From the NCBI GenBank assembly GCA_951406725.2, contig OX597815.1, positions 107,136,001-107,200,000 on the forward strand: a stretch of DNA of 64,000 nucleotides. Direction: 5' to 3'. The stretch comes from Octopus vulgaris. Lineage: Eukaryota. This document shows, piece after piece, positions 1 through 64,000 of the stretch (its first letter is position 1; each line of letters starts with the position of its first letter). The position numbers were made by a program, and so were the translations under genes. The notes beneath the pieces are model-generated. The model was not told the DNA's origin and made no database searches. It saw nothing but the letters and a program-made list of their open reading frames with translations.

Positions 1-227
1 ACATATATAAATATATATGTGTTTCCACATATTGCACACATTGACATATACATATATAAAAAAACTGAAGTGATGTAAAGTAACAAAAGAAAAAAAAGTG
101 CCTTGCTCAAAGACACTGCACTACCTAGTCCAAGAATCAAACCCAAGACTAACAATTTAGAGCTAAACAATCACTGCACCTTCATATACACTCACATATG
201 CATACACACACACATTGCATACATATA

Positions 228-258
<31 letters not shown>

Positions 259-733
259 GTGTGCATGTACAAAAATAAATGTTTGTGTTTGAAACTTCAC
301 TATTTTCAAGTTTGCAGCAAGCGGCTCCTACTTCATTGAAAGTAGTTCAATTATCAAAAAAGTGTTTTATTGGAATTTGCAGAGTGAGTGACTTCTGAAA
401 AGGACGTAAGCCTAACAGATTATTAAAATATTCTAGACACTTACAGAATGTTATTTGAATTAATAAATGGTTTACCATTTTTAGCCCAAATAGGAGCACA
501 GGAAATTGAGCAAAGACCATAAACATGATGTAACCCTTTTGCTACCATATTTCTATTAAACTACAAACTCAGTTTCAATTAATTAAATAAAATGAATTTG
601 TCATCAAGCTGATGTTTGGAACATAAATTAACATGAAATTAGATCATTTTCAAACAGGAAGTTTGTATCAAAGAAGCAAAGGCAGTCTCAAGTATAAGGG
701 TACCTAAAGAGTGAAGGGAGTAAAGTTCCTTAA

Positions 734-953
734 CCCCTTGGCATTTAAACTGGGCATATTCAGTCAAAATATTCTACCCACTTTATGTTCAGAATGGCCA
801 TATCTGGCCTTTCACACTTATTCTGCAATGTCATTCTAAAAATAAATTACCACATCAACAAAATCTTGAAGCTATGAGATAATGCATGATTAATTCAAAA
901 TAATGTGAACAAATAAAGAATACATTTACCAGAATAATCTGAATACTAAAGGG
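734..953. mobile_element. piggyBac-type MITE with TTAA target-site duplication
   Basis: TTAA at 730-733, then CCCCTTGGCATTTAAA ... CTGAATACTAAAGGG, then TTAA at 954-957. Imperfect terminal inverted repeats begin CCC. A related decayed copy lies at about 531-701. Confidence 0.7.
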
Positions 954-1219
954 TTAATAAGCAAATAAAGACAAAGGTGTTGATGGTATTCCAAAAGGAG
1001 AGCATGTGCTGTAATGAATATAGAATGCTCATCCATTTTCTATAAACAATTGTGCAAAACTGGCAAGATCCAACCCTGTTGTATATTTCGCAGCAATTAC
1101 TTTTAAAGACTACTTTGAGGGCATGCATGTATGCATGTATATATATGCTACAACTGGTAAATTATTCAACCTCAAACAGCTTAATTATAAATCATACATT
1201 TTTGTATCACTGATTAAGA

Positions 1220-1650
1220 GACCTCTTGTACACTGATGAATGAGATATTGCAGTACAAAATGGGAAAAGATCTCCAAACTCTTATGAATACAGTTTCACT
1301 GGCATGCAACATGTTAAGGTTCACAATAAATCATGACAAAACTGTTATTCATGATCAACTTTGTCTTGAGAAAATCCATGTGGATCCTAAAATTACAGTA
1401 TATAATAACACTTTAAAAAAAGTATCACTTCTAAATATTTGGAAAGCATGAAAAACACAGATGTAAATCTTAAGGGTGAAATTGCCAAAAGAATTCAGAG
1501 GTTATGGGATTCATTTTGAAAATTACAATTTTTACCATCATTTCAATATATACACAAGAAAATGACACTAATATATATTTTTTTTGTTGTATAACTGTGA
1601 AACAGAGACATTTAAGTTGATACAGAGAGGCTTCTGGCATGTTCGTTGTG
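1220..1650 (+). mobile_element. Decayed RTE-clade LINE reverse transcriptase C-terminal fragment
   Basis: ORF 1236-1451 DLQTLMNTVSLACNMLRFTINHDKTVI...PKITVYNNTLKKV resembles the RTE post-YADD region (LQ.L...F..AC..FGL.IN..KT.V). It is followed by GEIAKRIQR (the EI..RI motif). Confidence 0.65.
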
Positions 1651-1689
1651 TTTGTACATATACTGTTCTATGATTTTGTCTATTAATTT

Positions 1690-2110
1690 GTTAGAAAAGC
1701 CATTACTGATCGTCTGTTTCATTTTGTAGATATCTGTATTGAGTGCATCATTATGTGAAAGAGAATCTAAATGATGTTTTCAATGGAGATTTTACCACTG
1801 ACATTTTGTATCTGTATAAATATGGATGTGTGGTATCTGTTAGTTTTTACCTTAACATTTATGTCTAGAATTGGAATCATTGCATAGCTTGGAGTTATGT
1901 TTGTACTGTTCTGGATGCTAAATTTTAGTGAGCCTTTTAATTCTTCAGTGTCTGCTGGCATGACCATTATGATTAGTATATTGTCTGCACATTTGGGGTA
2001 TATTGTATGCTTCTCTATTTTCTATTATGGCTACAAAACCGCTGCAAATATGGGACCTAAAGTAGGACCTGCATCTCCTTGTATATATAACTTGCCTCAG
2101 GTATATTATG
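1690..2110 (-). mobile_element. Decayed Penelope-like element RT fragment
   Basis: The minus strand gives YIQGDAGPTLGPIFA (cf. Y.Q.DG.AMGSPLGP.FA), CADNILI (cf. YVDDIF) and IPILDINVKVKTNRYHTSIF (cf. IPFLDV.V....HTSVY). Confidence 0.55.
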
Positions 2111-2292
2111 ATAATAATGAAAAAAATATTAGTATCTTGTATAGCAGAAATACTCTTTGACTGTTCAACTAAACTTTTAGAGATAGTGCCTTAGTATGGA
2201 AGTAATCAAATGACTGAAACTGTTAAAAAGAATAAATGGTGTATGCTTATGTGTGTGCATACTTATATATACACATATATGTATTTACAGAC

Positions 2293-2460
2293 AGGTGCAG
2301 GTGTGGGTGTCTGGTAAAAAGTCCGCCTCCCAACCATATGGTTTTGGGTTCAGCCCCACAGCATGGCACCTTGGGCAAGTGTCTTCTACTATAACCCCAG
2401 GTCAACAAAATCCTTGCAAGTGGATTGGGAGACTAGAAGAAGCCTGTACTGTCGCCTTGT
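2293..2460 (+). mobile_element. tRNA-derived SINE (family A), CpG-decayed copy
   Basis: GGTGCAGGTGTGGGTGTCTGG...GGTTCAGCCC...CCTTGGGCAAGTGTCTTCT is homologous to the copy at 43292. Confidence 0.75.
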
Positions 2461-3489
2461 CTTGACATTACATGATTGCTATAAACAAGTGTCACCAACA
2501 TGCAAGTGCTGTCCTTCATTTTGAATCTTCTATGAAAACATGTCTGGGCACCCAGTCAGAAAATGACTCAACAAATTCCACCTGACCCATATGAATATGG
2601 AAAGTGGACATTAAAATGATGAGGACGATGAAGATAAGGATACATCAGAAATACATGTTAAAACATTTGGCAGATGCGATGCACTGTTTGGATGTAAAGT
2701 TACATAAGTCTTTAGAAATGTCTTGTTCATATTATGTTTAAGGGAAAAAAAAATATTTGTATGTGGAGAGAATATGCCATGTAGTCATTGCACTGTGGGC
2801 ATACAGGGGCAAAGCTTTGCAGGGTTTAGTCAATCAAATTTATCCCCAATACTTATTTCTAAGTTTGGTACTTATCCTATCATTCGTTTTTAGCTGAACT
2901 GTTCAGTTATGGAGATGTAAACGAACCAAAAATAGCTGTCAAGTGATGGAAGACTAAAACAAATGAGCATACACACATATGCACACAAATAACTCATACA
3001 TACACAAACATTTTCTAAACAGTTTCTATTTACAAAATTCCCTCACAAGGTATTGGCTGGTCTGAGGATATAGCAGACAACACTTTCTCAATGTACCACA
3101 CAGTGGGACAGAACTAGAAAGACATGGCTGCAAAGCAAACTTCTTGACCACACAGCTATGCCTGTACTTATACTAGTGTAACTTATTTGTAAATGCTGCA
3201 TTTTACTGAAGAACTGCACTCTGGATGAGTTGTGGGAAGTACTGTAAACATCACATCTAACTCTATCAAAAAAGAGTCTTCATTGTTGACTGATTAAGAC
3301 AGTATATGCATGTACATGTAAATGAATATCTATCTAACAGATATATAATACACACACATATCATCATTTAATGTCTGTTGTCCATGCAGGCAAGGGTTGG
3401 ATGGTTTGACTAGGCTGGCATTCTGGAAGGCTGGATGCCCTTCTTAACACCAACCACTCCAAGAGAGTAATGGGTGCTTTTTACATGCC

Positions 3490-3860
3490 ATTTGAGGATG
3501 GAACATTTTGTTAGTAATTTAATGCCAATCAGCAAGTGGCTCTTCTCTAGATGCAGTCCAGGAAATCCATGTGCATAGCAGTATCACTACCCTGAATGTG
3601 GAATAAAGCTGAATTACAAACCTCACTCTAGATTTGTAGGGTGCCAGTAACTGTTAGGAGCTGAAATGTTTTCTAACCATGATAAGGGCTAGTTTTAAGG
3701 ATGCTGTCTTATCTATGTTGAGAATGTGGAGATCCTCAGTAATAGCGAAGTTCAGTGTTTGGAGCATCCATGAGGGCTCTATTAGGAAGGAGGAGGTGCA
3801 ATAGTGTACTTGATATGAGTACTGTTTAAGTTATTTTGCAATTAATAGAAACGAGACTGG
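3490..3860 (-). mobile_element. Decayed CR1/L2-like LINE fragment
   Basis: The minus strand reads LLAPYKSRVR...DFLDCI*RRAT, like the YK..VRP.LEY / LE.IQRRATR motifs downstream of RT. Confidence 0.45.
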
Positions 3861-6104
3861 CATGCATCTCCACCTGCTACACACACACGTTGCATTTATT
3901 GTCTGCTTTTCACTATACCTTTTCATATTGCATATCCCAATCTGCCATTTTTATTCTAACATGGCACACCAATCACACTGTTACCTCTCATCATACCTTC
4001 ACTTCTTGTCCTCTTCATTCATCCTAGTTCATGTTCTGAATGTGCCTTTTGTTCTAGTTGTGATGTTTGTCATATTGCCCTAAACAAACAGAGGCAATGC
4101 AGAATAGTGGAGACATTTTTGCTTTGCAAGGCAATGTCACAAGTACTAGTATCAAGATAAAATATGCCCAAAATAAAAGTTGACAAATGCCTGGAGAAAA
4201 TAAAGGGCTAAATGGATTCTTTAGTCTTGTTCTCTTGAGGACAAAAATTGTTTCTCATGCTGGTATCATGATCAGATGCATCCAGTACATTCTGTAAAAT
4301 GGTTGGTGTTAGGAAAGGCACCTTGTTTATAGAAATCATGATGAAGATAGAACATATGCATGATACATGGTCTCCCAATCTGCCTAAGAGCACAGTAACT
4401 TCAAATGAGAACTCTCTTGGACAGTGACAACCTGTTTAACTAATACCAGCAAGGAAAACAGATGGAAATATGATTATATATTTATATATGTGTGCATGTC
4501 TATGCATGCATGTTATATATATATATATCTACCATTATTATTTTATGTTCATTTCTTGATGCTGACATAGGTTGAACAGCTTCTTCCCTCACTGGAGTCT
4601 GCACACTTGCACAGAGGAACAGAAAAAAAACTAAGCAATTTTCTTGTGCAAAACTTGGTACATTTTATCCTATAACTGGTGCTAGAGAAGTTATGTGTAA
4701 GAGGAATAAATTGTTCCTTCTAATCTGGCCTATATTGTTTCTAATCTACAGTTACTGACTTCATAAACGGACAGCTTATGATGCAGTTTAGAGTTCATGT
4801 CTAGATTTTACACATATACACTTGTCATTCTTACACCACACAACCACACAATTATTAGTGCATACAAATAACACTCACACATATACATATCATCATCATT
4901 TTATGTCTATCCTTCCATACTAGCAAGGATTATATGAAACTTATTGAAGCAGAAATTCTAAGCTAGGAAGCTCTTTCAATTACCAACCCCTACTTGTTTG
5001 TCAAGTAAGGTACTTTTATTTTACTGGTCCTCAGATATCTGCTAGGTACGGGACATTTCTTCACTAGAGAAAGTAATTAATGTCAGTTTAATTTTCAGAC
5101 AGTATCAATAAAGACTTGCAGAATCAACATTCACACATATACTCATCTATAGACATATACATATATGATAGGCTTTCATACAATCTCCATCTACTAATTC
5201 CCTTCAAAATGCATTAAATGTTCCAATGTTTTGTCTACACCTAGATACTCTAGCTGTTGCCAATCCTTCTGTATTTCCAAGCAAGGTAATATTTCCCATG
5301 GCCCAACATGTTTTCTATGGTAGACTGGAAATGAACAACATTGCTTGTATGATGGTGATATTTATTTGCAATCATCAAGTGATATCAAAACAAGGGTACA
5401 AACATACATACATATAAATATCCTTGGTGAGCTTCTTTCAGTTTCCATTCACCAAATCCACACCTAAGGCTTTGGATGGTCCAGGGCTATAGCAGAAAAC
5501 ACTTGCCCAAATGCCTTACAGTGGTACTGAACCTAAGACACACACTGTTGGAACACAAGCATACATACATCACACACATAAAAAAACCTATTTATTATGT
5601 GCAATATCATTAACATCCTCATGGCTTTTAAACCAGCTTTTTCCATACAAGAATGGGTGAGATGTGACTTCCTGAGGCAGTATCCTGTGGCCTGACAATA
5701 TTCCTGACACCAACCCTTGTTTTCAAGATGTCTTTGTTTCACAAATCTTCACATGCCAAACTGCCAAGCCTGGGACTTTTTGTTTATGCATGATATAAAC
5801 ATCACTGCAACCCAAGTCATGTCTATGGGAAGGCACACAGAAATTAACATACACACACAGACAAAAACAAGTCTTCTTTCAGTTTCCATCTACTGAATTC
5901 AGTCATGAGGCTTTGGTCAGCCAAGGGTTTTAGCATAAAACACTTACCCAAGCTATGTAGTTGGGAAACAAACTTCTCAATCATGCCTGCATATATATAC
6001 ACAAACACACATATATATACAATAAGCTTCTTTACAGTTTCTAACAATCCAACAGGGAATCTATCACCAATGTATAGATTTAACATGTATATATACATAT
6101 ATCA

Positions 6105-6500
6105 TCTTTTAGTTGTTTCAGTCATTAGACTGTGGCCATGCTAGGGCACCATCATGAAGAATTTTTAGTCAAAAGAATCAATTACAGAACTATTTTTTAA
6201 AGCATGGAACTTATTCTATTGTTCTCTTTTGCCAAACTGCCAAGTTATGGGTAGATAACACTAACACTGGTTGTCAAGTGGTGGCAGATAATAAATACAA
6301 ACACAAAGACACACACACACACACACATATTTATGATGGGCTTCTTTCAGTTTCCATCTACCAAACCCACTCACAAGGCTTTGGTCAGCCTGAGACAATA
6401 TTAAAAGGCACGTACCCAAGGTGCCACACAGTGAAACTGAAACAGGAACCATGTGGTTGGGAAGCAAGTTTCTTACCATACAGCCATGCCTGTACCTATA
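6105..6500 (-). mobile_element. SINE family A copy with shared 3' tail
   Basis: TTTCAGTCATTAGACTGTGGCCATGCTAGGGCACC tail plus the reverse complement of the tRNA-like head. Other decayed copies lie at about 2800-3170, 5430-5560 and 5870-5990. Confidence 0.75.
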
Positions 6501-7809
6501 TATATATGTATGTAAGAATATGTGTGTGTGTGCATGCATGTTGACATTCTATGGCTTTGCAATTGTGTGTATACCTGATAAAATAGCAATGTGATACACA
6601 TGATAGCAAAGCTATAGAATGTCAACATTCTATGATGATTTAATCAGTTCCTTTGCATGTCTCTTACTTGAAAAACAAGTGAGGGTTGATGACAGAAAGA
6701 GCATCTGGACATAAAATCCTATCTGAAATAAGTCATGGTTCACCCCATGCATGCAGGACAACAGGCATGAAATGAAGTTTATATGTACAATATATACCGT
6801 ACACAAATATACATACTATTATTACTTGTATGATGCAAGAAATCTAAAAAAAAAAAAACAAATAAAAAATCAGTGTCAAAATTTAGAGAATGGAATATCA
6901 TAAAGAGAGAAAATTTTTTATACAATTGACTAGAGACTTATAGAGTGGAATATTTTTATTAAAAATTAAATGCAGCACAAAGTTGAACATTGCCACCTAG
7001 TTCTTGGATATACATACACCTTCTTACAAGAATTTGGACAAGGTCTTTGATCTCAACTTAACTTTCCTTCAACTGAGAAGTCTTTTTTCAATATACAACT
7101 AACTGCAGTATCTTTTACACACACACACACACATATATATTTCATTTGTTGATGATGACTTGGTTGTTTGAATAACAGAATTTCCTACTGTATTAACATG
7201 TAAGTGGCTGAGCATTCCATGGGTATATGTATCCTTAACATAATTATCAGGTAGAATCATTATGGCATAGAGTGTGAGAAGACTGTACCTTTTGACCTAT
7301 GGGTTCAACTCACCCGACAAATGTTTACAGTTTCCATTGACCCAATTTTACTCACAAGATATAAGTTGGCCTAAGCCTATGGAAAATGATATTCGCCCAA
7401 GATGTCAAGCGGAGAGAGTAAACACAAGACTTTTTGGTTGTGAAACAAATTGTTTAACCTTTTACCATACTGCACCTACAAAATATACATAATGCATACG
7501 TAAACCATGTAATGAATTCCTATACCCTCTCTTTATTTATATATCATCCTCATCATCACTTAGCGTCCGCTTTCCATGCTAGCATGGGTTGGACGGTTCA
7601 ACTGGAGTCATATATATATATATATATATATTTCCATACTGGCACTGGTTGGACAGTTTGATAGGAAACAACCCAGAGGATGACGTCAAGATCCAATGTC
7701 TGCTGTGGCATAGTTTCTATGATATGATGTCCTAACACCAACCACTTTACAAAATGTATGGGTCTTTTTAGTAGCACCAGCATTAAGTTCAAAGACAAGA
7801 CCCTTAAAG

Positions 7810-8915
<1,106 letters not shown>

Positions 8916-9181
8916 CATGCACCACATAATAGTCATTTATTTTGAGCTCTTCCTGTTGCTAATACCTTTTTGAAGTAAGGGACTGTATTTATATATTCCA
9001 TTCTGTTAGTAAAGTGCAGAGCTAGAGAAGAATGTTTTAGGACAATGGCTTCCAATGAAATGCAGAATGTAAACATTCATGCAAATGCATGCATTCCCCC
9101 TCCCCCATATATGAGTTGTACCAACAAATGTTGTCTCACAAATAAAAGTAAACTATATTCACTCAAGCATGTCTGCTCCTG

Positions 9182-9234
<53 letters not shown>

Positions 9235-9515
9235 TGCATATACTCACAAAAACAATGCACATTCATATGTGAGTGCAGCACATATATATGTATAAGAAAA
9301 AGAAGTTGAAAATGCATTCGAAATATTTTAAGAAGATTTATTTACATTAACAATTTCAAGATTTTCAGAAGGAGCATGATATACAGAGGGACCTGAAATA
9401 TACCATTTGTTGAAACAAACTAAACATAGATAAAATCTGCTCAAAGATTTCAAGTGCATCTACAACTTCTTTTCTTTATGTCTTACTCATAAGAAATACA
9501 ATTATTTCCCTGAGA

Positions 9516-9546
<31 letters not shown>

Positions 9547-9890
9547 TATATATACACACATACACACACACAAACACTTATATTTATAAATGTATGTAGA
9601 TATATAATGTACATATGTATGTGTGTGTGCATTTTGGTTATTGTGTTGCACATGCTGATTGTAAACAAAGTGTCACCATTCATGCAAATGGTATTGTCTG
9701 TAATCCTGTGTGAAAGTATGTCCAGGCTGTTTCATATTTCATAAACTGGGGAAAGTATTACCTTGCAATAAATACAGGCAGCACTTAGTGACAAGAAGAG
9801 CATCCAGACTGCTACCTCAAAGCAGACATGTCTGACCCATGCAAATATAGAGCAATAGTTCTTAACTGATAATGATGATCATGATCACAA

Positions 9891-9934
<44 letters not shown>

Positions 9935-11044
9935 AGAGGAAGACAAAAGTGAGGAAAATAAGTGCTTTTCACATGAGTACATTTATAAAGAAAAGAAGTT
10001 GGAAGTTCACTTGGAGTCTTTGAGATGATATATATACATCATGACATGAGCATTTTATATCTGCTTTATTGCTGGCATGGGTTGGATGAGTCATCATGTC
10101 TGCCCTCATTCATATTTGGAATTACTGCTCTACTAGATGGGGCAGTGGACCACATGTTGCTTGTAAATTTCAGTTTTAGACAAGGCTTTATGCCCAGATG
10201 CCCTTCATATCAAGCACTTTACAAAGATTACTGTGTGAATTTTATCTTGGCATCAGCAGGTATTCATTATACATATACTCAAATAATTCTCTATCTCACA
10301 ATCTATCTATCTATCAATCACACACACCTACAAACACCAATACTCATACATATGAAAAGCTGTGCACTATAGTACACGATGGGTGAAACTTTGAGTTTCT
10401 AAAATTTACAGAACAAGGCAAAAAGCAAAACATCTTACACTGAAAAATGGTAAAGAAGAAAGACATAAATAGCAAACAAATATTACAGAAAATGGTGGAA
10501 ATTAAAATATTAAGAAAAATACTTCTTCCATCAGCCGTCAACAATAAGTCTACGGTTGTTTTTAACACTTGTGATGGGTGAGTGTTTGGTAGCTATGGAT
10601 TGAAGCTATATATATATATATATTACATACACAAAATAACTTTCATTTTATATACATGTTTTATACAACTACACATTTTACTTATATTTACACTGTGAAC
10701 ATATATATATATATATATTATAGACACATACACGTTACCTAAACGTACATTTTATACTTTTTATGAAAGAGAAATATATTAAATGGGTGAATTGGGGGAG
10801 GGTAAATATGAGCAACTAAAACTATAATCGAATTTATAACGAAAATATAAACATCGATAATTTAGTTCCATGATTATTCATTTTTCGTCTTACGAATCTG
10901 ACATTAGGGAAGATATTTCTCAAGAATTCTTTGTGTACTGCTCTGTGCATGTTGGTGTTTATATAAAGGCCTAGGTCTGTCTTTTCTATATATAATAGAT
11001 ACACAGAGTGGAGGGGGGGGAGAAGGAAAAGGATCGTATAAACA

Positions 11045-11165
11045 AATAGTCAGTGTTAATCGCTGCAGAGAGCGGGGTTAATAATTAGGTCACAGGGTGA
11101 CCCTTAATCACTAATTGAGGAGAAAGGTAAACTATCAGCAGCACCCAATTGCGACAGTTTTAGCG
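11045..11165. promoter_or_regulatory. Candidate intronic enhancer (homeodomain and nuclear-receptor-like sites)
   Basis: A non-repetitive, CpG-containing block with TAATCG, TAATTA, TAATCA, TAATTG, AGGTCA-N5-TGACCC (11087-11103) and GTAAAC within about 110 bp. Confidence 0.35.
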
Positions 11166-12054
11166 ATGAAACTCGACACATCCTTTGACTAAAATCAACA
11201 ATAACTCAATTCTGCAGTAGTCTGCACTCAATGAATTATGCATGTACAGAGTACAGATACAATTCTCTCTCCTTCTCTCAGCATACACACACACACATCT
11301 CAAAAGTAAATAGATACCTTAAAAAATAAAATTTCTGGAAACGAAATGTCATTTGATGCATCTAAATACTTAATCTAGTACTTAGTAGACATGCTTTGTG
11401 TAGTTTTTTTAATGATTTAACCTGTTTTGGTATCATACTAGCGATTAGTGTCCGCACATTTAGAACGGTACAATGAGGGGTGTCAATTTATTTTTGAGGT
11501 GTGTGTGTGTATGTATCGAGCCATTCTCATAGGTAGATGGGAGGGGGCAATATCCAACGATCACAAAATAACACATATGTTACTGTGTGATTGGAGGAGA
11601 TTTCACATAAATAAACAGAAATTTTCGCTTAGGGGAAAAACAAAAATGAACAGAAAAATATTGGCTGCCATATACAACTATCATTCTATGTACTAATTAA
11701 AGGTAATAAATAATGATCTTGTGTTTCTGTAAGGAAATTTTGACATATACTGGTTGTCACTGCAGACATGGGATGTAAATAAAAGCTACACAATTAAAAA
11801 AAAATTTAACTTCTTTTATTTTATTCATTGAAATTATATGAGAATGTATTTAATCACTAGCAATGTAGATAATTAAAGCAAACTCTGAAGATTTGTTAAA
11901 ATAATACATCCATCTATCTGTTCAACTATACATACCACATCTACGTTACGAATTTCATTTTGAATTTCTACTGAACGAAATTTAACTTCCTAACAAATAG
12001 GACGATATCTCATATTTCAGACATGTTTCTAACTGAAATACAATGGTTCTAACA

Positions 12055-12345
12055 ATCTTTTACGTAGTCGGCCGATCTACTAGAAATAGCAGCTATATCT
12101 TCAAATCACACCCACTTAAAAAAAAAACAACAAAAACGACTCGACGTGATAGTCCAATCAGCCAAATCTCCCTCAAATTCTATCCTACCATTTTGAAAAA
12201 GCAGAAGTAAAAACATATTTAATAACGTTATCTAATGGCGAGAAAAAAAAATATGGACAGTAAAAAGACGCAATGGTCATGGTTGGAATGCTTTTGACTA
12301 TTATTATCTCTATTACAGTTCGTTCAAGGTTCATCTGGAAGGCAC
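12055..12345 (+). repeat. Interspersed repeat family with CTGCTAGAAATAGCAGCC core
   Basis: The core recurs at about 12080, 12766, 16992 and 53984, and in reverse at about 15420, 17490 and 53895. Confidence 0.65.
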
Positions 12346-14072
12346 AATAAAAGTAGGACCAAATCAAACAGTTGTATGTAATAGAAGTTATAAACGAATA
12401 GCAACAGCAAGGAGAACAGTGAATTTGTTTAATATATAATAGTAATAATAATGATGATAAAAATAATAATGGTCGTTGGGACTGATTGCAAGCAAGCAAT
12501 AGCTAGCTTAGCTGGGGCATACCAATGTCTTTAGTGATGAGTTAGCTTTACTTGGCCAGATAAACAAATCTTGCTGAGCAACTTAGCAATTAATAATTCA
12601 AGGGGAAGAAAAATACTGACGGTTCATCAATCAAAACATATATTTATATTTATATATATATATTTAAACACACACATTATATAGATAACATACATATAAG
12701 GAGATACATCTTATATACGTGATAGCATATATGAGCCAACGACCTACTCTCTGTGGGAACTATACCTGCTAGAAATAGCAGCCTAATTTATCGTAACCCC
12801 ACACTGCTTTCAAAAAAGTAAAAAAAAAAAAAAATGGACACATTCTATAATATTGCCCCTGGATACACTTTTCCTGAACAACAAGATATAAAAGACGATC
12901 CTAATGAATGGTTCTGATCATAAATCTGCTCGATCAAGGGCCAACTTGAGGCTAAAACACACGACGACGACAGCAAAATCTCATTTGTTTCAAATTACAT
13001 AGTATATATTATCAACTATATACATACATACATATATATATGTATATATATATATATATATGGCGATATATATCGAGAAAAAAAATGTTATGAGTAATAA
13101 GTACAACTCGATAATTCGTGCTCGAATACTTTTAGAGATACGAAAAAAAAAAATGCAGCAGACATTTTAAACACCGAAGATGATAAATCAAGACAGACGT
13201 TCTTGATGGCTGCCGTTATTATTATTGTTGTTGTGGTTGATGTATGTATTATTTTTCAAATTACATTTTTCTTTAATCAATGTAAACAGCATAGCTACTA
13301 TTACTACAATAATGAGAGTTGAAAATTGGAAAAAAATTGCAGGAAAAAATGTTCATTTCTAGAATGTAATAAGAAGAATTGAAGTGAGATAGAGTAAGAA
13401 AGTGTAAGAGAAAGAGGCAGAAATATAATGAGAGTAGGAGGGGAGTAGAGATAAAAGGAAAAAGAGTGGAAAAATATAGAACAGTAACGACGAAAAATAA
13501 ATAAAAAAAAACAATAATGAAATATAAAACGTGAAGAGTCAAATGAGAACAGATATATATATATAGAGAGAGAGAGAGAAAGAGGGTGAGTAAATAGAGA
13601 GAGGAAATGAGACAGATAATAAGTAAATAAAGAGAAAATGAGAAAGAGAGTAAGTGTAGAGGAAAAAAGCGTAAGTAAATAAAGAGAAAATGAGAGAGAG
13701 AGAGACAGACAGACAGTAAGTGACTAGAGAGGCGGAGAAGGAAAGAGAAGTCTGAGGAATAGGAAGAGAGAAAAAGAAAAATGGTGAAAATTAGAGAGGG
13801 GGGTGTGAATGAAAAAAAAGAAAGTATAGAGATAAGGACGAGTAGGAATAGACAGGAGGTGGTAGAAATAAATAATTAACAGGAAACAAACCTAAAAAAA
13901 AACAAAAAAACACATACCTATTCGATGCACTTATATAATTAACAAGCGTATTGAATAAATGTAAATACACAACTACTACATCAACACACAAACATATATA
14001 TATATATATTTTTTTTTAAAAATGTTCTGTATTTATAAAATATTATTATTATTATTATTTATTATCACTTAC

Positions 14073-14483
14073 CTTCAAAAGGAGTTGTTTTTAATGGCCG
14101 ATTAATGTTATCTTTTTTTGTGTTTGTTTTTAATTTATAATATACCCTGCAAAATTGCACTTTATCACAGAATCTGCTTGGTGGGGGGAAAAACTATACA
14201 ACACACACACGAGCTTATGTTTGTGGTAATTTTTGTTTCTTGCTTTTTTTTGTTTGTTTATGTTTTTTTTCTATCCCTTTCGTGGATTTAATAATAATAA
14301 TAATAATAATAATTTTGTTGTTGATATAGTTATAACTGTTGTTTGTGTTTGCATTTGTTTATATGTTAGTTGATTGATAAATGATAGGTTTTGTTTGTTT
14401 GTTTTGTTTGTATTTCTCCTGTCTTCTTTTTCCACTCTGTCGTTTGTTTGTTTTTTTTTTTAATAATATTTTCTCTTTTTCAA

Positions 14484-14514
<31 letters not shown>

Positions 14515-14700
14515 GTTTTAAAGAGTCAAAATAGAGTTATCTACATAGCACCGGAGCTGAGAGATTAATAATAATATTGCCGAAATATACAGATTCTCAC
14601 AGTATTTGAGCTGTACTAACAGGCCCGTTTGGGAGGCCAAGTTAGGCAGCAGACTCATAACGAAGTGAACCCCGTCTTTCAAGAATACGTGGAGATCGAT
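14073..14700 (-). other. Probable non-coding first exon (5' UTR) of a leftward-transcribed gene
   Basis: Perfect donor AAG|GTAAGT on the minus strand (plus-strand ACTTAC at 14067-14072). The upstream sequence is unique, A-rich on the minus strand and transposon-free. The 5' end is a guess. Confidence 0.5.
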
Positions 14701-14755
14701 GCAACTGCGCAATCTCGAACAACCAGCCGGGTCACGTGTCGGACTATGACTAGAC
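14690..14755 (-). promoter_or_regulatory. Candidate core promoter with E-box GTCACGTG
   Basis: A CpG-rich patch with GGGTCACGTGTC at about 14729-14740, immediately upstream of the putative first exon. Confidence 0.4.
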
Positions 14756-14759
14756 TCTT

Positions 14760-15145
14760 ACTACTGCCACCACCACCATCATTATATCCGCTAATATCTC
14801 CGCCGTATCTACAGCAAAGCAGTACTGTCGCTGACACTACTACTACTGCTGCTGCCGTTTCTGTTTATTGCTGCATGCATGCTGCTGCTACTACTATTAC
14901 TACCACTACTACTATTACTACTACTACTACTACTACAGTAGTATTGTTACTGTTACTGCAGTTACAGCTAACATTCTACTGCTGTTGTTACTACTACTAC
15001 TGTTATTGTCTCTGCTGCTGCTGCTGCTACCTGTTTTCTGTTGTTGCTGTTTTGACTACTGCAGCTGTTATTGCTGTTGTTATTGCATTCTTAGTTATCA
15101 TCATCGTCGTCGTCGTTATCATCATCAATAGCAGCAGCAGCAATC
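14760..15145. repeat. Compound trinucleotide microsatellite (CTA/CTG/TTG/ATC)
   Basis: Seen directly. It explains the low-complexity ORFs at 14629-15162 and 14868-15131. Confidence 0.9.
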
Positions 15146-18082
15146 GTAATGCTGTGTTTTGACGTTTTAATGTTTATAACGCTATTGGTTTCTTTCTTAC
15201 ATGAGGCACGAAGCCCGAGACATTTGAAGGAGGTGGGGGGTGTAGATTTGTTGTTATTGCTGTTTAGCTTCAGGACAGCCCTAATCGAGTAGAACTCTTA
15301 AAGATGTATATTATCAAAGGCGTTCTAGCCGTGAATATCTCGTCCAGTTTTTAAACCATGGACTATATTAACCAATGTATCCCTTTATATTCAAGATAAC
15401 AGGGTGTAATTTTAGAGACATTTTGTTTTTATTTCTAACAAGTTGAGCAAAATGCACAGAGAAGCTTCGAAAAGGCTTCCTAGTAGAGGTAATATCTAGC
15501 ATACATGCCTCTCTCAGAAGCATTATTTATGACGTAATTGTAGAAACGGTGAAGCGTTGCACTAAATGGCTTTACTGTATTTAAGTTTTGCCTCTCTATG
15601 TTCCATGTTTCAATCCTGCCAGTGTTAAACTAATTCCTTTTTCAACAATCGGGAATAATTACAAGTCATACTGAAGTTTCGATCGGGTCGACTCTAACCC
15701 TCCCTTACATATATATGCGTGGGCTTAAACCAATGTAAGCAATTGTTGTTGAAAATTGTTTATTTCGTGGGTACAAAATCAGAAATTAAATCGATTCCAG
15801 TACTTGATTGGTCTGGTACTTTATTTTATCAATCTTGGACGGATTATTTTAATCAAGATTATTTTATCAATCTTGGTGGGAGTGGGCAGAGAAATAAAAG
15901 ATAAAGTCGACCGCGCCAGGATTTGAACTCAGAACATAAAGGACTTACTTGTAACGCCTGCAGTTACGAAACATTAACGGCGATTTATTATTTCTGTAAG
16001 GGATCCTAGATGTGAATGGAATTCTATATTAGGAGACTAAGAATACCTCTCCCCCACGTCACACTTGCTTCCAGTACTTGACTGATACTAGGTTATCGAC
16101 CCCGTAATAATAAATAATACATTTTTTTTCTTGCTGATTTTTCTTTAGCTACAGTCGCCTAGTAATGATTCCCTGCTGCTTCTCTGGAAAGAGAGAACCC
16201 TACTTTATCAATCTATTTCATATTCTATATATTTCATATATTTATATAAAACTGTGTTTACATTGCATCACACACCACACTTCTATGTTTACACGTTAAT
16301 TTGCATAGCATCTCTGTGTACTTTATTATAATGTTCTATTTTTGTTGCTAAAGAAGAAATGTTTACCATTCGTAATATTCTCATCGTCGTCGTCGTTGTC
16401 TCTGTTACTGTTAATCATAATGATGCTGTTTCTGCTGTTCTTGGTTTTATCGTTGTTAACAATAATTAAAACAATGATGACCATTGCGATAATAGGTTTT
16501 GATCACATTCCATATAATAAAGCATAGTGCTAGCAATTCTGTTGTCATTTGTTTATTTATCTAGTTATCATTATCATCACCCTCATCGTCGCCATCATGT
16601 TTTTAATTTATGTTTATATATTGTACTTAAATATTTATAAATCTATATTATATATTTCTCCCTTTTTTTCTTAGTTTTAGGGTTGTTTTTCTTTCTCTTA
16701 TCCCCAATATTCCAGTCTTGTTGGACTAGTTAGAGTTGTGGGCATGGTCCCACCTACGCAAAAATAAATAAAACAGTGCTCGGTAGAAAAGAGCTAGGTT
16801 TTTGGTGAGGCTACCCCAACGTTTTCGAACCCCAATTATAGGTATTTTACATTGTTTCAATTATTCCTGTTATTTCAGAAAGGCCTGAAATTCAAATCTC
16901 GTAATTTCTAACAACATTTATGGTGTTATGTCGCTAGAAGAAACATAGTTTTGACATGAACCAAAGAGGGAGCCCCCACGTAGTCGCTCAATCTGCTAGA
17001 AATAGCAGCCATATCTCCTCTTCGATTAATACTCGACCGTCTTAAAGAAAGGGCTTGCATATCCATGATAATGTAGTTCTGGATACACTATGTCTCATAA
17101 TAATAAAGATTGGATAACCACTGCTTGAATGCTTTTAATCATAGCTGACCAGAAGCTAAACGACAACAACATACTCAGTATATTCCTGATAGAATAGTCG
17201 GTAGAGAATCGGAGTAGACGTTTCAAATTTTGCTTCGATTGCTTTTAATTCACCAGTCATCGATAAAATTAAGTTCACTAATATACTTTGGTTCAGAACG
17301 TTCAATTTCCATCAGCTAAAAAAAAATATGTATTCGCACCGTAGTTGTCATGATATATCTTCAGTATAGCCCTAATCGAACAACCTTATGAACAAAGGCG
17401 TTCCAGACTTGACAATCCGATTTTTTGTTTTGTATGTTCGGGAGGACGACATCGTCCGAAGAGTCCTTCCAGAGTAACACAGTAGAGATTTGGTTTCTAT
17501 TTCTTTTATATATCGAAGTCGAACGAATGCGTAAAACAGCGATTTCCTGTGTTAGGTTAGCGAAAACGAAGTCTTATATTTTGAAATATTTACAATATTT
17601 ATAAATTAGCCATTGGCATAAGGGTCGCAACGCAACATTTATTATAAACAAAAATTGGGAAACATTTCTCGAGAAAACTATCAAATGTAACATGCGCCCC
17701 ATTGGAATATACTTGAAAAAGGACTGCGGAGGATTATTGATTTACTAAAATGGATTATGATGGTAAAAGTTTGTTAGCCACTGGCGTAGAGTCGTGATCA
17801 TTACGAGAATAGCTGTAAGGCAAGTTGTCTTGGTGTATAGAATCTTCGACCTAGTTTCGGTTCTCAAAAGAAAGCAGCTTAAGATGACTTCGCTTCGTCT
17901 AATATCGATGGGACGGGACCCTACGACGTCATGTTAGTTCTCACTGTAATTATGAAATATTGTGAATTACCCACGAAACGAGATAAACTTAACTCAGAAC
18001 CCCAAGGGACGGGACACCAGTTTTTTTCCAGTGCTGTGCTTGCCATTGGTATAAATGGTACAGCTGAGTATATGTATGTATG

Positions 18083-18375
18083 AAGACCTAGTGGTTAGAG
18101 TGCTGCATTCACGATCACTAGATCGTGGGTTCGATTCCCGGACCTGGCAGTACATTGTGTTGTTGAGCAAAACACTTTTTTTTTTCACGTTGCTCGGTGG
18201 TCATTTTGATATCTGACGTGTTGCTCACTTGCGCACCTGTACAGGCAATGTCGATTTGACAGAAGTGAGTTAATGTACAACTCATACATTTGATCACAAT
18301 TAGCGATTCATTTGAGCAGGTCAATGAATAAAAACTGAACACTCATACGTCGTCTTTGACGGGTGGTTCCATCAT
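18083..18375 (+). mobile_element. tRNA-derived SINE, degenerate head
   Basis: CCTAGTGGTTAGAGTG (A-box-like) and GGTTCGATTCCCG (B-box), followed by TTGTGTTGTTGAGCAAAACACTT. Confidence 0.7.
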
Positions 18376-18591
18376 CGTATCTGTGTGTGTGTCAGCGCGC
18401 ACTGACACACGAATATATGGCTAAAGCGGAGATAATATCAATAAATTAAGGATTTTATCTTATATAGCACTCACTATACCTTTATTCTCCTTTGTTATCC
18501 AAATTCATACCAACAGCCACTCAGTTATTTCTCGTATATTGTTTTTGTTTTAATCACACACAATTTTAATTGAGGAAAACAGAAGTCAAAT

Positions 18592-18665
18592 TAATGCTAC
18601 GTACGTTTCGGTAAACGAACGATTCATGCAATAAATTTACTGTTCACTCACTTCTTCAGACTTTA
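18592..18665 (-). ncRNA. Minimal type I hammerhead ribozyme motif
   Basis: Minus strand: UAAAGU CUGAAGA A GUGAGUGAAC-loop-GUUCGUUUAC C GAAA C GUAC G UA GCAUUA. Stem II is 10 bp, loop 3 is the palindrome ACGUACGU, and stem I has one mismatch. Confidence 0.6.
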
Positions 18666-18769
18666 TAATTTGAATAATAATCTACTTATACGTATACTTA
18701 TATGTATAATTTGAATAATAATCTACTTATACGTATAAATGAGTGTATGTGTATACATGCATACTCTAA

Positions 18770-19340
18770 CAGGCAATTTTCATAATAGAATGCCATAGCA
18801 GACTTTCTGAATAGCACACCCTTATAAATTGGATTTTCTCCGTTTTGACGAGGATTTTTCAAATTCATTTTTTTCACCACACTCATGTAAATGATGGGAG
18901 ATGGAGGAAGCTTTTTATGAAACAATTTTTGAGAACTTATGTATCTCTCTCCCTCGCTTCCACTTTTTTCCGATTTTGTCCTGTTTTTTCCCCTCCCCAC
19001 ATTGCGTACTTAAAAACAATGGGAAAAGCCTTTTCGGTCAAAAAAATATTTTGAAGATTTATGAATTTTTCAAGCCCCCTCCCCCATTCAGTAAGGATTT
19101 GGAATTTCTTTTTTTGCACTACGCACTTTAAAACGGAGGGAGAAGCCTTCAAGGTTAAAAACAATTTTTTTTGGAAATTGACGATCATCATTACAATTCT
19201 TACTTCCTTTATTGTCAAACAGAAAAGGAAACCTAATTTAAAAGCAACACTGAAAATGTTTTCAAATTCTTCATTAATCCCGCCTACCCCCCATAAATCC
19301 TAAAATTTTGGGGCTTTTTACGAATCTTTTTTTAATTGTA
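18770..19340. repeat. Interspersed repeat, probably a non-autonomous DNA element
   Basis: 19055-19305 is homologous to 56890-57064 plus 58842-58932, where the copy is split by a MITE. Confidence 0.6.
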
Positions 19341-19878
19341 GTTTTAAAATACGGACCGTCCAAATCTGTTTCTATTTGTTTCTATTTGTTTTTCTAAATA
19401 ATTTTCAGACGAAAAGGTGTGTTATTTAAAGGACATTTAGCTTTTGTTTCTAGCACATTCCACGACCTCCTGATACCTTCCTCGTTTCTTTGTCACTCTG
19501 ACATGCATTAATGTTTTTCAATATTTTTATCACCATAAACACATTTGTGATTCAGTGGTCCATTGTTGAGATTTAAGCAACAACAAAAATGTTGTTATTT
19601 AAATCTTTAACCCCACCCCGCATTAAGTGAAAATTTTCAAATTTTCTATATTGATGCACTTTTTCCTGAATCCACTTCGTGATTCATTTATTCCAGAAAA
19701 ATTTTTAGAAAAATATTACAGAGGTTTAGAGTTTGATCATGTTTACCAAATCAGAAAACAGGATTTGGAACCAAGCATCTTGTGCGTGATAGCTGTGTAT
19801 CATAAAATGAAAGTAAGTAAACATTACAAGACAAAGTTTAAAACAAAATCAAAGTAATGTGTGATAATATGTATGCAC

Positions 19879-19913
<35 letters not shown>

Positions 19914-20161
19914 TCTAGGTCTGAAATTTTCAGCGGTTGTAAACATATGTCTAGGTAAATTTTAAAGAATTGGAAAACTCAGCAAATACCTGATTTTTCC
20001 AATCTTATAATTTAAGTTTAAGGAGGATAACTCTTTTATCTTTTTTTACTTTTTACTTTTCATTTTCCGCTTTTTAATCTTTCACATTTTCCATATGATT
20101 CCTTTTCAACTTTTCGCGTTTCTTTTCTCATTCAATTTTTAATTCGTTATAATACATGATT

Positions 20162-20217
20162 TGTGTCTGATGATATGTTTGAGGTATTTCTCAACATATG
20201 AAACTATTAGTAGCACA
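20162..20217 (+). ncRNA. Minimal type I hammerhead ribozyme motif
   Basis: UGUGU CUGAUGA UAUGUUUGAG GUAUUU CUCAACAUA U GAAA C UAUUA G UA GCACA. Full core, 5-bp stem I and a GUA cleavage triplet at 20210-20212. The base of stem II is non-canonical. Confidence 0.65.
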
Positions 20218-20310
20218 TAAAAACATGTATTGTGTCTATTAAATAATAGTTATCTCTCGCCAGATGGAGTACTTTCTTTTGTTGATCTTACCATCACGGA
20301 ACAGTACATC

Positions 20311-20344
<34 letters not shown>

Positions 20345-20696
20345 ATATACACACACACACGGTCATTTCCATGACCTCAGCGGTCTATTGGCGCAAATCA
20401 ATGCTGTTGACTATATTTTAGTTAAAGCTGTGGCCTTGATGAGGTATGTCCAGAGTTGTCTCCCTTAGGTATTTCCCATTGATAACGTCCAAAGAGCTAA
20501 AAAACATCGATGTCTGGGCATCCAACAGGAGGCGACACTGGACAGATATGGTGACTCTACACCTTTTTATCATAAGAGAGAATATTTATGCACGGTAGCG
20601 TAGTGAATTTGCTTTTAGCAGTTGAAATATGTCACAAATATATTTTAACTAACCTAAAGTCCGCTAATGTCTAAACACTGCTTGGCGTTGATATTA

Positions 20697-20755
<59 letters not shown>

Positions 20756-21354
20756 TTAAGTATAATCCCAAAGAGCAGCTATGCACCAAGACAAGCTGCA
20801 TAGCTAGTCACTGCTAAGTATTGTAACCGAATTGTTACGGCATTGAGGACTCGAGGAAAGGGTTTTCAATTAATTAATTCTAAAATGAAATAAAATGTTT
20901 TAAAGTTTATAAGTAGGCAACAATAATCATTGCTTGGCATGTTTTATCCTTATTTGTTGAAATATGTACATTTACTATAAAAAATAAAAACAATAGAATA
21001 TCTGTTTCCAAATGTAACGCTATTGCCAATTGCTGTAGAAAGAATCATATTCAATAAATTGAAAAAATTTTCTTTATCGTTTTAGCAATTTTTAATAGAT
21101 GAAAAAATTTTACATTTTTCCTGTTAAAGTTGTCCCGTTATAAAAGTGAGTTTCGTGTAATTTGTTCGCTGTCTCGCTAAAGAATCAGAAAACTGTTAAA
21201 GAACAAATAAAGAGTGAATGAGTGACAGTAGTAAAAGTAAAGTGTTTCTTTGTCACGTTTAACCGGGATGGAATGGACTGGGGTAAGTGTAACAAGGAGT
21301 GGCAGGTATTATTCACAGCTGTATTTTCATTCACACACATACGCGCGCGCATAC

Positions 21355-21516
21355 ACACACTTCACCCTCTCTCCGTTTATTTTCTCTATTCCTTTCTGTT
21401 GAAGAGCCTAAGCTCGGAACGTAAAATACTTTTTCATTTTTCCCGAGCGGCAAACCAATACACTTGCTTGTTGTTCATAGACCTGCCTTCGTCTTTTGTT
21501 TTCTATAAATTTCATA
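21355..21516 (+). mobile_element. Short Penelope-LTR-like element with degenerate HHR motif
   Basis: TTT CTGTTGA A GAGC CTAA GCTC GGAA CGTA AAA at 21393-21426. It is homologous to 30952-31133. Confidence 0.55.
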
Positions 21517-21599
21517 TACATACATATATATATATATTTTTTTTATTTTCTCTAGTTTCAGCTCAGAGCTGCGGCCATGCTGATGCACCGCCGTATATA

Positions 21600-21746
21600 A
21601 GAGTACAGCAGGGGTCGCCACCACCCTCTGCAGGAGCCTTGTAGTGCTTTTAGGTGTTTTCGCTCAATAAACACACACAACGCCCGGTCTGGGAATCGAA
21701 ACCGCGATCCTCCGACCGCTGCCCTAACCACTGGGCCATTGCGCCA

Positions 21747-21748
<2 letters not shown>
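21600..21748 (-). mobile_element. Truncated tRNA-derived SINE (family B)
   Basis: The head GGCGCAATGGCCCAGTGGTTAGGGCAGCGG matches the copy at 31466-31803. Confidence 0.8.
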
Positions 21749-21815
<67 letters not shown>

Positions 21816-21818
<3 letters not shown>

Positions 21819-22841
21819 CTTATTGTCCTGTATCTCTCCTTTTTTTTTGCCTGTCTTGTTCCTTGGTTTGTGTCTATGTTTTTCGTCTCTCTATGTGTTC
21901 GACGTCTTTTTGGTGTCCTGTACACATATATGCGTGTATATGTACATGTAGAGGTAGGTACGTACATATATGTTTATATATATGCATATATTTTATTAAC
22001 ATATTATACGACTAAACGCACGCACCCTATTAAGTAAGATTGTTCTGTTTATCAAGTTCGCCTTGATATTAACTCTCACGCGACTCTGCATCTTTCTTTC
22101 TTTCTCTCCCATTCCCTTTTTCGTCTTTTTTCCCTCACTTAACTTGTCTCTTCCTCTCTCTCTCCCCCTCACTGTTCTTCATGGTCTCCTCGCACCATTC
22201 CCCTTCTTCTCTCTCTTCCTCTTGCTCCTCCTCCCCCATTCCCGTCGTCCATCTGCGACGTTACTTCCGTCGTAACTGCTATCCTGTCCTTTCTCGCCCG
22301 CCTTCTAAGGCCACTGGTCGACATCTTCCTCTCTCGTCGTCCACTATAATCCAGCGTTTGCAATACTTTTTTCGTCTGGCGTTAACAGCCCTTCTTATCT
22401 TGTTCTCCTTGTCCTGTCTCTCACTGTTATATATTTATTTTTCCACTGTTTATATATATATTTTTTACTGTTTATATGTTTGTACTGTCGTTACCGTCTT
22501 GCTTTTTTTACCCCTCTGCGAAAAGATCTCAGAATTTTAATTGATTTGCTTTTCGCAGGAAGGAATTTTTCATTCGAAGTATACGTCTCGCTTTTATCCT
22601 TCGAAACGTTTAGTAGATGAAACTTTAGCGACTGAAGAAGGGGATTTTTCGTTGTGCTTATTGTCCTGTATCTCTCCTTTTTTTTGCCTGTCTTGTTCCT
22701 TGGTTTGTGTCTATGTTTTTCGTCTCTCTATGTGTTCGACGTCTTTTTGGTGTCCTGTACACATATATGCGTGTATATGTACATGTAGAGGTAGGTACGT
22801 ACATATATGTTTATATATATGCATATATTTTATTAACATAT
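21816..22841 (+). mobile_element. Non-autonomous Penelope-like element with ~188-bp terminal direct repeats in (TA)n
   Basis: 21816-22004 and 22654-22841 are near-identical direct repeats. Both outer ends abut (TA)n, and the interior is pyrimidine-rich. Confidence 0.65.
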
Positions 22842-23611
22842 ATATATATATATATATGTATGTTACAAATAAGAACATGGAAAAACACTAATGTGTTTCT
22901 CCATTTTCTTATTTGTTATATAAATTAATGGTAAAATATTTCTTTACCTTCACCCATTTAATACAATAAGTTTATTGTATTGCAATTAAAAACACTTGTG
23001 TATTAATAATTTGGGTATTATACCAACAGTACATTGGATAAGTATTATTCCTTAGTTGTATTTCCTGTATATACACACGCACACGTGGGCATTATCTTTC
23101 ACTTTTTTCACTCATTGGGCTGCAGCCATCTAGAGCACTACCTTGAAAGTTTTAACGGAACAAGTCGACTCCGGTACTTATTTTTAAAATCTGGTACTTA
23201 TTCTATCGTTCTTTTATGCTGAAGCGCTAAGTTACAGAGTTGTACATACATACATACATACATACATACATACATACATACATAATGTGTTTGCAGTGCC
23301 AGTACTTATACCAACATTTGGGCTGCTTGATTGGAAGCTCGATGAGATCCGAGCCATTGATGTGAAAACCCGAAAAATACTTACAAACACACATAATTTC
23401 CATATAAACTGTGACATAGACTGCTCTACCTAAAACGAAAACAAGGCGGTGAAATATATTTTACGGTTCCGTACAGCTACTGTTTACCTTTCACTCACAG
23501 ATTTAGAAAGCTTATTTCTCCTATTTCGAGATCAGCGACAGTTTGTTGCTGGAAAAAGCATATAATATTTTGCGAGTGGAATGAGTTTTCATCACTAGCT
23601 GGTGATTATCT

Positions 23612-23652
23612 CACACTGAAGATGGATAACTATTCAGAAACCCGAGTCTATG
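23612..23652 (+). ncRNA. Minimal type I hammerhead ribozyme motif
   Basis: CACA CUGAAGA UGGAUA AC UAUUCA GAAA C CCGA G UC UAUG. Full core, GUC triplet at 23646-23648, near-palindromic ACCCGAGU, and one mismatch in stem I. Confidence 0.6.
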
Positions 23653-23959
23653 TGTATCACGTAAGGCTAGAGATGGGAGCGATGACCTCCCCTCGCAAAT
23701 ACTAATCGGACACAAACTGTGTGTCGTTAGTCAGATGGAAGAGATGTCTTCCTGGGGCTAAAAACAACAGTAATATCGTTCTCTATGGGTCCGCCACATT
23801 TAGTTGGCAAATACGTTTTACGATTCCGTACTGTTGCTGTTTATCTTTCGCTCAGAGCTTTAATGTAGCTTATTTCTCCGTTTTCGAGATCAGCGATTAG
23901 TTAGCAAATATATTTTACGATATATATATATATATATATATATGCGAATTGAATTCAAC

Positions 23960-24240
23960 CGGTTTCAGTTCATGAGCTGTGGCCATGCTGGGGCACCACC
24001 ATTTACTGTTGCTATATAGCTTTTACTTCACTAATTCATTTTGGAAATTGACATTTGGTGCATGAGGGAACTTGATGCTGCTGCTCTCATTTGCACTTAC
24101 TGCTGTGAAGTTGGTTCATCTGGGACACTTGACAGTAAGAGATCTAATTTCGTTTTGAAGACACCTACATCCACTCCATGCAGGTCTCTCAGACCCTTCG
24201 GGAGGATATTGAAGAGCTGTGGTCCTTAAAAGCTCAGGCT
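23960..24240 (-). mobile_element. CR1/L2-like LINE 3' end
   Basis: The minus strand reads GPQLFNILPKGLRDLHGVDVGVFKTKLDLLLSSVPDEPT...RAAASSSLMHQ, then a 3' UTR ending GGTGCCCCAGCATGGCCACAG...CTGAAAC. Confidence 0.75.
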
Positions 24241-24249
24241 GTTGCAATA

Positions 24250-24680
24250 TCTTGCCCTATATTTTGATGGCAAGGATATCCACATATCATCATGAAAGAA
24301 AGAGAAAAAGTTGATAAATATGGAGACCTGAGAATTGAGATCGCTAAGATGTGGCAGCTACGAGAGTCGAACAAAAAGGTTATCCCTATTGTCATCGGAG
24401 CTTTGGGTTCAACACCACCCAATCTGACAAAAACATCTGAAAACCTTAGAGATACCCTACAATCTAGATGTATTGCAAAAGTCAGCATAGGTGGTGCTCC
24501 AGCATGGCCACAGTCAAATGACTAAAACAAGTAAGAGAGTATTACTTGGAACTACACGCATATTGCGTAAAGTACTGTCTGTCTGGGGTCCTTGTTGTGA
24601 CTTGACAAACAGTACAAACCCCCCGGTAGACACAATATCTTCAATCAACAACCTCACGATATTGCATACTGTGCAACATC
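24250..24680 (+). mobile_element. R4/Dong-like (RLE) non-LTR retrotransposon 3' fragment ending in (TAA)n
   Basis: KEREKVDKYGDLRIEIAKMWQL...KVIPIVIGALG and VLLGTTRILRKVL are restriction-like endonuclease C-terminal motifs. A SINE-tail piece interrupts it at about 24490-24540. Confidence 0.8.
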
Positions 24681-24713
24681 TATAATAATAATAATAATAA
24701 TAATAATTATAAT

Positions 24714-24935
24714 TTGGAGTATGTGACCGTAAAAGTCGTGCCTATAATAATTGGTGTGTTAGGAATAGGAAGCAAAGATATAGACAAATGGCTGAAGGAG
24801 ACTGGAATAGAATGCCCAGTAGAGCTCCTACAGAAAGTTTGTCTCTTAGGGACAGCAAAGATAATCAAGAGGATTCTAAGCACTCGAAAGGTTACTGAAA
24901 ACTTGTGGAATAAGACCGAACCTGAGTCAAACCAA
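24714..24935 (+). mobile_element. Second R4/Dong-like 3' fragment
   Basis: VKVVPIIIGVLG...LQKVCLLGTAKIIKRIL, flanked by TAA repeats on both sides. Confidence 0.75.
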
Positions 24936-25394
24936 TAATAATGATAATAATGATTTAAAATTTTGGCACAAGGTCAACAATTTCGCGGGTGGGGGATAAG
25001 TTGATTAGATCAACCCCAACTGGTACTTATCTTTATCGACCCCGAAAGGATGAAAAGTAAAGTCATCTTCCGTGGAATTTGAACTCAGAACTTATTCTCA
25101 TAATTATGACTTCCCTTTTCCCCACCTAATGATGATTATATATATGATTGATTCTAGAGTAGATTTACATAAACACCCCCACACACACACACTCATCACT
25201 CGTATAATTACTTTCTTTTTTTTTCTTTTTGTTGTTTTTTTATACATAAAATAGATTTTATGTTTTTATTCATTAATTTCTTATCGTTGTTGGGAAATAG
25301 CATTTTTATGCACGTCATCGTCGTCGTTTTCATCAGCATCATCATCATTGGTGTTGCCGTCGACATAATTACCACATTTGTCATTCTTAGTCGT

Positions 25395-25570
25395 CTGGCA
25401 GAATCGTTATCACGCCGGGAAAAATGCTTAGCGGCCTTTCGTCCGTCCTTAGGTTCTGAGTTCAAATTCTGTCGAGGTTGAGGTCGACTTTGCCTTTCAT
25501 CTTTTGGGGTCGATGAAATAAGTAGCAGTTACGCCACCCAAATTTTAGACCTTGTCCTATAGTAGAAAAG
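25395..25570 (+). mobile_element. SINE with Nin-like central domain (family C)
   Basis: GTTCAAATTC...GTCGACTTTGCCTTTCATCTTTTGGGGTCGATGAAATAAGT. Further copies lie at about 15770-15940 (-), 24960-25090 (-), 28610-28745 (-), 35785-35985, 39115-39525 and 43740-43945 (-). Confidence 0.7.
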
Positions 25571-25605
25571 ATTCTTCTTCTTCTTCTTCTTCTTCTTCTT
25601 CTTCT

Positions 25606-27135
25606 CTCTAAAGTGGAAACGATCAGCACCATCCTAAAGGACTAAAATCAACGTCGACAAATCGTTGAGATTGTGGTTGGGCTCCTGGAGACGCAGGACC
25701 GACGGACCAGTTAAACTGCTCGGGGTCTAGTTTGGTCCCGACCTCCAGGATGATAAAAACTGGGACGAGGTGGCGAACAGGGTGGCCAGTTGCCCAGAAA
25801 TGGGCTGGTGGGAAGCTGTCTCTGAATGGTCTTGCAGAGGTAGCGAATACCTATATCGCCTCCGTTATCATTTATCGCCTGACCGTCGTGCCTTGTCCTG
25901 GTTACTGCTTGACCAGGTTGGAACGTCTCTTATTTAAATTCTTGTGGAATTTCAATGTTCAGGCGGTCAATCTGTTGCCAGCATCTTCTGAGTGGCGGAC
26001 TGGGTATTCCGTGGCTCCTAATGCGTAGACATTCTCTTAGGTTAAGGCACCTGCAACGATTTCTGGACGGTGAGCGTATGTGGGCTCCGTTTGTGAGGAT
26101 CATCTTTCCGCAGCTCGTCTCCTTGATGGAATTGCAGTCCTGGGTGAAGAAAAGACAAAGACTGGGCACCTGGCACTTAGAATGTCGTTAGATACTTACA
26201 GCCCTCTGTCAATCGGGAAATGGGACCAGTGAATGTTCCGCTTTAGAAATCTATAGAGGATTAGTGGCGGAGAAGTGCGACAACGTTATCAGGGAGGTTC
26301 TGGGCGTCGACAAAAATAAACTGGCTAGTCTGTTCCGGAGGACTTTCCGGTTGGGAACTATTATGGCTAATTTCCAAATGTCTTTGGCCTGGCAGTGCTA
26401 TCGGGGGCGCTACCGGTTCGAGATAAACTCTACAGGCACGGATGTGCTGTCAGACGGGCTTGTTCGAGGTGCGCGTAGAGTGACGAAACCGTTCTGCACG
26501 CGCTCGTTCAGTGTCCGGACATTACTGATTTGTGGGGTTATGTCGAACAGCTGCTATCACGTGTGTGTGTGTGGGGGGGGGTCGGTTTATCAGCCGAGTC
26601 TGTAGTGATGATTGCCCCGCTGCCCTCCTTCAATTGTGCAGGCAAGGCAATTTTCCTTTGTCTAGTAGCTGTGGCGAAAGAGGTTTGGTGGACAAGGCTG
26701 AAAGGCATGAGGACAGATACATTTATCTTTTGTAGGACTCACATTGACTTCTTCAAGTTTCACTTGAAAAGGAAACTGAGGGTGAAGAGGGAAGTGCTGT
26801 CCTCGAGTGAGTTTATTGAAAGGTGGGGGAAAGTTGTGACAAAGCCAAAAGTGGATGGTACTTCTCTAAGTGTAGACCTGTGAGTCGGAGAGAAGGGATT
26901 CGAGGGGGAACTTGCTCTTGGTGTTCAGGGAAATCTCGGACAGTGGGGTTCCTCGACTATCCCTAGAGGTCATCATGTATCAGGAGCTAAAACTCTATCA
27001 TCCTCCCTCCACTTTTTAAAACCTTTGTATATTCTACGTATACGTCCCTTTCTTTTCATTGTAAACTGTGTATACTTACCTTTTTTTTTCACTATATGTA
27101 AACTGCCACACTTTATGTCTGTCTTTGTGTTGTCC
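25606..27135 (+). mobile_element. 5'-truncated Tx1/L1-clade LINE ORF2 pseudogene with 3' UTR
   Basis: KWAGGKLSLNGLAEVANTYIASVIIYRLTVVPCP..LERLLFKFLW and CQHLLSGGLGIPWL, a C-terminal CxxC...ETVLHALVQC zinc knuckle at about 26460-26515, and frameshifts and stops. It starts right after (CTT)n. Confidence 0.85.
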
Positions 27136-27183
27136 ACCTCATCCTTCGCTCCAAATTGCTACCCTTGTGGCAAAATTTGAAAC

Positions 27184-27241
<58 letters not shown>

Positions 27242-27885
27242 GAGTGAAAGAGCAGTGCATGCCATCAAAGTGACACTGGGGTTAAGGTCAAACAACTGAC
27301 CAGCAAATATGTGGTATTGAGCAATATACGAAGCCCATTATACCCATCATAACTATCCGTCTGATAAGTGTACACTAGGCACATGCATCAAAACCATGTG
27401 CGTGACATGGTGATCTCATATCAAGATAAACAGTGCATGACCTTGCAGGTGGGGTCCAATTAGAATTTTCTTCTGGTCGAGTAGCCCATCCCGCTCAAAA
27501 GGTCCCTGAATAAGGGTTGTTTAAGGATGTTGAACGAAACACCCATTTTTCAAGCCCCAAAGAATCCCTCTCAACACATGACTATGATGCTCCCCCACTA
27601 CTTCTGCTCGTGGTCAGAGATGCACATATCGTCAGCCACTAAGGGACATGCTCAACTGGTTATGGTCAAACAACTGACACGCAAATCTGTGGTATTGAGC
27701 AGAATATTTGCTGTAGCCCATCTTTTATACCAAGACAAAACAATGTACATGATAACACTTCCAATCAGTTAAGATCAGAAGCCATGAGAGCCACTGCCTG
27801 GTACTGCATCAGGGCAAGCCACTAAGGGACATGCTCAACTGGTTAAGGTCAAACAACTGACCAGCAAATATGTGGTATTGAGCAA
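27242..27885 (-). mobile_element. (TAA)n-associated retroelement 3' segment, copy 1
   Basis: Reverse complement of 28958-29432. Its 3' end ...CTTTCACTC abuts the TAA/TTA array. Confidence 0.75.
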
Positions 27886-27984
27886 TTATTATTCGGTGTT
27901 GAGCTGGCAGAATTGTTAGCACGCCGGGCAAAATGATTAGCAGTACTTCCCAAAATATCAGGCCTTGTGTCTATAGTAGAAATG

Positions 27985-28026
<42 letters not shown>

Positions 28027-28124
28027 GAATGAGGAATGAAATCGCTCTCAGAGGTTAAATGGAAGAAATAATGATGGTGATGATGATGATGATAACAACA
28101 ACAACAACAACAATAATAATAATG

Positions 28125-28179
<55 letters not shown>

Positions 28180-28182
28180 GAG

Positions 28183-28587
28183 TACACCTTAACTAGTTGA
28201 GCATGTCCCTTAGTGGCTGACGATATGTGCATCTCTGATCACGAGAAGTAGTGGGGGAGCATCATAGCCATGTATTGAGAGGGATTCTTTGGGGTTTGAA
28301 TAATTCACGTCTGGAAACATGGGCGTTTCGTTTAAAATCCTTAAACGATCCTTATTCAGGGACCTTTTGAGTGGGATGGGCTACTCGACATGAAGAAAAT
28401 TCTAACTGGGCCCCACCTGCAAGGTCATGCGCTGTTTATCTTGATATGAGATCACAATGTCGCGCACATATGGTTGTGATGCATGTGCCTGGTGTACCCA
28501 TATCAGACGGGTAGTCATGATGGGTATACTGGGCTTCATATATTTTACCCCAGTGTCACTTTGATGGCATGCACTGCTCACTCACTC
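28183..28587 (+). mobile_element. (TAA)n-associated retroelement 3' segment, copy 2
   Basis: Highly similar to copies 1 and 3, with a different 5' truncation point and TAA on both sides. Confidence 0.75.
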
Positions 28588-28869
28588 AATAATAATAATA
28601 ATAATGATTTCAATTTTTTGCCACAAGGGCATCTTGTGGGGAGGGGAGATTAAGTCAATTACATCGATCTAGTGCGCAACTGGTACTTATTTAATCGACG
28701 TCGAAAGGATGAAAGGCAAAATCGATCTAGGCGGAATTTGAACTGAGTTTGAATTTGAACTGAATTTGGACTGAAGTGACCGCCTTAATAATAATAATAT
28801 GGGATCCATAATGGATATGCTCTCTCACTCAATGATGATGATAATAATAACAACAACAACAACAACAAC

Positions 28870-28915
<46 letters not shown>

Positions 28916-28956
28916 TGCTCTCACATTCATTGATGATAATAACAATAATAATAATA

Positions 28957-29432
28957 GTCTTGGTATAAAAGATGGGCTACAGCAAATATTCTGCTCAATA
29001 CCACAGATTTGCTTGTCAGTTGTTTGACCTTAACCAGTTGAGCATGTCCCTTAGTGGCTGACGATATGTGCACCTCTGATCACGAGCAGAAGTAGTGGGG
29101 GAGCATCATAGCCATGTGTTGAGAGGGATTCTTTGGGGTTTGAATAGTTCACCTCTGGAAACATGGGTGGTTCTTTCAACATCCTTAAACAACCCTTATT
29201 CAGGGACCGTTTGAGCGGGATGGGCTACTCAACCTGAAGAAAATTCTAACTGAGCCCCACCTGCAAGGTCATGTGCTGTTTATCTTGATATGAGATCACC
29301 ATGTCGCGCACATATGGTTGTGATGCATGTGCCTTGGTGTACCTTTATCAGACGGGTAGTCATGATGGGTATATTGGGCTACGTATATTTTACCCCAGTG
29401 TCACTTTGATGGCATGAACTGCTCTCTCACTC
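28957..29432 (+). mobile_element. (TAA)n-associated retroelement 3' segment, copy 3
   Basis: Ends GCTCTCTCACTC-AATAATAA, with TAA repeats on the 5' side. Confidence 0.75.
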
Positions 29433-29465
<33 letters not shown>

Positions 29466-29785
29466 AATAATTTTCATCACAACCACTGTCATCATCGTCG
29501 TCGTCGTCGTCATCATTGTCATCATCGTCTTCCTCCTCCTCCTCCTCCTCCTCCTCCTCATCATCATCATCATCATCATCATCATCACCATCACCATCAT
29601 TGTCATCGTTGTCGTTTTTGTCATTGCAGATACTTTTACTGTTGTTATTGCTATTGTTGTCACTGATATTATTATTTGTAAAGCACTCCATTCAACAATT
29701 TTAATTCATTTTATGCTTATCCAGTCGACATTCTTGTTTTCCCGTTAGCAAGTCGCTGTTACTACAGCTGCTGCTGCTGCTGCTG

Positions 29786-29842
<57 letters not shown>

Positions 29843-29910
29843 TCACTCTCTCTCTCTCTCTCTCTCTCTTTAAATGAATGAATGAATAAATAAATAAATA
29901 AATAAATAAG
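29433..29910. repeat. Compound microsatellite block (AAT, ATC, CCT, CTG, CTA, CT, AAAT)
   Basis: Seen directly. It is the source of the poly-D/E/S/I/V ORFs. Confidence 0.92.
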
Positions 29911-30114
29911 TAAGGATCCTGTATAGTCTTACATTCCATTTATTTCTAGGCCATTGCCTAAAGAATCCAAGATAGAATATCACGCCGGATTGGACCGGAT
30001 CGCAGGGGGGGGATCGGATCAGTTTTTATTTTTACTTCCATAATTAAGACATACGGATATCTTTATTAATAGAAGGAAGAATGAAGGAATAGAGGGCTGG
30101 AAGGAAGAAAGGGG

Positions 30115-30951
<837 letters not shown>

Positions 30952-31133
30952 CTCCTACACGCATTTTTTTCTCTCCTTGTTTCTCTCCTTGTTTTTTTTC
31001 TGTGTATTTTTCTGTCGAAGAGCGTAGGCTCGAAACGTAAAGGACTCTTTCTATTCCTGAGCGCTATACTAATACACTTGTTTGTTTGTACTCCACCTAC
31101 CTTCGTCTTTTGTTTATTTTCGTAAACTTCCCT
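30952..31133 (+). mobile_element. Short Penelope-LTR-like element with HHR-like motif, inserted in (TA)n
   Basis: TTTT CTGTCGA A GAGC GTAG GCTC GAAA CG TA AAGG at 31008-31043, with (TA)n on both sides. A partial reverse copy lies at about 56272-56374. Confidence 0.6.
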
Positions 31134-31301
31134 ATATATATATATATATATGCATATATATATGCATATATATATATGTATACACTATATATGTGTATGT
31201 ATGTGTGTATATAAGTGTATATATATATATATATATATATATGCATATATATATGTGTGTGTGTATGTATATATGTATGTATATCTATATCATATATCCA
31301 T

Positions 31302-31340
<39 letters not shown>

Positions 31341-31465
31341 CGTACATACATACATACATACATACATACATACATACATACATACATACATACATACATA
31401 CATACATACATACATACATACATACATACATACATACATACATACATACATACATACATACATAC

Positions 31466-31803
31466 ATCAACGGAACAGCCTGCTCGTGAAATTAACGTGT
31501 AAGTGGCTGAGCACTCCACAGACACGTGTACCCTTAACGTAGTTCTCGGGGATATTCAGCGTGACACAGAGAGTGACAAGGCCGACCCTTTGAAATACAG
31601 GTACAACAGAAACAGGAAGTAAGAGTGAGAGAAAGTTGTGGTGAAAGAGTACAGCAGGGATCACCACCATCCCTTGCCGGAGCATCGTGGAGCTTTAGGT
31701 GTTTTTCGCTCAATAAACACTCACAACGCCCGGTCTGGGCATCGAAACCGCGATCCTACGACCGCGAGTCCGCTGCCCTAACCACTGGGCCATTGCGCCT
31801 CCA
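31466..31803 (-). mobile_element. Near full-length tRNA-derived SINE (family B)
   Basis: A-box TGGCCCAGTGG and B-box-like GGTTTCGATGCC. It runs into a (TATG)n array. Confidence 0.85.
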
Positions 31804-31809
31804 AATGTA

Positions 31810-32803
31810 AGTACAATTACAATCAACACATTTTTGCCAATGAACTACAAGTTTATTTATTCCGGTAACGTAAAAGTCAGGCGTTCTGTAGCTAATGAAC
31901 TCTTTGAACGCACTTTCAGCATCGGCATTAGAAATTGCTTATAGCATTTTTAGTATCACTGATGTCATGACGAAAACATTTTTTAAACAGGCAACACTAA
32001 TGGAGATTTAAAAAAAAAATTTTATTGTCTATTTCTTATTTTCACGATGGCCGGTCGGTTGACTGTTCAGGAGCGAGCTAAGATAGCTGCACGCTATGAA
32101 GCGTGGAATTCCATTGTTTTTGGTTCAGAGGCGGTGGCGTGCATAGAAAAGCAAGCATGCATCACTACATTCGGAGACAATAAGAAGTTGTCATGCAAAG
32201 CTGATGACCACGAATTCTGTGAACGATGCAAGAAGTGGCCGTCCAACCACGTCCAAATCAGCGGAGAACGTAGCAACAGTGCAGGAAATGTTTAATCGCA
32301 GCCCGCAAAAAATCAACATGTCAGGCAGCTCGTGAAAGTGAACTAACAAGACACACAATACGTACGGTCTTGCATAAAGAATTGAATTTTCGTCCGTAGA
32401 AACTCCATTACGTGCAGGAGCTAAAACCTCATGTCTGTGACCGCAGAAGTCCAGAAGTCCAGAAGTCCAGAAATCCAAGAGGCCAGATCTCACTCCTTGT
32501 GATTTTTACCTGTGGGATTACACAAAAGAGACGGTATACAAGACAAAATCTCGCACACTTGGGACACGGATTTAGGAGGGTCTCAATGATATCCAACACA
32601 GTGACCTTCAGAAGGTTGTTCATTCCATCCCTGGCCGTTTGTGGAAATTGCTTGACGCCACTGGTGCTCACTTTAAAATATGAAGATTTACTTTTATCTT
32701 CCGATGTTGTAAAGGACATGTATCATTTATTTCAATAAATTTGTAAACGGATTATGGATTTTATTGCCAATTTATAATGCCTACTTACTTTTCACACACC
32801 CTG
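31810..32803 (+). mobile_element. Internally deleted Tc1/mariner-superfamily transposon
   Basis: N-terminal helix-turn-helix MAGRLTVQERAKIAARYEAWNSIV, PDLTPCDFYLW at about 32484-32516, and a right end ...TTTTCACACACCCTG. Confidence 0.8.
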
Positions 32804-32807
32804 TGTA

Positions 32808-32993
32808 CCGTTTTTTTCCCTCTGTCTTCTCTTCTCTGGATCTTTCCTTCTCCTATGTTTCCGACGAAGAGCTCCGCTCGAAACGTTAAACCCTCCTTCT
32901 TCCCTTCCTTCCTGAGCGTCCAATAATACTAAATTTGTTCTACGTCCTCGCGTTGTTGTGTTTTCTCATTGTGTTTTCATGTTTGGATTAACT
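32808..32993 (+). mobile_element. Short Penelope-LTR-like element with HHR-like motif (copy 1 of pair)
   Basis: GTTT CCGACGA A GAGC TCC GCTC GAAA CG TT AAAC at 32857-32891. It ends in (TA)n. Confidence 0.65.
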
Positions 32994-33010
32994 ATATATA
33001 TATATATATA

Positions 33011-33126
33011 TGGATCAAAACAGTTTGATTCAAATTCGTTGGTACTCTTGAGTTTCAAGCGCGATGCTAGCCGTCGCACTTGAAACTCAAAGTACCAACG
33101 AATTTGAATCAATCTGTTTTGATCCA
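33011..33126. repeat. ~116-bp imperfect palindrome (hairpin MITE-like)
   Basis: TGGATCAAAACAGTTTGATTCAAATTCGTTGGTACT... pairs with ...AGTACCAACGAATTTGAATCAATCTGTTTTGATCCA, with TA flanks. Confidence 0.85.
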
Positions 33127-33234
33127 TACATGTAACTCCCAATAAATTGGTTGAGTGCCCTTCTTTCGTTTGTTCATTCACTCGTATATATATATATATG
33201 TATACCGATCTCTTGAGCACCACCAGCAAAAATA

Positions 33235-33408
33235 TTTTTTTCCTCTGTCTTCCCTTCTTGGGATCTTTCCTTCTCCTTGTTTCCGACAAAGAGCTCCGCT
33301 CGAAACGTTAAACCCTCCTTCCCTTCTTTCCTGAGCGTCAAATAATACTTTAATTGTTCCACGTCCTCGCGTTGCAGTTTTTTCTGTGTTTTCTTGTTTG
33401 GATTAACT
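33235..33408 (+). mobile_element. Short Penelope-LTR-like element with HHR-like motif (copy 2 of pair)
   Basis: GTTT CCGACAA A GAGC TCC GCTC GAAA CG TT AAAC at 33279-33313. It is a direct repeat of 32808-32993. Confidence 0.65.
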
Positions 33409-33447
33409 ATATATATATATATATATATCTGTGTGTATGTGCGCGTG

Positions 33448-33489
<42 letters not shown>

Positions 33490-33849
33490 GATGTATCGAT
33501 GGATTGATGATACTGTGGTATTGTAAATTTAAAACAAAAAATTAACTTATTAAATACTGAACACCTTCGTGGATTTTATAATTATATAATTTGAGGGCTT
33601 TGCAACATTTACTTACATACCTATATACGTACATATATACATACATACATACATACACACATACATACATACATACATATATATATACATCAATACATAC
33701 ATACATACATACATACATACATACATACATACATACATACATACATACATACTTGTCTAATATCAGTAGTTAATATAATATTGATATACTGCAAGGAATA
33801 TTAAAAGGCTAAGACGGTTTTATTACGACTTCGTATACCAACTGGTGTT

Positions 33850-35430
33850 GATTGTCTATTGTTTGACAAGGGAAAATAAAATTGTTCAATGAATCAATTA
33901 CTTAGTAATGCCATTTCAGAGGCGCCATTTAATGTTACCACATTTATTAATACAGGGATCATTAAAAATTAACAAGAAATAATTAGTGGCTTTGCAACAC
34001 AGGCCTTCAAATATACTTTACTGGTGTAGAACATTCTGATAAAAGAATATGAGCATCTTTTCATAAAATTAGTTTCTCACATTGGTATTAACATTCATAT
34101 TATAAGAACGGTAGATGTTCCTAATGTACCAGGAGTGTAGACGTAGTGACTGTATAAGACTGTGTTTAAATGTTTTTAATTGTGATGTTCCTTTTAACCA
34201 GATTTTTGATACCGAGGATAGATAATTTGTCTTGTTTTCAATTTTCATTATTCATGCGAAATGAATATATTCATTTTTGAGATTTAGATTTTCATCGTTG
34301 TTGTTATAATTTTTCGATATTATGGAGCTTAGCTGTTAGAAATCTAAACAAATTTCTGAGGAGAAATTTTCTGCCATTATGCAATGATAGGGTGGAAAAG
34401 ATTTAAAACGAACATGAAAGATAATATGCAATATTAATAATCACTTTCTTAAAATGTCCTATTATGTTCACTCGTCAGCTGCTTTTGTCTCTTCTGGAAA
34501 TGTTCAGTCGCTAAGTCTTCTTTGTTGCGTCGTATGTGATGCTTTAGGATGGGAGATTAGATCTATAATAGATCTCAAGCATTGTGATCTTTTGTATCTG
34601 AGTCAGTCTCGTTCCCCTTTGTTAAGCTATTAGTGGCAATGCATACGTGTTTGATGGTAACAGTAATGTTCTTACTATTCATTTCACAATTAAGTACTTT
34701 GAAAAATGTTAAGTGACCAAGCTGTATACTTTCTCTTCTCTGCAGTTGTAAATTTTTATTTATTAGACTAAATGACATTTTAATTTCTCAGTAGACTGCT
34801 TGACGATAACCCTGATTTTCAAGTTGCAGATTATTTGCTGAATACCATTTAAAGACGTTCATAATCATCAGTAGTGAGTGAGCATTGCCTTGAAATATTA
34901 CCTTGAAATATTCATTACCTTGAAATATTCCAACGGATAGTTTCTCAAACTAGCGTTTACTATCGTGATATCAATATTAGCAACTATTCACCAGTTCCCT
35001 CACGCCAAAGCTGACTGAAAGAATGTTCTATATAGTAAATACAAATCCATCAGGTTCTTATTTATGTAATATAGTGAAATGATCAACTTCGATCAATTGA
35101 GAATAACCAAACAAATGAAGTGATACCAAATACTTCTACAGTTAGTGGGGGTGTTAGACCTCAGTTGTTCTCTAGTTTAACCGCCAGACTTGGGCGTATT
35201 TAGTGGAGTCTACTATGATTTGAACATTCAGGTGCAATGTCTCTATTTAGAAGAGATCAATATCGCCCTCTACGTTTATCCCGAATATCTCAGAATCTAT
35301 ACACAATGTCGCTAGTGCTGTTCTTCCACCTTTAACTAACCCATAAAAAAAATCATTTCTGAGTACTTTCTCTCATCTCACTACCTTGTTGTTTATAAGG
35401 AGTAAGTATTGATACCATATTTTTTTCTGC
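33850..35430 (-). mobile_element. Heavily decayed Penelope-like RT relic
   Basis: The minus strand gives FYGLVK at about 35330-35348 (cf. FYGLPKIHK) and INKNLQLQRRESIQLGHLTFFKVL (cf. I..NIQFT.E.E..G.LPFLDVL), in the expected order. Confidence 0.5.
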
Positions 35431-36004
35431 TCCACTCTACGATGAGTTGTTTTGGTTATTTCTAAGTGTCGTATTTGTGTGTGTGTGCGTGTGTGCGTGC
35501 CTATCTATCTATCTATCTGTCTGTCTGTCTGTCTGCCTCTCCCCCTCCCCCCTCTCTCTAGCTTTCACACTTTCTCTGGTTTAAAATGTCAGTCTATTGC
35601 AATACGTGACCATGGAAATGATTCTAAGCCAGCTCTACTCAGAAGCATTTACTTTATGGACAGCAATATCTTATACGGGCTTCTTTTGCCAAAGAGTTAA
35701 GTGTCTTTTTCGAGAAACAGTATCAACATTGATAAAACCAATAATCATTGATCTGGTGACGATGAAAGGAAGTAACAGTTATTGCTGACGGAATCGTAAT
35801 CACGCCGGGCGAAATGATTAGCGACATTTCGTCCATCTTTATGTTCTCAGTTTAAATTCCTCTAAGGTTGACTTTACTTTTCATTTCTTCGAGGTCGATA
35901 AAATAAGTACCAGTTGAGTATTTGGGCCAATGTAATCGACTTACTCCCACTCTTGAAAATGCTGGCCTTGTGCCAAAATTTGAAATTAATGTTACTAATA
36001 TCAA

Positions 36005-36385
36005 GACGTGGCTGTGTGATAAGAAGCTTGTTTCCCAACCACACGTGGGCAAGTTTCTTCTACTATAGCATGGGGCCGTCCAAAGCCTTTTGAGTGGATT
36101 TGGTAGACGGAAACTAAAAGAAGCCTGTCGTATATGTATATATGTATATATATATGTGTGTGTGTCTTTGTGTCTGTATTCCTCCACTCCCTCACTATCG
36201 CTTGATAACCGATGTTGGTGTGTTTACTTCCCCCGTAACTTAGCGGTTCGGCGGAAGTGACCAATAGAATAAGTATTTGGCGTACAAAGAATAAGTCCTG
36301 GGGTCGATTTCTTCGACTAAAACCCTTTAAGGGGGTGCTCCAGCATGGCCACAGTCAAATGACTGAAACAAGTAAAAGAATAGAA
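36005..36385 (+). mobile_element. SINE family A copy
   Basis: Head, internal TA/TG tract and tail GGTGCTCCAGCATGGCCACAGTCAAATGACTGAAACAAGTAAAAGA. Confidence 0.85.
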
Positions 36386-36589
36386 GAATACAGTAGTGAT
36401 ACTAACAATCTTATCAACAATGTAACAACAACAAGAGCAACAATTAATAACATTATTGGCAGTAGTAGCAGCAGCAATAAAGAAATAACAAGAACACGGA
36501 AAATAAAATGCGTTATTCAAAATCTCTTTGGTGGAGTGTACCTTCTTTTCCAGATAAGAGAGAAAGGTTAAAAAGCGAAACAAAAAAAA

Positions 36590-37340
36590 ATCTCACTCAG
36601 ATGTCGTGATTCGGATATCCATCCATTCCGAAGGAAACTCGGAAAATTTAATATCTTTCACCGAAGTAATTACAACTAGAGTATGAAGCGCAACAGCCTG
36701 AATGAGAGGATGCAATGCATTAAATCAAAATATTTTTCGTGTGGTATCTGACATAGCTCCTAGGCTTGAAAGCAAACATAAAGATGAGGCAGGGAAAAAC
36801 AGCACGAACACCAAAAACAAAAGAAGACCATGGATGAAATTGTAACAATGCAATTATTTCAAATCATCTAGGAAGATGGTAAAACTCCAATTCTAAAGAA
36901 GGCAATAGTTCTTCTCTGGGATCACAAGACACTACTTCTCAAAATCTTCTCACGACAACGAAAGGAGGACTGCAACAATAAGAAAAATAACAGCAGCAAC
37001 ATTTTTCAGAGACTTAATGAAATTTCTCTTCTTTGCAACAAGACCTATTCGTATTGGAAAATGAACGGCTAAAGATAGGATGTTAGACATAGAAAAGTGT
37101 GGATAATAAACCACAAATAGACATTAAAAGAAAGCATAAGAAGTTTCGATATTTGTTGTTGAAGAAACAATAAGAGGTTGATGAGTAAGTTTGAGGCTGC
37201 AAGAAATAACGTCTTTACGGTGATGGGCGGGGATACATCCCCTGGTCACGACGGAATAACTTACAAGAACAGAATGTTGATGCAAATACGATTCCGTTTT
37301 AGATAACAGTAAACAACGATGCTCTCGTATGAGTTGGTGA
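36590..37340 (+). mobile_element. Decayed L1/Tx1-like ORF2 fragment
   Basis: A-rich coding-like strand with TSPGHDGITY at about 37235-37265 (cf. KSPGPDG at the start of RT). Confidence 0.45.
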
Positions 37341-38003
37341 ACTCATTTACTTTTAATGAAAAGATGGCAACTTTTTTTTTTTACTCTATCTAGGAAGAAC
37401 AGTTGCATAAAAGTGTATGGACTAGAAATCGATCGGAAAACGAGATTTGTCGAGCAGTCGCAGGATTTTCTAAGAAATGCAGCAGCTGTTGCTGAAACTT
37501 GAGTTGCCTTTTTTTTTCTCCCCTTGCTCGGTACTTATTTCATCCTTTTTCAAAGATATGAAATACAGAGTAAACATTGGTGTTAGAAGGGTTAACTAAG
37601 TTGGATATGAACAACGCAGGCTACTTCTGTTTAAATGTACCATTTATCACTCCATGTCATCATAAAACACATACGCAAAAAGACCAGTTTATACACATAC
37701 ACACGTTTATACATGTTTATACACATACACACATACACGCACACTCGCTTGCTCGCACGCACGCACGCACGAAAGCACGCACACACACGCACACACACAC
37801 ACACATTCACACCGATGTGAATATGCCTAGTGAAGGAGATTTAACAATATCGAAATATCTCCATTTTGGTTTTGAAGACAAGCTCCATTCTTTAGTGTTT
37901 TGTCCTTCTGTCCCAAACTTGGAAAGTGCACCGTAGACTTATTGAATCAAATCCACCATGATTGTGAAACGAACTTAAACCATAGAACCATATCTGCTCT
38001 GTT

Positions 38004-38312
38004 GTATGTATGTATGTATGTATGTATGTATGTATGTATGTATGTATGTATGTATGTATGTATGTATGTATGTATATAATTATGTATGTATATCATTATG
38101 TATGTATGTATATAATTATGTATATATATAATTATGTATGTATATAATTATGTATGTATGTATGTATGTATGTATGTATGTATGTATGTATGTATGTATG
38201 TATGTATGTATGTATGTATGCATGCATGCATGCATGCATGTATGTATGTATGTATGTATGTATGTATGTATGTATGTATGTATGTATGTATGTTTGTATG
38301 TATGTATGTATG
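38004..38312. repeat. (TATG)n microsatellite
   Basis: Seen directly. Similar (CATA)n arrays lie at about 31336-31466, 33630-33752 and 53556-53725. Confidence 0.95.
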
Positions 38313-38815
38313 AACATATTCAATCGGTAGAGAATTACTAAAGTGACACAAGACTGAGATTTTCGAGCGTCCGGAGGGTGGCTTCTTTTACCGGAAATTA
38401 GCTAAAAAATGACATTGTCCGTAAGTGTAGACACGAAAAACATACATGATTTCTCTGTCACGGTAAGTTACGACTGGGAGGCTTGGAAGGCGTTGATACA
38501 AATTTGTAACGTAAAATATCATTTACCGGATGTTATTCTAAGAAACAAAAAGCAACTCAATTTACTGTTCCAACATCCAGAATCTGTAGAAATTATTTTG
38601 CCCGTTCTCATTTCCAGAAGCAAATTCCGCAGCAACTGTAATCAAATTTTAAAAAAATATTTATTGGCAAGATGAAAGGCAAAGTTGAACTCAAATCCCT
38701 CCAATATCAGCTTTACTGTTCATCGTTGCAGATTCGTTAACATAAAGTACTAGTCAAAGCACTGAAATCGATGCTTTCGACTACACCTTTGCCTCAAAAT
38801 TCCTGGAAGAAATAA

Positions 38816-39068
38816 GAAATGTTTCCTTCTGGAGCCATGCCAGGTTCATAAGGGCCGGTTTCCCGGTTTCAGTGGCGTATAAATTCCCCACTTGGATGGG
38901 ATGCCGATCCGTCGCAGGATTACTCATTTTTGCCAGCTGAGTTGCCGGGAGCAACGTGAAATGAAATGTTTTGCTTAAGAACACAACGCATCGCCCAGTC
39001 CAGGAATCGAAACCACAATCTTATGATCATGAGTCCAACACCCTAACCACTAAGCCACGCGCCTCCAC
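38816..39068 (-). mobile_element. tRNA-derived SINE with Meta/V-like central domain (family D)
   Basis: Head TGGAGGCGCGTGGCTTAGTGGTTAGG and core CCTGCGACGGATCGGCATCCCATCC...GAAACCGGGAAACCGGCCC. A deleted copy lies at about 63367-63510 (+). Confidence 0.75.
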
Positions 39069-41849
39069 CAAAATTCCTGGTCTTGTGCCTTATTTAGAAA
39101 AAAAATTATTTCGCAAACTGGCAGAATCGTTTGCACGTCGGATAAAATGTCCAGCGGCATTTCTACTGACTCTTTATGTTCTGTGTTCAAATCTTGTCTG
39201 ACATCCTTTCAAGACCAATGAAAGAAAGTACCAGTCAAGTGTTTGGATCGATGTAACGGACTTATTCCTCTCGACAAAATTTGAATTCATCCGCCGAGAT
39301 TGACTTTGCCTTTCATTCTTTCGAAGTCAAGTACTGGGGTGCGATATAATCGACTTACTCCCTCCCTTAAAATTACTGGCCTTGTGCCAAAATTTGAAGC
39401 TATTATTATTTTGCTGCAAGATGGCAGAATCGCTAGCACGCCGGGCAAAAAGCTTCGTGCCATTTCTTCCAGTTTTAAGTTTTGAATTCATATTCCACCG
39501 ATGTCGACCTTACCTTTCATCCTAAAATAATGACAGCCAGCTAATATCAGAGATTTGTATACTTTACTAACTTTTACTGCTAAAATTCTGCAACACTTTC
39601 TACGGCTGAATGAATATTTTCTCGTACAAAATTATATTTACTAAGTATCAGATGAGCACTGGAGTCGATGTAACTGACATGCCTCTCTCCTCAAAATTTT
39701 AGGCTTTGCACCTCCGCAGGAAGAATTATTTTGCTGCTGTTATTTTTTGATTCAGTTATAAGAACTTGAAGGGGTCCTTTGATGTCTAGATGCCAATTTT
39801 GGTATCTTTCATGGAACCCGCTACTATAAATGTTTTATTGACTACTTTATGTAAAGACTGTAATGTGTGGTAGTTTTGTCTAAATAAATGAATGAAAAAA
39901 TATCGAATTTTGCCTGTTTCTTGTGATACGAAAGAATAACCGAGAATTTCATATTTTTTGTCTCATCCCCGAAAAAAAAATTTATATAATTTTGTTTGAG
40001 AAAATATTCGTTCAGCCGTGGGAAGTGTTGCAGAATTTTAGCAGGGAAAGGTAGCAATTTACACAAATCTCTGATGTTAGTTGGATGCCATTAGCTGTTT
40101 TTGTCTTCATGTCGATATTTTACAATGTCGGTAAAACAATGAACAGATGTCTCTCATATCGAAAACTCAAATACCGGACGTTGCCCTAACAATGAATTAA
40201 TGCCAATGTCATCGGCATATCTTTCCTTAAGCATGAAAGCACTTCTATTTCTCAAAAATACATGCATAAAGAGAAAAACCAGTTTCACACCTTATGTTGA
40301 ACTTATTCCATCTTCACTCCGCAGGCAAAATGGTAAATGTGTTGCTACGAAAAAGGACAAGTAATGATATTTTTAGCAAGAATACTTTCCAAAGGCGTGA
40401 CATCTTCATTCCATTCTGATGAAGAAGATCGACGGCTCAAAGACCGAGAACGTCGGAGGTGTGAACGCGACCAGTGCAAATTAGAATATTTTCATTAATT
40501 ACTGGTATCTATTCCTCTGTGTCACGCGCTGTAGCTCCTGACTTTATGTGTTACAACAGGTGGTACACCAGATGAGCGATAGCTCCCCTTCCCAAACAGA
40601 AGAAGGGTTATCTTGCCTGAACACCGACCATCACTGCGGCCGAGGCCAGTAAGATTCAGTTGTGACAAGAAGCCAACAATGTTAAGGCTTTTAAGAGCAA
40701 TGTATTTAGCCTTGAATATGTCTTGTATTGCTTGATCAGAGTGTTAGCTGAAAACTTCGGTTGAAATGTTTTCAAACGTTTTGCTGCTCCAGCTTTTCCC
40801 AAGTATGTTATTACTTCGCCAAAGCATGCGCCTCTACAGATGCTTTCATGCAGTTGAAGCAGTGTAAGTTCAACTATGATAAAAATAGTGTCGAATATTT
40901 TATGTCTGGTAAGCAATGAAGCCCAAAGACTCTTCAATGGCGACCAAGCATTTGTCAACCTAACAAACAAAAAGTACACCGTTCTTTTTCGTGGCCTCCT
41001 TCACTGGCTAAATCCCTCCTAACAAAGCCAGACGTTATAGGACATTACTCATTTTCAAAAATGTGTAACATCGTTTGTTTTTTTGCGATCGTTGGACAAG
41101 CCTAAAACTGTTTAGGAATCCTTATTAAACACAGTATTTGAATCAAAACAAGATATTTTCCCAGCCGACATTCGATATTTTAATTATATTAAGCTGACAA
41201 ATTAAAGATGTTAACCCCTTCGGACTTAAGTAAATTAATATCTAAAACACTATAATTCTTATGTGTGTGTGTGTGTGTGTTTGTGTGCGTGTGTGTGTGT
41301 GTGTGTGCGTGTGTGCGTATGTGGGTGTGTATACAAATAGATATAAACACATAGGCACACATATGTATTCGCGCGCGTGCGATATTTCATTAAATCTAAG
41401 CGTATTGAATCAACACAGTAAGTTTTATTATACTAATTACTTTAATTCATTGCAATATTTTTAAATACACACATATATACACACGCGCGCGCACACGCAC
41501 GTACCTTTACACGCGCGCGCGCGCGCACACACACACAAAACCGCAGCGTAGCTAGGGCAAATCAGTCACCTTTGTACACAGATACAAATTGTTGCGGGTT
41601 TATGTGCTATCCCACGGTGGGAATAACGACAGCAGTGTGTTCTTATCCTAGTTATACCACGTATGAAACTCATATTTAAATCAAAACATAGTAAAGTTTT
41701 GAAATAAGAAAATTAACCAGAGATAGCCACGACTTTTATTTTTACATTCATTTATTTTGATATTTATTTCCACAAAATGTCGCTTGACATATTCGATAAT
41801 AAACAGGTAAAATACTTAAAACCTTTATTATAAATCCTTTTGACTTGTA

Positions 41850-41960
41850 GTGACGCAATTTTGGAAATCTTCAGCACGCATGCGCAGAGTTGGATTCTTC
41901 CGGGAGGCCTGCCGGAAGTTCCCTCATGCGCATGCGCATGCCCAGAAAACTAGCAGCAGC
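41850..41960. promoter_or_regulatory. Promoter-like motif cluster (ATF/CRE-like, NRF1, ETS)
   Basis: TGACGCAA, GCATGCGCA, CTTCCGG, CCGGAAGT and ATGCGCATGCGCAT within about 100 bp in an AT-rich background. Confidence 0.5.
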
Positions 41961-43291
41961 AAAATTTCCTGCGTATCGGTCTCTTGAACGCTGACAGGTC
42001 GTGTTGTAGCAGCTCTCTCAAACTGCTACCTCGTGGCGTTGCTACACTCGGCTTGAACGGACAGGATTTGGCTCACTCCACTTGACTACTGCGACGAGCT
42101 CCTAGGCTGCCGATTCGCCCTGAAGAAGAATGTATTTATATTGCAAATCCAGAAATAAAATATTTATGAGGATGAGAGCTGCACCCATCCAGTGTTACAG
42201 ACCTTACATCCTTTTACAGACTTAATTACATTTCAACAATTAAATCTCAGTCGAAGTATTTTCTATGTGAAAAATGATATAAATTACGCTCGAAATGCTT
42301 GCTAATTTTACAAACATTTGACAGTAACTTGTATATCTTCGAATGTAATATGCTGTTATTATCAATTTTTAATCATGAAAACATTTTCCCGAATAAAGAA
42401 ACGATTCTGGACTGAAAAAGTTAATTGATAAATTAAAATAAATAGGAACTCTCATTAGAAATGAAAAATAACTAGTCATAAAATTAACGAATTATCTGTT
42501 TATTATTCTTTTGTCCTCTATTATTCAATTGGTGTAAATAAATACATGTAGCCATTGTAGCATATTTAAACATTCTTAATCGTCTAATTCTTTTACCTCT
42601 AGATACGTCATTATTGCTTAATTATCGCTTTCTATTCATGCAGCTTCTTAAGTCTTGTCACTTGACTTGAAATATGTCTACACTGTACTTGGCTGGTAAG
42701 CTCAGAGCATTTTGAAATGTATGTCCCAACTTTCGTGTATTACTTCTTTGTATTTCCATTTGCCAGGAAGAGAGATGAAACACTCATGCAAGCAAGGCAA
42801 TTGATCGCACGAAAGCTTTCCAAAAATTTTCATGCCTTATTTGTGTCATTCTACATTCGTATCTCTCAAGCCCTTTGTGTAAGTCACTTAATCTACATGA
42901 TCCTTTATTTTTTTAAAGCACTTCTGCATGATCGCAGAGCATTAGTTTTTGACTATGAGTTGGGGATCACTGCTTAATTAAAAATAAGCCTTAATTAGTT
43001 TATTTTTCTCTTGGAGATGGCCTTATGTTTCTTTGTTATATTCATAAATTCAATCTTGCTCGTGTATACTTGGATGAAAAAGTATGTCAGTTGCAGCAGT
43101 GGTTGGGAGATGCAAAATCTATTTTAGAGAAGCTCAGCTGCTCTCTGTGTCACCAGGATTGATGGAAGTGGTGTCAGAAATTATTTCAGAAAAGGCTTTT
43201 TGAAATGTTGGGTGAAGAATAGAATTGATTCTTGACTGGTACCTATATTATAGAATCTTAGAGAAAGAGAGATGAAGAGTGGCTGTGTGGA

Positions 43292-43690
43292 GGCGCAGGA
43301 GTGGCTGTGTGGTAAGTAGCTTGCTTACCAACCACATGGTTCCGGGTTCAGTCCCACTGCGTGGCATCTTGGGCAAGTGTCTTCTGCTATAGCCCCGGGC
43401 CGACCAATGCCTTGTGAGTGGATTTGGTTGACGGAAACTGAAAGAAGCCTGTCGTATATATGTATATATATATATGTATGTTTGTGTGTCTGTGTTTGTC
43501 CCCCTAGCATTGCTTGACAACCGATGCTGGTGTGTTTACGTCCCCGTCACTTAGCGGTTCGGCAAAAGAGACCGATAGAATAAGTACTGGGCTTACAAAG
43601 AATAAGTCCCGGGGGCGATTTGCTCGACTAAAGGTGGTGCTCCAGCATGGCCGCAGTCAAATGACTGAAACAAGTAAAAGAGTAAAGAGA
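43292..43690 (+). mobile_element. Full-length young SINE family A
   Basis: A-box TGGCTGTGTGG, B-box GGTTCAGTCC, CORE-like CTTGGGCAAGT and the LINE-shared tail. CpGs are intact. Confidence 0.9.
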
Positions 43691-45599
43691 GAATTCGACA
43701 AAAGTATTGATGGTCTACGTCGGTAAGTATCAGATATAGATTTCAAGTTTTGGCACAAGGCCAGCAAGTTCGAGTGAGGTGTGAGTCGATTACATCGATC
43801 CCAGTACTTAACTGGTACTTATTTTATTGACTCAGAAAGGATGAAAAACGAAGGAGACTTCGGGGAAATTTAAACTCAGAATGAGAAGATGGATGAAATG
43901 CCGCTAAGCATTTCACTCAGTGTGCTAACGATTCTGTCAGTTCGCCTACAAATGGAATAGACTATTTTCATGCGAGGAAGGAAAAATGTATAACAAAATG
44001 GACCCGATGGAATATGAACTCGGAACATAAGGAGGCATAACTTAACACTGCATGTTCGCTACGTTACGGGATTCTGCCAGTCATCTCCATTTATTTATGT
44101 AGCAAACATCGATGGCAACTGACGACATCATGTTACGTGGCATTCTAGTTAATCAATTGAATTTATATTGCACAGCGGGGTTTCTCAAACAGTTTCTTGT
44201 AAGAATATCATACAACGATCAACATATAACAAAGTAACAAATGATCTCATTAATCGATGGAAGACTATTAGCTATACATTAATTGTTTGTAGAAATTAAA
44301 TTATAGTTATTAGAAGAAGTTAAATGCATTATCTGCTTAGGATTTGTAATTCAAATCTGCTGGAAGTGTTTCAGTGTGTTTCTGTTTGAAATGACAGGAA
44401 TAGATAGCGTTTCATTTGAAATGTTATCTGCCATGGAACGACGTCCAATTTTTTTCGCATACTTTATGTTACGAAGCCGAAACAAAAACTAGTTCTCATA
44501 ATTCTCTCTCCTATACGAACACAATCCTCTGAATAGCATATTCTTTCCTAATACATCTTTCAAAATAGTGTTAAAATCGAACTACTGCAAAAAGAAACTC
44601 CCTACATTATGGGAAGGCAATGATTCGATTTCTACTCAAAATATTTTCTTTTTATTGATATCACATTATTAACAAGCCATGAGCATAAGGGTTGACTTCT
44701 TTTAACACTTAAAAATATTAACTCTTTGTAAAATGAGTGTGGAGATTCGAACCCCAAACATCAGATATTCATTTAGGCATCACGAATAAACCACCATGGT
44801 TTCACGTGATTGATCTATAAATCGACCAATCGGCGTGAAACTGTAGTATGATACGGCTTTTCGGATGTCCTAGAATTTACCCACTTTTCAAACCTTTTGG
44901 CACCTAACTCACCAGGCAGACGACCTCGGGCATTCGAATAGCCGGTTTGGGGGACTTTTGTGCAGACGACTTCGGGGACTCGGATAGACCGATTCTGAAC
45001 ATTCACACGATATCTCATAAGCGGCTTTCTACAGGCACAACGCAATTTTCTCTCCTCCCAGTCGGCAATTGTATTACTAACATCTTTCATTGTAAACAAC
45101 CGACGCAAAATATGTCCGGCAATAAATATTAAAGTTAAAGGTTCGTGAATATTCTTCAGTTATTATTCACACAGCCAATACATCGCTACAGTACAGCACC
45201 AACGAGCACTCTATAACATGGCGACAATGGCGACTCAAACGTTCACAATATATCATCATTAGCTACCTCGACACTAGCAACCAGCAATCCCACAACATGA
45301 GGCTTTGTCTATAGAACTGATTCTAATATATCACTAGAATTTATTTCAGTACATATTTCAGTACTTATTACTGAATTTACTTCTACAGCTATAGAAGACA
45401 AAGTCGATCCCATCAAAATTTTTAACATGGAAGAACTAAAAATGCTTAACTCTTGATGGTAGTAGCATCGACGAAACTATCACCAAAAAGCACGGCTTCC
45501 CATGCGTCAAACAACCAAAGGCCAAATTGATCATCAAAATTCGATGTTTAAAAGTAGATGTACTGACTTAGAATATTTATTCAAGACATTGTAAATTCA

Positions 45600-47300
45600 T
45601 CAAGGAAATAATAAAAGAATTTAGTGAAGAATTGAAGACATTCTTATTAGCAAATTATTGTCATTATTGAACAACAGAGGGGCAATTTGGTAGGGGTATA
45701 AATGGATAAGGAAAAAATCGATGATCATTCACGAATACAAATGTTAGTAGTGTAAAAATCTTTCAAAAAAATTTCCACTAACTACTGTCAATGGTAGTGT
45801 TAAAGAGACCCAATTTAAATGGAAGGTAACTGTCAATATTGAAATAACATATTTAAATGAATATTACAAGTGAACGACCTTTCTGTGATGAAGTGTATTC
45901 TGGTTGTAAATTCAACTCTATCATGCCGAGAATGATCTGGTGATACATAATTAGATCAAGTGAAATTTAAAAGACCAACTTAAAACGTTGCTTCAAACTA
46001 CTCTTTCTCTGCGTATTAAATGTATTAGCGCCTACTTTTCTAATTATATTTCATGTGCATCACGTCCCTGAATAATTTAAGCCGTCTTTATGTAATATTG
46101 CACTGCAAATTTATGTGAGTTGCTTTGCAGAGATATAGTATTACTTTACCGCAAATTTGGTAGTCATAGTAAAGACTATGCTTCGCAGATGAGATGTGAT
46201 AAGGCCGAAACATATTCGAAAAGCTGTCATCGTGCTTGCCAAAAATGAGGCTTATTTCGTTTCCTCTCTCAGTATGTTTACTTCAGGTTTCAGTAAAACT
46301 GAGATTTCAATATAGTTAACACATTTTTATAATAACTGATAAAATAAAAACTGTTGATTCACTAGATTCAAATTCAGCGAAATAAATGCAAAACATATTA
46401 GAATTATGATACCGTGTTAGGAAACAAGTTTTGAAAAATATTAGGAAGATTTATTTGACATCTTCCATGATGATATTGAGCATGAGGCGAGGACAAACTG
46501 CATCGTCTCGGCATCTTTATTATGAGAGAAACGAAAGGCATCTAGAAAAATTGAAATGGCAATTGAGGAAGTTACATTTTTGCCGACAACTCGAAACCAT
46601 TATTTTGAAGCCACAGAAACAATAATCTCTTACATAGACAAATGCTTTAATCAGAAGTAGTACAAAATATTTCCAGGCTAGAAACATAGCTCCTAAAGGC
46701 GAACAACAAAGTGTAACGTCTTATCAGAATTAATTCTGTTATGGGAAAGGTATGCTGGTGACAATGACATTAATTCTATGATAGCTCAACTTCTGGCATT
46801 TGAAGTTTCCATGAGAGATTCCTCTGTTGTTTGAATGACATTACAATGACCATTTATCTGAATAAAATAAAAAGAAATAAAAAATGAAACAGACGATGAG
46901 ATTTGTGCAATATGCCAACTTTTACTAGTAATTCCTGCAACATCTGTTACGGTTGAACGAACATTTTCTGAGGTAAAACGATAAAAGACATGCCTTTTCT
47001 GAAGAATAACACAAGAAAGATTATATTCTCTGACTATACTTTCATACCACAAAGAATGGACGGACCAAATAATTCAAATTCTGCAGAATTTACTTCATGA
47101 AATGAGAATGCACAAAATAATTTCGATGGATTCTGACCGATCGGATAATAAAGTTTTACAATTATGATTCTTTTCTTTGATATTTTACTACGCGTATTTG
47201 CAAATTTTAATCAAAGCCTTCCAAAACTCAATCTCGCTTAATAATACACGCTATTGTCGCAGAGAAATCATGCATTTTTTCGTGCTTGTGGTTACGGTCC
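45600..47300 (+). mobile_element. Decayed hAT transposase pseudogene
   Basis: About 46920-47056 translates LLVIPATSVTVERTFSEVKR*KT...TQERLYSLTILSYHKE, the hAT C-terminal dimerisation motif. The upstream limit is uncertain. Confidence 0.7.
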
Positions 47301-47370
47301 ATATTTACATGTAAGCAAGTAAATTTAGAAGCAGGAACTGTTTTGATCATTCTTCCTTTATGCTAACATA

Positions 47371-47687
47371 CTAGTGCTAATTTTTATTAATCCCAAACTC
47401 GCCTAAATCTTGTTCTGCGATACCTAAAGATACGACATTACCAAATAGGAACTTTGTAAATATGTGGTTAAGTCGGTTCGTTGTTTGAGCTGTCGATATA
47501 CACACCCAAGTTTGTGCATCTATTCATCTAAAGAATCACAAATGGAGAATTTTTGGAATGTCTTACGAATCTTCACTGTGCCACCAATAGATTGGATTTT
47601 GAAAATGCGTGTCAGTTTCTTTTGGTCTTTCTTTGAAAAAGCCTAGTTATTTCTAGGATTTGGGGGGATGTACTTGCCAGGCAAATG

Positions 47688-47730
<43 letters not shown>

Positions 47731-47750
47731 AGAAAATTTATATATAGACA
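47371..47750 (-). mobile_element. Possible non-autonomous Helitron
   Basis: The minus strand starts TCTATATATAAA followed by (CA)n, and a CTAG|T lies at about 47371. A terminal hairpin is not clear. Confidence 0.35.
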
Positions 47751-48729
47751 GATAACAGAATTGTGTTGTAGTTCTTAATAGTGCTATTTTTAGAACTTTT
47801 TAATACTGAAGAATCATACTACGAGGATAAGTCACAAATTATATGCACTCTTGTATCTGTAATTTATTAAAACAGAAGGTGGGGTTGAATAATTACATCA
47901 TTTTCCGAAGCGCTTCTTCCAGCAGCCCACTTGCTTGTTTATTCCATCGAAGAAGTTTTTCGACTGATTGCGCAGCCTTTTATGCATCGCTTCCTACGCT
48001 TCTTCGTCTATCGCAAGTCGACATCCTCGTAAAGGCTGTTTGAGCAGGCCAAAGAGATGATAGTCGGAACGGATGAAACCTGGACTGTTTGCAGAGTATT
48101 CTAGCAACTAGAAAACCCAATTTTTCAATGGTTTTGTAAAGAACTAGTGTTAATATCTTCTCTGGACCTTTTGGGGGTGCGAGAAGCAATCACTATCCGT
48201 TGCTTTAATAATCCAGATTCTCTACCAGTCAGAAACAACAAGACGCAGACGTAAATAATATATATCTACTTTATTCTCTTATGTGGTAACAGATAATTGG
48301 TGTATCTGGCATCCCTTTGGTATAGATGTGTCTCAGCTGAACCTTATCGCTGTAAAATAAGAAAGTGTTCAAATGCAAAACGACACTTGTCAAAGATGGC
48401 GTCCGGAGAAAGGAAGATGATGTAGTCTGCAACAATTTGGTTAAAAGCTTTCGGTAAAGGCTGCTGCTAGAATCAAATTCGGACAGAGAGAATATATGTG
48501 TTGTACCTTCGATAGCCATGTCTCAAGTCGCTGCTGACTGCTGCTAGTGGTCAAACGTTCTACGATCCCCTTGCCTCGGCTAACTGCCACGTAGGCAAAA
48601 GGGTTCTTCTTCCGGTGCTTCGCGCATGCGCGAGAGGGCCCTTCCTCTCTCTGCCTTGGTGAAGGCACCAACACGCGCGAAATAGAAAATGGACGGTGCG
48701 CGCGCGCGCCGCTGTACAGGATCACTACA

Positions 48730-49688
48730 GTTTCAACAATGTGTGCGTGCATTGTCCTGCAACAATAACACTTGCGTTGACAATAGACCTCGGCGTTTGG
48801 TGCGAGTTGCTGGTTTCAGTTTGTTGGCCAGCATTCCATTGTTGCCTATACTGGTGACTATAGACCCTTTTTCCAGTTTATGTTCCAGTATATACCCTTT
48901 TGCGTTCCTAGAAACGGCTAGCATATTTTTTTCGGCGGAAGGTTGAGTCTTGAACTTCTTTTTCTCAGGCGATTCCGTGTGTTTTCGCTCTATAGTCTGC
49001 CTTTTGGATTCTGGTTCAAAGACTCAGGTCCCTTCTCTTGTGACTATTTCTCCAGAAAAGCTTTGCCTTTATTGTTGTAGCGAGCTAGTAAGCGTTGACA
49101 GATCTCCACATGATTGCACTTATGTTTTTCGGTAAACTCTCTTGGCATCCATCTCGCACAACTATACGGAAGCAAATATCTGGATGGCTTCGTATGCAAA
49201 ACCATGACTAATTTGCAGAGATGCCACCTCATCGAAGATCAGTTGTTGGTTCGTCAGAACCATCTCTTGAGCTTTTTAAATCTTCATGCCTGCGGTCGAC
49301 GTTGCTGGGCATCCTGCCTCCTCCTCATGCTTCACGTTTGTGCAGCCATTTTAAAACTTCTCGATCCACTCAGACACAGTTTTACGCGGTAGTGCTCTGT
49401 TCCCACATTGTATTAAAAGCAGCTTGCGATAAATTTCAGCCTCTGAGACACATTCAGACCAGAGAAATCGGATCACTAACCTCTGTTTTTCCTTGGTGCA
49501 CACTGCCAGCGGAGCGGTCATATTTGCTCTGTAACACAAGAAAGAAAACTGGAGCAATCAAGGTCAAACCTCGGTAGCTCAAACCCCGGTTACTTAACCA
49601 CCATTTAGCACGCAAGCGTTGAAAGTAGTGCGGTCAACCTAAAGAACGTTTCGGTGACAGTACAGATAATTTTTGATTTACTCTCGTA
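48730..49688 (-). mobile_element. Mariner transposon, 3'-truncated transposase pseudogene
   Basis: QRLVIRFLWSE...EIYRKL...TVSEWIEKF (helix-turn-helix), CARWMPREFT (WVPR motif), EPESKRQ and LLLQDNARTH. The terminus reads TA-CGAGAGTAAATCAAAAATTATC. Confidence 0.9.
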
Positions 49689-51246
49689 TTAAATACTATT
49701 TTTAGTACATAATGCGTTATTCTCCTTAATAGTACTATTCTTAACTAAAGTATTACATTTCACGTAATGAATGGAAATATTTTGCGATAATTTGAAAAAA
49801 ATTAAAAAATACGTTTGCAATTAATAACATATTTCATATTTCTTATTAATTAAAAAATTTGGATATTCTTCTTCTTATTATTATTTTCCAAATTATATTT
49901 CATTTTGATGAATATTAATATTATTTGTGTTTTACGTTTGGGTTAATCAGAGTTAATTAAAGAGAAAAATGTTCACAATAATAATTTCATATTTCTTATT
50001 AATTAAAGAACTTGGATCAAACTTCACGTGTACAGAAAAGACAATCACCTTCATCTTCTTGATACATTCATTTATTTATCGATCTAGCGAGCTAGCTATG
50101 TTTTGTTTTAGTGGCAAATTGTAAATAACAATTTAACCACCGAAGGACTATTTGATAGGTTTTAGTAGAGTACATATTTATCAATTCAACAAGATAGAGG
50201 TCGACCATGACTTAAAAATTTTGGCTTGATCTCCTCCATCAGACTGCTTTAGTTTGATTCTTTTGGGGTTTTATATGAATTTTGTCACGTTATTTTTGGT
50301 AGGTGGACCAATGTGAATGATAACTCGATGTGGTTTTGGTAGACAGGAGGAAGTAGTAATTTAGTAGGGATTAGGGGGATAGCGGAGGGTAGAAAGAAAG
50401 TATGGGTTTGTAAGGTTTGGGTTGATAGAAAGTCGTGGTGAAGAGATTTATTCTAGTGTGATATGTGAGCATGCATGTAAGTTTGTGTACATGTATTTAT
50501 GCAATGTGCTCATGATTGAACAAAGGGCAATATCTCCTGATATATACATATACACCCATTACCCATTTTTCTATCTTCGATCGAATTAGTTACATAGACG
50601 AATTCGTATATATTATCATATTATATATTATATTATATTGCATGTGTGTGTGCGCGCGCGCGAGTTTGTGTATAAAACGGTTAGCCTGTGTGCAACAACA
50701 AAAGAAATAGACCTTAACAACTTTCAAGTAAAAGAATATATTTAATATATTATATAGACATGGAACATTCACATACAACATTCGGACTTTCCCGGTAAGC
50801 CATAGGCTGTTTTTCCTGTAAAGGCTTCACACAACGTCGTACAAAAACATTTAAAATTCTATGTGTATTGTGGCATTGAACAAATGGTACTATCATCTAC
50901 TTCCGATCCACTTTCCTGGCTTGAAACAATTTTTAACGTTAACTAATACAAAAGACATTAACTTCAGATTTCACATTTGGACTTAAACCCAGTTCTAAAC
51001 TCAGAAGTCATATGCACAAAGACAATTCTGTTGTTACGTATACTTATAAAATATATCGTTAGATGTTTTATTGATTAGTTTCTAATATAATTTGTTCTGA
51101 AAATCAGGAGCCTGGGTTTACTTAAATGAATTTATGATATATCATACCAATCGGATTGGAAGATGCAAATACTCAATAAAGTTGACTCAGACACAATTCG
51201 ATCAGTTTATGAAATGTAACAGCACAAGTTTGTTGCTCTGTTTTAG

Positions 51247-51510
51247 GATAATATCAAAAAATACTTGGTTACTGTTTGAACGATTATTCCCGAAAACTAG
51301 CAGTTCCTAGATTTGGTATTCGAAGAAACAATTAGCTTACCACGGAAGACATTTCCACTATTACAGCAAATACTAGGAAACAGTAAAACTAGATCGACTT
51401 ATTGGATAACAGAAATGGGTTCTGTAGGAGAGGCTACGCTTCAAATAGCTTCTACATTCTGAAGCATTTGGTGGAAAAAAATCAACCTACATTCGATCCT
51501 GTTTGAGGGA
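51247..51510 (+). pseudogene. CARD-like death-fold domain pseudo-exon
   Basis: After an acceptor-like TGTTTTAG, joining frames gives IISKNTWLLFERLFPK / FLDLVFEETI / LTTEDISTITANTRKQ*N*IDLLD...RRGYASNSFYILKHLVEKNQP, which matches CARD helix spacing. It needs two frameshifts and contains stops. Confidence 0.4.
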
Positions 51511-52409
51511 AACTTGCGAACCAACAAAAAGTGATATGTGTTCATAAGCGTACATCGACAACAATGTGCACTACATACTCATAAAAAAGCAAAAACAAAC
51601 CCAACAAAATCAATATCACTACCTGTGACGCTGTCTTGAAGATAGCGAGTTTGTGCAACATTTTATACTATATTTATATTTGTACGATATGAGAGAGAAA
51701 GATTTTTCTCCCGCTTCTTCGTCTTTATCTCTCTTTAGTTTGTAGTACGGTTTCGCTTGCTGCTTGGAAAGACGTCTGGCTGTCTTCTGAAAATCTATCA
51801 AAGATTATTTACTGCAATCCTTACAAAATAAAAACCTCTAACCCGAAGTAACTGCTGTCGCCACTACTGCTGCTTTCACTAATATTGGAGCTGTTGCTAC
51901 TGTTTTTACTACTAGTACTTCCACTGAAAGTTAGTTGTACTATTATTACTAATATCGCAACTATTTTATTAATTTTCGAAACACACGCATAGGCGCAGAC
52001 ATATCGGCAGCCTTGCGCGCGCGCGCCTATTGTACACCAGAGCGAGTCAGTTTAAAGACCGCAAAAGAGGTTAGGAAGTTGGGGAGAAAGAGAGTGAGAT
52101 GGTCAGTATATAAAGAGAAACCAGTTGATAAAGAGAGAAACATTCAGAAAAAAAAAAAAACCCAGAAGAGAGAGTCTAGCTTTTGAAAGAAATGATATTA
52201 ATAAACACGATTGGTGAAGGTTGTTTGATTTTTTTTCTTATCCAATTTTCAAAGGCGTGATAAAAGCTTACTAATGAATTCTGTTGTATCATTGAGCAAC
52301 TCGGGGTAAATTATATGATCGAATAAATACTCATCAGTAGTTTTGAGTACTTTTTCTGTTGTTCGTACACTCAAGCATCTCTCACTTGTCTATCTGTCTG
52401 TCTGCCCTC

Positions 52410-52447
<38 letters not shown>

Positions 52448-53105
52448 ACCAATCTATCTATGCGTGTGTGTATTTAAAATTCATACGTCCCATTCATTCA
52501 TCTCATATAATCGCTTGGTATAATCCTAAACAATTTCTAATTTTTGTACAGCTTGTCTGTGAATAAATACTACGATTAGATGAATTTAGATTTCTTATGA
52601 GGTTTGTGTATGTCAAGTTACTCTCTTTCTCTCTACTTTCATGCACACACACACACACGCACGCACGCACGCACACACACACACACAAATACGTATTTGC
52701 ACATATAACATACATACGTACACATTAATTAGATATGTAAGTACGTGCGTATGTGTACAGTTAAACGTCTAAATATACAGCAAATGGTATAATCTAAGTG
52801 TGCAGATATTAAAATGAATAACAGTATACATGATACTTCAGACTTCGAGATCCATATAATACATGCACAAGCGTCAGTGGAGAAAGAAAGAATCGTACGT
52901 GTTATGTGTGTATGTGCGCGCGCGCGTGATTAAGAGTAAAATCATTCCTTTCTAGAAACGAAACACGCCGCAGAACAAGCTGTACAACTAAAGGGAAGAG
53001 TAATATATGCAAAATCACATCTTTTAAAGGAAAAAAAATTTACATCATCCTGATAAAACGTTCTACTTTAAGGGACTAATATAAATATTTGATGAAATTT
53101 TGTTT

Positions 53106-53144
<39 letters not shown>

Positions 53145-53555
53145 CCAAATTGAGGGAGTGGGACGGGTAAATTGTACGCTACATGAGTTTCCTAACTAAT
53201 TGAATCTCTTGATATAATAGTTAAACAATAAGATAAGCTTAGCGTAGCTAATCGTCAGACTGATATTACCTTAATGAAATGGAGGTTACATTGTCGTTTG
53301 GAATTTCCAAGTCAACTCCACCACAGTGTTGAGTTAAACTGAACAGAGAAGCCAGTAGAACAAAAAATGTCAAGAAGTATGTCAAGAGAACCTAAAAACA
53401 GAAAGACACCTTCGCGCACACATATACATACATACATACGTACGTACGTACGTACGTACGTACATACATACATACATGATGGCTGCCCCCTCGTTATCGA
53501 GTATGCCATTGCATGAAGCTTAACTGTTATTGGTGCTGTGATCGAATGTGACTTT

Positions 53556-53587
<32 letters not shown>

Positions 53588-54164
53588 CATACATACATAC
53601 ATACATACATACATACATACATACATAGATACCTACATGCATGCATACATGCATACATACATACATACATACATACATACATACATACATACATACATAC
53701 ATACATACATACATACATACATACGTACACACACAAGACTACCCGTGACCTATTGGGCCACTGGAAAAGTCTAAGTTTCCCAGCAATGGAGTTTTGTTAT
53801 GTGTTTTTTTCTTTTCCAGGTTATTTCGCATGCTTTCAACAAAGGTGACATTGAATTCACGCGTAAACGGCTCCTTTCCCCAGAAACGGAAAGATTTGGC
53901 TGCTATTTCTTGCACACCCTGCTACCACGTATCAGGTATTTCAGGTCCTTTATCGCAAATAGCTGTTCCGTAGTAGCAGGGCTTGCTAGAAATAGCAGCC
54001 AAATCATTGGAGGTGAGAAACGTTAAATGCACTCAAAAAAGCCCACGGAAAATAAATTATTTCACACCAAGTTACGAACAGGTCTTTTGCAAAATATTTA
54101 CCGTATTCTTAAATCCATATATCCCTTTGAAACCATTTTTGTAAACACACACACACACACACGA

Positions 54165-54326
54165 CGGGCTTCTTTCAGTTTCTGTCTACCAAATCGACTC
54201 ACAAGGCTTTTGTCGGCCTGAGGCTATAGGAAAAAAACACTTGCCTAAAGTGCTTCGCAGTGAGACTAACCCGGGACCGTGTGGTTGAGAGGCAAGCTTT
54301 TTGCCATGCAACCAAGCCTGTGCCTA
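54165..54326 (-). mobile_element. SINE family A 5' half
   Basis: Reverse complement of the head seen at 43292. Confidence 0.75.
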
Positions 54327-54489
54327 TAAAATGATAAGTTTTGATCAGTTTTCGAACTTTAATGCATTTCATCAGAGATGTGTGCATCAGTTAGACCATA
54401 CATTCTTTTATTCTTTTATTTTCTTCAACCAAGAGGCAGCAGCTATACTGAAGCACCTCCATGATTTTGTACTTTTATATATCATTCTT

Positions 54490-54900
54490 CTTTGGCTTGT
54501 TTCTTCAGGGTGGTAGATTTTGTATCACTACTCCTGCATACGCTTTTGCTTTTGGTTGTTGGCCTATTTGGTGTATGAGGGAATTTGACACTGCTGCCCT
54601 CATGTGTAACTTATGCCAGGCTGTTGGTTCATCCTGTTTCGTGGATAGGAGAATGTCCAGTTTGTTTTCAAAGACATCCATGTCCATGTTGTGCAGGGTT
54701 CTTCATCTTTTTAGGGGGTTTTTTCGGGGCACTGAAGAGCTGTGGACCTTTGAACCCTAACCTATGGCAACAACTGGTGCTGACTTTAGTTGGGATGGAT
54801 GGTTCAGTACCTTTTGTACAATGCAATGGTGTCCTGTTCAGGCATTTGTATAAGACTTGATGCTGAAATTGGGTACTAGCCTTTCCAGAATTTTCCATAA
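54490..54900 (-). mobile_element. CR1/L2-like LINE 3' fragment
   Basis: LGFKGPQLF and DVFENKLDILLSTKQDEPT...RAAVSNSLIHQ, homologous to 23960-24240. Confidence 0.75.
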
Positions 54901-55196
54901 GTGGATTATTACGTACCTGTTGCGTCTTCGCTCCATGGAATAAAGTCGTAAAGTCGTAATTTTTTTAGCTTCTCCCTGTAGTTCATCTGCTACACTGTTA
55001 TAACCTTTTTAGTGGACCACTTCAAATTCCGCTGTTAGTTTAGCGCTATATGGTGACCACAGCTGAGAACAAATGTATTCTACAGGGTTAACATGACTTC
55101 TTGGTCTCTTGTCTTGAAAGACATTAGTGTCCGCCCTGTCAATTGTCTTCACTTTGTTCCCATCTTGGTAATGGGCATATGAAATGACATATAATA

Positions 55197-55925
55197 CAGT
55201 ACCGTGCATAAGTCTTCGGCTACTTTTAACTATTGTAAGTTTCTATTAATTGCCAACTTATAAGTGGATGTTTCTCATTGCGTCTTTTACAGATGAAGCA
55301 TTGGCCCTGTTAGAGTTATTTCCATACCTAATCATTATATTTTATAGTAGGGATTCTGAATGAGCGGGGAAGATGTGAGATGACCACCAAAAATGACCGT
55401 TCAAAAGTTTTCGGCCACCTCACATAAACCAATCAAGATACAGTGTTGCTAACAGAAAAATGTCTATAATGAAAATTTATTACATAATGTTCATTTCAAG
55501 AAGTTACTGTATGTTGTTAATATTTCGTGTGGCTTCCCTTAGCTTGAATGATTGCTTCAATGCACCTGGGAAGAGATGCGTACAAATCCTTCACAAGTAT
55601 GAGATGCTATTCTCTCTGGCTGAGATTCCATAACTCTTCAAGATTGCGTGGATTTTTCTGAAGAACTCTTCTCTTTAGTTCTGCTCACATTTGCTTGATG
55701 ATACTTAAGTCAGGGCTCTGAGCTGGCCAATCTTTCAATATGGTAACACCTTCATCAGCCAGACTGTTGTGTTGCACACGATGTGTGGCATTGAGCTCCA
55801 TCATGCTGAAAAATCTCACCTTCATCTAAGTCTGGTATCAAATTGTCCTTCCGCAACTGGATGTATTCGGCACTATTCAAGTTACCATAAATTTTAACCA
55901 ACTTTCTTGAACCATCACTTTTTAG
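55197..55925 (-). mobile_element. Tc1-like transposon 3' half
   Basis: The minus strand gives WPAQSPDLSII and LYASLPRCIEAIIQAKGSHTKY*. The terminus is TA-CAGT, and a second copy of the terminal motif at about 55400 suggests an IR/DR end. Confidence 0.8.
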
Positions 55926-56238
55926 GTATTTTGTTGAAAGCTCGAAACAGGGAGTAATTAACAGTCGACAACTGGAGAGGGGTTAGACCTCTTTTGGTAT
56001 TTTGTCCCATACTTGTCTCTCATTATGTGTGTACATATTTTTTACTCATTGGTGATGTCCTGTTCTTATTGTATATATTTTTTTATTTTGTTCTGTACTT
56101 ATTCTCTTGTTGGTGATGACCTGTACTTGATGTATTTTATATTTATTTAATTCATAATCAAACGCCACACAGGCTTGTACCCAGTAAGTTTTTACTTTTA
56201 TATTCACTGTTTGAGTGAATTTGAATTTGAAACTGTTT

Positions 56239-56272
<34 letters not shown>

Positions 56273-57064
56273 CGGGAAGCTTTATGAAAATAAACAAAAG
56301 ACGAAGGCAGGTGGAAAACAAACGAACAATTGTATTAGTATGGCGCTCAGGAAATATAAATAAAACAAGTCTTTGTATATATATATATATATATCAAAAC
56401 AGTTTCAAATTCAAATTCACTCAAACAGTTTCAGATTCAAATTCCTTGGTACTCTTTATTTATGTGTGTGTGTGCGAGCGTATATGTCTGTACATACATG
56501 GATGTATCTTTGTGTGTAACACGGTTGTCATACCAGATATTACAAGCAGATGCTACCCACCTACTTCCTGTCCCCAACAACTCATCTCCAGGCATTATCT
56601 GGGTCTTAGTGATTTATAACCCCTAAAGAACGTGGCTCTTAATATCCCCTTATCTATTTCTCTACTGCCCCTAAGCCTCTTGTCCTGTTTCTTGTCTCTC
56701 CTCCGTCAGTGTGAGAGTATATGACTGACCTCCTTTCAATGTGCTTTATGACTACTCCTAACCTCTTAACAATACTTTTCTCCTCATGTCAATCATTAAA
56801 CAACCCATGTCACCGTAACCAACTACCCACCCACCCATTTCATCCTCACTACTCCTATTGGTTGATATATATTCTCAATAAAAAAAAATTGAAAAATTAT
56901 GAATTTTTTCACCCACTTCTCCGCTAAGTTCCAAATTTAGTCTATATTTTTATTTTGCACTACACACTTAAAATTTTGGGAGAAGCTTTGAAGGTTAAAA
57001 AGAAAATATATTTTGGAAATTGGTGATCTCCAATAAAATACCCACTGACTTTATTATCCAACAG

Positions 57065-57754
57065 GGATCTTTTCATTTCCAAAGCCTGTTTTGTCAGATT
57101 TTTCTAGTTAACTAATAATTTGAAACTTCGTATACTGGTAGAGTGTCTCAAAAGAAAACACTAGTTTCAACTTGTTTATTTGAGAAAAATGTATTTTATA
57201 ACTTTAAGGGTAGATTAAATCTGCGAATTTTAACCAATCGTATTGTTTGTTTTCATTTGAAATAATTAACTGCATTATCTTAGTGTGACGTAGAAAGCTA
57301 TTTTGTGACGTAGACAGCTGTGCGTAGGTCTGTGTTTTGTGTGTGTGTTTGATGGGGTGTGGGAGACAGAAAGTATGTTGTGTAAGTGAAGTACTTCTGT
57401 TAGTGTGTGTGAAGAGACAGAGAGAGTAATGTGTGAAAGAGAGAGATAACTGAAATTTTTTACTCTGTGTATGTGTATATGTATGTATGCATGTATGTGT
57501 GTGTGTGTGTATGTATCTATGTATGTGTGTGTGTGTGTATGTATGTGTGTGTATGTATGTGTGTGTGTGTGTGTGTATGTATGTATGGCCGATTCAGTGT
57601 TTACATTATTTCGAGTTAAAACGAAAGATTACCAAAAAAATTTTGTCTATATCTTCGATCACTGTCATTATTCCATTGAGTCAACCTCATTATTTTCTAC
57701 ATAGCAAAGGTAATCTTTCGTTTTAACTCGAAATAATGTAAACACTGAATCGGC

Positions 57755-57788
<34 letters not shown>

Positions 57789-58841
57789 CATACACACACA
57801 TACATACACACACACACATACATACACACACACACATACATACACACACACACATACATACACACACATACGAAAGATTGCCAAAGATAAAAAGTTACAG
57901 AAATAAAAGTTACACGAATAAAGTAAGGAATAAAAATCACAAAAAATATACGAAAATTTACAAAAACTAAGTTAGTTATATCTATATATATAAAACTCTA
58001 GTTGTGTGAGTGTCTGTCCCCTTCGATTTAGATTCCTAACTCCTCCCACATTTTGTAGTGCAGTTTAACCAAATTCGGGTATCTTATAGTCGTGATTCAT
58101 ATCGAGCCCGTCTGGCTATTATCGCGCGTCAACGATGAGTCTACGATTTTAAAAATAATTTAACATCATTTTTTACTCCATTTTAATGTATAATTTTTCA
58201 TGTGTCGATGGCGGCGGAGTTGGCGTCCATGCTCACAGCTGCACCTGTTTGCTTCTCCCCCTTCCCTCCCTCGTGAAGCGGTGGGGAAGGGAGTGTAAAG
58301 AAATCAACGTTGTAATGCGTTGTCAAGGAGACCAGCGTTCTTTTAGAACAACGACTTCATGGCTTGAAGACACCAAAACAGAAATGGCTAAGAAAGCCCG
58401 AATTGGCATCTATAAGGGAAGTAACTCTCTAAAAATGCTTATATAGTTATTTCCCTTACAAACCCGAGCAACACCGGGCAATACTGCTAGTAATATATAA
58501 GTTTAATATATAAGTTAGTTAATAATATATTAAAAAAATGTGAATAGAAACTGAAGGAATACGGTAACCGGGTGTTTACATTTCACGTATGTTAAATACG
58601 TCAGCAAAATAGCCGTTTACGTCTATTGAGACGGAGTAAATAATATGAAGCCGAAAGACCGAATACCATTGGTTAAAATTCTAATTATTAAACAACGTTA
58701 AACTTTGAAATTACAATTCCGTTTTCATTCTGGTTTACAATTATGTTTTCTTCTGACACATTCTACCAGTATACGAAGTTTCAAATTGTTTGGTTAAGTA
58801 GGAAAAATCCGAAAAAACAGGCCTTGGAAATGAAAAGATCC
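57065..58841. mobile_element. MITE with ~90-bp TIRs starting GG and 8-bp TSD (Merlin- or hAT-type)
   Basis: GGATCTTTTCATTTCCAA... pairs with ...TTGGAAATGAAAAGATCC. The TSD is TCCAACAG / TCAAACAG, and the empty site TCAAACAG is visible in the paralog at about 19215. Confidence 0.8.
57981..58490 (+). mobile_element. Non-autonomous Helitron nested in the MITE
   Basis: A|TCTATATATA 5' end, subterminal hairpin CCCG-AGCAACAC-CGGG, 3' CTAG|T and no TSD. Confidence 0.8.
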
Positions 58842-58932
58842 TCAAACAGAAAATGAAACATAATTTAAAAACAATAGTGAATTAAAAAAACTTTTTTTGT
58901 TACGGGGGGGGGGGGGGACACCATAAATCCTA

Positions 58933-59440
58933 CAGCTGGATGCCCTTCCTAACACCAACCACTCAGAGAGTGTAGTGGGTGCTTTTTATGTGCCACATGC
59001 ACAAGAGCCAGTCAGATCACATTCAGATGGTGCTTTTTACATACCACCGGCATGGAAGCCAGTCTAGGGGTACTGGCATCAGCCACGTTCGGTTGGTGCT
59101 TTTTACGTGCCACTGATATGGGAGCCAGTCAGGCAGACTTGGCATCGACCATGTTCGGATGGTGCTTTTTACATGCCACTGGCACAGAAGCCAGTCAAGG
59201 GGCACTGGCCACAGCTACAATATTGGTTTTATTTGACTCAACAGGTCTTCTCAAGCATATCATATCGCCCGATGCATAAGGGCTGGACATGCATAGCTGC
59301 GATCTCACATTAGTTGCCAGGTCTTCTTAATCACAGCATATCTCCAAAGGTCCTGGTCGCCTGTCATTGCCTCTGTGAGGCCCAATGTTCAAAGGCCATG
59401 CTTTGCCACCTCATCCCATGTCTTCCTGGGTCTACCTCTA
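58933..59440 (-). mobile_element. RTE-like LINE 3' end with internal ~60-bp tandem repeats
   Basis: Minus-strand RGRPRKTWDEV (RTE C-terminal motif) and four GGTGCTTTTTAC-starting units. Related tails lie at about 3360-3490, 7550-7790 and 60815-60872. Confidence 0.7.
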
Positions 59441-59551
59441 TGTGTGTGTGTGTGTGTACGTATGTCTATGGATGTATATGTATATATATATGTGTGTGTG
59501 TGTATATATACATATATGTGTATATGTGTATATGTATATGTGTATATGTGC

Positions 59552-59605
<54 letters not shown>

Positions 59606-60336
59606 AACACACACACACACACATACAGATGTGTGTGTATGTGTGTGAGAGAGATTATTCTATAATTTTTCACAGCTGTGACCATCTTGGAACAGCCTCT
59701 GTTGTCGTTTAGCCCCAGGTCAAGCATAACCAAGCAGCTAGATGATCAAAAGTATTCAAGTTGTGACAATCCAGTTTTTTTTTTGTTTTGCTTTTTAGTT
59801 GGTATCTGGTGCTCCAACATGAAATGTTACTTTTTGCCATTTTCTTAAGGCTGTAAGGTTATATAGTTTGAGGGAAATTTGATTGCTCTTTGTAGCTATT
59901 TCGTTAGTTTGTCACTATCAGTGTGAAGAGGAATATGCATACATTGACAGGATGTACATACATATATAGGCATAGATACACAAATATACATGTAACAATA
60001 ATAGATAGAAGATATATAGCTATGGTAACCCTTGGTCATCTCACCCCCATTAAAAAATTGCCATTAAAATCTGGGTTATCTCCCCACTAAAAAATCAAGT
60101 TAATGTGGCGACAACAGAGTGAATTAGATCCTTTTGATTCAGTACTTCAACACATTGTTGATGTTTGGCCTCCTCAATAGTCATGGTATGATTTGTTATA
60201 AAAATATCATCAGATTCAGTAAGATGTTTAATTTTTTCCAGTTTTCATGTTTATTAATTTTATACATATATATGTGTATGTGTTTATATATATATATATA
60301 TACATATATATGTGTGTGTGTGTATATATATATATA

Positions 60337-60790
60337 GGCGCAAGTGTGGCTGTGTTGTAAGAAGCTTGCTTCCCAACCGCATTGTTCCAGGTTCAATCCC
60401 CCTGCATGGCACCTCAGGCTGTGTGTCTTCTACTTTAGGTGTTGGCTGTCCAAAGCCTTGTGAGTGGATTTGGCAGATGGAAACTGAAGGAAGCCAGTTG
60501 TATATATAGACACATACACAAAGAAACACACAGACACACACACACACACACACAAGTGTGTGTGTGCATGTCTTTGTGCCTTTGTTTATACATCACCATT
60601 GCTTGATAACTGGTGCTGGTTTGTTTATGTCCCTGTAACTTACCAGTTAGGCAAAAGAGGAAGGTAGAATAAGTACCAGGCTTACAAAGAAAAAAAACAC
60701 AAATTACTGGGATTGGTTTGCTCAATTAAAAACTCTTCATGGCAGTGCGCTAGCATGGCCAGAGTGTAAGGGCTGAAACAAGAAAAGGGG
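60337..60790 (+). mobile_element. SINE family A, CpG-decayed copy
   Basis: Head to tail homologous to 43292-43690, with CG to CA/TG changes. Confidence 0.8.
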
Positions 60791-60871
60791 TAAAAAATTA
60801 ATAACATATATATATCATCATCATCATCATCATCATCGTTTAACGTCCGTTCTCCATGCTAGCATGGGTTG

Positions 60872-60917
<46 letters not shown>

Positions 60918-61239
60918 TACATATACATATATATATGTATGTATATCTACATACATATATATAAATGTATGTATAGGTTTATATATATATATATAATATA
61001 TATATATACAATAGAAATATTAAAATTACTAAGTCTCTCTAAAAGAGAACAACGGCAGCGTCCCCGGAAAATATTAGTTATCGCCATACTAATATGGCAT
61101 TCTTATAAAAATAAGAATAAAGCTGTCCGCTTATTAGCTCCATGAGGCCATCGCCTTAAGTTAGCTATTTGATACACAAACTGTATCCATATAACCTTTG
61201 AACAAGGGAGGTCAGTCGCTCCACACTACTTGGCCGGCA

Positions 61240-61281
61240 GCTACAGACGCGTTTCGGGGTATTGCCCCTTTTCAATGCAGC
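61240..61281 (-). ncRNA. Minimal type I hammerhead ribozyme, U3-A8 variant (inverted copy)
   Basis: Exact reverse complement of 61709-61750. Confidence 0.75.
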
Positions 61282-61708
61282 GTAGCCAGACCAGTAGGTG
61301 TCGCTTCTGACAATCTCTGTTCAAAGGTTTTATTTACCTAGCTTCGGTGGAATACATCCACTTGTTTTCAATAAACGCGTCTGTAGCTGCCGGCCAAGTA
61401 GTGTGGAGCGACTGACCTCCCTTGTTCAAAGGTTATATGGATACAGTTTGTGTATCAAATAGCTAACTTAAGGCGATGGCCTCATGGAGCTAATAAGCGG
61501 ACAGCTTTATTCTTATTTTTATAAGAATGCCATATTAGTATGGCGATAACTAATATTTTCCAGGAACGCTGCCGTTGTTCTCTTTTAGAGAGACTTAGTA
61601 ATTTTAATATTTCTATTATTGAAAACAAGTGGATGTATTCCACCGAAGCTAGGTAAATAAAACCTTTGAACAGAGATTGTCAGAAGCGACACCTACTGGT
61701 CTGGCTAC

Positions 61709-61750
61709 GCTGCATTGAAAAGGGGCAATACCCCGAAACGCGTCTGTAGC
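61709..61750 (+). ncRNA. Minimal type I hammerhead ribozyme, U3-A8 variant
   Basis: GCUGCA UUGAAAA GGGG CAAUA CCCC GAAA C GC G UC UGUAGC. Stem I is 6 bp, stem II is 4 bp with G10.1-C11.1, loop 3 is the palindrome ACGCGU, and the cleavage site is GUC. Confidence 0.78.
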
Positions 61751-61915
61751 TGCCGGCCAAGTAGTGTGGAGCGACTGACCTCCCTTGTTCAAAGGTTATA
61801 TGGATACAGTTTGTGTATCAAATAGCTAACTTAAGGCGATGGCCTCATGGAGCTAATAAGCGGACAGCTTTATTCTTATTTTTATAAGAATGCCATATTA
61901 GTATGGCGATAACTA

Positions 61916-61918
<3 letters not shown>

Positions 61919-61950
<32 letters not shown>

Positions 61951-61972
61951 CATACATATACATACATTTATA

Positions 61973-62030
<58 letters not shown>

Positions 62031-62048
62031 CATATATATAAATGTATA

Positions 62049-62092
<44 letters not shown>

Positions 62093-62400
62093 CATTTATA
62101 TATATGTATGTATATATACATACATATATATATGTGTATGTATATATATATATATATATATACATATATACATACATTTATATATATGTATGTATATATA
62201 TATACATATATATATGTGTATGTATATATATATATATACATATATATACATATATATATATATATATTATATACATACATATATATATGTATATACACAT
62301 ACATACATACATATATATATATGTGTGTGTGTGTGTTTGTGTTTGCATGTGTGTGTGTTTGTGTTTGCGTGTGTGTGTGCGCGTATGTGTAGGTATGTCT
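61919..62400. repeat. Degenerate (TA)/(CA)/(TG) microsatellite
   Basis: Seen directly. Confidence 0.93.
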
Positions 62401-63295
62401 GTATGGAGTTTGAGTGTATGTGTCCATAGATATGCACATGCATAAACTGTAAACAGGCACCAAGATTCAGCCATGAATTTGTAAAACTTTAATCTGATTA
62501 TTGTACACCTCTATAAAAGTATGATTAGTTGTAGCTATTTAAGAATATCTAAAATACACATTTGTTTATTTAGAAAGAAGTAAGTAAATGAAACCCCTAA
62601 AAAGAAAAGAAACCGTACACATAAATAATATGAATGAAATAGGATAAAACTTTCAAAACATGCTATCAGTGAAATAGAGGGTTTTTCTCTCTCTCCATTT
62701 ATAATATTCGGTATATCTTAGACAAGTAAGCTTTCGGTTCTTTTGATGTCTCTTGTGGTTTTCTGCACTGACTTTTTTTTATATTTAAACAGCTTGGTAA
62801 GTTTCTTTATTCATTGTTTAAATGAACATATTTACTGTATATATATATTTTTTGCTCATTGTTGAAGTTCAAAGAAAAGAAGTAAAATACAAATAGCTAA
62901 ATCAGTAATGCCTTATACAACCTTTGTATCTCACTTAAAAGAGGATTTTAAGAAATATTAGAAACTGTTTTGTCATATAAACAAAGTTTATAGCACAGGA
63001 AGCAAATGGTGATAGAAAATTCTTGTGTTGGGTGAAATTTTATGCTGCTAATATGGAACATTCACTTCTTTAGTTTCTGGTACAGTTGGTATCTAGCTAC
63101 CATATTTCCACTGGAGATGGCAGGGTGGGGTCAAATAAACAAACTGTCAAATGGTAAATCATTATACAAGAAATATATACTGAGTATACACACACACACA
63201 CACACACGCATATATATATATTAATATACGTATATATATATATATATGGAGGGGGTTAAATGATATATATATATATACACACATACATACATACA

Positions 63296-63365
<70 letters not shown>

Positions 63366-64000
63366 GTGGAGGTGCATGGTTTAGTCCACTCAGTGCTCCA
63401 GTCCACTCAGCTGGCAAAAATGAGTAATCCTGTGATGGACTGGCGTCCCGTCCAGGTGGGGAAACCGGGAAACCAGCCCTTATAAGCCTGGGATGGCTCG
63501 AGAAGAAACATTAATTTTTTTATATGTATATCATCATCATCATCATCATCGAGAGAGAGGAGAGAGGAGAAAGAGATACATACATACGTAGATACATGCA
63601 AATACACACACATTGAAAGAAAATAGCACCCAACACATTTGGTTGGAGTTACCTCTATTTAATAACAGTTTGGCTACTTGAAGTTTTGAAGTCCATTCAC
63701 CTCATCAGATGTCTGGATTTGTTCATCTTGTTATATTAAAGTCTTAGTATTCCACAAGCATATGTACCCTTGACATAATGGCCAAGATGAGTTGCTGAGA
63801 CACAATATGTGACAAGGCTGCTACTTTGAATCATAATTACTATCCATTTGATGAGCTTCTACACAGTTTCCATCCACTTAGTTTCACTCATGGTGTTTTC
63901 ATTGGGCTGAGGCTATGATAAAGACACTTACCAAAGATGCTCCACTGTTGGATTGAACCTGAGACTTAATGCTTGTAAAGTAAACTTCTTAACTACTCAG

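What the first reader, a model, noticed from the sequence alone, without database searches (positions are those of the whole stretch)
61010..61918. Candidate cephalopod retrozyme: 363-nt HHR-bearing unit in tandem and inverted array
Seen: a non-coding 363-nt unit present as one full inverted monomer plus 1.5 direct copies. The copies are nearly identical and keep their CpGs inside a CpG-decayed domain, so the insertion is young. The inversion junction (61373/61374) falls inside the ribozyme, 8 nt before the cleavage site. Known: metazoan non-LTR retrozymes are short tandem units with type I HHRs that give circular RNAs and are thought to use Penelope RT, and Penelope insertions often carry an inverted 5' LTR. 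Inference: an active viroid-like retroelement family, with Penelope RT relics in this window (1.7-2.1 kb and 33.9-35.4 kb) representing the likely helper class. I cannot tell whether this family has been described.
Basis: partly seen in the sequence, partly recalled or inferred. Interest (0 to 1): 0.85.

Follow-up and report, generated by a model that had tools for sequence, protein, structure and literature searches.

The report
Penelope-hijacking ribozyme repeat in octopus
This is one of over a thousand insertions of a young, non-coding 363-base repeat that carries a predicted self-cutting RNA motif; its insertions have the shape made by Penelope-type jumping genes, and its copy pattern suggests it is likely copied from a small RNA circle, which makes it a new member of a known class and a good test case for how that class spreads.

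Summary
In detail: an inverted arm (61010-61374, 1.0 unit) meets a direct arm (61373-61919, 1.5 units) of a 363-nt unit, each with an intact type I hammerhead (HHR) of the U3-A8 variant. Genome G000 holds 856 exact copies of this HHR, 955 exact head-to-tail joins and two further subfamilies with compensatory changes. In 63 loci taken in genome order, 42 are head-to-head. In 37 of these one arm ends at unit position 363 and the other at 300, and 86 of 95 such ends lie in (TA)n. This is the Penelope-like element (PLE) tail signature. An intact Neptune-type PLE in the same genome follows the same rule (7 of 7). No unit serves as the pLTR of an ORF. Marker variants are shared by 97% of unit pairs within an insertion, across both arms, against 29% between insertions, which points to copying from one monomer, likely a circle. 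The junction's place in the HHR is chance, and the window's relics are not the helper. Cleavage, circles, expression and the helper remain unshown. Verdict: new member of a known kind (non-LTR retrozyme).

The parts
61010..61374 (-). Left arm, 1.01 units; its 3' end is the long start site (unit position 361-363) and faces the (TA)n tract on the left
61373..61919 (+). Right arm, 1.51 units; starts at unit position 117 and ends at the short start site (position 300), facing (TA)n
61373..61374 (.). Head-to-head junction with 2 shared bases; 28 of 42 head-to-head loci share 2-6 bases by BLAST overlap
61709..61750 (+). Type I hammerhead, U3-A8 core; predicted cleavage at 61744/61745
   Evidence: stems I and II have pair probability 0.94-0.99 in the circular fold
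61240..61281 (-). Second complete hammerhead, in the left arm; predicted cleavage at 61246/61245
61557..61619 (+). 63-nt 'tail' between the short (unit 300) and long (unit 363) start sites
61619..61620 (+). Head-to-tail join between units; 955 exact copies of a 33-nt pattern across this join in G000
61659..61799 (+). Long predicted stem that extends HHR stem I and would hold the ends of a cleaved monomer together
60876..61009 (.). Left (TA)n-rich target tract
61920..62320 (.). Right (TA)n-rich target tract

Best explanation
This is one insertion of a non-coding, non-autonomous retroelement family (a non-LTR retrozyme) that is likely moved by the protein of a Neptune-type Penelope-like element, likely copying from a 363-nt RNA circle that its hammerhead would release from a tandem transcript. 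Shown: the unit, its arrays, two fixed 3' ends 63 nt apart, head-to-head arms with one end of each kind, (TA)n targets, and one haplotype per insertion. Inferred steps: (1) a tandem copy is transcribed; (2) two hammerheads pair through the ACGCGU palindrome and cut out a monomer, which is ligated to a circle; (3) the PLE protein nicks both strands of a (TA)n target; (4) each nick primes reverse transcription internally, one at position 363 and the other at position 300; (5) each cDNA runs round the template for 0.1 to 8 units; (6) the two cDNA ends join through 2-6 shared bases. This gives the head-to-head array and regenerates multimers.
For: Ends and geometry: 42 of 63 genome-order loci are head-to-head; 37 of the 42 pair a long with a short end, and 0 pair like with like. 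In the 39 best-match loci, 35 are head-to-head, 30 long/short and 1 long/long (7 loci overlap the first set). 86 of 95 defined ends abut (TA)n. 4 of 10 loci with non-TA flanks show 11-17 nt shared on both sides, as a target duplication would. PMC11167929 (main text read) shows a PLE protein that nicks both strands at AT-rich DNA and starts at two internal sites that define the tail. PMC8557442 (passages) describes inverted 5' copies, a tail on one end only and microsatellite bias. Helper class present: 16 of 148 GIY-YIG matches lie in a 781-codon open frame, with RT and GIY-YIG domains and a CX4CX2C linker. This family ends in (TA)n at two sites about 35 nt apart and is long/short in 7 of 7 head-to-head loci among 34 (3 by the script's windows, 4 read by eye). 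Its HHR has the same U3-A8 core and a palindrome. HHR under selection: core intact in 85 of 88 units; across three subfamilies only the free position 7 of the core varies (A, U, C), and stem II and the palindrome change in step; 7 of 75 pairs change on both sides, against 0-2 in slid controls. Monomer bottleneck: non-CpG markers found in 3 or more loci are shared by 368 of 377 unit pairs within an arm, 300 of 308 across arms and 13544 of 46867 between loci; variants private to one locus are shared by 16 of 97 within an arm and 18 of 122 across arms. 59 of 74 arms run through at least one cleavage site, with no insertion or deletion at positions 123-132.
Against: No circle, cleavage or transcript is shown. 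No helper with shared sequence was found: the unit matches no pLTR in 50 PLE loci or in 19 loci of another family. The 63-nt tail is longer than the 30-40 nt reported for PLEs and the roughly 35 nt of the candidate family. In PMC11167929, HHR mutants did not affect insertion and uncleaved RNA was the main substrate. In the 2026 preprint only 1 of 9 retrozyme dimers cleaved in vitro. A homogeneous 8.5-unit array exists (L227), so long linear transcripts are possible, and gene conversion between units or arms could also homogenise them. The covariation rests on three subfamilies only (34 of 500 shuffles reach 7 pairs). 20 of 63 loci have a single arm.
Confidence: 0.68

Rival explanations
1. Same non-autonomous PLE-driven family, but the template is an uncleaved linear multimer transcribed from a few homogeneous source arrays; the hammerhead is weak or only trims the RNA.
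For: Uncleaved RNA is the main substrate of the anole PLE in vitro (PMC11167929). An 8.5-unit homogeneous array exists. Most arms are under 4 units, shorter than such a source.
Against: Markers are nested and present in essentially all units of a locus. A mutation that arises in one unit must therefore be amplified to all units again and again, while random 5' truncation would only shorten arrays. The HHR and the long closing stem are conserved across three subfamilies.
Confidence: 0.2
2. The template is the cleaved linear monomer, and the RT makes multimers by jumping from its 5' end to a 3' end.
For: It also gives a monomer bottleneck. 6 of 104 arm 5' ends in the genome-order set lie at positions 122-130 (expected 2.6, P = 0.047).
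Against: 0 of 62 in the other set and 6 of 166 overall (expected 4.1, P = 0.23). No indels at the cleavage site. Units of an arm do not mix haplotypes, as jumps between molecules would cause.
Confidence: 0.06
3. The unit is only the pLTR of an autonomous Penelope element, and the loci are 5'-truncated insertions of it.
For: The geometry is that of truncated PLE insertions. One locus (L212) has a PLE ORF in line, 5' of a unit arm.
Against: 955 exact head-to-tail joins with no ORF between units. PLE ORF fragments lie near 4 of 68 and 3 of 63 loci: all are tail-to-tail or beyond the TA tract except L212. In L212 the ORF is cut inside the endonuclease and belongs to a family whose own 3' region is unrelated to the unit.
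Confidence: 0.04
4. The inverted array is an assembly artefact (fold-back reads) or a local satellite.
For: No listed short-read contig bridges this locus's own junction (the list was cut).
Against: Arms end at two different fixed sites and overlap asymmetrically at dozens of loci on many contigs. Contigs of independent runs show the same TA ends and other head-to-head junctions.
Confidence: 0.02

Closest known systems
Metazoan non-LTR retrozymes (Cervera and de la Pena 2020, PMC7229834; passages seen), e.g. the 350-390 bp Mytilus repeats
   Same: Short (150-450 bp), non-coding, under 45% GC (here 41%), tandem units each with a type I HHR, stable predicted fold; proposed circRNA template and PLE helper.
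   Different: U3-A8 core with a dimer-type palindrome. The passages seen do not describe head-to-head arms, fixed start sites or (TA)n targeting, and 'inverted' and 'cephalopod' do not occur in that text. Circles were shown there, not here.
Retrozymes as non-autonomous PLE derivatives (Li, Clavereau, Pollet 2026, 10.64898/2026.07.22.740005; parts 1-3 of 5 read, supplements not seen)
   Same: Same conclusion: HHR tandem units that depend on PLEs.
   Different: It rests on co-occurrence and pLTR homology in 35 genomes (vertebrates, insects, a coral). Here the link comes from the integration signature, and no pLTR homology was found.
Neptune-type PLEs and the Poseidon element PAc (PMC8557442, passages; PMC11167929, main text; PMC3846280, passages)
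   Same: Head-to-head inverted 5' copy, tail on one end only, two internal RT start sites, AT-rich or microsatellite targets, microhomology at 5' junctions, TSD near 10 bp.
   Different: No ORF; unit-length head-to-tail multimers; tail of about 60-63 nt instead of 30-40.
Non-autonomous Chlamys elements such as MRC1 (PMC8557442, passage)
   Same: Non-autonomous PLEs with multicopy head-to-tail insertions.
   Different: Those share 3' sequence with their autonomous family, and most Chlamys lack canonical HHRs.
U3-A8 HHR variant of Schistosoma Cercyon PLEs (PMC4209133, section 5 read)
   Same: Same core covariation, in a PLE context.
   Different: Described as mostly single, heterogeneous motifs; here it sits in conserved 363-nt multimers.

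Membership tests
Non-LTR retrozyme | Short non-coding unit (150-450 bp, low GC) in tandem copies | tested here: met
   363 nt, GC 0.41; arrays up to 8.5 units; 955 exact joins
Non-LTR retrozyme | Type I HHR in every unit | tested here: met
   Motif and stems; core intact in 85 of 88 units. The variant core is known from PLEs; Rfam does not detect it.
Non-LTR retrozyme | No LTR flanking a central region, no ORF | tested here: met
   No ORF between units; PBS and PPT were not searched separately
Non-LTR retrozyme | Self-cleavage in vitro | not testable with these tools
   Only the predicted dimer pairing
Non-LTR retrozyme | Expressed as monomeric circular RNA | tested here: inconclusive
   No raw RNA reads available; the genomic haplotype pattern is indirect support
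PLE-mobilised element | Two 3' ends defining a tail, on one end of the insertion | tested here: met
   37 of 42 head-to-head loci are long/short
PLE-mobilised element | Head-to-head inverted, 5'-truncated arm | tested here: met
   42 of 63 loci
PLE-mobilised element | Microsatellite or AT-rich target, TSD near 10 bp | tested here: met
   86 of 95 ends in (TA)n; TSD-like words in 4 of 10 non-TA loci
PLE-mobilised element | Sequence shared with the pLTR of an autonomous partner | tested here: inconclusive
   None found in 69 PLE loci from about ten families; only 150 of 6136 GIY-YIG candidates were scored
Autonomous PLE | RT-GIY-YIG ORF between pLTRs | tested here: not met
Viroid-like RNA | RNA-to-RNA replication, both polarities | not testable with these tools
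   One HHR polarity only; the plus strand folds better than the minus strand

The most novel reading that the evidence does not exclude
The family is a genomic record of rolling-circle, twin-primed retrotransposition. A dimeric Penelope protein copies one RNA circle from both target nicks, each half bound to its own start site. The circle has no pLTR homology left to its helper and mimics only the start-site motifs and the ribozyme type. The long/short rule would then be the general explanation of Penelope inverted repeats and tails.
Probability: 0.4. Interest if true: 0.72.

Novelty: new member of a known kind. Interest (0 to 1): 0.52.

Why it matters
How PLEs make tandem and inverted insertions, and whether retrozyme circles are real transposition templates, are open questions in the papers read (PMC8557442, PMC11167929, PMC7229834, the 2026 preprint). 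This family gives more than a thousand young insertions of a 363-nt substrate, three subfamilies and intact candidate helpers in one genome. That makes both questions testable with an in vitro assay that already exists. The class itself is known. My library searches found no cephalopod retrozyme and no twin-priming account of PLE inversions. Most subscription papers, Repbase and the consensus library of PMC13282606 were not seen, so the family may already be catalogued as a repeat.

Tried and rejected
Rfam: no hit. RNA evidence: no RNA holder listed (19 of 24 runs hold half or more of the words, none on record as RNA). Contigs of 5 runs guessed to be RNA cover the unit, one with the 363-back joint, but contigs cannot tell a circle from a multimer or from DNA, so this is not used as evidence. 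Window relics: no Pfam hit apart from one weak unrelated match, no tblastn hit to helper families A or B and no hit to a 62-sequence PLE profile. Relic 1 matches 4 other decayed loci weakly, one of which scores on the PLE profile at E 3e-9. A wider HMMER search with relic 1 was still queued at the end and gave no result. Helper search: GIY-YIG scan, 20 extended loci, and a follow-up of the in-line ORF at L212 found no parent; part of the output was cut. Enrichment of 5' ends at the cleavage site: not significant. The deletion tally was invalid by construction and was redone. Earlier findings of this scan: three look-ups, nothing returned. The paper on dimer-cleaving PLE hammerheads (PMC5785218) was not available. 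Insertion polymorphism, promoter location and a genome-wide count of short ends were not tested.

Full report
Observation. The element spans 61010-61919 between two (TA)n-rich tracts. It has a left arm on the minus strand (1.01 units) and a right arm on the plus strand (1.51 units) of a 363-nt unit; the arms share 2 bases and differ at 2 positions. I number the unit from window 61620 (position 1) round to 61619 (position 363). The monomer folds far better than shuffles (z = -7.9; z = -9.3 as a circle). Two complete type I hammerheads lie at 61709-61750 (+) and 61240-61281 (-). The core is UUGAAAA, with U3-A8 in place of C3-G8, a variant described in schistosome PLEs (PMC4209133, section 5). 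Stem III is replaced by the palindrome ACGCGU, which pairs between two copies in a co-fold; this is the dimer arrangement described for PLE hammerheads. Rfam does not detect it.

The family. G000 is 2.8 Gb in 227 contigs; an octopus host is my inference from size, about 30 large contigs and the repeat landscape. The unit gave 1154 candidate places, of which 40 were scored, with full-length copies at 98-100% identity. Whole-genome exact counts are 856 for the 38-nt HHR, 1008 for the long end followed by TA and 955 for the head-to-tail join; the last two patterns also cover the sister subfamilies. Subfamily 2 (360-362 nt, 82% identical, 2724 candidates) and subfamily 3 (364 nt) keep the same join and the same two ends. 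Across the three, position 7 of the core is A, U or C while the other core bases are fixed. Stem II and the palindrome change together in subfamily 2, and 7 of 75 predicted pairs change on both sides, against 0-2 in slid controls (only three lineages, and 34 of 500 shuffles reach 7).

Insertion geometry. To avoid picking only close copies, I took all 63 insertions behind the first 100 exact HHR matches in genome order; this set still requires an intact HHR. 42 are head-to-head, 20 have one arm and 1 is complex. Of the 42, 37 have one arm ending at about 363 and the other at about 300, 5 have one end elsewhere, and none has two like ends. The 39 best-match loci give 35 head-to-head, of which 30 long/short and 1 long/long (7 loci shared with the other set). 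In subfamily 2, 9 of 14 head-to-head loci among 29 are long/short, and 13 loci are single arms with the long end. 86 of 95 defined ends abut (TA)n, and 28 of 42 junctions share 2-6 bases. 4 of 10 loci with non-TA flanks show an 11-17 nt word on both sides. 5' ends are spread over the unit, with a hot spot at 163-170 (18 of 166, expected 3.7), near the 3' foot of the long stem, and no significant excess at the cleavage site (6 of 166, expected 4.1). The window's junction inside the HHR is therefore chance. This geometry is the PLE signature: an inverted 5'-truncated copy, a tail on one end only, and microsatellite bias (PMC8557442, passages; PMC3846280, passages). The anole PLE protein nicks both strands and starts at two internal sites that delimit the tail (PMC11167929).

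Not a pLTR of a full-length element. Units follow each other directly, up to 8.5 in a row. PLE ORF fragments lie within the fetched flanks of 4 of 68 and 3 of 63 loci, all tail-to-tail or beyond the TA tract except L212. There the ORF is cut inside its endonuclease and belongs to a family whose 3' region is unrelated to the unit; it may be a template switch or a deletion.

Helper. A GIY-YIG search gave 6136 candidates; 150 were scored, and 16 of the 148 matches sit in a 781-codon frame. This family A encodes RT and GIY-YIG (the RT score is just under Pfam's cut-off) with a CX4CX2C linker, the motif given for Neptune. It ends in (TA)n at two sites about 35 nt apart, and 7 of 7 head-to-head loci among 34 pair a long with a short end (3 by script, 4 by eye). 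Its long and short ends finish in CTATTAT and AATAT, like the unit's, and its HHR has the U3-A8 core and a palindrome. Beyond this there is no nucleotide similarity to the unit in 50 + 19 PLE loci, so family A is a candidate, not an identified partner. The window's relics are decayed: relic 1 is indirectly PLE-like, and relic 2 was not confirmed.

Template. Most arms run through one or more cleavage sites (59 of 74), so the template was a circle or an uncleaved multimer. Each insertion carries one haplotype: non-CpG markers are shared in 368 of 377 unit pairs within an arm, 300 of 308 across arms and 29% between loci. Variants private to a locus are shared about equally within (16 of 97) and across (18 of 122) arms. 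Both arms were thus made from one source, and the multimers are unlikely to be local expansions after insertion. The markers are nested (for example 245T, then 82T, then 63G), so new mutations repeatedly spread from one unit to all units. Rolling-circle reverse transcription of a monomer circle explains this simply, and it matches the model of PMC7229834 (passage). Homogeneous source arrays or gene conversion cannot be excluded, and two papers report weak or dispensable cleavage.

Comparison and verdict. The element meets the sequence criteria of a non-LTR retrozyme and the insertion criteria of a PLE-mobilised element; cleavage and circles are untested. The idea that such units are non-autonomous PLE derivatives is in print (10.64898/2026.07.22.740005). 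A 2026 octopus repeat annotation lists 30 recently active Penelope families (PMC13282606, parts 1-2 of 3; its library was not seen). What this locus adds is a cephalopod family, a strict one-start-site-per-arm rule shared with an intact Neptune-type element, and genomic evidence of a monomer bottleneck. New member of a known kind; interest 0.52.

Noticed in passing
L069:768-4468, L066:430-5672 (family A): An intact Neptune-type PLE with a second, upstream ORF of about 466 aa that overlaps the RT ORF and has no Pfam family; canonical PLEs have a single ORF.
   Followed up: partly
L134:2232-3678 and L135:2537-3982: Two insertions on different contigs with the same junction (78/227) and the same arm lengths (3.79 and 0.20 units), but different haplotypes and unrelated flanks; unexplained.
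   Followed up: partly
L212:1820-3960: A unit arm fused in line to the endonuclease region of a C-rich PLE family (889 candidates, 97-98% identical) with long CA-rich 3' sequence; template switch or deletion.
   Followed up: yes
L227:945-3914: A short arm followed by an 8.5-unit array whose units share about a dozen variants; a possible source locus.
   Followed up: partly
L024, L043, L052, L054, L067: Several distinct autonomous PLE families in G000 use U3-A8 hammerheads with palindromes (ACATGT or ACCGGT), which canonical HHR searches would miss.
   Followed up: partly
L024, L086, L114, L132: Units inserted tail-to-tail into the (TA)n tract at the 3' end of autonomous PLE copies, showing a shared target.
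   Followed up: partly
unit positions 163-170 (window 61782-61789): Hot spot of arm 5' ends near the foot of the long stem, likely an RT stop.
   Followed up: partly
window 58975-59218: Three to four diverged copies of a 66-nt unit.
   Followed up: no
window 27203-29471: A 550-nt inverted repeat at 84% identity with an inner 420-nt repeat at 93%.
   Followed up: no
window 1-8000: Strong CpG depletion (o/e 0.12) against 0.86 at 12-52 kb, suggesting a methylation boundary.
   Followed up: no
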